Program-made: the position numbers and the translations under genes
The notes under the pieces: generated by a model
Told to the model about the DNA's origin: nothing
The model's database searches: none
What the model saw: only the letters and a program-made list of their open reading frames with translations
Origin: Candidatus Endomicrobiellum trichonymphae
GTDB taxonomy: Bacteria; Elusimicrobiota; Elusimicrobia; UBA1565; UBA9628
Assembly: GCA_943372155.1 (NCBI GenBank)
Contig: CALRXP010000001.1
Location: 1 to 43,471, forward strand
Direction: 5' to 3'
DNA: 43,471 bases
In this document: piece after piece, positions 1 through 43,471 of the stretch
Numbering within the stretch: the stretch's first letter is position 1
Layout of the letters: every line of letters starts with the position of its first letter

Positions 1-691
1 ATTTCAGGCCCATCAGATCGAGCATGTCGTAAAGGCCGGGCTTCTTCTTCGAAACCCACAGCGCCGCCTCGAGCGCTCCGAGCGCGAACGCGTCGCGCGA
101 TTCGGCGACGTGGGAGAGGGTCAGGCGCTCGTACGGCCCGGCGAGAACGAGGCTGTGGTCGCCGACGACGCCGCCGACGCGGACCGAGCTCGTGGGGATC
201 GCGTCGTCGCTGCGGCGGCTTTCCGCGACCGCCTTGGCCAGGCGCAGGGCCGTGCCCGAGGGCGCGTCCTTCTTCGTTTTGTGGTGCGTCTCGACGATCG
301 CGGCGTCGTAATCCGGAAGGCGACGCGCGGCCTCCGCGGCGAGGTGCAGGAGCAAGGTCACGCCGCGGCTGAAATTGGGCGCCATGAACACCGCGGTCTT
401 GCGCGCCGCGGCCGCGACCTGGGCCCGCTGAACGTCGGTCAGGCCCGTGGTGCCGGTCACGAAGGGGACCTTCGCGCGGCCGCACGCGGCGGCGAACTTG
501 ACGCAGGACTCGGGCGTGGTGAAGTCGATGACCGCGCCGCAAGCGCCGGCCTCGTCCTCGAAGGCGGACGCCTGCGCGCGGCCGACGCGCGCCAGCAGAT
601 GAAAGCGCGGATCGACCGCGGCCAGCGCGGCGACGCGGGAGCCGGTCCGGCCAGTGGCTCCGCACACGGCGATTTTCAAGGCAGTGGGCAT
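1..691 (-). CDS. dapB: 4-hydroxy-tetrahydrodipicolinate reductase; the stop codon lies just beyond the window edge
   Basis: Not in the ORF track because it runs off the left edge. The reverse complement from the ATG at 691 reads MPTALKIAVCGATGRTGSRV...FMAPNFSRGV...ETHHKTKKDAPSGTALRLA...GLK. It has an N-terminal GxxGxxG nucleotide-binding motif and the DapB E-x-HH-x-x-K-x-D-APSGTA signature. Confidence 0.9.
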   Translation of the reverse strand, partial: MPTALKIAVCGATGRTGSRVAALAAVDPRFHLLARVGRAQASAFEDEAGACGAVIDFTTPESCVKFAAACGRAKVPFVTGTTGLTDVQRAQVAAAARKTAVFMAPNFSRGVTLLLHLAAEAARRLPDYDAAIVETHHKTKKDAPSGTALRLAKAVAESRRSDDAIPTSSVRVGGVVGDHSLVLAGPYERLTLSHVAESRDAFALGALEAALWVSKKKPGLYDMLDLMGLK

Positions 692-719
692 CTGCGGCCA
701 TTATATCTATAATTCGCCG

Positions 720-2084
720 ATGAAGCCCTCGGCCGAGGAAATGAAGCTCGACGCGTTAGGAAGATCGGGCGTCTACAATCCCGAGGCCAGCCGTCGCCTG
801 GCCGAGCTTCGCCGCGCTCGCGGCGCCGACGCGCCTCCGGCGAAGGCCGAGGCCCTGCATGAGCGGCTCCAGGCCGCCGGCCGGATCTACGACCTCTCGG
901 CGCGGCGGAAAAAAATCGAAGTCCTGCTCGCCGAAGAACCCGCAGACGCCCGGGCGCTCCTCATCGCCGGCGGAGTTCTGTACGTCTCGGGCGGCGTCGC
1001 GCGCGGTCGGGCCCTGCTCGCCGAGGCCCTGCGTCTCGACGGCGGGACGCTCGGCGGCGGAGAGGCCTTCTCCGCGCTGATGAAGCTCGGGCGCCACAAG
1101 GAGGCCGTCGCCCTCGGCGAGCGGGTCCTCGACGGAAGGCCCGCGCTCGACGATATGCGGTGGTTCTGGAATCCGTGGGGCTGGGACGAGCGGGGCTCTC
1201 CGGCGGCGCGACGGACCGAGCTGGCCAAAATGGCTCGAACGGTCGGCGCTCGGTCGCCGTGGCTGCACTTTTATCGCGGCGACCTCGGCGGCGCGCAAGG
1301 CCTGGCGTCCTATGCCCGGGTCGCGGGGTTCCCGGCGAAGCGCTACGGTTGGATGCTCATGAAGGCCGGCCGCGCCGCCTTCAACGCGGGACGTTTCAAC
1401 GACGGCGTGGCCTGGCTGACGGCGTCGCTCGGCCACACGGCCGTCGATTGGCGAGCGCGCGGGTACCTGGCGGAGGGCCTGCTGTGCCTGGGTCGCGAGC
1501 AAGAGGCGTTCGCGCCATTGGACCGCGCTTTGCGCGACGCGCCTGAGAAGGAACGCGGCGATGTCCTGGCTTGGCGCGGAGCGCTCGATCTCTGGACCGG
1601 GCGATATGAAGAGGCGTTGGGCCGCCTCGAGGAAGCCTGCGGCCTGGGCGCGACGTTCGCGTATTGCTGGCGCGGCGGCGCCTTGGTCAAGCTCGGGCGC
1701 TATGACGAGGCGATCGTCCGTCTCGACGAGACCGTGCGCCTGTTCCCTCAGGATTTCGAGGCGTACGTCTGGCGCGCGGAGGCCAAGCGCGAGCTCGGCC
1801 GTCACAAAGAGGCCTTTGCCGACCTCGCGAAAAAGCCGTACGCGGACGCGCGCGGAGAGCTTCCGATCTGGCTGTGGGCGCTCGTCAACCGCGCGCTCGT
1901 CAAAGAGGCGCTCGGAGACCGCGCCGGCTTCGCGGCCGATTTCCGCGCCGTGCCGGCTTTCGTCATCGCGCGCGTGAAGAAGGGGCGCGAGGACAAGGCG
2001 GAGATTCTGCGCGCCGCGCTTGATTTGAGCCGGGGTTACCGTCGCGACGATTATCGTCAGGCGATTTGGATGGGGGAAAAATGA
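720..2084 (+). CDS. cytoplasmic tetratricopeptide-repeat (TPR)-like protein
   Basis: Track ORF 654..2084. I prefer the internal ATG at 720 (MKPSAEEMKL) because 654-691 overlaps the divergent dapB start. Helical-pair units recur (GRHKEAVALGERVL, GRYEEALGRLEEA, GRYDEAIVRLDETV, GRHKEAFADL). No signal peptide. Confidence 0.7.
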   Translation: MKPSAEEMKLDALGRSGVYNPEASRRLAELRRARGADAPPAKAEALHERLQAAGRIYDLSARRKKIEVLLAEEPADARALLIAGGVLYVSGGVARGRALLAEALRLDGGTLGGGEAFSALMKLGRHKEAVALGERVLDGRPALDDMRWFWNPWGWDERGSPAARRTELAKMARTVGARSPWLHFYRGDLGGAQGLASYARVAGFPAKRYGWMLMKAGRAAFNAGRFNDGVAWLTASLGHTAVDWRARGYLAEGLLCLGREQEAFAPLDRALRDAPEKERGDVLAWRGALDLWTGRYEEALGRLEEACGLGATFAYCWRGGALVKLGRYDEAIVRLDETVRLFPQDFEAYVWRAEAKRELGRHKEAFADLAKKPYADARGELPIWLWALVNRALVKEALGDRAGFAADFRAVPAFVIARVKKGREDKAEILRAALDLSRGYRRDDYRQAIWMGEK

Positions 2085-3061
2085 GAGTGCGAACGCTCGT
2101 CTTGATGTCGTTGCTGGCGGCCGGCCGCGCGTACGCCGACGACTGCCAGTTCCTCCGTGACCGCCTCGCCGATCCGAACGCCCACGAGGTGCTCGTGCCG
2201 GCGGGAACCTACGTCTGCTCCAAGCCGGTCGTCATGAACCGCAGCGGCATGATCCTGCGCGGACGCGGCCGGCCGACTCTCAAACTGGCCGATCATGCGA
2301 ACTCCCCTTTGCTCGTGATGGGCGGACTCGATGACGACGCGCGAGGCATTCCCACGCCGGTGTCCGGACTATTGGTGGAAGGGCTCGTCCTCGACGGCAA
2401 TCGCGCCAAGCAGTCGGTCGAGTGCTGGGGCGGGCCGTGCGATACGGGCGGGACGACGGGCGTGCGCAACAACGGTCTGACGATGCGGGGCTTGCGCGAC
2501 TCGGTCGTGCGGAACGTGGAGATCACGGGCGCGCGGTCGGGCGGCCTCGTGACCGAGCGGGACACCGCGGGGATCCGCGTCGAGGGCTTGAAGGCGCGGG
2601 ATAATTTCTTCGACGGGCTGTCCGTGAACTGGACGCGCGACAGCGTGTTCGAGCGGCTCGAGCTCACGGCCAACGCGTACGCCGGCTTGACGATGGACGT
2701 CAAGGTGACGGGCAACGTGTTCCGCGACGGCCGGATCTACGCCAACCGCGACGTGGGCGTCTACCTTCGCCGCGCCGACGGCAACCGTTTCGAGCGTCTG
2801 GCGGTGACGGGCAACGTCAGCCACGGGGTCTATCTCTCGGACGCGGACGGCAAGCCGGGGACCTGCGCGGAGAACAACGTGTTCGCGCGAGTCGAGGCGC
2901 GTTGCAATGGTAAGGACGGCTTCCACATGGCCGGACCGTGCGGCGGCGACCGTCTGGAGAACTCCGTGTCGTCGGCCAACAAGGACCGGCCGTCGCGCGG
3001 CGGCTGGATCCTCGCCGCCAACAACCGCCTCGAAACCGGCGGGTCCTGCACGGCACCGTAA
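2081..3061 (+). CDS. secreted right-handed parallel beta-helix repeat protein
   Basis: Track ORF 2066..3061. The ATG at 2081 gives an ATGA overlap with the upstream stop and a signal peptide, MRVRTLVLMSLLAAGRAYA. Repeated about 22-aa units resemble PbH1 beta-helix coils (VVRNVEITGARSGGL, IRVEGLKARDNFFDGL, VFERLELTANAYAGL, RFERLAVTGNVSHGVYL). Confidence 0.75.
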   Translation: MRVRTLVLMSLLAAGRAYADDCQFLRDRLADPNAHEVLVPAGTYVCSKPVVMNRSGMILRGRGRPTLKLADHANSPLLVMGGLDDDARGIPTPVSGLLVEGLVLDGNRAKQSVECWGGPCDTGGTTGVRNNGLTMRGLRDSVVRNVEITGARSGGLVTERDTAGIRVEGLKARDNFFDGLSVNWTRDSVFERLELTANAYAGLTMDVKVTGNVFRDGRIYANRDVGVYLRRADGNRFERLAVTGNVSHGVYLSDADGKPGTCAENNVFARVEARCNGKDGFHMAGPCGGDRLENSVSSANKDRPSRGGWILAANNRLETGGSCTAP

Positions 3062-3078
3062 CCGAGCGCCAAATAAAT

Positions 3079-3153
3079 TGGTGCCCCCAAGGGGACTCGA
3101 ACCCCTGTTTCAGCCTTGAAAGGGCCGCGTCCTAACCGTTAGACGATGGAGGC
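3079..3153 (-). tRNA. tRNA-Glu (anticodon UUC), CCA encoded
   Basis: The reverse complement GCCTCCATCGTCTAACGGTTAGGACGCGGCCCTTTCAAGGCTGAAACAGGGGTTCGAGTCCCCTTGGGGGCACCA folds as a cloverleaf. It has a 7-bp acceptor stem, anticodon loop CTTTCAA and a GGTTCGAGTCC T-arm. Confidence 0.9.
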
Positions 3154-3168
3154 AAAAATCGAAAACTG

Positions 3169-3240
3169 TGAGCCGGGTGGGAATCGAACCCACGACCCCA
3201 TGCTTAAAAGGCACATGCTCTACCCCTGAGCTACCGGCTC
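3169..3240 (-). tRNA. tRNA-Lys (anticodon UUU)
   Basis: The reverse complement is GAGCCGGTAGCTCAGGGGTAGAGCATGTGCCTTTTAAGCATGGGGTCGTGGGTTCGATTCCCACCCGGCTCA. Acceptor GAGCCGG/CCGGCTC, anticodon loop CTTTTAA, T-loop TTCGATT. No CCA encoded. Confidence 0.88.
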
Positions 3241-3257
3241 CGAAGAAATGATTATAC

Positions 3258-4808
3258 TTAATTCTTCTCTTCGCGCCGACCGAGCTGGTCGAGAGTACGC
3301 CGCCAGACCTTGTAAAGATCCGTAGCCTTCCGTCGGCCGGGGGGGAGCATCTGGTCGAGCGTTTGCCACCAAAAGCCGCCGCACAGCGAGCGCGGCATGG
3401 CGCAGGACGCGGTGGCGTAGAGGATGGTGATGTCCTTGCGACCGCCGTCCACGTCGTCGGGGGCGAGCCACCAGTAGCCTTTGAGCTCCTCTTTCTCGAC
3501 GTAGCCCAGGCTTGAGACCATGAGCTTTTGCGCCGGCATCGCGTCGCCGACCGCGTCGAAGGCGCGCTCGAAACCCATGCCCAGCGGATTGTCCTCGGGC
3601 TGGATGCTGACGCCCACGACGTCGAGGTTCCGGCCGAAGCCGCGCTTGACCTGCACCGGCAGCCAGGTCGACAGGGCGTGCTCGGCGTCGGGCGCGGTCT
3701 CTTCCCAGGCGTAAACGGTCGCGACGGTCTCGAGCGCCGGGTCGAGCTCCTTGACCTTGTTGGCCCCCGCGGAATAAATGCGGTAGACCTGCTCCGGGGT
3801 GAACGGCGCCGAGGCGCCGCCGAGCCAGTCGCCGTTGAGCTCGGTGCCGACCTCCCAGCTTGAGATCTTTCCGCGGAAGTGAAGAACGAGATTCTTCGTG
3901 CGCTCCGCGTACAGCTCGGGGGTGAGCGTCTTCGGCCACGCGGTTGCGTCGAGCACGCAGCCCATGACCTTGACCTTGTTCTTGGCGAGCTCTTCGATCA
4001 CGCCGTCGTATTCGTTGAACGAACGCAGGGATGAATAGAGGAAGTCGGTGGAGTTGGGGCGGAACACAAGGCGCACCCAGTCCGCGCCGGAGCGGCGCAC
4101 GGCCTCGGCGATCCAGTCCAGGTCGTCGAGGCGCTTGAGTAGGTTCTCGTCGAGCGTGAGGCCGAAGCGCAGGCCGGGAGCGCGGCGTTCATCGAGCGCG
4201 TGCTGGAGGCCGTGCTCGAATAGCATCTTCTCCCACGCGAGCGCGGTTTTCTGCACGGCTTTTTGATAGGCCTTCACGCGCGCGGGCGTTTCCTTCTGCC
4301 GCGCGGCCTCGGCCATCGCGTCCTTGGCGTCGTCGGCCAGCTGCTTGGCCTTCTTGCCGGGTTTGTACAACGGCTGCCAGTCGCTGAGCCGCCGCTTCCA
4401 GGAATCTTTGAAGCGCGCGTACTGAGTGACGGCGATTTCCTCGTCGAGAAAGACGAGCTCGCCGTCTCCGAAGCCGGGGCCGCCCTTGTCCGCGCCGACC
4501 GCGTTGTAGCCGTCTTCGTCGACGGGCCAGACGAGCTCGAGACGGACGCGCTCGGCTTTTTCCCAGGTGCCGAGCACGAGCTTGCCCTGCTGCGACAGCT
4601 TCAGGCGCTGGCGCGGGACCTTGCCGTCGGTCGAGACGGCCCAGATCGCGAGCTTTTCGAGGTCGGGAGATTTTTCGTCGGCGCGCGACAGGCGGCGCGC
4701 GAGTCCGGGAGCGTCGAGCGCCTCGCCTTTGGCGTCGAACGCGAACAGCTTGACCGACGCGGCGCGCGCGGGCGCGGCCAGCAACAGTACGAGGAACAGC
4801 GTTTTCAT
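3258..4808 (-). CDS. secreted protein with a C-terminal TIM-barrel glycoside-hydrolase-like domain (function tentative)
   Basis: C-terminal 516 codons of track ORF 3258..5423, starting at the ATG at 4808 (MKTLFLVLLLAAPARA signal peptide). This start makes an ATGA overlap with the upstream gene's stop. The SWEVGTELNGDW segment resembles the WE-x-G-N-E acid/base strand of clan GH-A hydrolases. The upstream 205 codons of the track ORF are Arg-rich out-of-frame read-through. Confidence 0.7.
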   Translation of the reverse strand: MKTLFLVLLLAAPARAASVKLFAFDAKGEALDAPGLARRLSRADEKSPDLEKLAIWAVSTDGKVPRQRLKLSQQGKLVLGTWEKAERVRLELVWPVDEDGYNAVGADKGGPGFGDGELVFLDEEIAVTQYARFKDSWKRRLSDWQPLYKPGKKAKQLADDAKDAMAEAARQKETPARVKAYQKAVQKTALAWEKMLFEHGLQHALDERRAPGLRFGLTLDENLLKRLDDLDWIAEAVRRSGADWVRLVFRPNSTDFLYSSLRSFNEYDGVIEELAKNKVKVMGCVLDATAWPKTLTPELYAERTKNLVLHFRGKISSWEVGTELNGDWLGGASAPFTPEQVYRIYSAGANKVKELDPALETVATVYAWEETAPDAEHALSTWLPVQVKRGFGRNLDVVGVSIQPEDNPLGMGFERAFDAVGDAMPAQKLMVSSLGYVEKEELKGYWWLAPDDVDGGRKDITILYATASCAMPRSLCGGFWWQTLDQMLPPGRRKATDLYKVWRRTLDQLGRREEKN

Positions 4809-5434
4809 CGTTGCCCCCTGCGGCGCCAGGCGAGCTTGATGTCGCTCCAGTGGCCCGGACCGAAATAGATTAAGTACGCGGACAGCCCCGACAGCAGTCG
4901 AGCGCGCCCGGCCGCGTCGCCGCCGAGCAATTGGATCGCGGTCAGCGCGGCGGCGATCGCCGCGAGCCAGCGCAGCTTGACGGGAATGACGAACATCACC
5001 AGCACCTCGCGCTCGGGCGCCAGGCGCGCGAAGGCGAGAAAGTTGGCCAGGTGGATCGGGCCGTTGTCGCCGATCGCGCCGGTGAGGAGGGCGGCGGCGG
5101 TGGACATCAAGGCGCCGATCGCGAGGAACATCGTGAGCTTGAATTCGCCCCAAGCCGCTTCGAGCGCGCTGAGGATGGCGAACACCATCACGAGCCAGAG
5201 CAGCATCCAGATCATGTTCGACTCGAGCGGGGGGACGATGAGGAAGGTGGCTATCCGCCAGACCTGGCCGTGAAGCAGGGCGTCGGGATCGAGGGCCAGG
5301 GCCGCGACGAATTCTGGCTTGGAGGCGGCGAGCAGGGCCGCCGCGGCGGTCATCGCGGTCAGCAGGCCGGGCAGTCCGGGCACGGCCAAAAATCCGAGCC
5401 GTCGTTCGAGGCGGTCGACCCAAGCTCCGTCCAT
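4805..5434 (-). CDS. polytopic inner-membrane protein (rhomboid-like fold suspected; function unknown)
   Basis: 209-aa ORF with about 6 hydrophobic spans. The QVWRIATFLIVPP segment resembles the conserved WR-containing segment of rhomboid/derlin-like proteins, but I cannot place the Ser/His catalytic motifs in the expected order. Translationally coupled to the downstream secreted protein. Confidence 0.6.
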   Translation of the reverse strand: MDGAWVDRLERRLGFLAVPGLPGLLTAMTAAAALLAASKPEFVAALALDPDALLHGQVWRIATFLIVPPLESNMIWMLLWLVMVFAILSALEAAWGEFKLTMFLAIGALMSTAAALLTGAIGDNGPIHLANFLAFARLAPEREVLVMFVIPVKLRWLAAIAAALTAIQLLGGDAAGRARLLSGLSAYLIYFGPGHWSDIKLAWRRRGQR

Positions 5435-5486
5435 GGCCGCCAGAATAGCATAAGCGTGTTACGCATTTAATTGGTAAAAATAGGTC

Positions 5487-6380
5487 ATGGATTGGATCGG
5501 GGAGCTAAAGCGCGCGGGTCTTTCGCCACTTCGCGACGAGCCGCTCGCCAAGCACACGAGCTTTAAGATCGGAGGGCCGGCGGACGCGTTCGTGACCGCG
5601 ACGACGCGCGGCCAGGCCGCGGACGCGCTGAGGATCGCGCGGAAGGGGGGCGTCCCGGTCTTTTTTCTCGGCTGGGGCTCGAACCTGCTCGTGCGCGACG
5701 GCGGAATCCGCGGGCTCACGTTGGCGCTCGGCGGCGATTTCGAGAAGATCGAATTCCCCGGCGGAGAATTGGCGCGCGCGGGGGCGGCGGTCCGGGTTCC
5801 GCAGCTCGTCGTGAGCTGCGCCGAGCAGGGGCTCTCGGGGCTTGAGCCGATCGTGGGCGTGCCGGGCGCGGTCGGCGGAGCTCTCGTCATGAACGCGGGC
5901 ACGCGCGAAGGGGAGATCGGGACGTTCGTGGAGGAGGTCGAAATCCTCGCTGCGGATGGCACTCCAAAGACCGTCAACCGCAGCGAGCTAATATTCGGAT
6001 ATCGTTCTAGTAATCTCGGGAAAACGCTCGTTTTATCGGCGTTGCTCCGGTTGAAGCGCGGGGTCAAAGCTGATATAATGGCCGTCGTCGCCAAGCAGCA
6101 GAAGAAACGCCTTCAAACCCAGCCCATCCATACCTATAACGTGGGATCCACTTTTAAAAATCCGCCCGGTCGTTTCGCCGCGCAAATGATCGAGCACTCC
6201 GGCCTGAAAGGCCATGCCGTGGGCGGAGCGCGCGTCTCTCCGATGCACGCCAACTTTATCGAGAACTTCGCCGGGGCCAAGGCCTCCGATGTCCTCGCTC
6301 TCGTCGACCTCATCTCGGAGCGGGTCCGCGCGGAAAGCGGCGTGAAGCTCGAGCTCGAGATGAGGGTCGTCGGTGAATAA
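5487..6380 (+). CDS. murB: UDP-N-acetylenolpyruvoylglucosamine reductase
   Basis: 297 aa. LAKHTSFKIGGPADAFV, GWGSNLLVRDGGIRG and GSTFKNP are classic MurB FAD-binding and active-site segments. First gene of the plus-strand block. Confidence 0.93.
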   Translation: MDWIGELKRAGLSPLRDEPLAKHTSFKIGGPADAFVTATTRGQAADALRIARKGGVPVFFLGWGSNLLVRDGGIRGLTLALGGDFEKIEFPGGELARAGAAVRVPQLVVSCAEQGLSGLEPIVGVPGAVGGALVMNAGTREGEIGTFVEEVEILAADGTPKTVNRSELIFGYRSSNLGKTLVLSALLRLKRGVKADIMAVVAKQQKKRLQTQPIHTYNVGSTFKNPPGRFAAQMIEHSGLKGHAVGGARVSPMHANFIENFAGAKASDVLALVDLISERVRAESGVKLELEMRVVGE

Positions 6381-7173
6381 CTCCGCCAACCGGCGCCGCT
6401 TCCGCGTCGTCGCCCGCCCGAAGGACAAGGCCCGCCGCGTCCGCGCGGTCGCGGCCGTCGCGGTGGTCGGAGCGCTGGGCGCCATCGCCTACGTGACCGT
6501 GCGAAAGCTCGCGGCCGACTTCCGGATGCCCGTCGTCTCAGCCTCGCGCGCCGAAGACGCCGCGCTCGTCGAAGGCCCGGAGCCGCTCCGCGCCCTCGCG
6601 CAGGCCGCGGCCGACGCCGTCGCCGGCACGGCCGGCGACAAGGCCGAGGCGCTCAAGACTAAATTTCCCGCCCTCGCCGACGTGACGGTGCGCCGCAACT
6701 GGACGGAGAAGACGGCGACGTTGACCTTGGTCGTCCGCCGGCCGGTCGCGGCCGCCACGCGCCACGGCAAGCCGGCCGGATTTTTGGGCGACGACGGCGT
6801 GGTCTTCGCCGCGCCCGAGGGCGCGTTCGCGCTGACCGGACCGTCGGTCGAGGTCGGCGGCGCGTCGGCGGGCGAGCTGTCTGCGCTCGCGCGCGAATGG
6901 CCGACGCTCGCGGCTCCGGGAGCCTTCCCGGCGGCTCTGACGGGGATGATGTACGGCTCGCCCGATAACGGCTGGGAGGCGAGCCTCGCCGACGGCACGA
7001 AGGTGCAGTGGGGCCGTCTCGAGTGGACGAAGGAAAAGCTCTCACGGTTGTCCGAGGCGGTGGCCGATGCCAAGACGAAGGAGCCCGGCGCGTTCTCCGC
7101 GGATCTTCGCTGGTTCGAAGACGGGAAAGTTCTGCTGAAGCCGGCCGTTGCGCAAGTGGGGACAATGAGATGA
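6373..7173 (+). CDS. ftsQ: cell division protein FtsQ-like (single TM plus POTRA-like region)
   Basis: GTG start overlaps the murB stop. Basic N-terminus, one TM (AVAAVAVVGALGAIAYV), then a periplasmic domain. Sits between murB and ftsA as in dcw clusters. Confidence 0.75.
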   Translation: MNNSANRRRFRVVARPKDKARRVRAVAAVAVVGALGAIAYVTVRKLAADFRMPVVSASRAEDAALVEGPEPLRALAQAAADAVAGTAGDKAEALKTKFPALADVTVRRNWTEKTATLTLVVRRPVAAATRHGKPAGFLGDDGVVFAAPEGAFALTGPSVEVGGASAGELSALAREWPTLAAPGAFPAALTGMMYGSPDNGWEASLADGTKVQWGRLEWTKEKLSRLSEAVADAKTKEPGAFSADLRWFEDGKVLLKPAVAQVGTMR

Positions 7174-8429
7174 TGAGCAAGCGGCAGATGAAGCAGGAAT
7201 TGGTGGCGGGACTCGACGTCGGCAGCGGCCGCATCACCTGCCTGATCGGCACGCCCGACACCGCGACCGGCACGGTCAAGGTTTTGGGCGGCGCCAGCGT
7301 GGTCTGCCGCGGCGTGAAGGGCGGCGTCGTTATCAATATTTTGGAAGCGGCCGCGGCGGCGACGCGGGCCGTCGAGGAAGCCGAGGCCGCCGTCGGCGCC
7401 ACCGTGTCCCAGGTCTGGCTCGGCGTGCGCGGCAGCCATCTTCAGTCGTTCAACAACCGCGGCGCGTTCAACATCGCCCGCACCGACCGCGAGATCACCG
7501 CGGCCGACGTGGACTCCGTCGTCGGCTCCGCCAAGGCCATCCCGCTTTCCTCCGACCGCGAAATTCTTCATGTCGTTCCGCAAGGCTTCTCGCTCGATCG
7601 CCAGCGCGGCGTGCCGCATCCCGTGGGCATGGAAGCGTCCCTTTTGGAAGTCGACGTGCACATCGTGACCGCGTCGAGCGCCCACCTCAACAACATCATG
7701 AAGACCGTCGGCCAGGCGGGCTTCCAGGTCGTCGAGCCGGTCTACGGCCTTCTCGCCGCCGGCGAGCTGCTGGTGACCCCTGAAGAGAAGGAGCTCGGCT
7801 CCGTGCTCGTGGACCTCGGCGGCCAGTCCCTGTCGATCGGCGTCTACTGCGAAGGTGCGATCAAGTACTCCAAGGAAATTCCGATCGGCTCCGACTTCAT
7901 CACGCGCGACCTCGCGGTCGGCCTGAAGACCTCGATCGCGACGGCGGACCGCATTAAGATCGAGCACGGCATCGCTCATCCGTCCCTCTTGAACGGCGAC
8001 GCGGACGTGGACTGCCACGGCATCGACGGCCGCACGCCCCTGCGCATCAAGACCAGCACCATGATGGGCATCATCCTTCCGCGCGTCGAGGAAATCTTCT
8101 CCGTCGTCGCCGAAGATCTGCAGAACTCCTCTTACGCGGACGTCGTCGCCCCCGGCGGCGCGATCCTCACCGGCGGCGGCTCGCTCATGCGCGGCACGAT
8201 CGAGGCCGCGCACCAGATTCTCGGCGTGCCGGTGCGCCTGGGCGTTCCTCACCCCGACATGGTCCACACCACGGACGAGAAGTGGCTGTCGCCCGTTTAC
8301 TCTACCGCTCTCGGTCTCCTTCTGTACGGAGCGCAGCCGCGCTGGGGCGCGACCGACAGCCGGGCGGTCAAGCGGCAGAAGCCTCTGTGGATGCGCAAGA
8401 TCTCCGCCGTGCTCCAGGAGCTTTTCTGA
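7170..8429 (+). CDS. ftsA: cell division protein FtsA
   Basis: Track ORF 7008..8429. The ATG at 7170 (MMSKRQMKQELVAGLDVGSGRITC) overlaps the ftsQ stop. It has an actin-fold phosphate-1 motif DVGS, later VDLGGQS, and a C-terminal amphipathic helix WMRKISAVLQELF. Confidence 0.92.
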   Translation: MMSKRQMKQELVAGLDVGSGRITCLIGTPDTATGTVKVLGGASVVCRGVKGGVVINILEAAAAATRAVEEAEAAVGATVSQVWLGVRGSHLQSFNNRGAFNIARTDREITAADVDSVVGSAKAIPLSSDREILHVVPQGFSLDRQRGVPHPVGMEASLLEVDVHIVTASSAHLNNIMKTVGQAGFQVVEPVYGLLAAGELLVTPEEKELGSVLVDLGGQSLSIGVYCEGAIKYSKEIPIGSDFITRDLAVGLKTSIATADRIKIEHGIAHPSLLNGDADVDCHGIDGRTPLRIKTSTMMGIILPRVEEIFSVVAEDLQNSSYADVVAPGGAILTGGGSLMRGTIEAAHQILGVPVRLGVPHPDMVHTTDEKWLSPVYSTALGLLLYGAQPRWGATDSRAVKRQKPLWMRKISAVLQELF

Positions 8430-9559
8430 GAATCCAACTCGCGCAAGACTTCGACGAGAAGCGCACGGTCATCAAGGTCGTCGGCGTCGGCGGCGCCGGC
8501 TGCAACGCCATCAACCGCATGGTCGAGGCGGGGCTGTCCGGCGTCGAGCTGATCGCGGGCAACTCCGACGCTCAGGTTTTGCGCAAGTGCCAGGCCCATG
8601 TCTGCATCCAGCTCGGCGAGCAGTCCGCGCGCGGCCTCGGAGTCGGCGGCGACGCGTCCAAGGGCCGCTCCGCGGCCCTCGAGAGCGAAGGCCAGCTGCG
8701 CGAGGTCCTGCAAGGCGCCGACATGGTTTTCGTCACGACCGGCATGGGCGGCGGCACCGGCACCGGCGGCGGACCGGTCGTTGCGCGACTGGCTAAAGAA
8801 CTCGGGGCGCTGACCGTCGGCATCGTCACCAAGCCTTTCGAGTTCGAGGGCTTCCGCCGCATGGCGATCGCCGACCAAGGCATCCAGGAAATGCGGCAGT
8901 CCGTGGACACCTTGCTCGTGATCCCGAACCAGCGCCTCTTCGACGTCATCGACGCCGAGACCAATCACGACCAGGCCTTCCGCGTGGCCGACGACGTCCT
9001 GCGCAAGTCGGTGCAGTCCATCTCGGACCTGATCACCGTCCCGGGCCTCATCAACCTCGACATGATGGACCTGCGCGCGGTGATGAAGGACGCGGGCGAG
9101 GCGCTCATCGGCATCGGCGAGGCTTCCGGACCCGGCCGCGCCATGAGCGCGGCGCGCGAGGCGATGAGCTCGCCCCTGCTCGAGAACGTCGTCATCGACG
9201 GCGCCAAGGGCCTCATCGTCAACATCGCCGGCCGCCAGGCGACGTTGAAGACCGCCGAAATCGAGGAGATCGTCGCGACGATCCAGGGCACCGCGAGCCC
9301 CGAAGTCAATTTCAAGATGGGCAACGTGTACAACGAATCGCTCGGCGACGCCATCCGGGTCACCGTCATCGCGACGGGCTTCCCGTCCAAGCGATCTCGC
9401 GCCGCGTTCCGCCCCGCCGGCGGACGCACGGCCCTGGGGCTGCGGCCCGCGCCGCTGGCCGAGGAGCCGTCGGACGCCCAGCTGCTCAAGAATCTCAACG
9501 ACACCGACCGGTTCACCAAACCCGCCTACTTGCGCATGAAAGTGAGGAAGCTGAAATGA
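8387..9559 (+). CDS. ftsZ: cell division GTPase FtsZ (start codon uncertain)
   Basis: IKVVGVGGAGCNAINRM, the tubulin signature GGGTGTGG and a C-terminal PAYLRMK peptide. The GTG at 8387 is the nearest canonical in-frame start (43-nt overlap with ftsA). The expected N-terminus lies near 8426-8440, where only CTG (8426) and ATC (8432) occur downstream of an AGGAG at 8416-8420. See findings. Confidence 0.9.
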   Translation: MDAQDLRRAPGAFLRIQLAQDFDEKRTVIKVVGVGGAGCNAINRMVEAGLSGVELIAGNSDAQVLRKCQAHVCIQLGEQSARGLGVGGDASKGRSAALESEGQLREVLQGADMVFVTTGMGGGTGTGGGPVVARLAKELGALTVGIVTKPFEFEGFRRMAIADQGIQEMRQSVDTLLVIPNQRLFDVIDAETNHDQAFRVADDVLRKSVQSISDLITVPGLINLDMMDLRAVMKDAGEALIGIGEASGPGRAMSAAREAMSSPLLENVVIDGAKGLIVNIAGRQATLKTAEIEEIVATIQGTASPEVNFKMGNVYNESLGDAIRVTVIATGFPSKRSRAAFRPAGGRTALGLRPAPLAEEPSDAQLLKNLNDTDRFTKPAYLRMKVRKLK

Positions 9560-10635
9560 CCCTTCAAGAACTGCTTCAGGTCCTGGTCAACAAGCACGGC
9601 TCCGACCTGCACGTCCGCGCCGGCGGCCCGGCCTACATCCGAATCGACGGCGAGCTCGTTCAGGCCGCTCCGGACGCCATTCCCGCCGAGCAGGTGGACG
9701 CGATGCTCCGTCAAGTGGCGCCGCCCCGGGCCCTCCGTATTTTCGACGAGAAGGGGGAATGCGACTTCTCCTTCCAGGCCGGCGAGGTCGCGCGCTTCCG
9801 CGTCAACGCGTACAAACAGCGCCAGCGGCTCTGCCTCGCGGTGCGCTTCATCACGACCCAGATTCCGACCTTGCAGGATCTGAAGCTTCCCGTCGCCACC
9901 CTCAAGAAGATTTCCGAGAACAGCCGCGGCCTCGTGCTCGTCACCGGTATCACCGGCGCCGGTAAGTCTTCGACTTTGGCGGCGATGATCGACTACATCA
10001 ACGAGAACCGCGCCGAGCACATCATCACGATCGAAGACCCGATCGAGTTCGTGCACAAGGACAAGAAGGCGATTGTCACTCAGCGCGAAATCGGCGAGGA
10101 CACGGCGACGTACACCGAAGGCCTGAAGATGGCCATGCGCCAGGACCCGGACGTCATCCTGATCGGCGAGATGCGCGATCTCGAGACGACGCAGGCCGCT
10201 CTCACCGCGGCGCTGACCGGCCACCTCGTCTTCGGCACGCTGCACACCACCGACGCGATCCAGACCATCGGCCGCATCGTCGACCTCTTCCCGCCGCACC
10301 AGCAGCCGCTGATCCGGCTCCAGCTCGCCGAGTCGCTGCGCGCGATCGTCAGCCAGCGCCTGATTCCGTCGACCAAGGGCGGACGCGTTCCGTCCGTGGA
10401 GATTCTCATCAACACGCCGCACGTCCGCAAGCAGATCGAGGACAACAAGGCCGTCGAAATCATTCAGGCCCTGCAGAAGGGGCAGTTCTACGGCATGATC
10501 ACGTTCAATCAGTCGCTCGTCAAGCTGTTCAAGGACGGCCTCGCCACCGAGGCCGAGGTCCTGTCCGCCGCGTCGAGCCCGGACGACCTGAAGCTGGCGC
10601 TTCGGGGCATCGAGCAGGAAATCAAGCCGGCTTAA
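9556..10635 (+). CDS. pilT: type IV pilus retraction ATPase PilT
   Basis: 359 aa. Walker A GITGAGKSST, Asp box and Walker B (DPDVILIGEMRD), His box (GHLVFGTLHT). Length and layout are typical of PilT. ATGA overlap with the ftsZ stop. Confidence 0.9.
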   Translation: MTLQELLQVLVNKHGSDLHVRAGGPAYIRIDGELVQAAPDAIPAEQVDAMLRQVAPPRALRIFDEKGECDFSFQAGEVARFRVNAYKQRQRLCLAVRFITTQIPTLQDLKLPVATLKKISENSRGLVLVTGITGAGKSSTLAAMIDYINENRAEHIITIEDPIEFVHKDKKAIVTQREIGEDTATYTEGLKMAMRQDPDVILIGEMRDLETTQAALTAALTGHLVFGTLHTTDAIQTIGRIVDLFPPHQQPLIRLQLAESLRAIVSQRLIPSTKGGRVPSVEILINTPHVRKQIEDNKAVEIIQALQKGQFYGMITFNQSLVKLFKDGLATEAEVLSAASSPDDLKLALRGIEQEIKPA

Positions 10636-10659
10636 GAAAAATTTCGGAGGGTTTTCATT

Positions 10660-11376
10660 ATGTTCGCAGAAGGCTATATCGGTATCGCCGGAACGATCGG
10701 AGTCGGCAAATCCACGCTGACGCAGGACCTCGCCGCGGCGCTCAACTTCGAGCCCATCCTCGAGGAAGTCGACGGCAACCCTTACCTCGAGCCCTTTTAC
10801 GGGGACATGAAGCAGTACGGCACCATGATGCAGGTGTGGCTGCTCAACCACCGCTTCCGCCAGCACCGCGAGTTCGTCACGCGCATCAGCCTCGGCAAGA
10901 TCCGCGGCGTCGTGCAGGACCGCACGATCTGGGAAGACACCATCTTCGCGCGCATGCTCAACCAGCATCCCGACAAGATCATTACGGACATGGACTACAA
11001 CACCTACCTGGACCTGTTCGACAACATGGTCCTGCGCGAGCTGGTGTTCCCGCAGATCATGATCTATCTCGACTGCAGCCCCGAGACCGCGATCAAGCGC
11101 ATCAACTCGCGCGGCCGCATGATGGAGTCCGCCGTCAGCCTCGAGTACCTTCGCATGCTCAAGGAGAACTACGATCAGTTCATCGGCGAGATGGAGCAGG
11201 CCGGCGTGCGCATCCTGCGCATCAAGTGGGAGACCTTCCAGCCCGTCAGCGAGGTCGTGCGCATGGTGCACGAGTACTCGTTGAAGCCGTCGAGCTTCAC
11301 CAAGTGGGTTCGCCCGCTGCGCCGCACGCCCGCGATGAAAGCCAAGACCCTCCCGTTGGAGAAGGCTCCTGTCTAA
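10660..11376 (+). CDS. deoxynucleoside kinase family protein
   Basis: 238 aa with a P-loop IGIAGTIGVGKSTL near the N-terminus and a DRTIWED segment like the dNK DRS/ERS motif. GGAGGG Shine-Dalgarno sequence upstream. Confidence 0.8.
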   Translation: MFAEGYIGIAGTIGVGKSTLTQDLAAALNFEPILEEVDGNPYLEPFYGDMKQYGTMMQVWLLNHRFRQHREFVTRISLGKIRGVVQDRTIWEDTIFARMLNQHPDKIITDMDYNTYLDLFDNMVLRELVFPQIMIYLDCSPETAIKRINSRGRMMESAVSLEYLRMLKENYDQFIGEMEQAGVRILRIKWETFQPVSEVVRMVHEYSLKPSSFTKWVRPLRRTPAMKAKTLPLEKAPV

Positions 11377-11380
11377 TCTT

Positions 11381-12097
11381 ATGACCGCCGCCCCGGGCGC
11401 CTGGCTCGAGAAGGACGGATTTCTCCTCGAGCCGCGGCTTGCCGCGCTCGGCCTTAAGCATGGATTTACGACAAGGCGTTTGGGTTCCATGAAAATGGAC
11501 TCCGAGCGTCAGGCAGCGGCAGCTTTGCTTGAGCTGCCCAATCCGTTGCTGTTGAAACAAGTTCACGGCATCGCCATCCATCGCGCGGCCCATTCGGCGA
11601 ACGGTCTCGATGGCGATGGATGGACCTTGGGCCCCGGCGACGAGGGTTTGTGTGTGGCAATTTTCACGGCCGATTGCGTGCCGTTGTATTTGTGGACCGA
11701 CGATGGGAAATACGCCGGCGTGTTCCACGCGGGCTGGAAGGGCATGGCGTTGGGTATGCCGGCCAAGGCCGTCGCCGCCCTCGTCGAGCGCGGCGCGAAG
11801 GCGTCGCGTCTGCAGGCGGCCTTCGGACCTCACATCAGCGGCGACGCCTACAAGGTGGGCCCCGATTTGGAGAACTCGTTTCCGGCGTCTTCGTTCAAGA
11901 AGAAAGGCGACGAAATATTTTTGGATCTGGATGCCGACGCCCGCCGCCAGCTCGTCGAAGCCGGCGTGCCCGAGCGCATGATCGGCCCCGCGGCCCCGTG
12001 CACCCTGTCGAACCCCGACGCCTACCATTCCTTCCGCCGTCAGAAGGACGGCGCGCGGATGCTTTCATTCTTATCGCTGGACCGGAGGCCGTCATGA
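11381..12097 (+). CDS. pgeF: peptidoglycan editing factor PgeF / YfiH (laccase-domain, DUF152) protein
   Basis: HGFTTR, FTADCVPLYLW and HAGWKG motifs, with a C-terminal HSFRR. Confidence 0.88.
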   Translation: MTAAPGAWLEKDGFLLEPRLAALGLKHGFTTRRLGSMKMDSERQAAAALLELPNPLLLKQVHGIAIHRAAHSANGLDGDGWTLGPGDEGLCVAIFTADCVPLYLWTDDGKYAGVFHAGWKGMALGMPAKAVAALVERGAKASRLQAAFGPHISGDAYKVGPDLENSFPASSFKKKGDEIFLDLDADARRQLVEAGVPERMIGPAAPCTLSNPDAYHSFRRQKDGARMLSFLSLDRRPS

Positions 12098-13197
12098 TCG
12101 CTCCTCGCCGCGCCCTGCGCGAGGTGTTCCCGTACCAGCCCGGCAAGTCCATCGCCTCGGTCCAGCGCGAGCTGGGTCTGAAGTCGGTGGTCAAGCTCGC
12201 CTCCAACGAGAACCCTCTCGGCCCCTCGCCTCGCGCGATGGCGGCCTACCGCAAGGCCGAGAAGTCCTGCGGCCTTTATCCCGAGGGCACGAGCCCGGAG
12301 CTGCGCGCCGGCCTGGCCCGTTTCCATCAGGTCGAGCCCGAGTCCATCATCGTCGGCAACGGCTCCGACGAGATCATCCGCCTGCTGTGCGAGGCGTTCC
12401 TCGATACCGAGGACGAGGTGGTGGTCTCCCAGCACGGCTTCATCCGGTTCAAGCAGCAGTCATCCATGATGGGAGCTCGCGTCATCGAGGTGCCGATGAC
12501 GGATTGGACCCACGATCTGGAGCTGATGGCCAAGGCCGCGAGCCCGCGCACCAAATTGATTTTCGTGGCGAACCCCAACAACCCGACCGGGACGTACAAC
12601 ACCCAGGACGAGGTCGAGACCTTGCTCGCCGCCGTGCCCAAGACGGCGCTCGTGATCCTCGACGAGGCCTACTTCCAGTACGCGGAGTCCATCTCCGGCT
12701 ATCCGAAGAGCCTGCCCGCGCTGGTGCGCGAGCACGACAACCTCGTCGTGATGCGCACCTTCTCCAAGGCCTACGGCCTCGCCGGCCTGCGCGTCGGCTA
12801 CGGGGTCGCCGATCCTGAGCTCACCGGCTGGCTCGACCGCATCCGCATGCCCTTCAACGTGAACCTCCCGGCCCAGCTCGCCTGCCTCGAGGCGCTTAAG
12901 GACACCGCGTTCGTGAAGCGCGGCGTCACCGTCAACGACTCCCAGCGCGCCGTCGTCGCCCGCGTGCTCGGGGAGATGGGCTTCGGCGTCGGCGAGTCCG
13001 CGACCAACTTCCTCTTCGCCCGCAGCCCGATTCCCGGCCGCGAGTTATTTAAAGCGTTGCTTCGTCAGGGAGTGATCGTGCGGCCGCTCGATGAGTACGG
13101 TCTTCCTCACCACATCCGGATCTCCATCGGCACCGCGGCGCAGAACAAGGCCCTGTTCGCCGCGCTCAAGAAAGTCCTCACGAAGGTGCCCGCGTGA
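12094..13197 (+). CDS. hisC: histidinol-phosphate aminotransferase
   Basis: Track ORF 11620..13197. The ATG at 12094 (MIAPRRALREVFPYQPGKS) makes an ATGA overlap with pgeF. It has KLASNENPLGPSP, class II aminotransferase segments, and the PLP-lysine region TFSKAYGLAGLRVGY. Confidence 0.9.
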   Translation: MIAPRRALREVFPYQPGKSIASVQRELGLKSVVKLASNENPLGPSPRAMAAYRKAEKSCGLYPEGTSPELRAGLARFHQVEPESIIVGNGSDEIIRLLCEAFLDTEDEVVVSQHGFIRFKQQSSMMGARVIEVPMTDWTHDLELMAKAASPRTKLIFVANPNNPTGTYNTQDEVETLLAAVPKTALVILDEAYFQYAESISGYPKSLPALVREHDNLVVMRTFSKAYGLAGLRVGYGVADPELTGWLDRIRMPFNVNLPAQLACLEALKDTAFVKRGVTVNDSQRAVVARVLGEMGFGVGESATNFLFARSPIPGRELFKALLRQGVIVRPLDEYGLPHHIRISIGTAAQNKALFAALKKVLTKVPA

Positions 13198-13916
13198 CCA
13201 AGCGCAAGGGCCTCGTCATCGCCATGGACGGCCCCGCCGGGGTGGGCAAGTCCACCGTGGGCGGCCTCGTCGCCAAGAGCCTGGGCTACAAGTTCATCAA
13301 CACGGGCGAGATGTACCGCGCCCTGACCTGGAAGGGCCTCGAGTCGGGCGTGGACCTCAACGATCAGGACGCCGTCGTCGAGCTGGCCAAGAAGATTGAA
13401 TGGGAGTTCAAGCCGATCGAGGAAGGAGGCAGCACGCTCAAGACCTTCATCGACGGCGTCCCCGTCACCGTGCAGATCCGGGAGGAGAAGGTCAGCATCA
13501 ACTCCTCGCTCGTGGCCGCCAATCCCGGCGTGCGCAAGTTCATGTCCAAGCTTCAGCGCGAGTTGGGTGTTTATCAGGCCCGCGAAGCGGGGGGCATCGT
13601 GATGGAAGGCCGCGACATCACGACCAACGTCTTCCCCGACGCCGACGTGAAGATTTACCTGGACGCCAGCCCCGAGGAACGCGCCGACCGCCGTTACCGG
13701 CAGCTCAAGGCCGCGGGCCAGGAAGCCGACCGCGACAAGATCCTCGCCGCGATTCTCAAACGCGACCTCAACGACCTGAAGCGCGAGATCAACCCGCTCA
13801 AGCAGGCGGAGGACGCGCTCGTCATCGATTCGACCAAGCTGACCATGCACGAGGTCGCCGAAAAAATCCTGCGCCGTATCCGCAAGGGCGCGAAGCTCAA
13901 CGGTCATGGTAAATGA
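13194..13916 (+). CDS. cmk: cytidylate kinase
   Basis: GTG start overlaps the hisC stop. IAMDGPAGVGKST P-loop, GEMYRALT, MEGRDITT. Confidence 0.92.
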   Translation: MTKRKGLVIAMDGPAGVGKSTVGGLVAKSLGYKFINTGEMYRALTWKGLESGVDLNDQDAVVELAKKIEWEFKPIEEGGSTLKTFIDGVPVTVQIREEKVSINSSLVAANPGVRKFMSKLQRELGVYQAREAGGIVMEGRDITTNVFPDADVKIYLDASPEERADRRYRQLKAAGQEADRDKILAAILKRDLNDLKREINPLKQAEDALVIDSTKLTMHEVAEKILRRIRKGAKLNGHGK

Positions 13917-14509
13917 ATTCCGCCGACGCCAATTTCCCGGCGCGCATCTGGTCCGAGACCGTGGTGCGCGGCTGTTTCTCGGCGATCTGGGGCGTCAAGG
14001 TGGAGGGTTTGGAAAACATTCCTCTCGAGGGCCCTGTGATCCTCGCCGTCAATCATGTGAGCATGATCGATCCCCTGTTGATGTCGATTGCGGTCGCTCC
14101 GCGGCGGCGGCCGTTCGCGGTCGCCAAGAAGGAGCTTTTCGAGACGCCGGGCCTCGCCTGGTGGCTGCGGAACACGGGCAACTTCCCTTTGGACCGAACG
14201 GGGGACGCGACCTCGGCCTTGAAGGCGGCGTTGGACGTCCTTCAGCGCGGCGGCTGCTTGGCGATTTATCCGGAGGGCACGCGCGTGAAGCCCGGGGAGA
14301 AGCGGGCGCCGAAGGCCGGTATTTCCTTTCTGGCGTTCCGGGCGAAGGCGCCCGTCGTGCCCGTGCGGGTGCTGGGCACCGCGGAATTTCCGCGAAGATT
14401 TCCGTTGGAGGCGCGCATCGGGGAGCCGATCGCGCCGCCGTTGTCGGAGGACCGGGAGACCGGTCTGGCGTACGCCAAGACGGTGATGGAAAGAATTTAC
14501 TCACTTTGA
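13913..14509 (+). CDS. plsC: 1-acyl-sn-glycerol-3-phosphate acyltransferase
   Basis: ATGA overlap with cmk. Acyltransferase motif I NHVSMIDP (HxxxxD) and motif III YPEGTR. Confidence 0.88.
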   Translation: MNSADANFPARIWSETVVRGCFSAIWGVKVEGLENIPLEGPVILAVNHVSMIDPLLMSIAVAPRRRPFAVAKKELFETPGLAWWLRNTGNFPLDRTGDATSALKAALDVLQRGGCLAIYPEGTRVKPGEKRAPKAGISFLAFRAKAPVVPVRVLGTAEFPRRFPLEARIGEPIAPPLSEDRETGLAYAKTVMERIYSL

Positions 14510-14531
14510 CGGTACATTGAGGAGACAGACT

Positions 14532-15740
14532 ATGAATCAGAACACGAAGCTCAACGAGAAAGCCTGGGAAGCCGCGGAACCCGAAGAGGGCGATACCGCC
14601 GCCGAGACGGGCGGAGAGACGATGGAGTCCCTCCTCGCTCAGCAGTCGGCTACGGTCGACAAGCTCGCCGATAAGAAGGTCGCCTGGGTCAAGGTCATCA
14701 CGGTGACCAAGGACGCGGTCCTCGTCGACGTGGGCGAGAAGAACGAGGGCACCGTGCCGCTCGTCGAGTTCGTGGAAGATCTCGCCGCGCCCAAGGCTCC
14801 TGCCCCGCAGGCGGGCCAGCGCGTGCCCGTCATCAAGTCGGGCGGCCGCAATAAGGCCGGCCACGTCGTCCTTTCGCACCTCAAGGCGAAGACGGAACTC
14901 GGCTGGGAAATGGCGATCAAGGCTCACGCCGAGAAGCAGCGCGTGCGCGGCATCGTGAAGTCCTCCGTGAAGGGCGGCTTCATCGTCGACGTGCAGGGCG
15001 TCCAGGCCTTCCTGCCCTCCTCGCTCGCGGACCTGCGCCCCGTGCGCCAGCCCGAGAAGATGATCGGCACCGGCGTGCGCTGCATCGTCATCGAAGTCAA
15101 CCAGAGCAAGCGCCAGCTCGTGCTCTCGCGCAAGGCCGTCCTCGAGGACGAGGCCGGCAAGCGCAAGATCAAGATCATGGAAGAGCTTCGCGGCGGCGAA
15201 GTCCGCATCGGGCGCATCGTGCGCGTGTCGGCCGAGGGTCTGCTCATCGACATCGGCGGCCTCGAAGGCACCGTCCGCCCCGCCGACATGGCTTGGGGCA
15301 CGGCCAAGCCCGCTGCGTTTGAGCGCGGTCAGAAGCTCAAGGTGAAGGTGCTCTCCAAGCCCGAGAAGGCCGGCGACCCCGTTTACCTCGGCATCAAGCA
15401 GCTGCAGGCGAACCCGTCGGACGCGATGCGCAAGAAGTTCGCGCCCAAGTCCACGGTCACGGGTAAGATCACCGAGGTCGGCGCGCACGGCGTGCGCTTC
15501 CAGATCGACCCCAAGACGGTCGCGTTCGCGCCGGCCGCGGAGTGCGACGCGGACGTGATCTACAAGCTCGGCGACGAGGCCACCGGCATCGTCACCGGCA
15601 TCGACTCCACCGCCTTCGAGGTTCGCGTCTCCCTCGCTCGCTTCAACGAGATCAAGGACCGCAAGCGCGTGGCGCAGTACATGAAGGCGCCGCCGCCCCT
15701 CACGCTCGGCCAGATTCTGTCCCCGGAGGACGAGGGTTGA
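14532..15740 (+). CDS. rpsA: 30S ribosomal protein S1 (short form, about four S1 domains)
   Basis: Track ORF 14517..15740. The ATG at 14532 is preceded by GAGGAG. Repeated S1/OB units (e.g. GIVKSSVKGGFIVDVQGVQAFLPSS, GRIVRVSAEGLLIDIGGLEGTV). cmk-rpsA adjacency is a widely conserved arrangement. Confidence 0.9.
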   Translation: MNQNTKLNEKAWEAAEPEEGDTAAETGGETMESLLAQQSATVDKLADKKVAWVKVITVTKDAVLVDVGEKNEGTVPLVEFVEDLAAPKAPAPQAGQRVPVIKSGGRNKAGHVVLSHLKAKTELGWEMAIKAHAEKQRVRGIVKSSVKGGFIVDVQGVQAFLPSSLADLRPVRQPEKMIGTGVRCIVIEVNQSKRQLVLSRKAVLEDEAGKRKIKIMEELRGGEVRIGRIVRVSAEGLLIDIGGLEGTVRPADMAWGTAKPAAFERGQKLKVKVLSKPEKAGDPVYLGIKQLQANPSDAMRKKFAPKSTVTGKITEVGAHGVRFQIDPKTVAFAPAAECDADVIYKLGDEATGIVTGIDSTAFEVRVSLARFNEIKDRKRVAQYMKAPPPLTLGQILSPEDEG

Positions 15741-16810
15741 CCCATCGCGTCGCCGACGAAGTCCGCCTGAAGCCGGTCAAGAGCCCCTGGGCCTTGGCCG
15801 GCGGCTGGCTGAGCGCCCGGGCCGTGACGATCGCGGCCGGGCTCGCCGTGGTCTCGCTGTTCGGGACCTTGGCGTTCATGCTGCGGGAGAGGCCCCTTCC
15901 CCGCCGGCACGCGGACTTCCCGGCGCCGCCGCAGGTGGCGACGCAGATTCAAGCGGCGCAGGAACGCCTCAAGGCGAACCCCCAGGACATCTCGGCGCTC
16001 GTCGAGCTCGGGACGCTTAAGTTCGAAAAGGGCAAGGACTCCTACGTCGAGGCGATCGGCGATCTTGAGGAGGCGCGTGACTTAGGAGCCCTCGACCCGC
16101 GCATCTTCTACTGTCTCGGCATCATGTATCAGGAAGAAGGGCTGTTTCCGTTCGCCCTCACCGAATACAAACGGTTCCTGCGTCACTACCCCGAAGACAA
16201 GGAAGTCCGCATGCTCACGGCGAAGCTCTATTACCGCATGGGGCTGTTCAACGAGGCCATCGGCGAGTACGAGCGCCTGAAATTTCAGGACGCCTCCGAT
16301 CCGCTCATCGAGGAGAATCTCGGCTTGAGCCTGCTCAGCGCGAAGCTGATCGATCGCGCCGTCGCCTCTTTCGCCCAGATGAAGACCCACGGCGGCGACT
16401 ACGCCCTGCGCGCGGAGTATTACCTCGGGCTGATGGCCCTCGACGCGGGCAAGTTCCAAGAGGCGTACGATCACTTCGTCGCGGTCGGCGCTCAGCCCCT
16501 CGCGGGACTCGAGCCTCAGCGCGTGCCCACGGGGCTCGCCATGGCCGCGCAGAAGCTCGGCAAATGGGAAGAGGCGCGCCAGGCTTGGGAAACGGCCCTG
16601 AAGGCTGCCCCTGGCGACGCCAAGGCCACCGCGGCGCTCAAAGAAGCCACGCGTCGCGCCGCCGCCGCCAAGAAGATCGCCGACGCCGCGGTCGAGAAGG
16701 CCAAGCGCGAGGCGGACCGCGCCGCGGAGAAGGCCAAGAAAGAAGCGGAGAAGGCCGCCAAGGAAGCCGCGAAAGAGGCCGCGAAGAAAGCGGCGGCCGA
16801 GAAGAAGTGA
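15737..16810 (+). CDS. membrane-anchored TPR protein with a Lys/Ala/Glu-rich C-terminal tail
   Basis: Track ORF 15542..16810. An in-frame TTG at 15737 overlaps the rpsA stop and follows GGAGGA. One TM (AVTIAAGLAVVSLFGTLAFML), TPR-like units, and the tail AAAKKIADAAVEKAKREADRAAEKAKKEAEKAAKEAAKEAAKKAAAEKK. Confidence 0.7.
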   Translation: MTHRVADEVRLKPVKSPWALAGGWLSARAVTIAAGLAVVSLFGTLAFMLRERPLPRRHADFPAPPQVATQIQAAQERLKANPQDISALVELGTLKFEKGKDSYVEAIGDLEEARDLGALDPRIFYCLGIMYQEEGLFPFALTEYKRFLRHYPEDKEVRMLTAKLYYRMGLFNEAIGEYERLKFQDASDPLIEENLGLSLLSAKLIDRAVASFAQMKTHGGDYALRAEYYLGLMALDAGKFQEAYDHFVAVGAQPLAGLEPQRVPTGLAMAAQKLGKWEEARQAWETALKAAPGDAKATAALKEATRRAAAAKKIADAAVEKAKREADRAAEKAKKEAEKAAKEAAKEAAKKAAAEKK

Positions 16811-18003
16811 GCGCTCTCGCGGCGCTCGCGCGCCGCTACGGCACTCCTCTGTACGTCTACGACGCGGCCGTGGTGCGCGCCCGCTACCGGGCCCTGCACG
16901 GCGCTTTCACGCGGCCCGTGCTCGTCTGCTACGCGCTCAAGGCCAACTCGAGCAAGGCCGTCGCCTCCGTGCTCGCGCGCGAGGGCGCCGGCGCGGACAT
17001 CGTCTCCGGCGGCGAACTGCTCCGCGCGCGCGCGGCGGGATTCACTCCGTCTCGCATCGTGTTCTCCGGCGTCGGAAAGACCGAGGAAGAGATGGCCGCC
17101 GGCCTGCGCGCGGGCGTGAAGGCTTTCAATATCGAGTCCGGAGAAGAGCTCGACGCGCTGGCGCGCGTCGCGGGACGCCTCAAGAGACCGGCCCCCGTGT
17201 CCATCCGCTTAAACCCCGATATCAACGCGAAGACGCACCCGCACATCACCACCGGGCGGGCCGAGAACAAGTTCGGCGTGGAGACCCAGGAAGCCCTGGC
17301 GCTGTACCGGCGCGCGGCCCGGGACGCCCGCCTGCGCGTCGTGGGCGTCCAATGCCACATCGGCTCGCAGATCACCTCCTTAGCCCCCTATAAACGCTCT
17401 GCGCGGGCCGTGGCGGCCCTGGCCAAGGGCTTGAAGGCCTCGGGCATTCCGCTCGCCTTCGCGGACCTAGGAGGGGGCCTGGGCATCTCCTACAAGGACG
17501 AGACGCCGCTCGACCCGTCGGCCCTCGTAAAGACCTTGGAAGCGGCGTTCTCCGATCAGCCGGAGCTCGAGCTTCTCGTCGAGCCGGGTCGCTACCTCGT
17601 CGCCGACGCGGGGCTCCTGCTCACCAGGGTCCTCTACCGCAAGCAGACCTCGAAGCGACGCTTCGTCATCGTCGACGCGGCCATGACGGATCTCCCTCGT
17701 CCCGCCCTGTATAACGCGTGGCATCCCGTCGAGGTCGTCTCGCCCCGTCGGGGAAAAAAGACCATGGCGGACGTCGTGGGACCCGTCTGCGAGTCGGGAG
17801 ACTTCCTCGCGCGGCAAAGACCGCTTCCGCCTCTCGAGAGGGGGGATCTGCTCGCCGTGACCAAGGCTGGAGCGTACGGCTTCGCCATGAGCAGCCAGTA
17901 CAACTCGCGTCCTCGCGCCGCCGAAGTCGTGGTGGACGGGGGGAAAGCGCGCCTGGCGAGGCGAAGGGAGACGTTCGCGGATCTGACGAGGGGGGAGCTC
18001 TAG
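16807..18003 (+). CDS. lysA: diaminopimelate decarboxylase
   Basis: Track ORF 16564..18003. The GTG at 16807 (GTGA overlap) gives VSALAALARRYGTPLYVYD. It has the PLP-lysine region YALKAN, HIGSQ, EPGRYLVA and CESGD. Confidence 0.9.
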   Translation: MSALAALARRYGTPLYVYDAAVVRARYRALHGAFTRPVLVCYALKANSSKAVASVLAREGAGADIVSGGELLRARAAGFTPSRIVFSGVGKTEEEMAAGLRAGVKAFNIESGEELDALARVAGRLKRPAPVSIRLNPDINAKTHPHITTGRAENKFGVETQEALALYRRAARDARLRVVGVQCHIGSQITSLAPYKRSARAVAALAKGLKASGIPLAFADLGGGLGISYKDETPLDPSALVKTLEAAFSDQPELELLVEPGRYLVADAGLLLTRVLYRKQTSKRRFVIVDAAMTDLPRPALYNAWHPVEVVSPRRGKKTMADVVGPVCESGDFLARQRPLPPLERGDLLAVTKAGAYGFAMSSQYNSRPRAAEVVVDGGKARLARRRETFADLTRGEL

Positions 18004-18004
18004 C

Positions 18005-18253
18005 GTGGCGAAAAACAAAAACACCATGAAGAAGGAGGCGCAGGCCCCCGCGCTTCCCTCTGAGGCCCTCTCATCCCGGGGTAAGGTCCTGGCGGGGGCG
18101 GGGGGAGCCCTCGTGATCGCCGGTTTCGTCCTCTTGTCTTTCGCTGATGCCATGGGCCGCAATCTTCCTGCCTTGGTTTCTCCCTTCCTTCTGATCGGCG
18201 GCTACGCCGCGATCGGCCTTGGTCTTTTTCTTCCGCCCGAAAAAACCATCTAA
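18005..18253 (+). CDS. small two-TM membrane protein, unknown function
   Basis: 82-codon ORF (GTG at 18005, or ATG at 18026) directly after lysA. Two hydrophobic spans (GALVIAGFVLLSFA, LVSPFLLIGGYAAIGLGLFL). Last gene of the plus-strand block. Confidence 0.55.
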   Translation: MAKNKNTMKKEAQAPALPSEALSSRGKVLAGAGGALVIAGFVLLSFADAMGRNLPALVSPFLLIGGYAAIGLGLFLPPEKTI

Positions 18254-18280
18254 CGCGGCGACCTTCCGCTGTTGAGTTTT

Positions 18281-18870
18281 CCTGATGGCCTTTTTTCGGT
18301 CCGCGGCCTAACCGCCTCCCGACCCCGGGTCTTCGATGGTTTTTTTCGCGCGCCCCCTTTCGACCCTTTTTTCCTTCCTTGGTTTTTTCGGCGCCCCCCG
18401 GCTGGCCCCGAGTTGGTCGATTTCTTGCCTGGTTTTCCGGCCTCTGACCCCTAGTCTCTTCCATGGTTTTTTCGGGCCTACCCCCGGCACCCCCTGATCC
18501 CTGAAATGTTGCCTGGTTTTTCGGCCTCCAACCCCTAGGGTCTTTGATGGTTTTTTCGGGCCTACCCCCTGCCGGCCCGGATCCCCGAAATGTTGCCTGG
18601 TTTTTCGGGTCGTTTACCCTAGGGTCTTAGGTGGTTTTTTTGGGGGGTGCTTTTGGGGATCCGAGCTGCCCAAAAACTTGCCAACTTTCCGGGCTCCTTT
18701 CATGGTCTTTTCGGCCTCATGGCCGATTTGGGGGTACCCTGCCCCTGGGCCTTTCATGGTTTTTTTGGCTCATCCCGGCAGCTCCATGATCCCGGTATTC
18801 TTGCCAACTTTTTGGCTGGTTTCCGTGGGGTGCGGCCGGCGCCGCCCCGATTTTCTGCCAACTTTTGGGG
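18281..18870 (+). repeat. degenerate tandem repeat array with an 84-bp period, each unit carrying two GG(T)4-7CGG cores
   Basis: T-run starts at 18433, 18467, 18517, 18551, 18601 and 18635 alternate 34 and 50 bp apart, giving an 84-bp period. The copy at 18425-18508 matches the copy at 18509-18592 at 71 of 84 positions in my ungapped hand alignment. A third copy at 18593-18676 shares the first 50 or so nt. More diverged copies flank on both sides. No ORF survives across units. Confidence 0.85.
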
Positions 18871-19004
18871 GGCGTTCGACTGCTAATTTAGAATATCTCA
18901 CAAACCGTGTTGTTTTGCTTAAAATCGCGTTATCCGTACGAGGTAAATCGCTCGAAGTTCTGTTGGAGTATTGCGTATGCTGAATTGGCCATACCCCATC
19001 CAGA

Positions 19005-19032
19005 TGTAACATAATAAATATTATCATAAGTA
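19005..19032 (-). other. dif: candidate dif site (XerC/XerD chromosome dimer resolution site)
   Basis: The minus strand reads ACTTATGATAA-TATTTA-TTATGTTACAT. The right arm matches the E. coli XerD arm TTATGTTAAAT at 10 of 11 positions. The left arm ends in GATAA like known XerC arms, and the spacer is 6 bp and AT-only. It lies in a local AT-rich patch exactly where the plus-strand and minus-strand gene blocks converge. Confidence 0.65.
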
Positions 19033-19125
19033 AGTAATACGGCAGGTTGGCCGGGGCTGTTTGTTGGTTTTGCTTCCCCCGGCCGTTCCGTATGGCCGGA
19101 ATTCAGGCGTGGCCGACCGTCGGCT

Positions 19126-19632
19126 TTAGGGCCGCTTGCCTAGGACCGTGGCCGTCAGTTGTTCGGCCAGCAGGAGCGCCCGGATCTTGCCGGTGGCCGT
19201 GAGCTCGTAGCGCCGGGACCGGCGCGATCCGGAGCTCAGAAGCTCGCCCTGGGCGATCGCGTCCTGCATGGTCCGGTCCATGCGCCCTATAGGATAGCCC
19301 GAGGCGCGCAGCCACTTGGCCACCATGGTCGCCGTGGGCTTGGGTTGGCTTAGGAGCCGCTCCGAGGCCATCAGGAGCACCAGGCAGGCATCCTTGCCCT
19401 CCTTATCGCCGCCCTGGATCTTGCCGCGCAGGGTCAGGCCGCCGCTCTTGGCCGTCACGACCGCGTTCCAGTCCACCCGCGGCTCGCGCTGCGGGCCTTC
19501 GGCGGCGGCGCCGGCCACCGGGGTCTGGCGCAAGATGAACTCCTCGCGCTCTTGCCGTACGAACTCCGCGTCGCCTTCGACCTCGAGCTCGGCTCCGTTG
19601 GGCAGCTTGAGGCGGACGCGATGTGGGTTCAT
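19126..19632 (-). CDS. hypothetical protein with a C-terminal winged-helix-like DNA-binding domain
   Basis: Track ORF 19126..19728. I prefer the ATG at 19632 (MNPHRVRLKLPNGAELEVEG), which is preceded by AAGGA. The C-terminal part (TATMVAKWLRASGYPIGRMDRTMQDAIAQGELLSSGSRRSRRYELTATGKIRA) has a helix-turn-helix-wing pattern like PadR/MarR wings (RRxYxLTxxG). I recognise no family. Confidence 0.6.
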   Translation of the reverse strand: MNPHRVRLKLPNGAELEVEGDAEFVRQEREEFILRQTPVAGAAAEGPQREPRVDWNAVVTAKSGGLTLRGKIQGGDKEGKDACLVLLMASERLLSQPKPTATMVAKWLRASGYPIGRMDRTMQDAIAQGELLSSGSRRSRRYELTATGKIRALLLAEQLTATVLGKRP

Positions 19633-19645
19633 GTCCTTATTATCG

Positions 19646-19770
19646 CATATGTCATGAAAAAGGTCTACCGGCTGTGGATATGTCGTGTACAACTCAAATG
19701 GGCGAACGTGATTGTTTGTATACGTCATGTTTGATGTCTTTATAAAAATACATAAGACATATACGACACG
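19646..19770 (-). promoter_or_regulatory. AT-rich upstream region with a repeated 11-bp motif NATAYGTCRTG (operator- or iteron-like)
   Basis: Plus-strand copies are CATATGTCATG (19646-19656), GATATGTCGTG (19677-19687) and TATACGTCATG (19719-19729). Spacings are 31 and 42 bp, about 3 and 4 helical turns. An inverted core GACATAT lies at 19756-19762. The cluster sits directly upstream of the 19632 start codon. Confidence 0.5.
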
Positions 19771-20060
19771 TTAAGGACAGCGAGCGGTGAAAGGCTTGGG
19801 GATAACTTTGGGGATTCCTCGACGGAGAATCGGAGATTCCCCTCCCCCCTCGCAGCCTTGCCGGCACCCGGGGTCGAGGCCGGATTTAAAGACAGGAGCG
19901 GCTCCAAATCGAGCGGAAACGGCCCTAGGCTGGACGCGGGATCGGAAGGGCGGCAAGGGCCTGAAACGGGGGTCTAAACGGCCTTGGTGGACCCGCGGCG
20001 GGCGCGGGAAATCGGCGGATTACGGGGGTTCGCAGTGGGCTGGCCGCACTGATGATAATC

Positions 20061-20079
20061 ACTGTTTCCTGGAAACAGT
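20061..20079. repeat. perfect 19-bp palindrome ACTGTTTCC-T-GGAAACAGT
   Basis: Read directly from the sequence: 9-bp arms around a single central base, preceded by the AT-rich GATGATAATC, inside an otherwise GC-rich non-coding stretch. Confidence 0.8.
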
Positions 20080-20210
20080 TGCGACTTCAAGTAGCCCGGA
20101 GGGTGGGGTTGGTGGGGCTGAAATGGGCCGCCGGGATCGGCGCGGGTTGATCTTGGCCGCCGGGATCCTTCGGACCCGGCGCAAAAGTGCGGCGGGAACT
20201 CCTTAAACTT

Positions 20211-21575
20211 TTAGAACCGCCCGGAGGCTTCGAAGGAGTACTTGCGGGCGACCGAGCGGCCGGGGTCGGTGAACTTGCCGGCGCGGAAGTAGGCCATGCT
20301 CGCGGCCAAGTTTAGCTGGTCGCGGATGGGGTAGCGCACGCGCAGGTCCCACTCCGTTCCGAGCGTCCGCGATCCGGAGGAGATGCGCTCGGCCTGATAC
20401 AGGAAGAAGTCGATGTCGATCGTGACGCCCTTGTAGGAAGGCGGCGTGTAGCCGGCGCCGACCACCACGAGGCCGCTGGCGCCGTTGCGCAGGCCGTTGG
20501 CGGTGGTGGTGGAGTAGTTCCCCCCGAAGCCGTCGTAGGCGGTCGCGGCGAACAGCTCGCCGAAGCCGACGCGCTCGAGGCCGTTGTAGCGGTGGCCGCG
20601 GCTTGGAAAGAACGCCTCGTCCTTGCCGTTCGTGCCGGGGTCGTCGCCGGAGCCGCGGGCGACCGAGGCGCGAGCGATGCCTTCGCCGGTCTTCCAGAGC
20701 GCCTGCTTCCACTTCATGCGCACGACCTGGGCGTTGCCGTTGTAGGTGATGTGGCTGGGCGAGGGCGAGAGACCGGTCGGCGTCGCGACGCCTTTCTCGA
20801 TCGCGGCCTCGCCGTCGAACACCATGGGGCCGTAGCTGATCTGGTAGCGCAGGCTGGTGAAGCTACGCACCGCCTTCGACACGAGGCAGCCATTGGGCTG
20901 CGGGTTGCCGGAGTAGTTGCAGCCGTAGACCGTCTGCTGGGCGCGGTCGCGCTCGATGAGCTGGTTGAGCTGCCACACGCCCTCGCCGGGAAGGTCGATC
21001 GAGGCGCCGGCCAGGTCGAGGCTGTTCGGGGCCGAGGCGTTCAAAGGGTTGCGGTCGTTGAAAATGAACCCTTCGACCTTCATGTTCCACCACGGCAGCT
21101 CACCGCGCGCGGAGGCGCCGGTCAGGCCCGCGCCGTCGTCATCGAGCAGGAGGCCGGAGCCGAGCTTGTAGCTCTGCCGTCCGAGCGTCGTCTCCCAGTT
21201 GTAGCCGAAGAGCCGGTGCACCTTGAGGTAAGCGTTCTCGATGAAGGGTGTGAGGTCGGCGTTCGGGTAGTACGAGGCGGCGCGGTCGAAGGGCGAGGCG
21301 ACGGAGGCGGTCGACCCGGACACGCCGATCGCGCGGAGCACGATGCCGAGGTCCATCGTCACGTCTTCCCCCCCGCGCTGCTCGAGCGGGATCTTGCGCA
21401 CCGCGATGCCCAGTCGCGCGTCGTTCGTGATGAACGAGTGGGAGTTCTTGTCGCTGGTGTTGTAGTTGAGGTTGGAGTACGACACCGCTTTCATTTTGTA
21501 AGCGGCGGTCACGTCCAGGCTCGCCGCGTGAGCGGAGCCGGAGGCCAGAAGAAGCGCGAGCGCGAGGGATCGCAT
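20211..21575 (-). CDS. outer-membrane beta-barrel protein (porin or alginate-export-like)
   Basis: 454 aa with signal peptide MRSLALALLLASGSAHA, alternating amphipathic strands rich in Y/G/N, and a C-terminal FEASGRF ending in Phe (OMP sorting signal). Confidence 0.8.
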   Translation of the reverse strand: MRSLALALLLASGSAHAASLDVTAAYKMKAVSYSNLNYNTSDKNSHSFITNDARLGIAVRKIPLEQRGGEDVTMDLGIVLRAIGVSGSTASVASPFDRAASYYPNADLTPFIENAYLKVHRLFGYNWETTLGRQSYKLGSGLLLDDDGAGLTGASARGELPWWNMKVEGFIFNDRNPLNASAPNSLDLAGASIDLPGEGVWQLNQLIERDRAQQTVYGCNYSGNPQPNGCLVSKAVRSFTSLRYQISYGPMVFDGEAAIEKGVATPTGLSPSPSHITYNGNAQVVRMKWKQALWKTGEGIARASVARGSGDDPGTNGKDEAFFPSRGHRYNGLERVGFGELFAATAYDGFGGNYSTTTANGLRNGASGLVVVGAGYTPPSYKGVTIDIDFFLYQAERISSGSRTLGTEWDLRVRYPIRDQLNLAASMAYFRAGKFTDPGRSVARKYSFEASGRF

Positions 21576-21592
21576 CGGTCCGAAATCCTAGC

Positions 21593-21629
21593 AAAAAAAA
21601 AGAACCCCCCGGCCGTTTAGGCCGGGGGG
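21593..21629 (-). terminator. rho-independent terminator between the two porin genes
   Basis: The minus strand has a 10-bp GC stem (21605-21614 pairs with 21620-21629) and a 5-nt loop, followed by TTCTTTTTTTTT (21593-21604). It lies 27 nt after the upstream porin stop. Confidence 0.8.
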
Positions 21630-21655
21630 CTCCTTACTTTATGTTCTAGGTGATC

Positions 21656-23116
21656 TTAGAACTTGATCGAGACATCGCCGGCCAGCATGACGACCGGGTT
21701 GAGAGCCGCGTTGGCTCCCTTGATGTCCGCGATGCCCGCGCCGGGCTTGAACGAGCCGGCCGTGGCCTTGAAGGACACGTTCTCGGAGTGCTTCCACTCG
21801 GCCGTGACATCGACTTCGGAGCCGATGTTGCGGCTGTTGCGGGAGTCAGCGAGCGCGTTGTTGGTCTTGTTGAACGCATCGCCGTTCGAGGCGAGGCGGG
21901 TGAACGCGTAGCGCCAGAAGGCGACGCCGGCGGTCAGCTTGTTCAACGAGGTCGGGGTGCCCTTGATACCGAGGCCCCAGATGGTGCGGTTGGTCAGACC
22001 GTTGGACGCGATGGTTCCGTTCGAGCCGCTGGTCGTGCCGTTACCGAGGGTGATGGCCGCGCCGCTGTCGAAGCGACCGTAGATCCCACCCGGGCGGTAG
22101 TCCGTGTTGATGGACTGGAAGTTATTGTTGCCCTGGTAGGTGCCGTTGCTGTCGCCCGTGCCGTAGCCGAACTCGCCCCAAGGCGAGATCATGCCGACGT
22201 TCGAGAGGTCCAGCTTGTACGCGGCCTTAGCGAGAAGCGCCCAGCCCTTGTAGCTGGTGTTCTCGGCGGTGGTGCGATCCTCACCCATGTTCTTCGCGAG
22301 CTCGGCGCTGGCCGAGAGACCGCCCGCGGTGACCTTCGCCTTCACGCCGGCGACCCACAGGTTGGTGTTCTTACCGTTGGTGGCGCCGTTGCTGGCGTTC
22401 GTCGTCACGCCCAAACCACCCACAGCGTGGGTGACCCGGTTGTAGACGTACAGGCTGGGCTTGACCATCTCGTGCATCTTGCACGAAACAACCACGCCGC
22501 GGAGGTCCGTCGCCGCGCCGGGGGTGTTCGCGAAGGTGTTCACGGCCGAGTCCGCGGTCTTACCCGCGAGCGCGGTCACGGACATGTGCTCGCCGTTCCA
22601 GTCGGCGCGGAACATGTCGATGGCGTCCACGCGCATGCCGTAGGCGTCGCGCGGGCCGTAGTAGACGATGAGGTCGCCCTCTTCGCCGTAGAACTGGCGG
22701 CCGGCCGTCACGTCGACGAGGCCCATGACCTTGTCGATCTTGACGTTGGCTTCCTGAACGATCGTGGTGTCCTGGATGCCGTTGACGGTCTGCGCGTTGG
22801 AGCCGTAGGTGCGAGCGGCGCCGACGCCGCCTTCCGCGCCCTTCACGAGGGTCACGTGGCCGTGCACGTCGTCAAGGACGTCCCAGTCGGCCTTCACGAT
22901 CACGCGAGTCGTCGCGTGGCCGATCCGGTCGTTGTTGTTGTTCGCCGCGCCGGTGACGCCCTGGGGAGGGCGCGTCACGAAGTCGCCGACGTTGCGGGCG
23001 GAGGTCGTCTGAATGTCCAGGTTACCGGACACTTTGAAGTTCTTCAACAGCTCAGCATTCGCACCGGCCGGCACGAACATGGCCAGGGCTAACGTCGTTC
23101 CCAGGAGCTTTTTCAT
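21656..23116 (-). CDS. outer-membrane beta-barrel porin
   Basis: 486 aa with signal peptide MKKLLGTTLALAMFVPAGANA, Gly/Asn/Thr/Tyr-rich amphipathic strands, and a C-terminal DVSIKF ending in Phe. Confidence 0.8.
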   Translation of the reverse strand: MKKLLGTTLALAMFVPAGANAELLKNFKVSGNLDIQTTSARNVGDFVTRPPQGVTGAANNNNDRIGHATTRVIVKADWDVLDDVHGHVTLVKGAEGGVGAARTYGSNAQTVNGIQDTTIVQEANVKIDKVMGLVDVTAGRQFYGEEGDLIVYYGPRDAYGMRVDAIDMFRADWNGEHMSVTALAGKTADSAVNTFANTPGAATDLRGVVVSCKMHEMVKPSLYVYNRVTHAVGGLGVTTNASNGATNGKNTNLWVAGVKAKVTAGGLSASAELAKNMGEDRTTAENTSYKGWALLAKAAYKLDLSNVGMISPWGEFGYGTGDSNGTYQGNNNFQSINTDYRPGGIYGRFDSGAAITLGNGTTSGSNGTIASNGLTNRTIWGLGIKGTPTSLNKLTAGVAFWRYAFTRLASNGDAFNKTNNALADSRNSRNIGSEVDVTAEWKHSENVSFKATAGSFKPGAGIADIKGANAALNPVVMLAGDVSIKF

Positions 23117-23252
23117 TGCTCTTTATTCCTCTCTTGTTTGTATCGTAAGCCCCGTTTCAGCGGGGATACTCACGTCATACCCCGCTTTGGACGGGGCCTA
23201 CGTACGACAGGAGCGCCAGTTCTGTGCGGCTCCTTACGAATACTGCGGTGCG

Positions 23253-23293
23253 AATTTAGCACAAGCCTTTCGGCATTGTCAACTGTTTGTCAA
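23253..23293 (-). promoter_or_regulatory. sigma70-type promoter for the 486-aa porin gene
   Basis: The minus strand has TTGACA (23282-23277), an 18-nt spacer, then TGc-TAAATT (-10 at 23258-23253). A second TTGACA lies 11 bp upstream (23293-23288). The predicted 5' UTR of about 130 nt contains hairpins at 23150-23165, 23180-23196 and 23210-23233. Confidence 0.6.
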
Positions 23294-23348
23294 CAAAAAT
23301 ACATATCACCGGCACGGCCAGTCACAATCCACTCATTACCATCGAGTG

Positions 23349-24017
23349 TTATTTAGTAGGCGGTTGAAGCCGGGCGTTCGCACGCGCGGCCCAGGGCGTG
23401 TCCTGATACTGGAGGGTGATCTTCTGCCACGTGGCGCGCGCCGCATCCCCTTGGCCGGCCGCCACCTGGCAGCGGGCCATGACCTCGTAAACCTGAGGGG
23501 CGAGGAAGTGGTCGGCGTTCGCGTCCAGGAAGGACTGCGCGGCGGCGACGCAGTCGGCCGGCTTGCCGGCGGCTTCGAGCGCGGTGACTTTTTCGGCCTG
23601 GGCGAAGGGTTTGAGCAGCGCGGGAGACACTTCGGCGGCGCGGGTGAAGGAGGCCAGCGCCGCATCATGCTCCCCCTTGGACTGCTTGAGCTCGCCCTGA
23701 ATCTGGCCGGCGATGGCGGCGGCGGCGGGGCTCGAGGTCTGGGCGGCTACCTCGGCGAGCGTGTCGGCGGCTTCCTTCGTCTTTCCATAATAAGAATAGG
23801 CTTCGGCCATGGACAGCTTGTCCCAGGCTTCGTTCTCGGCGGCGGTTCGGGAGTAGGAGTAGAAGCCGATGAGCAGGCCGACGATGGCGACGCCGGCGGC
23901 CCCCATGCCGACTTCCTTTCGGCGCTTGAGAGCCTGATCGAGGATTTGCCCGAAGAAGTCCCGAACTTCGTCCTGCTTGGAGGTCTGCCGGCTGGCCCAG
24001 TGCTTTTCTGTGGACAT
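23349..24017 (-). CDS. membrane-anchored TPR-like protein (YfgM-like)
   Basis: Track ORF 23349..24080. The ATG at 24017 (MSTEKHW) avoids overlap with tRNA-Arg. One TM (GMGAAGVAIVGLLIGFYSY), then a helical-repeat periplasmic domain. Confidence 0.65.
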   Translation of the reverse strand: MSTEKHWASRQTSKQDEVRDFFGQILDQALKRRKEVGMGAAGVAIVGLLIGFYSYSRTAAENEAWDKLSMAEAYSYYGKTKEAADTLAEVAAQTSSPAAAAIAGQIQGELKQSKGEHDAALASFTRAAEVSPALLKPFAQAEKVTALEAAGKPADCVAAAQSFLDANADHFLAPQVYEVMARCQVAAGQGDAARATWQKITLQYQDTPWAARANARLQPPTK

Positions 24018-24053
24018 GGAGTTTGGTTGATCCTTGAGAGTTGAGAGAGCGTT

Positions 24054-24125
24054 TGCCCCGAGCGGGAATCGAACCCACATCTACCCCTTAGGAGAGGGTA
24101 GCTCTATCCATTGAGCTATCGAGGC
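24054..24125 (-). tRNA. tRNA-Arg (anticodon CCU)
   Basis: The reverse complement is GCCTCGATAGCTCAATGGATAGAGCTACCCTCTCCTAAGGGGTAGATGTGGGTTCGATTCCCGCTCGGGGCA. Anticodon loop CTCCTAA, T-loop TTCGATT, 7-bp acceptor stem. No CCA encoded. Confidence 0.88.
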
Positions 24126-24196
24126 GTCATATCCCTGTTACGGGAGCGCAATAATAGCTTATCAACCCCGTTTGCGCCACCCCCCCTTAATAGGGA

Positions 24197-24766
24197 CTAG
24201 TAGGTGAGGAGGGAGTGGATCGTTTGGCCGGGGAGCTTCTTGCGACCATTAAGGAAGGCAAGCTCGATCAGGAACGCGCTGCCGACCAAATTCCCCCCCA
24301 GCTTCTCGATCAGGGAGGTGGCGGCGGCGGCGGTGCCGCCGGTCGCCAGGACGTCGTCCACGAGAAGGACATTGGCGCCCTTCGGGATGGCGTCCGCGTG
24401 GGCCTCGATCGAGTCCGTGCCGTACTCGAGGTCGTAGGTCGCGGAGTGGACCTTGCGCGGGAGCTTTCCTTTCTTGCGGAAAGGCACGATGCCGGCGCCC
24501 AGGCGCGCGGCCATGGCCGGGGCCAGCAGGAAGCCGCGGGATTCGACGCCCGCCACGATCTGCACGCGCTTCTGCTTGAACGGCGCGATGAGGCCTTCGA
24601 TCACGGAGTCAAAGCCCGCCGGATCGGCCAGCAGGGGCGTGATGTCCTTGAAGAGAATCCCCTTTTTGGGGAAATCCGGGACGTCCTGGATCAGGGCCTT
24701 CATGTCCTTGACCGTCAGGACGGGCTTCGGCTCTTCCTTCGACTTCTCTTCTTTGACCTTCTTCAT
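24197..24766 (-). CDS. apt: adenine phosphoribosyltransferase
   Basis: DFPKKGILFKDITPLL and the PRPP-binding motif VLLVDDVLATGGTA. The start overlaps the sigma-factor stop. It has a Lys/Glu-rich N-terminal extension, and the true start could be the internal MKALIQD. Confidence 0.9.
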   Translation of the reverse strand: MKKVKEEKSKEEPKPVLTVKDMKALIQDVPDFPKKGILFKDITPLLADPAGFDSVIEGLIAPFKQKRVQIVAGVESRGFLLAPAMAARLGAGIVPFRKKGKLPRKVHSATYDLEYGTDSIEAHADAIPKGANVLLVDDVLATGGTAAAATSLIEKLGGNLVGSAFLIELAFLNGRKKLPGQTIHSLLTY

Positions 24767-25797
24767 TTCTTTTTCTTGCCGGCTTTGACGGGAGCCAGGA
24801 ACACGAGCTTGCGCGGCTGGCGCTTGCCGATTTGGGTGTGGGCGGCTGAGGGCGCGGTCTTGCGCCCGGCCGGGATGGTCTGGCCCAGGATGTCGGTCTT
24901 GAGCTTGGGCGTGGAGAAGCCGGGCTGGAGGTTCGTCGGTCCGCGGCGCCCCCCTTCGTCGACTTCGATGAGGCCCATACGGTTCGCCACTCGCCGAAGG
25001 CGAAGTAGCGCGCGCTCCTCGATCTGGCGGATGCGCTCGCGCGAGAGCTTGAGGCGCTTGCCCACTTCTTCGAGGGTCATGGGGGTCTGGCCGGTGAGGC
25101 CGTGGCGGAACTCGAGGATCATGCGCTCGCGGTCTCCGATCTCGCGCAGGGCCTGGTGCAGCTCGTCGTGCAACTTGAGCACGCCGATCAAGTTCTCAGG
25201 GGACTGCGCCGTGGTCTCGGCGATCATGTCCTCGACCGTGATGTTGTCGTCGCCCGAGTCGATCGGGGCGTCGAAGGAGCCCATGCCCTTGGCGGCCTCG
25301 GCCGCGTCGAGCACGCCACGCACCTGGCGCGCCGTCCAGTGCATCGCGCGCGCCATCTCGGCGAGCGACGGATCGCGGCCGAGCTTGACGTGCATCTTCT
25401 CCCACATCTTCAGCCACTTGCGCAGGGCTTCCCACGCGTGCGGAGGGATGCGGATGGTCTTGGAGGTCTCCTCGACCGCGCGGCGGATCGACTGCTCGAT
25501 CCAATAAGAGGAGTAGGTCGAGAAGCGGTAGCCCTTGGAGGGCTCGAACTTGTCGATGGAGTGCATGAGGCCGAGGTTGCCCTCTTCGACCAAGTCCATG
25601 AAATCGATGCCCTGGCGGTGGTACTTCTTGGCGATGGGCACCACGAGGCGGAGGTTGGCCTCCATGATGCGCTGCTTGGAGACCCGGTCGCCCTTCTTGG
25701 CCTTCTTCCAGAGCTCATGCATCTCTTCGCGGGTGACGAGCGCCAGCTTCTGAATGCCTTTGAAGTACTGGCTCGTTGTATCCGTTGAGGGTTCCAT
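24763..25797 (-). CDS. sigma-70 family RNA polymerase sigma factor (RpoD/RpoS-like, no region 1.1) with a basic C-terminal tail
   Basis: Region 2 (DLVEEGNLGLMHSIDKFEPSKGYRFSTYSSYWIEQSIRRAV), region 3, and region 4.2 (TLEEVGKRLKLSRERIRQIEERALLRLRR). About 75 extra basic residues follow, ending in KAGKKKK. Confidence 0.88.
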   Translation of the reverse strand: MEPSTDTTSQYFKGIQKLALVTREEMHELWKKAKKGDRVSKQRIMEANLRLVVPIAKKYHRQGIDFMDLVEEGNLGLMHSIDKFEPSKGYRFSTYSSYWIEQSIRRAVEETSKTIRIPPHAWEALRKWLKMWEKMHVKLGRDPSLAEMARAMHWTARQVRGVLDAAEAAKGMGSFDAPIDSGDDNITVEDMIAETTAQSPENLIGVLKLHDELHQALREIGDRERMILEFRHGLTGQTPMTLEEVGKRLKLSRERIRQIEERALLRLRRVANRMGLIEVDEGGRRGPTNLQPGFSTPKLKTDILGQTIPAGRKTAPSAAHTQIGKRQPRKLVFLAPVKAGKKKK

Positions 25798-25804
25798 GGA
25801 TCTC

Positions 25805-26089
25805 CTAGATGATGCGAAAGGTTCTTTCGTTCTTCACGGCGACCGGCTGCGTCTCGATCTCGTCCACTCGGGCAGAAGGGTTTCCCGTCCGCATGCGTCG
25901 TTCAAATTCGTCCAACGTGTCCGGCGCGCCTTCGACTTCCGCTTCGACCGACCCGTCCTTTAGATTGCGAACCCAGCCGGCCAGGCCGAGCGTCTCGGCG
26001 GTTTCATGCGCGAACCAGCGGAAACCGACGCCTTGAACTTGTCCACGAAATGTCACATGTCGACGCGTCAAGGGGTCCTCGATTGACAT
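25805..26089 (-). CDS. acyP: acylphosphatase
   Basis: 94 aa. VTFRGQVQGVGFRWF and GWVRNLKDGSVEAEVEG are the two acylphosphatase signatures. Confidence 0.9.
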   Translation of the reverse strand: MSIEDPLTRRHVTFRGQVQGVGFRWFAHETAETLGLAGWVRNLKDGSVEAEVEGAPDTLDEFERRMRTGNPSARVDEIETQPVAVKNERTFRII

Positions 26090-26123
26090 TCTAAATATTT
26101 GTCAAGGGGCGGCGCAAGGGGCA

Positions 26124-26165
26124 AAATAAAAAAGAGCGCCGCGGGTTTTTAGGCCCGCGGCGCTC
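26124..26165 (-). terminator. rho-independent terminator after the tRNA-Pro pair
   Basis: 12-bp perfect stem GAGCGCCGCGGG / CCCGCGGCGCTC (26134-26145 pairs with 26154-26165), followed on the minus strand by TTTTTTATTT (26124-26133). Confidence 0.8.
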
Positions 26166-26175
26166 TCCGTCAAAC

Positions 26176-26251
26176 TGGTCGGGGTACTCAGGCTTGAACT
26201 GAGAACCTCTTCGTCCCGAACGAAGCGCTCTGCCAATTGAGCTATACCCCG
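26176..26251 (-). tRNA. tRNA-Pro (anticodon CGG), CCA encoded
   Basis: The reverse complement is CGGGGTATAGCTCAATTGGCAGAGCGCTTCGTTCGGGACGAAGAGGTTCTCAGTTCAAGCCTGAGTACCCCGACCA. Anticodon loop TTCGGGA. Confidence 0.9.
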
Positions 26252-26284
26252 ATGTGCGTCTACGAGAGTCGGTCACGCCCGCGG

Positions 26285-26356
26285 TCGGGGACACAGGAAT
26301 CGAACCTGTAGCCTCTCCCACCCCAAGGGAGCGCTCTACCATTGAGCCAGTCCCCG
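26285..26356 (-). tRNA. tRNA-Pro (anticodon GGG)
   Basis: The reverse complement is CGGGGACTGGCTCAATGGTAGAGCGCTCCCTTGGGGTGGGAGAGGCTACAGGTTCGATTCCTGTGTCCCCGA. Anticodon loop TTGGGGT. The flanks (CCGCGGT / ACCGCGG) extend the acceptor helix. Confidence 0.9.
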
Positions 26357-26406
26357 ACCGCGGGCGCGACATGCGGTCGGCGACGGCCGAACCACTCGTC
26401 AGGGGT

Positions 26407-26435
26407 ATTTTAATTCTTTGGCCGCCCCGGCGCAA
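26407..26435 (-). promoter_or_regulatory. sigma70-type promoter for the tRNA-Pro pair
   Basis: The minus strand has TTGCGC (26435-26430), a 17-nt spacer, then TAAAAT (26412-26407), about 50 nt upstream of tRNA-Pro(GGG). Confidence 0.5.
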
Positions 26436-26444
26436 CTGTTTCGT

Positions 26445-26816
26445 TTAGCGGCCCATCTCTTCAAGGATGGCTTTGAGTTCCTTTCGGACCTCGCGCAGCA
26501 GCTTGCCTTGCGCGCCGTCGACCGGCGCGGGACCGGTCAGCGGGGAGTCGAGCGCGGACTTGCCGCGGCGGCGATCGATGAGGGCGCGTCGGGCGCCGGC
26601 CACGGTCATCTTCTTGCGCTGCAGGAGTTCCTTAATCTCGAAGACGAGCTCGAGATCGGCACGGCTGTAGCGGCGATGCCCGCCGTCCCGGCGGGACGGC
26701 TTCAATTCCCCGAAGCGCGTTTCCCAGAAGCGCAAGGTGTGAGGCGGGACCTGCGCGAGCCGCGAGGCTTCGCGCATCGTGTAGTAGTCGCGATCGGGAA
26801 GAAACGGCAACTCCAC
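26445..26816 (-). CDS. MerR family transcriptional regulator
   Basis: 123 aa. N-terminal HTH YTMREASRLAQVPPHTLRFWETRFG and RRYSRADLELVFEIKELL, typical of MerR-type regulators without an obvious effector domain. Confidence 0.85.
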   Translation of the reverse strand: MELPFLPDRDYYTMREASRLAQVPPHTLRFWETRFGELKPSRRDGGHRRYSRADLELVFEIKELLQRKKMTVAGARRALIDRRRGKSALDSPLTGPAPVDGAQGKLLREVRKELKAILEEMGR

Positions 26817-26822
26817 GGATCG

Positions 26823-27083
26823 TTACTCCAGCAGGTTTTTCGAGGCCTTGAAGCGCACGCCGCGCCGCGACGGGACGCTGACCTGCTCTCCGGTCTTCGG
26901 GTTGCGGCCGCTGCGGGGCTGACGGGCCTTCACGCGGAACGTTCCGAAGTTCGAGATCACGACCTTGTCGCCCTGGTTGAGCGACGCGCGGATGGTCTCG
27001 AACGTGGTCTCGACGGCGAGAGCGGCCTCGCCCTTCGTGGTCAGGACTTTCGCGACTGCCTTGATGATGTCGAGGCGGTTCAT
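26823..27083 (-). CDS. HU/IHF family nucleoid-associated DNA-binding protein
   Basis: 86 aa. FGTFRVKARQPRSGRNPKTGEQVSVPSRRGVRFKASKNL matches the HU/IHF beta-arm signature. Confidence 0.9.
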   Translation of the reverse strand: MNRLDIIKAVAKVLTTKGEAALAVETTFETIRASLNQGDKVVISNFGTFRVKARQPRSGRNPKTGEQVSVPSRRGVRFKASKNLLE

Positions 27084-27697
27084 TCGGCTTTTCCCCCTTT
27101 CTTGCCTTCGGGCGGCGGCTCGCCGCCTTCCGGTTTCTTCTTGAGGTCCTTGAAGATGTCCTCGGGCTTAAGGCTCTTGAGATCTTCCTTGAATTTTGAG
27201 ACCTCGTCTTCCGAGATGGGCTTGTGCAAGGTCTGGCAGCGCTCGAAGACGCTCTCGTGCACCAGGATCGGGCAGCCGGCGCGCACCGCGATCGCGATGG
27301 CGTCGGACGGGCGGCTGTCGAGCTGAACGGTCTTCTTTCCGTCGCTGACGTGAACCTTCGCGTAGAACGTGTTCTCCTTGATGTCGGAGACGACGATCTT
27401 CTTGACCTCGAAGCCGAGCTCCTGGATGGAGGCGAGCAGGAGATCGTGCGTCAGCGGGCGCGGGAGCACGATGCCGGAGAAGCGGATGGCGATGGCCTGG
27501 CCTTCGGTGATGCCGATCCAGATGGGCAGCAGGCGGCTGCCCGAAAGCTCCTCGAGGAAAATGATGCACTCGTTGACCGTGGTCGCGAGCGAGTAGATGC
27601 GGACTTCTTTTTCCCCGGTGCCGCTCTTCGCGGGCTCGGGCGTTTTGTCCTTATCTTTATCCTTGTCCTTGTCGCCGCCCTCTTTTCCTTTGGCCAT
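27080..27697 (-). CDS. bifunctional nuclease (DUF151/BFN) domain protein with Lys/Asp-rich termini
   Basis: Track ORF 27080..27811. The ATG at 27697 follows GGAG. The core LLPIWIGITEGQAIA...RPLTHDLL...ARPSDAIAIAVRAGCPILV matches the BFN family. The N-terminus has GGDKDKDKDKDKTPEP and the C-terminus KKKPEGGEPPPEGKKGGKAE. Confidence 0.8.
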   Translation of the reverse strand: MAKGKEGGDKDKDKDKDKTPEPAKSGTGEKEVRIYSLATTVNECIIFLEELSGSRLLPIWIGITEGQAIAIRFSGIVLPRPLTHDLLLASIQELGFEVKKIVVSDIKENTFYAKVHVSDGKKTVQLDSRPSDAIAIAVRAGCPILVHESVFERCQTLHKPISEDEVSKFKEDLKSLKPEDIFKDLKKKPEGGEPPPEGKKGGKAE

Positions 27698-27711
27698 ATG
27701 GATCGTCTCCG

Positions 27712-28695
27712 TTAAAATCCGAGCGCGGTCAGCACGCCCTTCGCCGGCGCGCCGCGCGTCGCGCGAAAAATCGCTTCGAGCAGGGGCGCCTTGACCTTGT
27801 GACGCGCGCACAGCTGACGCGCGCTGGCGGCGGCCTCGATGCCCTCGACGACGGTGTGAATCTGTGCGAGCGCCGCCTTCGGCGACAGGCCGCGGCCAAG
27901 CCGCTCGCCGAAGCCGCGGTTGCGGGACTCCGTCGAGGTGCCGGTGGCGATGAGATCGCCCAGGCCGGCGAGACCGTAGATCGTGTCGGCGCGGCCGCCG
28001 CTCGCTCGGATGAGGAGAGACATTTCCGCGAGGCCTTGGACCAGCAAGGCCGCCTTCGTGTTCGCGCCGGTGCCGAGACCGTCGAGGATACCGGCGCCGA
28101 TGGCGATGGCGTTCTTGAGGGAGCCACCGAGTTCGACGCCGACGCGGTCGGGCCAGTGAGTGACGTTCAAGGCGCCGCCGTCGAACAGCTTAACGAGCTC
28201 ATTCGCTTTCGCGCCGGAAGGGCCGCCGAGCAGCAAGCCGGTGGGAACGCCGCGGGCGACTTCGCGGGCGAAGGACGGGCCGGTGAGGGTCCAGACACGA
28301 CCCTTAAGAGAAGGGAGCTCACGGGAAACAATATCCCCCATCGTGGCCAAGGTGTTGGGTTCGACGCCTTTGGACGCGTTGACGGCAACCTTAAAAGTCA
28401 TTCGGCCATGCTCACGTATTTTTTTGGCCGTGGCCGCCAGGGCCTTCGACGGCAGAACAAAAAGCAAAATATCGGCGCCCTCAACGGCAAATTTAATGTC
28501 GTGGGTAACCTTGATGGAACCGTCCAAACGAAAACCGGGGATCTGTGCGTGACGACGGGTTTTTTGTAACGACAACGCGATCTCGGGAATGAATTCCCAG
28601 ATCGTGACCTTGGCTTTTTTGTTCGACAGATGTTGAGCCAAAACGCAGCCCCACATTCCTCCGCCCAATACCGTTACTTTATGCCGAGGGGCCAT
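27712..28695 (-). CDS. gpsA: NAD(P)H-dependent glycerol-3-phosphate dehydrogenase
   Basis: VTVLGGGMWGCVLA Rossmann motif, GSLKNAIAIGAGI, SRNRGFGERLG. Confidence 0.92.
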   Translation of the reverse strand: MAPRHKVTVLGGGMWGCVLAQHLSNKKAKVTIWEFIPEIALSLQKTRRHAQIPGFRLDGSIKVTHDIKFAVEGADILLFVLPSKALAATAKKIREHGRMTFKVAVNASKGVEPNTLATMGDIVSRELPSLKGRVWTLTGPSFAREVARGVPTGLLLGGPSGAKANELVKLFDGGALNVTHWPDRVGVELGGSLKNAIAIGAGILDGLGTGANTKAALLVQGLAEMSLLIRASGGRADTIYGLAGLGDLIATGTSTESRNRGFGERLGRGLSPKAALAQIHTVVEGIEAAASARQLCARHKVKAPLLEAIFRATRGAPAKGVLTALGF

Positions 28696-29284
28696 GGATG
28701 CCGAGCTCCTTGTTCTGCATGAGACGCTGGATATTGGGGATGTGCTTATAGACGATGAGGGCGCCGGAAACCGCGGCGGCGATGCAGTAGGCCTGTTTGG
28801 CGCCGCAGGCGACCGCCGCGATCGGGAGGATCACCGCAGCGGTGATTGAACCGACGGAGATATGGCCGGAAATCTTAACGGCGAGCGCGAACGCGCCGAT
28901 CGTGATCGCCATCGGCATCGCGATGAGGGAGGCGAAGACGCCGGCGGAGGTGGCCACGCCCTTCCCCCCTTTAAATCCCAACAACGGCGTCCAATTGTGA
29001 CCGACAATCGCGGCGGCGCCGCAGGCGATGGCGAGCTCGGGGCGGCGCGGAAACAGAGCGAGGGATAGGTAGACGGGCGCGTAGCCCTTGAGGGCGTCGA
29101 CGGCCAAGGTGATCGCTCCGGCGAGCGCGCCCGCGTTGCGGTAGACGTTGGCTGTGCCGGGATTTCCCGAGCCGCGGGTGCGGATATCGTAGCCCTTGAG
29201 GCGTTTAACGACGATGTAGCCCGTGGGAATACCGCCGGCGAAGTAACCAAAAAGAATGAGGGCGGGGTCCCTGAAATCTATCAT
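28679..29284 (-). CDS. plsY: glycerol-3-phosphate acyltransferase PlsY
   Basis: 201 aa, polytopic. GSGNPGTANV and FKGGKGVATSAG are PlsY signatures. plsY-gpsA adjacency is common. Confidence 0.92.
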   Translation of the reverse strand: MIDFRDPALILFGYFAGGIPTGYIVVKRLKGYDIRTRGSGNPGTANVYRNAGALAGAITLAVDALKGYAPVYLSLALFPRRPELAIACGAAAIVGHNWTPLLGFKGGKGVATSAGVFASLIAMPMAITIGAFALAVKISGHISVGSITAAVILPIAAVACGAKQAYCIAAAVSGALIVYKHIPNIQRLMQNKELGIHGPSA

Positions 29285-29308
29285 GAATTACAGCGTAATC
29301 CTACCACC

Positions 29309-30610
29309 TCAGGCGGCGGGCGTCAACAGTGATTGCAGGCGATTCCAGTTCTCCGCGGTGACGCGCAAACGGAAGCGGATTTTCTCCCCGTGGACCTTGC
29401 GGTCGAGAATCTGCGCCGACTCGTATAGGCGGGCCGTCCAGGCTCCGGCTTGCGCCGCCGGGGCGTCAATCTCGCGCAGGAGCCATTTCGCGGACAGGGC
29501 GTCCTCGACGCGGGCCATCACGGCGGCGGTGCCCTCTTTCGAGGCGGCGGACATCAGCACCGCGTCGGGATGACGCCGGGACAGGTCCTGGCGCGCCGTC
29601 GCGTCGAGGCGGTCGGCCTTGTTGAGCGCCTCCACGCGCGGGATGCCGGTGGTGGCGAGCTCGGCGAGGGTCTGCGTGACGGAGGCGTGCTGGCCCTCGA
29701 GCTCGGGCGAGGAGGCGTCGTGCACGATGAGCAGGCAGTCGGCGGCTTCCACTTCCTCGAGGGTCGAACGGAACGCGGCGATGAGGGACGTGGGCAGGCG
29801 CTGGATGAAGCCGACGGTGTCGGTGAGCACCGCCCAGCCGCCGCTCGGCAGGCGCACGCGGCGCGCGGTCGGGTCGAGCGTGGCGAACAGCTTATCGTCG
29901 GCGTAGGCGGCGTATTCCCCCGTCAGCGCGTTGAGCAAGGTGGACTTGCCCACGTTGGTATAACCGACGAGCGCGACCTGAGGCACGGGCACGCCGGCGC
30001 GGCGCTCGCGGCGCAGGCGGCGCGAGGAACGCACGCGCTCGAGCTCGGCCTTCAGGTGCTTCATACGGAGTTGAATGTGGCGCTTCTCGTACTCGAGCTT
30101 GCGCTCGCCGGGGCCGCGCGTGCCGATGCCGCCGGCCTGCTGGGAGAACGCGCGGATGCCGGTCAGGCGCGGGAGCATGTAGGAGAGCTGCGCCAGCTCG
30201 ACTTGCAGGCTGCCTTCGCTGGTGCGCGCGCGGCGGGCAAAGATGTCCAGAATCAGGCGAGTCCGATCCACGATCTTCACCTTGGGCAGGGCCTTCTCGA
30301 GATTCTTTTGCTGGGCGGGGTTGAGCTCGAGGTCGAAGATGACGGTGCCGGCGCGCAGGCCGGCGCACATCCCGGCGATCTCCTCCACCTTGCCCTCGCC
30401 GACGAGGGTGGCGGTGTTGAAGCGCGCGAGGGCCTGCGTGGTCTCCCCCACGACGAGCGCGCCCGCGGTCTCGGTCAGGCGGCGGAGCTCGTCGAGGCTC
30501 GAACGGATGACGTCTGTCTGGGATTTGGGGCCGACGCCGACGAGCACCGCGCGCTCGATCGGAGCGCGGGTTTCGCGGGAGACGTTTCGAACGCCCGTCT
30601 TTCGGGCCAT
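29309..30610 (-). CDS. hflX: GTPase HflX
   Basis: 433 aa. N-terminal HflX domain, G1 GYTNVGKST, G3 DTVGF, G4 NKAD. Confidence 0.9.
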   Translation of the reverse strand: MARKTGVRNVSRETRAPIERAVLVGVGPKSQTDVIRSSLDELRRLTETAGALVVGETTQALARFNTATLVGEGKVEEIAGMCAGLRAGTVIFDLELNPAQQKNLEKALPKVKIVDRTRLILDIFARRARTSEGSLQVELAQLSYMLPRLTGIRAFSQQAGGIGTRGPGERKLEYEKRHIQLRMKHLKAELERVRSSRRLRRERRAGVPVPQVALVGYTNVGKSTLLNALTGEYAAYADDKLFATLDPTARRVRLPSGGWAVLTDTVGFIQRLPTSLIAAFRSTLEEVEAADCLLIVHDASSPELEGQHASVTQTLAELATTGIPRVEALNKADRLDATARQDLSRRHPDAVLMSAASKEGTAAVMARVEDALSAKWLLREIDAPAAQAGAWTARLYESAQILDRKVHGEKIRFRLRVTAENWNRLQSLLTPAA

Positions 30611-32151
30611 CAGTCGAGCAGGACCTCTGGCATGGCGCGCTGCAGCAAGGTCCGCCAGCGACGGGCGGTTCCGGCCATCAAGGCGTCGAGCGGCGCGAAG
30701 TCGTCGGTGAGGATCGGCGCGGACTCGAGGTCGCGCGACGTCGGCTTCAGCTCGCGGCTGAGCATGAGCGCGACTTCCTGGGACGAGCGGAGAGGCGACG
30801 CCGGCGCGCCCGCCTCGAGCGGGCCCACGGAGGCGAAGAGCAGGATGTTCGCGAGGCCGGAGTTGGGGTCGCTCGCGACGAAGGCGCGCACGTGCGGGAA
30901 CACCGCCGCCAAGGTGAGATAGACCGCCTTCCAGGGCCGGTCGTCCGGCGGCGCGACGGCGCTGACGATGTTGATCGCGAAGACGCCGCCGGGCGTCAGG
31001 CTCTCGCGCACGCGGGCGAAGGCCTCGGTCGTGAACAGATGCGCCGGCGGCGATTCCGCCCCGAACGCGTCAAGGTAAGCGAGGTCCCAGGGCCCGAGTC
31101 CGGTCTCGAGCGCCGCGCGGCCGTCGCCGACGACCACGCGTCCCTTGGGCTGATAGTCGAAGTAATCGCGCGCGGCTTCGGCGATCGCGGGATCGAGCTC
31201 GATGGCGTCCACCGTGAGGCCGCGACGCTCAAGGGCCTTGGGCAGGAGGCCCGCGCCGAGGCCGATGACGACCGCGTGCTTCGCGGAGGGACGCAGGGCG
31301 CGCGTCCACTCGAGCGCTCGGATATACTGGGACTCGCTTTCGCCTCCGGACTTCTCCATCACCGATTGGCTCGTGCCGTTGACCAGAAGGTAGCGCTTGT
31401 CCGGGCCGTCGAGCACGACGATGCGGCCGTAGGCCGACTCCCGCGTCACGAGCGAGATCTTCGAGGTCTGCGCCGGGCGAAGCGCCACGGCGAGGCAGGC
31501 GGCGCACACCGCGAGCTGGCCGACCGGGATCGAATGTTGGGCGAGCCATGAGCCGAGCGCGCCCAGCACGAGGAGCAGCAGGGCCGTTCCGTAGAGAATC
31601 TTGGACATCGGGAGATGAGGGATCAGGACGAAGCCCGTCAGCACGGCTCCGAGGACGCTACCGGCCGTCGAGACCGCCCAGGCGTCGCCCGATTTTCGTC
31701 CGGAGTCGGCGGCCCCGGTGGCCGTCAGCCGCACCGCGAGCGGCCCCAGCGCCCCGAGCAGGAGCAGCGCGGGACCGAGCAGGGCTGTAGCACTCGCGAG
31801 CGCGCCGCCCTGGACGCCCAGCGGCAGGCTCGCGCGCAGCACGGGCGCGCGCAGCCACGGCACCGCGGCCACGGTCAGCCCCGCCGCGGTGAGCAGGCGC
31901 GCGAACAGGAGCGGATAAGGCTGGCGGTCGGCCTGACGGCCGCCCCACGCGTAGCCGACCGCGAGGGCGACCATCGTCACCGTGATCATCGCCGACCACG
32001 TGTAAATCGATGAGCCGTAGAAGGGGCTGATGAGGCGGGCGCCGGCGAGCTCGAGCACGAGGCAGGCGGCGCCGGAGCAGAAGAGGCTGCCGAGCAGATA
32101 AGGCGTCGTGTACGTCGGCTGGCTCCCGGGTTTAAGCGGCGGTTTTTTCAC
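30610..32151 (-). CDS. fused polytopic-membrane / spermidine-synthase-like (class I methyltransferase fold) protein
   Basis: Track ORF 30610..32226. I prefer the in-frame GTG at 32151 (VKKPPLKPG), which limits overlap with miaA. About 7 N-terminal TM spans, then VIGLGAGLLPKAL...VDAIELDP...GDGRA...DLAYLDAF, typical of the SpeE-like AdoMet fold. Its stop overlaps the hflX ATG by 1 nt. Confidence 0.75.
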   Translation of the reverse strand: MKKPPLKPGSQPTYTTPYLLGSLFCSGAACLVLELAGARLISPFYGSSIYTWSAMITVTMVALAVGYAWGGRQADRQPYPLLFARLLTAAGLTVAAVPWLRAPVLRASLPLGVQGGALASATALLGPALLLLGALGPLAVRLTATGAADSGRKSGDAWAVSTAGSVLGAVLTGFVLIPHLPMSKILYGTALLLLVLGALGSWLAQHSIPVGQLAVCAACLAVALRPAQTSKISLVTRESAYGRIVVLDGPDKRYLLVNGTSQSVMEKSGGESESQYIRALEWTRALRPSAKHAVVIGLGAGLLPKALERRGLTVDAIELDPAIAEAARDYFDYQPKGRVVVGDGRAALETGLGPWDLAYLDAFGAESPPAHLFTTEAFARVRESLTPGGVFAINIVSAVAPPDDRPWKAVYLTLAAVFPHVRAFVASDPNSGLANILLFASVGPLEAGAPASPLRSSQEVALMLSRELKPTSRDLESAPILTDDFAPLDALMAGTARRWRTLLQRAMPEVLLD

Positions 32152-33043
32152 GGGGTTCCTCCCACATAGACTTCGCGCTGGCGAGCAGCGCCGCCGGGGA
32201 CGCGGACGCGTCGAGAGCGCGCGCAACGAGCTGCGTGCGGAACCAGGTGCGCTGGCGCTTGGCGTAGGCGACCGTCCCTTGGATCATCTCGGCGAGCGCC
32301 GCGTCGGAGCCCAGCTCTCCCCGCGCGCAGGAAAGAGCTTCCCGGTAGCCGAGGCTGGTGAAGCCCGGCTCGGTCCCGGCGAACTCCTTCGGGACGAGCG
32401 CTTTGACCTCAGCGACCAATCCCGGCCACATCGCGCGCGTGCGCGCCTCGATGCGCTCGCGCGAGCGCTCCGGCGTCAGCTCCAGGCGCAGCACGAGGTC
32501 CGCGGGGACGGCGCCGTCGCGGCGCTCGCGCCAGTGTTCTGTGATCGGCTTCCCGGTGAGTTCGAAGACTTCGAGCGCGCGCACGACGCGCTGGACGTTG
32601 CCGGCCGGAATATCGGCCGCGGCCTCGGGGTCGATCTTGGCCAGCCGCGCGTGAAGGTCGCCCTTGCTCACGGCGGCCAGGCGCGCGCGCAGCGCCTCAT
32701 CGCGCGGGGGCAGCGGCGCGAGGCCCTCGAGCAACGCCTTGAGATACAGGCCCGTGCCTCCGCAGACGATGGCGACCTTACGGCGCGACCTGATGTCCGC
32801 GATCGCGGCGGCGGCTTCCTTGGCCCACCTCGCGGCGTCGTAGGCTTCGGCCGGATCGGCGCAGTCGAGCAGATGATGCGGGACGCGCGCGCGCTGCTCG
32901 GCGGAGGGCTTCGCGGTGCCGGCGTCGAGCCGGCGATAGACCTGGCGGGAATCGGCTGAGATGACCTCGGCGCCAAGCGCCTCGGCGATCAATATGGCGA
33001 GATCGGTCTTGCCGGAAGCCGTCGGACCGGCGAGAACGATCAA
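32132..33043 (-). CDS. miaA: tRNA dimethylallyltransferase
   Basis: TTG start. LAGPTASGKT P-loop, ISADSRQVYRRLDAGTAKPS, HHLLD. Confidence 0.9.
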   Translation of the reverse strand: MIVLAGPTASGKTDLAILIAEALGAEVISADSRQVYRRLDAGTAKPSAEQRARVPHHLLDCADPAEAYDAARWAKEAAAAIADIRSRRKVAIVCGGTGLYLKALLEGLAPLPPRDEALRARLAAVSKGDLHARLAKIDPEAAADIPAGNVQRVVRALEVFELTGKPITEHWRERRDGAVPADLVLRLELTPERSRERIEARTRAMWPGLVAEVKALVPKEFAGTEPGFTSLGYREALSCARGELGSDAALAEMIQGTVAYAKRQRTWFRTQLVARALDASASPAALLASAKSMWEEPREKTAA

Positions 33044-33050
33044 GAGGTCT

Positions 33051-33518
33051 CTACTTCGCCTTACGCGTCTTCGAAGACTTGCCCGCGAAGAGTGAATGAA
33101 ACGGGCAGTCCGTTCCGCAGGCGTCGGGCAGGCCCAAGGAGGTGCGAGTCTGGCAGTCGGCGCTGTCCTCGGCCATCTTCTCGATCTGCTTCTGCGCGTC
33201 GCGCGGAATCTTGCGGAAGGCGAGTCCGACGCTGTAGGTCTCGCCCTTCTGGTGCACGCGCACGACGCCGGCCTCGATGGAGACGCCTTCGAGGCCCGGG
33301 ATCGAGAGGGTCATCTGAAAAGACTTGGTGTGGGGCGGCTCGACGAACATGAGCAAGGAGATGCCGCCGGCTGAGAGGTCGGTCATGATGGCGGGCTGCT
33401 TGTGCATCGCGCTGTCGGAGCCCTCGAGCTCGAGCGTGATCGGCTCCACCATCCCTTCGACGACGCTGAAGCGGCGGTGCTTGCGGCGCTCGGCTCCGGT
33501 CTTCTTATGCTCGCTCAT
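33051..33518 (-). CDS. PilZ domain protein (putative c-di-GMP receptor) with a Cys/His-rich C-terminus
   Basis: 155 aa. RRKHRRF (RxxxR) and DLSAGGIS (D/NxSxxG) motifs. The C-terminus has CQTRTSLGLPDACGTDCPFH. Confidence 0.8.
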   Translation of the reverse strand: MSEHKKTGAERRKHRRFSVVEGMVEPITLELEGSDSAMHKQPAIMTDLSAGGISLLMFVEPPHTKSFQMTLSIPGLEGVSIEAGVVRVHQKGETYSVGLAFRKIPRDAQKQIEKMAEDSADCQTRTSLGLPDACGTDCPFHSLFAGKSSKTRKAK

Positions 33519-34797
33519 CTGTTTCCCCTTTCAAAATTCGTTTGCTCGTTCCGGTCACCCGGACCTTGACCAGCCGGCCGTCCGTCCCGGAGCCGTCCCA
33601 GGAGACCTTGAAGCCGTCCCGCGTGCGGCCGAAGCCGCTTCCCTCGTCCAGCACTTCGACGACCTTATTGACGCGGGCCGCCAACGCGTTTTCCGTCAGA
33701 CCGTCGCACAGCGCGTTGAGCCGCGACAGGCGCTCTTCTTTCACGGCGTCGGAGACGTCGTCCGTCATGCCCGCCGACTCCGTCCCCTCGCGGGGCGAGT
33801 ACTTGAACGTGTAAGACCACGAGGGCCGCAGGGCCCGGACGAGGTCGAGAGTGCGCTCGAAGTCCTCGTCGGTCTCCGAGGGGAATCCTACGATAATGTC
33901 CGTGGAGACTTCAACGTGAGGTAGGGTTCGCCGAAGGCGATTGGTTATATCGAGTATTTTGGCGGAATCATAGTTCCGACGCATGATCTTCAAAAGCCGG
34001 TCCGATCCGGATTGAATCGGCAAATGCAGCTGTTCGCAGACGCTTTTCGTTTCGGCCATCGCCGTAATCAAGTCGTCGTTGACGTAGTGCGGATGCGGGC
34101 TCTCGAAGCGAATTCGCTCCAAGCCTTCGATCTTGCCCAGGCGCCTCAGGAGCTCGGGGAAGCGGATTCCCCCCTCGTTCCAGCTGTTGACCGTCTGACC
34201 CAGCAAGGTGATCTCACGGGCTCCCAGCGCGACCTTCGCGCGCGCCTCGGCCATCACCGTTTCGTACGGCCGGTAAAGCTCGCGGCCGCGCACCGCGGGC
34301 ACGATGCAGTACGAGCAGGAGTAGTTGCAGCCGCGCATGATGGTGACGAAGGCGGAGTGCGGCGAGGACCAGCCCGTGGGCTTGTCGGGAGCTTCGGCCT
34401 CGGTCGCGAACGCCGCGCGGCTTTCCTTCAGCATGTCGAAGCGCGCGCCGAGCGCCTCCTCCACGATCTTGGGGTAATCCTCGATGGACTTGGCGCCGAC
34501 CACGAGATCCACGTATGGGAAGCGCTTTTGGATCCAAGGTCCCAGGCGCTCTGCCGCGCAGCCGGCGACGATCAGCACGCGCTCGGGGCGTTCGTCCTTC
34601 CACGCGCGAAGGCGTCCGATCAAAGACAGCGCCTTATCCTCCGCGTGCTGGCGCACGGTGCAGGTGTTGAGCACGATCGCGTCGGCGGTCTCCGGCTCGG
34701 CTACGGCGGTGAAGCCCCGGCCCTTGAGGGGCGACGCCAGCTCCTCGCCGTCGGCGACGGACATCTGGCAGCCGAACGTGACGACGTGCAGGCGCAT
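33505..34797 (-). CDS. miaB: tRNA-i6A37 methylthiotransferase (radical SAM)
   Basis: 430 aa. N-terminal UPF0004 cysteines (FGCQMS...NTCTVR...GC), radical-SAM CNYSCSYC, and a C-terminal TRAM domain. Confidence 0.9.
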   Translation of the reverse strand: MRLHVVTFGCQMSVADGEELASPLKGRGFTAVAEPETADAIVLNTCTVRQHAEDKALSLIGRLRAWKDERPERVLIVAGCAAERLGPWIQKRFPYVDLVVGAKSIEDYPKIVEEALGARFDMLKESRAAFATEAEAPDKPTGWSSPHSAFVTIMRGCNYSCSYCIVPAVRGRELYRPYETVMAEARAKVALGAREITLLGQTVNSWNEGGIRFPELLRRLGKIEGLERIRFESPHPHYVNDDLITAMAETKSVCEQLHLPIQSGSDRLLKIMRRNYDSAKILDITNRLRRTLPHVEVSTDIIVGFPSETDEDFERTLDLVRALRPSWSYTFKYSPREGTESAGMTDDVSDAVKEERLSRLNALCDGLTENALAARVNKVVEVLDEGSGFGRTRDGFKVSWDGSGTDGRLVKVRVTGTSKRILKGETDERA

Positions 34798-34799
34798 GC

Positions 34800-34982
34800 T
34801 CAGCGCTTTTTCCGCTTGGCCGGCTTTTGCTTCGGGAGCTTCTTGTCCCCGCCCTGACGGCCCATGCCGATCTCGACGAGGTTGTGGGTCGCCTCGATGA
34901 CCTGGCGGCGGGCCTCGGGGTCGAGCGGCGCGAGCGCCATGATGACCTTCTCGAGCGCGGCGAGCGTTTTCTTTTGGATCAT
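34800..34982 (-). CDS. small hypothetical protein with a Lys-rich tail
   Basis: 60-codon ORF packed between ASCH and miaB (stop 2 nt before the miaB ATG). Helical N-terminus and a KKLPKQKPAKRKKR tail. No recognisable family. Confidence 0.45.
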   Translation of the reverse strand: MIQKKTLAALEKVIMALAPLDPEARRQVIEATHNLVEIGMGRQGGDKKLPKQKPAKRKKR

Positions 34983-34999
34983 GGAGTCTCCTGCCCGGC

Positions 35000-35365
35000 C
35001 TAAATTTTGATCTTTCCCTGCACGACGCGGAAGTGCACCACGCGCATCTCCTCGTCCGGTCGAATCTGCCGCCCGTTCGCGAAATTCATCTTGTCCTTCA
35101 ACTCGGCCAAAGTCACGCCTTCGCGCTGGGCGAGGTCCTCATCGAAGCTGCCGAAGGTGCGCAGCTCGACGATCGTCACCACGAGCTGGGCGCGCACGCT
35201 GCCGTGCTTGTCCACAAGCTGCAGCTCGTCGCCGACCTTGAGATCGGCGTCCTCGGGATCATAGGCGGGACAGGCGGTGGCCGTTTTGCGGCCCGCCATG
35301 ATGGCCTGGATCATCTTCTCGCCCAGACCGCCGTCGCCGTACCAGCCGAAACGAAAGCGTTTCAC
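35000..35365 (-). CDS. ASCH domain protein
   Basis: 121 aa. IMAGRKTAT...VGDELQLVDKHG...VVTIVELRTF has the pattern of the ASCH/PUA-like beta-barrel family. Confidence 0.7.
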   Translation of the reverse strand: MKRFRFGWYGDGGLGEKMIQAIMAGRKTATACPAYDPEDADLKVGDELQLVDKHGSVRAQLVVTIVELRTFGSFDEDLAQREGVTLAELKDKMNFANGRQIRPDEEMRVVHFRVVQGKIKI

Positions 35366-35385
35366 CGTCGAGAATTATAACAATT

Positions 35386-35868
35386 CTAAGACGGCTTCTT
35401 GGCGCAGTCCTTGCACTGGCCGAAGACCTCGTGGCGATGCCACTTAGGGACGAACCCCGCCTTGCGGCAGGCTTCGTCTTGGATCTTCTCGAGCGAGGGC
35501 CAGCGGACCTCCTGAATGCGCCCGCAGGTAACGCAGATCAGATGGTCGTGGTGCGGCCGGTCGAGCTCGACCTCGAAGCGGGAGGTCCCGTCCCGGCCGA
35601 CGACGGGCGAGACGAGGCCGCACTCCTGCAGCATCTTGAGGGTGCGGAACACCGTGGCGCGGCCCACGCCGTGGGAGCGCAGCGCCACGTAGATTTCGTC
35701 CTGGCTCAGATGGTGGTCGGTCTTGAGGAACAGGTCGAGGATGAGGCGGCGCTGGCCGGTGAGCCGCAGGCCGTTTTTGGCGAGATGGTCGGTGAATACG
35801 CGCACGATTTTCGCCGCGTGCTTCTTGTCGTGGCCGGTGTCGTAGACGACGAGCTCTCTCACGGTCAT
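35386..35868 (-). CDS. Fur family transcriptional repressor (Fur/Zur/PerR not distinguishable)
   Basis: 160 aa. wHTH (ATVFRTLKMLQECGLV), HHDHLICVTCG and CKDC metal-site motifs. Confidence 0.88.
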   Translation of the reverse strand: MTVRELVVYDTGHDKKHAAKIVRVFTDHLAKNGLRLTGQRRLILDLFLKTDHHLSQDEIYVALRSHGVGRATVFRTLKMLQECGLVSPVVGRDGTSRFEVELDRPHHDHLICVTCGRIQEVRWPSLEKIQDEACRKAGFVPKWHRHEVFGQCKDCAKKPS

Positions 35869-35903
35869 AGGGTATCAGTCCGGGGCCGGGGACGCAATAT
35901 TTT

Positions 35904-35913
35904 AGTCATGACT
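35904..35913. promoter_or_regulatory. 10-bp perfect palindrome AGTCATGACT in the fur divergent promoter region
   Basis: Read directly from the sequence, embedded in the AT-rich GCAATATTTTAGTCATGACTCCTTGC between fur (start 35868) and the plus-strand gene (start 35932). Candidate operator. Confidence 0.4.
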
Positions 35914-35931
35914 CCTTGCTACAATCGGAGG

Positions 35932-36525
35932 ATGAAGCGGCTCTGGCCTTTGCCCGTTCTCCTCCTTTTGGCGCTCCCCTCGTTCGCCCAGGAAGGCGAC
36001 GACGCGGCCCCGACGGAGGACGCGCCTCAGGAAGAGAAGCTGGCGCCGCCCGAGGGCGAATCCGCCCCGAGCGAGGAGGCCGCGCCGAATTCCGACGCCG
36101 CGCCGAGCACGGACGCCGCTCCTAACTCGAACGACGCGCCGCCCGCGCCGGAAGCCGGCGCGGACGAAGGCGCGAAGCCCGAGCCCGAGACGGCCGACGC
36201 CGCTCCCTCCAAGGAGGAGCCCATCGTCAGCGTCAAGGCGGTGTCGGCTCCCTCCGAGGAAGGGGACGAGAACGACGTCGCTCCGCTGGTCGAGAAGAAA
36301 AAAGTGACGCCGACCGCGACGATCACGAAAACGCCGAAGGCGGGCGCCAAAGGTAAAAAGGCCGCCGTCAAAGGCGCGAAGCCGGCCAAGGGCAAGAAGG
36401 GCGCGAAGGTCGCTGCCTCTCCCGTCGTGAAAACGAAGGCCCCGGTGCTGGTCGCCGACGCCCCGCCTCCCCCCGCCCCGATTCCCGCCGTGCCGCTCAC
36501 GCCGATCACGCCGAGAAATCCCTAA
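35932..36525 (+). CDS. secreted low-complexity protein (acidic Ala/Pro/Glu/Asp half, basic Lys/Ala half, Pro-rich end)
   Basis: Track ORF 35431..36525. The ATG at 35932 follows GGAGG and gives signal peptide MKRLWPLPVLLLLALPSFA. It has AAPNSDAAPSTDAAPNSNDAPP repeats, then KTPKAGAKGKKAAVKGAKPAKGKKGAKVA. Confidence 0.6.
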   Translation: MKRLWPLPVLLLLALPSFAQEGDDAAPTEDAPQEEKLAPPEGESAPSEEAAPNSDAAPSTDAAPNSNDAPPAPEAGADEGAKPEPETADAAPSKEEPIVSVKAVSAPSEEGDENDVAPLVEKKKVTPTATITKTPKAGAKGKKAAVKGAKPAKGKKGAKVAASPVVKTKAPVLVADAPPPPAPIPAVPLTPITPRNP

Positions 36526-37244
36526 AGCTTCTCGACGGACGTAGCGAGCACCCACCCTTTCACGCCTTCTTTGAGCAATCCCACCTCGAGCCAGGCGCCC
36601 GCGTCGGACAGGATGCGCACACGCCGTCCTTCGGGCGCGGTGTAGCCGACGGTGAATTTCTCGCCGGGCCCGTTGCGCAGTTCGGCGCGGCTTTCGATGA
36701 TGACGCCGCGTCCCGGCGGCAGGACGGCCCGAAGCCCTGCCCACCAGAGGCCGAAGAGCAGCCAGGCCGCGCCGGCTCCGAGCAACCAATCGCGCAGACG
36801 CGCGCGTCGCTCCGCGGCGCCGAGCAGCGAAAACCCGGCGAGGATCAGCGTTGCCCACGCCGCGAGCCAGTGCAGGCCCGCCAGCTCGCGCGATGACAAG
36901 GCGGTGAAAGCGGTGAACGCGGGTCCGGGCACGCCGGGTGGAGCCAGCTCCTCGCCGGCGCGCTTGAGAGCGAAGTCCAGGTTGCGCCGCCCGTCGCCGT
37001 CGCGCGGGTCGAGGTCGAAGGCGCGCTGATACGAAGCGGAAGCTCGGCCGAGACGGCCGGACTTGAGGAGCGCGTTTCCGAGGTCGTAGCGGAGCGCGGC
37101 GTCGCCCGGGGTCTCGGCGACCAGCGCCGAGAAGGCGGAGGCGGCCCGCTCGAAATCGCCGGCGTCGTAGGCCGCTTTGGCGTCGGCATAAGGCGCGGCG
37201 ACGGCCGGCAACGCAAGCGCGGCGGCGAGCAAAGCGACGATCAT
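36522..37244 (-). CDS. batE: BatE-like protein (TPR plus C-terminal SH3-like domain)
   Basis: Track ORF 36522..37679. The ATG at 37244 makes an ATGA overlap with batD. Signal/TM, TPR (AAYDAGDFERAASAFSAL...LGNALLKSGRLGRASASYQRAF), two TMs, then GEKFTVGYTAPEGRRVRILSDAGAWLEV SH3-like. Confidence 0.75.
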   Translation of the reverse strand: MIVALLAAALALPAVAAPYADAKAAYDAGDFERAASAFSALVAETPGDAALRYDLGNALLKSGRLGRASASYQRAFDLDPRDGDGRRNLDFALKRAGEELAPPGVPGPAFTAFTALSSRELAGLHWLAAWATLILAGFSLLGAAERRARLRDWLLGAGAAWLLFGLWWAGLRAVLPPGRGVIIESRAELRNGPGEKFTVGYTAPEGRRVRILSDAGAWLEVGLLKEGVKGWVLATSVEKL

Positions 37245-39100
37245 GAGATTCCCCCCTTCTCGAAGGCCAGCGTCAGGTCCCGTATCTCGTCGGCCAGGCG
37301 CTTGACCTCGGCCTGACCGGCGCCGGACGGGGCGTAGCGCAGAAGGTCGAGCTCGTCCCAAACCGACTTGAGACGCGCGAGCTCGGCCGCGGTGGGCGGT
37401 GTCTTGAGATTTTGGAGACGATGGGTCACCGCCTTGAGCGTCAGGCCCGCGGCGGGCTGATCGAACTTGTCGGCGAAGAAACCGGTCAACGCCTCGCCGA
37501 GCAGGGCGGTGGCGCGGGCGCGCTCGGCTTCGGGTTGGGCCTCGGCTTGCTTGAGCCGCTGCGCGGCGACGCCGCGGGCCTCGCTCGCCCGCCTCGCGCG
37601 CGGGTTGGCCGACGCCGTGCGCCGGCGCCAGTCGACGCCCAGCGCGGTCAGGAAGAAGAGAACCGGCAGGGCGTGCCACGGGCCCGTCGCGCCGAACGCC
37701 GCCAGCGCGTCGCCGACGGCGGAGCGGCCGCCCGGAGCCTTGAGGTAGCTCACGTCGCTCGCCACCTCGGTCACGCCCGGAGCCGACGTCGTTCCCGGGC
37801 CCACGACGGGAAGCGCCGCGTTGGGATCGCCGGGCAGCACGGTGAGCTTGACCGGGGCGCTCTTCGCCCGTTCGAACGAGCGCTTGGCGGGATCATAGTA
37901 GGACACAGTCACCGGCGGAATCTCGAGCGGTCCGGACACGCGGGGCACGACGACGGTCTTGAAGGTTTTCGTGCCGCCGATCTTGTCGCCGAAGCGCTCG
38001 AGCTTCACGGAGCTTTCGGAGTCGAAAAAGCGGACCGAGGGCAGATCGGGCCGCTTGGGCTCGGGCAGGGACTTGATGTTGCCGACGCCGCTGACGACGA
38101 CCGTGAGGTTCAGCGCCTCGCCGGCCTTGAGCTGGGCCCGGTCGACGGAGGCCGTCACGCTCAGCTGGCCGACGACGCCGGAGTAATCCTCCGGCGCGCC
38201 GGGCGGCAAGGCCTCGGCCTGAAGCGTGAGCGGGTCGGTCTGCAGGCGTCGCGCCTCCGGGGCCTGCATGCTGAAGAAACGGTCGAAGAAATCATCGCCG
38301 GTGTTCGCGGCGCCGCGACGCGGGATTTGCACCACCACGGCGGCGGGCCCGATCAAGGCTCGTCCGGCTTGAACGGGGAAGAGCGCGCTCTTGAGCTCGG
38401 AGTAGTTGTAGCTACGCCCGCCGACCATCGTCGTGCCCTGGGTGTCGGCGCCGAAGTTTTCGGCCAGCAGTCCCGTCAGCTTCGGGGCGTCGTATTGCGG
38501 CGCGCCGAGCAACGGGACGGCGGTGAAGAAGCGCACGGTCAGCGTCACCTGTTCGTTGACGTAGGCCCGGTTTTTTTCGAGCGTGGCCGTGACGAAGGCG
38601 TCGGGCGTGGGGCCGCCGGTCGGCCGGGCCTCGGGCGGGGTCGGATGCGAGATAGCGGGATTGGTCGGCGGAACGGGCATCCCGGGCTGGGACGGCGGGG
38701 CGGCGGGCGGCGGAGCCGCAGCCGGAATATCGGGCTTAGGGGCCGCGTCAGCGATGAACTCCAGCGGCGCGGTCGGCGTCGCGCCCGGGACTTCGATGGG
38801 CGGCACGACGTAGCGGCCCGCTTTTCGCGGCGCGAGCACGAAGGTGTAGACCACGCTTGAGGAGACGCGGCCGTTGATGATCGACATGCTCTGGCTCTTG
38901 CCCGATTCGTAAATTTCGACGTCGGGGATGAGCGGCGGCTTGGGAGACGCCGAGCCCGAGCCGGAGATGGCGACCGAGAGCACCAGCTGCTCGCCGAAGG
39001 CCACGTGCGCGGTGTTCAGCGCCGCCGTGACGGAGAGATCGGCGGCCGCGGCCGAAGCGGCCGTCAGCCATGCGCAAACGACGAGGGCCATCGATTTCAC
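37241..39100 (-). CDS. batD: BatD (oxygen-tolerance) family protein
   Basis: 619 aa, GTG start overlapping the upstream stop. Signal peptide, repeated Ig-like segments (VAFGEQLVLSVAISG; VNEQVTLTVRFF; LKAGEALNLTVVVSG), a late TM and a cytoplasmic tail. This is typical BatD architecture and operon position. Confidence 0.8.
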   Translation of the reverse strand: MKSMALVVCAWLTAASAAAADLSVTAALNTAHVAFGEQLVLSVAISGSGSASPKPPLIPDVEIYESGKSQSMSIINGRVSSSVVYTFVLAPRKAGRYVVPPIEVPGATPTAPLEFIADAAPKPDIPAAAPPPAAPPSQPGMPVPPTNPAISHPTPPEARPTGGPTPDAFVTATLEKNRAYVNEQVTLTVRFFTAVPLLGAPQYDAPKLTGLLAENFGADTQGTTMVGGRSYNYSELKSALFPVQAGRALIGPAAVVVQIPRRGAANTGDDFFDRFFSMQAPEARRLQTDPLTLQAEALPPGAPEDYSGVVGQLSVTASVDRAQLKAGEALNLTVVVSGVGNIKSLPEPKRPDLPSVRFFDSESSVKLERFGDKIGGTKTFKTVVVPRVSGPLEIPPVTVSYYDPAKRSFERAKSAPVKLTVLPGDPNAALPVVGPGTTSAPGVTEVASDVSYLKAPGGRSAVGDALAAFGATGPWHALPVLFFLTALGVDWRRRTASANPRARRASEARGVAAQRLKQAEAQPEAERARATALLGEALTGFFADKFDQPAAGLTLKAVTHRLQNLKTPPTAAELARLKSVWDELDLLRYAPSGAGQAEVKRLADEIRDLTLAFEKGGIS

Positions 39101-40788
39101 CAGTCTTCTCCCGTCGGCGGCTTGCCCATCGCGCGCCGCCCCTTGCCTTCCTTCGCCTCACGTTGAGACTGTTTTTCGCGCTCGCTGACGGCGCGCAAGA
39201 TGCGGTCGGCCTCTTCCTTGGTCAACGAGTCCTGGGGGCGAGTCTTGGGCGGGGTCTTGGGTTGATTCTCCCCCCCGCCTCCCCCGCCCTTGGACTTCTC
39301 TTTATCCTTGTCGTCGGGCTTCGGATCGTTCTTCTTCTTGTCCTGGCCCTCCTTCTTCTGCGGGGGCGGATTCTTGAGCCGTTTCAGGGTGACGGCCAGA
39401 TTGTGGCGGGCGTCGGCGTCTCCGGGAGCCAGCGCCAGAGCGCCGCGGAACGCCGCGGCCGCGGCGGGAAATTCGTCTTTCTTGAAGCGCGCGTTGCCCA
39501 GGTTGTACAGCGCGGCCGCGCGCGTCGCGGCCGGCAACTCCTTGCGCTCGGCGACGGACTCGTACATGGCCATGGCGTCCTCGAGCTTTTCGAGGCGGTA
39601 CAGCGCGTCCCCGGCGTTGAACGACGGACGCGGGTCCTTGGGCTTCTTCGCGGCGGCCGCCGCGTAACGAACGAGAGAATCCTCGTATTTCTTCCCCGAG
39701 TAGAGTTTGTTTCCCGCCCGGAGTTCGCCCTCGGCCGTGGCCGCGGTGGCGGGAGCCGCGAGCGCGAACCAGGCGAGCGCGACGAGAGCGGCGGATTTCG
39801 TGACGGGCGCCGCGGCGGAGGCCGCGGGAAGGAGCGGAAGCAACAGCTCGATCAGCAGGAGCAGGAACGCGACCGACGCGGGCCAGGCGTAGCGGTTGCG
39901 CCAAAGATTGGCGGTGCCGGAGACGCCCTTGGCGGCGTCGAGCTCGCGCACGCGTTTGGCAATGTCGGCGATCTCATCGGAGCCGGGCGTCGCCCGATAA
40001 TAAGCGCCGCCTGTCTCGCGCGCGATTTTTGCGAGCATGCCCTCGTCCATCCGGCTGACGACCGTGCCGCCCGCGGCGTTCTTGTGATAGGTTCCGTCCG
40101 CGGCCGGGATCGGTTCGCCTTCCGGAGTACCGGTGCCCACGGTGAAGATCCTCACGCCCGCGGCGGCGGCCTCCTTGGCCGCGCCGAGCGGGTCGGACTT
40201 GTGATCCTCGCCATCGGTGAGCAGAATGAGGGCCTTGCCCCCGGGGTAGCGGCCGAGCATGGCGACCGAGGTGCGGATCGCGTCGCCGAGCGCGGTGCCG
40301 GGCGTAGGAACGGCGCCTACATCGAGCGCGCCGAGCAGCTGCTTCGCCGCGTCGGCGTCCTGCGTGAGCGGGCAGATCGTCTGCGCGGCCCCGGCGAAGG
40401 CGACGACGCCCACGCGTTCGCCGCGCAGCTGGTCGATGAGGATGGACAGCGAAGACTTCGCGCGCTCGAGGCGGCTCGGCTTGACGTCGGGCGTCATCAT
40501 GGAGAGCGAGACGTCCACGGCGATCACGGCCTGGCGCGCGTCCGAGCGCGTCTCCACGAGCTCCACGCCGAACTGCGGCCCGGCGAGGGCGAAGAGAATG
40601 AATGCGACCGCCCCGAGTCTCAGCGCGGCGACGTCCCGCCGCGGCGGCGCGACGTTCCGGACCAAGGTCGCGGCGCGGCCCATGGCCTCCGTCACCAGCC
40701 GCCGGCGGCGTTCGGCCCAACGTAGCAGGGCCCACGCCCCCGGAAGGACCAGGAGGCCCGCGGCGAGCCAGCGATAGTCGCGGAACAT
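39097..40788 (-). CDS. batB: BatB-like VWA protein fused to BatC-like TPR protein
   Basis: C-terminal 563 codons of track ORF 39097..41355, from the ATG at 40788 (MFRDYRWLAAGLL). Two N-terminal TMs, a VWA domain with MIDAS DVSLSM, a TM, then TPR units (GNKLYSGKKYEDSLVRY, GDALYRLEKLEDAMAMY, LGNARFKKDEFPAAAAAF) and a Lys/Pro/Gly-rich tail. No stop between the VWA and TPR parts. Confidence 0.8.
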   Translation of the reverse strand: MFRDYRWLAAGLLVLPGAWALLRWAERRRRLVTEAMGRAATLVRNVAPPRRDVAALRLGAVAFILFALAGPQFGVELVETRSDARQAVIAVDVSLSMMTPDVKPSRLERAKSSLSILIDQLRGERVGVVAFAGAAQTICPLTQDADAAKQLLGALDVGAVPTPGTALGDAIRTSVAMLGRYPGGKALILLTDGEDHKSDPLGAAKEAAAAGVRIFTVGTGTPEGEPIPAADGTYHKNAAGGTVVSRMDEGMLAKIARETGGAYYRATPGSDEIADIAKRVRELDAAKGVSGTANLWRNRYAWPASVAFLLLLIELLLPLLPAASAAAPVTKSAALVALAWFALAAPATAATAEGELRAGNKLYSGKKYEDSLVRYAAAAAKKPKDPRPSFNAGDALYRLEKLEDAMAMYESVAERKELPAATRAAALYNLGNARFKKDEFPAAAAAFRGALALAPGDADARHNLAVTLKRLKNPPPQKKEGQDKKKNDPKPDDKDKEKSKGGGGGGENQPKTPPKTRPQDSLTKEEADRILRAVSEREKQSQREAKEGKGRRAMGKPPTGEDW

Positions 40789-41716
40789 CAGGGCCACCTC
40801 AGGAGCGGGCCCGCGGAGAGCGCGGACTCGATAAGGAGAAGGAGCAGGGCCGCTGCGAGCGGCCAGGCGTGCAGGTCGCCCGTGGCCGCGATCTTGGGAA
40901 GGGCGACCTTCGACTTTTCGAGACGATCGATCGCGGAGAAAATATTCTTCAGCTCGCCGCCGTCCTGGGCCCGGTAGGCCTTGCCCTCGGTCAGGCGGCC
41001 GATTTCGGAGAGGAGCTCCTCGTCGAGATCGTCGGTGACCGGCAAGGTCACGCGGCCGTAGCGCGGATCGTCGACGGTCATGGAGGATTCGCCCTTGCCG
41101 GCGACGCCGATCGCGTAGACCTTGATGCCGTAGGAGGCCGCGGCCTTGGCCGCCGTCAGGGGATCGACGACCCCGGTGTTGCTCCGGCCGTCGGTGAGCA
41201 GGATGATGACCTTGCTCTTGGCGGTGGAGTCCTTCAGGCGCGAGACGGCGGAGGCGAGGCCGTCGCCGATCGCCGTGCCGTCGGCGCGAGTCATCCCGGC
41301 GTCCAAGTCGTCCAGGCTGCCGAGGAGGGCGTCGTAGTCGAGTGTCGGCGGGCACAGGAGCAGGGGCGCGCCGCCGAAGGTGGTGAGGCCGATGCGGTCC
41401 TGGGCGCGTCCGAGGATGAAGCGCTTGGCGGTCGCCTTCGCCGCGTCTACGCGCGTGGGCTTGAAGTCCACGGCCTTCATGGACATCGAGCGGTCGATGG
41501 CGAGCATGATGTCGATGCCCTCGCCGTCGCCGCCGCGGCGACGAGCGCGGCCGGAGCGAAGCGCGCGGCGAGCGCCCGTTTGGACGGGCGGCGCGCGCGA
41601 AGGAGCTCGCCGGCGGGCAGTCCCAGCTTCCCCCCCGTCGCGCGCCACAGAGCGGCGGCCGCCGCCGCGAGCGGAAGCAGGGCCAGGAGAAGGAGCCAGG
41701 GGTGAAGGAATCTCAC
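40788..41716 (-). pseudogene. batA: BatA-like VWA protein interrupted by an apparent frameshift
   Basis: The N-terminal BatA-like segment (GTG 41716: MRFLHPWLLLLALLPLAAAAAALWR...) is in one frame and stops at 41477. The VWA part (GIDIMLAIDRSMSM ... LLTDGRSNTG ... C-terminal TM) is in another frame (track ORF 40788..41648). The frames must switch within the GC-only run at about 41517-41550. Confidence 0.7.
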
Positions 41717-42573
41717 GGCGCCGTCTCCTTCGCGGGCGCGGGCTTGGGCGTCGTCGCCGCGATCAGCTCGAGCGCCATGTCGGCGTCCTTGGCGCCTTCC
41801 TCAGCGCCGGGACGGCCTTTGGCGAACTTGACGAGATCGGCCCGGCTGAGCAATTCGCGGACCTTTCCGCCGACCTGAAGATCCTGGGCGCGGGCCTTGA
41901 CCAGCCGTTCGACCTCGACGCTGGTCATCGCGGTGACGGGCTGGCCGTAGCGCGCCTCGAGGTAGGCGCGCAGAATATCGGTGAGGCTCAGGTAATACGC
42001 GGCCTGATCGTTTTCCCAAAGGCCCGACGTGCGCAGCTTGGCGATCGCGCGGGCGGCGATTTGCTCCGGCGGCAGGAGCGGCGCGACCGGAATCGGCGTG
42101 CCGTCCGGCGCCAGCCGGCGCGCCTTCCAGCGCTTCCAGCCGTACCAGGCGGCTCCCAGCAGCGCGGCCGCCAGCAGCCAGGGCCACAGGGCCGGGCGAG
42201 CGCGGATCGGCTCCTTGATGTCGGCGATGTCCGCCTCGTCGCTGAGCGCGCTTTCGCTCACGGCGAACGTCGCCGGCGGAGCGGCAACGGCCTTTCCGTC
42301 GGCCGCGACGAAGCGCGCGACAAAGGACCGGGTTCCGGTCGAAATGGGCAGGAGGGTCCAGGACCAGGCGCCGTCTTTCTCGAACGCGTGGACCACGGCG
42401 AAGTCGTCGGTATTGGAGCCCTCGATGTCGGCCTTGAGCCCCGCGGGCGCGCCGCGGTAAACGATGCTCGTCTCGCCGGTCAGCACGGCGACGGACGAGG
42501 CGGCGACCGTCCAAGAGCCTTCCTGCGCCAGGGCGGGCAGAGCGAGGAACAGCGTCAGCGCCAGCGATCTCAC
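41713..42573 (-). CDS. DUF4381-like membrane protein with an extra N-terminal secreted domain
   Basis: 286 aa, GTG start overlapping the DUF58 stop. Signal peptide MRSLALTLFLALPALA, a beta-rich domain of about 110 aa, TM PALWPWLLAAALLGAAWYGW, then AIAKLR...YYLSLTDILRAYLEARYG as in the DUF4381 proteins of Bat operons. Confidence 0.7.
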   Translation of the reverse strand: MRSLALTLFLALPALAQEGSWTVAASSVAVLTGETSIVYRGAPAGLKADIEGSNTDDFAVVHAFEKDGAWSWTLLPISTGTRSFVARFVAADGKAVAAPPATFAVSESALSDEADIADIKEPIRARPALWPWLLAAALLGAAWYGWKRWKARRLAPDGTPIPVAPLLPPEQIAARAIAKLRTSGLWENDQAAYYLSLTDILRAYLEARYGQPVTAMTSVEVERLVKARAQDLQVGGKVRELLSRADLVKFAKGRPGAEEGAKDADMALELIAATTPKPAPAKETAP

Positions 42574-43448
42574 CGGCTCCTCCGTTTCGCGCGCCGGCGG
42601 AAAAACGCGAGGAGCGGGTCGAGGGAGGGCTTGTCGGTTGTCACCGTCACGGCTTCAAGCCCGCTCGACCGGAAAGTCTTGGCCAGGTTCGCGCGCCGGG
42701 CGGATTCCTCTCGCGCGAACTCCGCCGCGTCGCCGCGGAGGTCGAAGAAGCCCTCGGCGCCTGTCTCCGGATCGCGCACCGCGACGATCGCGGAGGCGGC
42801 GGGCAGCGACGATTCGCGCGGGTCCTCGATGACGACGGGAATCAGGTCGTGCTTGAGCGCGCAGAGCTTCAGGGCGCGCTCGAAGCCCGCGTCGCGGAAA
42901 TCGGAGACGAGGACGACGATGCAGCGGCGCTTGAGCATGCGCGTCAGCCGGTCGAGCGAGGGGCCGATCGCCGTTTTGCGGCCCCGCGGTTCGAAGGCCA
43001 GAATCTCGCGGATGACGGCGAGCACGTGGCGCCGGCCTTTGCGCGGCGGCAGCCAACGCTCGAGGCCGTCGGTGAATACGGCGAGGCCGACCTTGTCGTT
43101 GTTCTGGAGGGCGGCGAAAGCGAGCGCCGCGCCGACCTCGACCGCGGCCTCGCGCTTAAGGCGGTCCGCCGAGCCGAACGACTGCGACGCGGACAGGTCG
43201 ACGGCGATGACGACGGTCAGCTCCCGCTCCTCCACGTACTGGCGGACGAAGGGCTTGCCCGCGCGCGCGCTGACGTTTCGGTCGATGTCGCGAGGGTCGT
43301 CGCCTTCCGCGTACTCGCGCACCGAGGCGAACTCCATCCCCCTTCCTTTGAAAACGCTCAGGTAGTCTCCGGAGAAGCTCTCCGAGACGAGGCGGCCGGT
43401 GACGATCTCCAACCGGCGAACTTGAGCGAGGATTTCTTGAGGGAGCAT
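42570..43448 (-). CDS. DUF58 domain protein (MoxR-associated, VWA-like)
   Basis: 292 aa. GDYLSVFKGRGMEFASVREYAEGDDPRDIDRNVSAR and VIAVDLSASQSFGS match the DUF58 family found downstream of MoxR ATPases. Confidence 0.85.
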   Translation of the reverse strand: MLPQEILAQVRRLEIVTGRLVSESFSGDYLSVFKGRGMEFASVREYAEGDDPRDIDRNVSARAGKPFVRQYVEERELTVVIAVDLSASQSFGSADRLKREAAVEVGAALAFAALQNNDKVGLAVFTDGLERWLPPRKGRRHVLAVIREILAFEPRGRKTAIGPSLDRLTRMLKRRCIVVLVSDFRDAGFERALKLCALKHDLIPVVIEDPRESSLPAASAIVAVRDPETGAEGFFDLRGDAAEFAREESARRANLAKTFRSSGLEAVTVTTDKPSLDPLLAFFRRRAKRRSR

Positions 43449-43449
43449 A

Positions 43450-43471
43450 TCAGGTGGGGTCAGGCTTTCTG
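43450..43471 (-). CDS. 3' end of an upstream gene (a MoxR-type AAA ATPase expected by operon context only)
   Basis: The minus-strand frame reads ...RKPDPT then TGA at 43452-43450, 1 nt before the DUF58 ATG. Only 7 codons are visible, so the product is inferred from Bat operon synteny alone. Confidence 0.3.

Follow-up and report, generated by a model that had tools for sequence, protein, structure and literature searches.

The window, by which we mean the whole 43,471-nucleotide stretch of Candidatus Endomicrobiellum trichonymphae DNA analysed here, contains a non-coding array of short repeats next to a site resembling dif (Table 1). An ORF for a small membrane protein always lies between lysA and the array, and on the far side of the dif-like site lies a further gene, which we refer to as ORF-R. 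The functional region extends from about position 18237, where an inverted motif copy marks the far end of the array, to the dif-like site. The small membrane-protein ORF was called in all relatives (83-90 aa) and was recovered from metagenome loci at 62-88% identity by tblastn; it belongs to no Pfam, NCBIfam or PHROG family. Converging genes flank the site in every locus, with about 12 genes per side, including rpsA and ftsQAZ, being transcribed toward it.

Table 1 Features of the array-dif-ORF-R locus, in coordinates of the window
Feature	Coordinates	Strand	Remarks
Small membrane-protein ORF	18005..18253	+	82 aa; possible alternative start ATG at 18026
Inverted B motif	18237..18248	-	plus strand reads CCGAAAAAACCA; overlaps the 3' end of the small ORF
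B-motif array, CTTTCATGGTYTTTTYGG	18284..18770	+	TGG starts at 18286, 18337, 18380, 18464, 18548, 18632, 18703, 18757
A-type copies, TTGCCTGGTTTTTCGG	18425, 18509, 18593		interleaved with B motifs in the array, which includes the 84-bp repeats
Perfect palindrome, ACCCTAGGGT	18616..18625	.	extended in relatives to AGACCCTAGGGTCT
Three A-type palindromic sites, consensus AAAGTTGCCAACTTTT	within 18678..18869	+	at 18678, 18801, 18856
AT-rich conserved block (GACTGC block), GACTGCTAATTTAGAATATCTCACAAACCGTG ... CGTTATCCGTACGAGGTAAATCGCTCGAAGTT	18878..18959	+	from the alignment of relatives
dif-like 28-mer, ATGTAACATAA-TAAATA-TTATCATAAGT	19004..19031	.	two 11-bp arms, 6-bp centre
ORF-R	19126..19632	-	168 aa; predicted N-terminal beta-beta-alpha module and C-terminal winged-helix domain
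ORF-R promoter region	19673..19805	-	two DnaA-box-like 9-mers in the same orientation, ATATCCACA (19673-19681) and TTATCCCCA (19797-19805)
AT-rich inverted repeat between the DnaA-like boxes	19760-19752, 19743-19734		ATGTCTTAT and ATAAAGACAT

The initial annotation described a tandem repeat with a period of 84 bp, and this description was confirmed. Tandem Repeats Finder returned 2.6-2.8 copies with 80-83% matches over 18374-18644, and the two 84-nt copies at 18425-18508 and 18509-18592 agree at 71 of 84 positions (85% identity), with the outer copies decaying. The T-runs, read from the sequence, are 4-7 nucleotides long and start at 18433, 18467, 18517, 18551, 18601 and 18635, thus alternating between steps of 34 and 50 bp. 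This 84-bp unit is a local trait of the present genome, whereas the conserved entity is a motif of about 17 bp that recurs at multiples of 10.5 bp. About eight copies of this B motif share one orientation in the array. Its core, TGGTTTTTTCGG, occurs seven times in the window when up to one mismatch is allowed, all within 18237-18768, compared to 0.16 occurrences expected from shuffled sequence (0 of 100 shuffles reached seven); the core search found no copy in the remaining ~42 kb.

Two kinds of palindrome accompany the B motifs. The perfect palindrome has a weaker second copy (CCCCTAGGG, 18533-18541) and is kept in the relatives L002, L006, L008, L009 and L011; as it has no loop, it probably resembles the binding site of a dimeric protein more than an RNA hairpin. 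The hairpin proposed earlier, CCCGAAA-N12-TTTCGGG, is indeed present at 18584-18609, but it is not kept in relatives. Among the A-type sites, the TGCCAACTTTT columns are invariant in the alignment of relatives. The sites at 18801 and 18856 have constant offsets from dif (-207 and -153, respectively), and positions -207/-217 and -153/-154 recur across loci. The AT-rich block, which follows the last of these sites, contains a weak sigma-70-like match at 18897-18925.

The search of related genomes and metagenomes that had been suggested for the repeat recovered the array beside dif at the same locus. In the complete genome CP096137.1, this locus is found near 2.508 Mb of 3.80 Mb. Around 60 of the 69 Elusimicrobia genomes carry the array there, flanked by the small membrane-protein gene and the dif-like site, and the triad of ORF-R, dif and array is likewise found in about 60 of the 69 loci, down to an ORF-R identity of 38%. 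A metagenome scan gave multi-copy motif matches at this locus only. In eight genomes with 75-92% lysA identity, the motifs are kept at orthologous positions while the spacers diverge; the motif is more conserved than the spacer, and copy positions are maintained over phylum-level divergence. Conservation of the B motif also extends beyond the T-run (CTTTCATGG, with an information content of 0.7-2 bits). The orientation of the copies is strongly biased, with about 352 forward versus 55 reverse copies. The reverse copies are grouped distally, and most relatives have an inverted copy at the corresponding place, around -740 from dif. Every copy is situated on the same side of dif: no motif was found between dif and ORF-R or farther on that side, and the flanks of the 69 loci (~400 kb) are almost free of it, with none in inverted polarity past dif.

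These distributions leave little room for the array being a non-functional remnant, be it a decayed repeat-protein gene, the scar of repeated Xer-mediated integrations considered in the initial annotation, or a local copy of a REP or MITE family. On the minus strand, a single frame does run uninterrupted over a pair of units (HFGDPGRQGVGPKKPSKTLG...), which would suit a former coding repeat, but the motif occurs in all three frames of that strand and its T-runs vary in length. No conserved ORF covers the array, in agreement with the earlier statement that it holds no credible ORF, and a frame-restoring coding alignment did not emerge. Only around half of the copies have the ATG that occurs within the motif, and the motif as a general translation-start context was rejected, as the other genes in the window lack it. 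Sites of the dif type do accumulate integrated elements, and in relative L016 an IMEX-like insertion has occurred at this very site. That insertion looks quite different from the array, however, whose copies keep their places from genus to genus and are free of dif fragments. A dispersed REP or MITE family was dismissed on the near-confinement of the motif to this locus in the window, in the flanks of the relatives and in metagenomes. Of the two observations that, according to the initial annotation, would have refuted its finding, namely a dispersed family and a frame-restoring alignment, neither was made. As previously noted, the array is not CRISPR-like either: the repeats are degenerate, two motif types alternate at irregular spacing, and positions are kept between genera. 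Taken together with motif conservation above that of the spacer, this brings the remnant explanation close to refutation.

The arrangement of the conserved elements relative to dif is fixed. The GACTGC block starts 130±1 bp from the dif core (-128 to -131) in 64 of 64 loci, although the intervening sequence from -60 to -5 is not conserved. The last motif copy is located 251 bp from dif or a single turn of the helix farther away, and the distance from the last B copy to the GACTGC block is 120-122 bp in 39 loci and 131-133 bp in 16. Spacings between B motifs cluster at 52-54, 62-64, 71-75, 82-85, 92-96, 103-105 bp and onward, covering 52-160 bp in 10.5-bp steps (Rayleigh R 0.50 at a period of 10.5). 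Motif positions relative to dif gave an R of 0.54 at 10.5 bp compared to 0.09-0.21 at 10.0, 10.3, 10.7 and 11.0 bp. The loci are phylogenetically related, which inflates nominal p-values; the per-locus statistic, a partial correction for this, has a median R of 0.76, whereas random positions gave 0.39 and did not exceed 0.50 in 500 simulations. Loci also agree in their mean phase (R 0.75). The motif copies thus all share one helical register, which is also that of dif.

Since helical register with dif is a property of double-stranded DNA, the array appears to act at the level of DNA and not of RNA. The initial annotation had considered a tandem array of small RNAs, and a function of this kind could also be imagined for a long non-coding RNA with U-rich (plus strand) or A-rich (minus strand) protein-binding motifs; a short repeat in one orientation would suit a protein-sponge RNA, and the flanking genes could both read into the array. 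The structural evidence speaks against it. Rfam searches of the array gave no match at gathering thresholds and a best E-value of 1.3-1.5 under permissive settings, single-sequence folding yielded z-scores of only -1.1 and -1.25, and RNAalifold, applied to both strands of the array, returned only -8.8 and -5.2 kcal/mol for 800 alignment columns, the covariation term counting against the fold. The AT-rich block likewise showed no consensus RNA structure on either strand. Scanning for sigma-70 promoters and terminators revealed no per-unit promoters, and terminators were at the frequency expected from shuffled sequence; a visual search for sigma-54, IHF and KOPS look-alikes gave no consistent match. 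Moreover, register with dif and spacers of fixed length but variable sequence would be meaningless for an RNA. We therefore regard an RNA-level function as highly improbable. None of the following descriptions fits the repeat: young tandem repeat, RNA gene, decayed gene or dispersed REP/MITE element.

Phased T-tracts could also act through DNA shape. A wedge model, with the wedge parameters used, predicts no 451-bp segment of the window to be as curved as the array, for which the end-to-end/contour ratio is 0.53 compared to a background of 0.92. In relatives, the most curved segment falls inside the array in 22 of 62 loci, where about five would be expected. A static curve or superhelix without a dedicated binder might attract nucleoid proteins or topoisomerase IV, for example, or position the dif region, and the placement of T-tracts at integral helical turns would fit this. 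In the other 40 loci, however, the most curved segment is elsewhere, so that curvature was rejected as a universal property of the array. Positions outside the T-run, two palindrome kinds and the 30-bp block are conserved as well, which points to sequence-specific recognition. Intrinsic shape as the sole basis of function hence seems distinctly unlikely to us. The earlier proposal of a protein-binding, architectural or bent-DNA array thus holds in kind, as borne out by motif conservation, the 10.5-bp register and curvature, but the suggested membership in a MatP/matS type is unsupported.

The dif-like site lies about 135 bp past position 18870, the distance given in the initial annotation. Most close relatives have exactly the same core, GTAACATAATAAATATTATC, and it can be recognised in about 62 of the 69 loci. 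In a comparison with dif of E. coli and B. subtilis, the array-facing arm (TTATGTTAC) agrees at 10 of 11 positions with the E. coli XerD arm; by this similarity, the arm facing the array is probably of the XerD type. The insertion in L016 is accompanied by a duplication of the dif-like site, which suggests that a recombinase uses the site there. None of the three ORFs of the insertion matched Pfam, and a scan of viral contigs for the dif core gave one chance match only, inside a phage gene (39.5% GC).

ORF-R adjoins dif directly throughout the phylum. Its homologues are 75-96% identical, a conservation exceeding that of lysA, and the family comprises 276 representative clusters; all 69 genome loci belong to Elusimicrobia. 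Searches gave no match to Pfam (E<=10), NCBIfam or PHROG and no sequence match of note in the PDB. The AlphaFold2 model, built on an alignment of 87 sequences (pLDDT 80.7), predicts a winged-helix DNA-binding fold, and the top Foldseek matches are the MarR family, Sso10a-2, F-93, AspA and RosR. This makes ORF-R the first candidate for a protein that binds the array. Alternatively, ORF-R may bind palindromes or a repeat in its own promoter, because the B motif is asymmetric and winged-helix dimers usually favour palindromes. Autoregulation through the motif of the array was rejected: a search of the ORF-R promoter for B or A motifs found them in 0 and 1 of 36 loci, respectively.

A promoter-like site is located upstream of ORF-R at 19667-19639, and the same region is rich in DnaA boxes. 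Across 55 loci, we counted 95 boxes in 33 kb (2.9/kb versus 0.05/kb elsewhere, about 58-fold), 94 of which share one orientation, with two conserved positions. The boxes occupy a promoter position, at -49 relative to the start codon and across ORF-R from the array, which fits a regulation of ORF-R by DnaA. The DnaA boxes and AT-rich DNA might instead form a replication origin or a DnaA-titrating control locus, or the region might be a plasmid-like module in which the repeats serve as iteron-like sites for ORF-R as initiator or regulator, with the dif-like site for multimer resolution. The two conserved boxes in the same orientation do bracket AT-rich DNA, an AT-rich block with phased direct repeats adjoins a winged-helix gene, and the cumulative GC skew of the window has its minimum at 18-19 kb. 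This skew is ambiguous, however, as it shows no clean sign change when split by gene strand, and for an origin the roughly 12 genes per side running toward the site would be oriented head-on. The DnaA boxes number only two, both in promoter position, and ORF-R has a single winged-helix domain, whereas the Rep proteins of iteron origins have two, and no match to a Rep family. In addition, the 28-mer is a good dif homologue that a mobile element has already used. Known iteron arrays (RepA/RepE/pi) and sopC/parC centromeres do resemble the locus in having same-orientation repeats of about 17-20 bp on one helical face, which in those systems are bound cooperatively by winged-helix or similar proteins encoded next to them. 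AT-rich DNA and DnaA boxes occur near both, here in promoter position and beyond ORF-R as seen from the array, and AspA, a centromere-binding winged-helix protein, is among the structural matches of ORF-R. Yet the repeats are spaced irregularly here, by 5-9 turns, compared to about two turns for iterons (tandem at ~22 or 43 bp), ORF-R has no Par match, and the context is one of a dif-like site and converging genes. An origin- or plasmid-like module is very unlikely in our view.

Motif conservation, common orientation, fixed distances, 10.5-bp quantisation, linkage to dif and ORF-R and the predicted fold of the latter are best read as an architectural protein-binding array that acts as DNA and forms an extended accessory arm of dif, conceptually similar to the accessory sequences of cer and psi; we judge the chances of this reading to be about even. 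According to this model, the short T-tract motifs of like orientation would act as double-stranded DNA, lying on one helix face in register with each other and with dif, and, joined by the AAAGTTGCCAACTTTT palindromes and the GACTGCTAATTT block, would make up an accessory arm of about 650-750 bp on the XerD-like side. Sequence-specific proteins, with ORF-R encoded across dif as the first candidate, would bind the phased sites, and the arm would thereby be bent or wrapped to give a nucleoprotein complex of defined form. At the core, such a complex may place or activate the Xer recombinases; alternatively, it may act as a filter, either topological or directional. We infer that it serves to control Xer recombination and not some other function at the terminus.

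Against this reading, chromosomal dif sites are not known to require accessory DNA, FtsK taking on that task. Comparable work is done by the PepA/ArgR/ArcA-bound accessory sequences of cer and psi, by the DR1-DR2 motifs of the Tn4430 IRS and by FtsK at E. coli dif. Like cer (ColE1) and psi (pSC101), the locus combines a dif-like core with non-coding accessory DNA on one side only and in fixed geometry relative to the core, a geometry whose helical phase should be important. In the plasmid systems, the accessory DNA wraps proteins into a defined synapse, activates recombination and gives it direction (10.64898/2026.02.23.706985). The differences are considerable. The arm is 3-4 times longer than that of cer/psi (~650-750 bp versus ~180 bp), is chromosomal and found phylum-wide in conserved synteny instead of on a multicopy plasmid, and lies on the side that is XerD-like by sequence, whereas theirs adjoins the XerC arm. 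It also combines palindromes with a single asymmetric motif that is present in about 8-12 copies, and the neighbouring candidate is a novel winged-helix protein and not PepA, ArgR or ArcA. Direct-repeat motifs beside a recombination core are likewise found in the Tn4430 IRS (TnpI core IR1-IR2 with DR1-DR2), at the arm-type sites of lambda attP and at res sites II/III of Tn3/gamma-delta. In Tn4430, it is these accessory motifs that determine how the synapse is built, in which order strands are exchanged and how selective resolution is (PMC2847244). The motifs of all three are bound by extra recombinase subunits or domains over 100-240 bp, while the present motif is dissimilar to the dif arms and the array is several times longer.

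The same features could serve a barrier at the terminus, where a polar array bound by ORF-R would arrest or pause replication forks, or stall or unload SMC at dif, and where the opposite polarity would come from the small number of inverted copies located distally. XerD-dependent unloading of SMC is known from Bacillus. The polarity fits in part: forward copies greatly outnumber the reverse ones, which cluster distally, and genes converge on the site in every locus. In known fork traps (Tus-Ter and RTP-Ter), the gene for a small DNA-binding protein also lies beside the sites, with rtp and tus adjoining a Ter site from which they are autoregulated, and RTP is a winged-helix protein (PMC10331603). 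In Thermococcus, A-tract DNA together with a roadblock protein (TrmBL2) forms boundaries at dif that stall SMC on both sides (PMC11840125). Here, however, forward and distal reverse copies alike are crowded within about 600 bp on a single side of dif, whereas known Ter sites are scattered far apart and face each other across the terminus. ORF-R has no sequence match to Tus or RTP and shares only the generic winged-helix fold with RTP, which is absent from its top 50 structural matches. Above all, a barrier needs neither the helical register with dif, which fork arrest leaves unexplained, nor the fixed spacer of 130±1 bp. We thus consider a terminus barrier unlikely. Polar motifs pointing toward dif are also a feature of KOPS/SRS, and in E. 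coli it makes a difference from which side FtsK reaches XerD. However, KOPS are 8-mers spread over both replichores with polarity opposed across dif, and the present motif is restricted to a single block of 600 bp to one side of it.

What is understood of the way in which chromosomal dif limits Xer recombination to dimer resolution comes entirely from the FtsK/KOPS model of a few model bacteria, and control by accessory DNA is regarded as a plasmid solution. Going beyond the accessory-arm reading, Elusimicrobia may possess a new kind of dif, in which a core Xer site is joined by a phased arm of about 700 bp that is wrapped by a dedicated, DnaA-regulated ORF-R and manages dimers or the terminus; this proposal is tentative and rather doubtful. 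If true, it would provide a chromosomal site with a built-in topological or directional filter that replaces or supplements control by FtsK/KOPS, and would represent the first chromosomal counterpart of the cer/psi mechanism together with a new dif-associated protein family. A functional arm would amount to a second, architecture-based way to control the terminus, while the alternative outcome would be a third independent fork-trap or SMC-boundary system. For the ORF-R family (~276 clusters), annotated at present only as hypothetical, the locus offers a lead to function. The motif, its 10.5-bp register and the landmarks at -130 and -251 also constitute a precise and easily scored genomic signature.

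The non-coding region between lysA and ORF-R, a 168-aa ORF on the opposite side of the dif-like site (dif), holds an array of short motifs. Tandem Repeats Finder bore out the 84-bp period of the initial annotation (18374-18644, 2.6-2.8 copies, 80-83% matches). A repeat search recovered two copies of 84 nt that agree at 71 positions (85% identity), with decaying copies on both sides, and direct reading of the sequence gave the same T-run starts and 34/50 alternation as before. The repeat unit consists of two parts, a B motif and an A motif. With at most one mismatch allowed, the 43-kb window has seven occurrences of the core TGGTTTTTTCGG, exclusively within 18237-18768, compared to 0.16 in shuffles. 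One B copy, in inverted orientation, overlaps the final codons of the small ORF downstream of lysA. These codons (PPEKTI*) come from the inverted motif, which the start region of this ORF, CAAAAACACCATGAA, likewise resembles; the ORF is conserved phylum-wide and always adjoins the array.

Features of the lysA/ORF-R locus and of corresponding loci in relatives
Feature	Position	Strand	Remarks
hisC, cmk, plsC, rpsA, TPR protein		+	in this order, before lysA
In-frame short tandem repeats within coding regions	16724-16803 and 36062-36141		21/12-bp and 36/18-bp periods; 16724-16803 encodes the Lys/Ala/Glu-rich tail of the TPR protein
lysA	16807-18003	+	
Small membrane-protein ORF	18005-18253	+	followed by the non-coding region
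Array	18284-18770		first in the non-coding region; inverted copy at 18237-18248
B motif			(C)TTTCATGGTYTTTTYGG; part of repeat unit
A motif			TTGCCTGGTTTTTCGG; part of repeat unit; palindromic form AAAGTTGCCAACTTTT toward dif
AT-rich conserved block	18878-18959		second in the non-coding region
dif-like 28-mer	19004-19031		third in the non-coding region
ORF-R	19126-19632	-	168 aa
DnaA-box-like 9-mers	19673-19681 and 19797-19805	-	match to TTATCCACA with at most one mismatch
AT-rich inverted repeat	19734-19760	-	ATGTCTTAT ... ATAAAGACAT; between the DnaA-like boxes
Outer-membrane-protein-like genes		-	
Insertion at dif, L016	4585-6859		2.26 kb
Insertion between lysA and array, L040	about 4499-5801 (reverse complement)		~270 bp; ~34-bp perfect terminal inverted repeats (GGACCTGTGACATAATTATATAGACAATTTGG ...)
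Variable region beyond ORF-R	L009 13052-13524 and 18026-19660; L011 14132-14407; L012 20087-20413		

Judged by sequence, the host is an Elusimicrobiota bacterium, because the top-scoring lysA relatives show 92% identity and every named match falls in that phylum. Genes converge on the locus in every genome compared, as at a terminus; GC skew across the 43 kb is ambiguous in this respect. Compared with dif from E. coli and B. subtilis, the arm facing the array agrees with the XerD arm at 10 of 11 positions. In all seven further genomes from which the orthologous locus was retrieved (lysA identity 75-92%), synteny is identical and the gap measures 750-1000 bp. Invariant alignment columns lie in the B motifs, the TGCCAACTTTT palindromes, the GACTGCTAATTT block and dif, and within ±10 kb the motif is nearly confined to the lysA/ORF-R gap. 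The intervening spacers are poorly conserved. A copy-number-variable tandem repeat was rejected. The alignment points to an array that is old and under selection. Across 185,579 species genomes, a pattern scan found 69 loci, each in an Elusimicrobia genome. About 60 of them keep the arrangement, with ORF-R identity ranging from 96% down to 38%: the dif-like site lies 50-430 nt past the ORF-R stop codon, the array begins about 250 nt beyond dif in the expected orientation, and motif copies elsewhere are almost nil. Every multi-copy, high-GC metagenome match to the motif 18-mer was this same locus, which rejects a dispersed repeat; the remaining matches were single chance ones on unrelated lower-GC contigs. 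Among the metagenome matches L082-L161, most lone exact occurrences of CTTTCATGGTTTTTTCGG in unrelated bacteria look like a gene start (GAAAAAACC ATG AAA G) read in reverse complement; the likeness of the motif to a common A-rich translation-start context is therefore a matter of chance.

In all 64 loci, 128-131 bp separate the start of the GACTGCTAATTT block from the dif core that follows it; the 55 bp immediately before dif show no sequence conservation. The last B copy precedes this block by 120-122 bp in 39 loci and by 131-133 bp in another 16, so its distance from dif is 251 bp or a helical turn longer; palindromes lie at -207 (or -217) and -153. Neighbouring B-B distances cluster at 52-54, 62-64, 71-75, 82-85, 92-96, 103-105, 113-118 and 124-128 bp, and Rayleigh R is highest for a 10.5-bp period (R = 0.50, mean phase -0.2 bp). 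Likewise, B positions counted from dif gave R = 0.54 at 10.5 bp compared to 0.09-0.21 at 10.0, 10.3, 10.7 and 11.0 bp. The per-locus median R was 0.76 versus 0.39 for random positions (simulated maximum ≤0.50, n = 500), and the mean phase was concordant between loci (R = 0.75). The motifs are thus in register with dif and share a single face of the duplex. Given these quantised distances, indels are tolerated here mainly as whole helical turns, and the 84-bp period of the window (8.0 turns) is a local case of this spacing rule.

Such a register is a property of double-stranded DNA. Small RNAs, proposed earlier, found no support: the array matched no known RNA family, a sequence scan revealed no promoters or terminators per repeat unit, and single-sequence folding was unremarkable (z-scores -1.1 and -1.25). 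No consensus RNA structure emerged for the conserved block (-0.4 and -1.5 kcal/mol) or the 800-column array alignment (-8.8 and -5.2 kcal/mol), where the covariation term penalises the fold. A coding repeat was rejected, as the motif occurs in all three frames. The proposed architectural or bent DNA at dif is supported in kind by the phased motifs, their register and predicted curvature. In the Bolshoy-Trifonov wedge model, 18330-18780 has a predicted end-to-end/contour ratio of 0.53 (background mean 0.92; next lowest outside the array 0.685), and 1 of 300 shuffles was equally curved. The most curved 400-bp window falls inside the array in 22 of 62 relatives' loci (about 5 expected) and near dif in many others, but not all. 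Predicted curvature is thus a frequent, yet not the invariant feature.

An exhaustive search found ORF-R homologues in 276 representative clusters. Among relatives, identity is 75-96% and conservation exceeds that of lysA. Searches of Pfam, NCBIfam, PHROG and PDB sequences gave no match to ORF-R. An AlphaFold2 model (87 homologues, pLDDT 80.7) predicts an N-terminal beta-beta-alpha module joined by a disordered linker to a C-terminal H-H-H-beta-beta-H domain. With Foldseek this C-terminal domain groups with winged-helix DNA binders (MarR family, Sso10a-2, SSV1 F-93, RosR and AspA, a centromere-binding protein), at marginal E-values from 2e-3 and a reported probability of about 1. In the ORF-R promoter region, two DnaA-box-like 9-mers bracket an AT-rich inverted repeat. 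In 55 loci (L013-L080) the boxes keep two corresponding positions, one about 50-70 nt and the other 163-200 nt ahead of the start codon. Upstream of ORF-R, their density is 2.9 per kb versus 0.05 per kb elsewhere (about 58-fold), and 94 of 95 share a single orientation. Their simplest reading suggests that DnaA may regulate ORF-R; they also keep alive a less likely reading of the locus as an origin-like or plasmid-like element. The inverted repeat may be an operator. Related GTCTTA/TAAGAC repeats occur in relatives' promoters, and the half-site of the inverted repeat resembles the GGTCTT that a number of B copies and the AGACCCTAGGGTCT palindrome contain.

Our findings best support an array that acts at the level of DNA architecture and provides the dif-like site with a long accessory arm. 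One or more sequence-specific proteins, with ORF-R as the obvious candidate, would bind it cooperatively along one helical face and thereby could influence recombination. Possibly, the array is instead a fork barrier or an SMC roadblock: its motifs are polar, a winged-helix gene adjoins it as with rtp and tus (PMC10331603), and an archaeon is known to have boundaries at dif made of A-tracts plus a roadblock (PMC11840125). However, neither accounts for the register with dif. The closest functional precedents for an accessory array are cer/psi, with accessory sequences wrapped by PepA/ArgR/ArcA (10.64898/2026.02.23.706985), and the Tn4430 IRS with its accessory DR1-DR2 motifs (PMC2847244). In both, accessory DNA sets synapse geometry, picks the first-acting recombinase pair and enforces resolution (10.64898/2026.02.23.706985; PMC2847244). 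Unlike these, the array is chromosomal, 3-4 times longer and composed of one asymmetric motif plus palindromes on the XerD-like side, and we therefore do not class it within either family. The part of the literature covered by our search held no description of such an element, and its sharp, phylum-wide and directly testable signature makes it of high interest.

A scar of Xer-mediated integration, also suggested initially, is not supported, since a genuine insertion at dif in one relative (L016) has a different layout. There, a segment encoding three ORFs (294, 242 and 154 aa; no Pfam matches) lies between an intact dif beside the array and a hybrid dif, its left arm replaced, beside ORF-R, as expected for a mobile element integrated via Xer recombination (IMEX-like). 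The insertion in L040 looks like a MITE. The region beyond ORF-R differs between relatives. Toxin-antitoxin genes (ParE/Phd, TacA-like) are present there, as is a large serine recombinase with phage-like genes next to it, which fits an area where mobile DNA accumulates.
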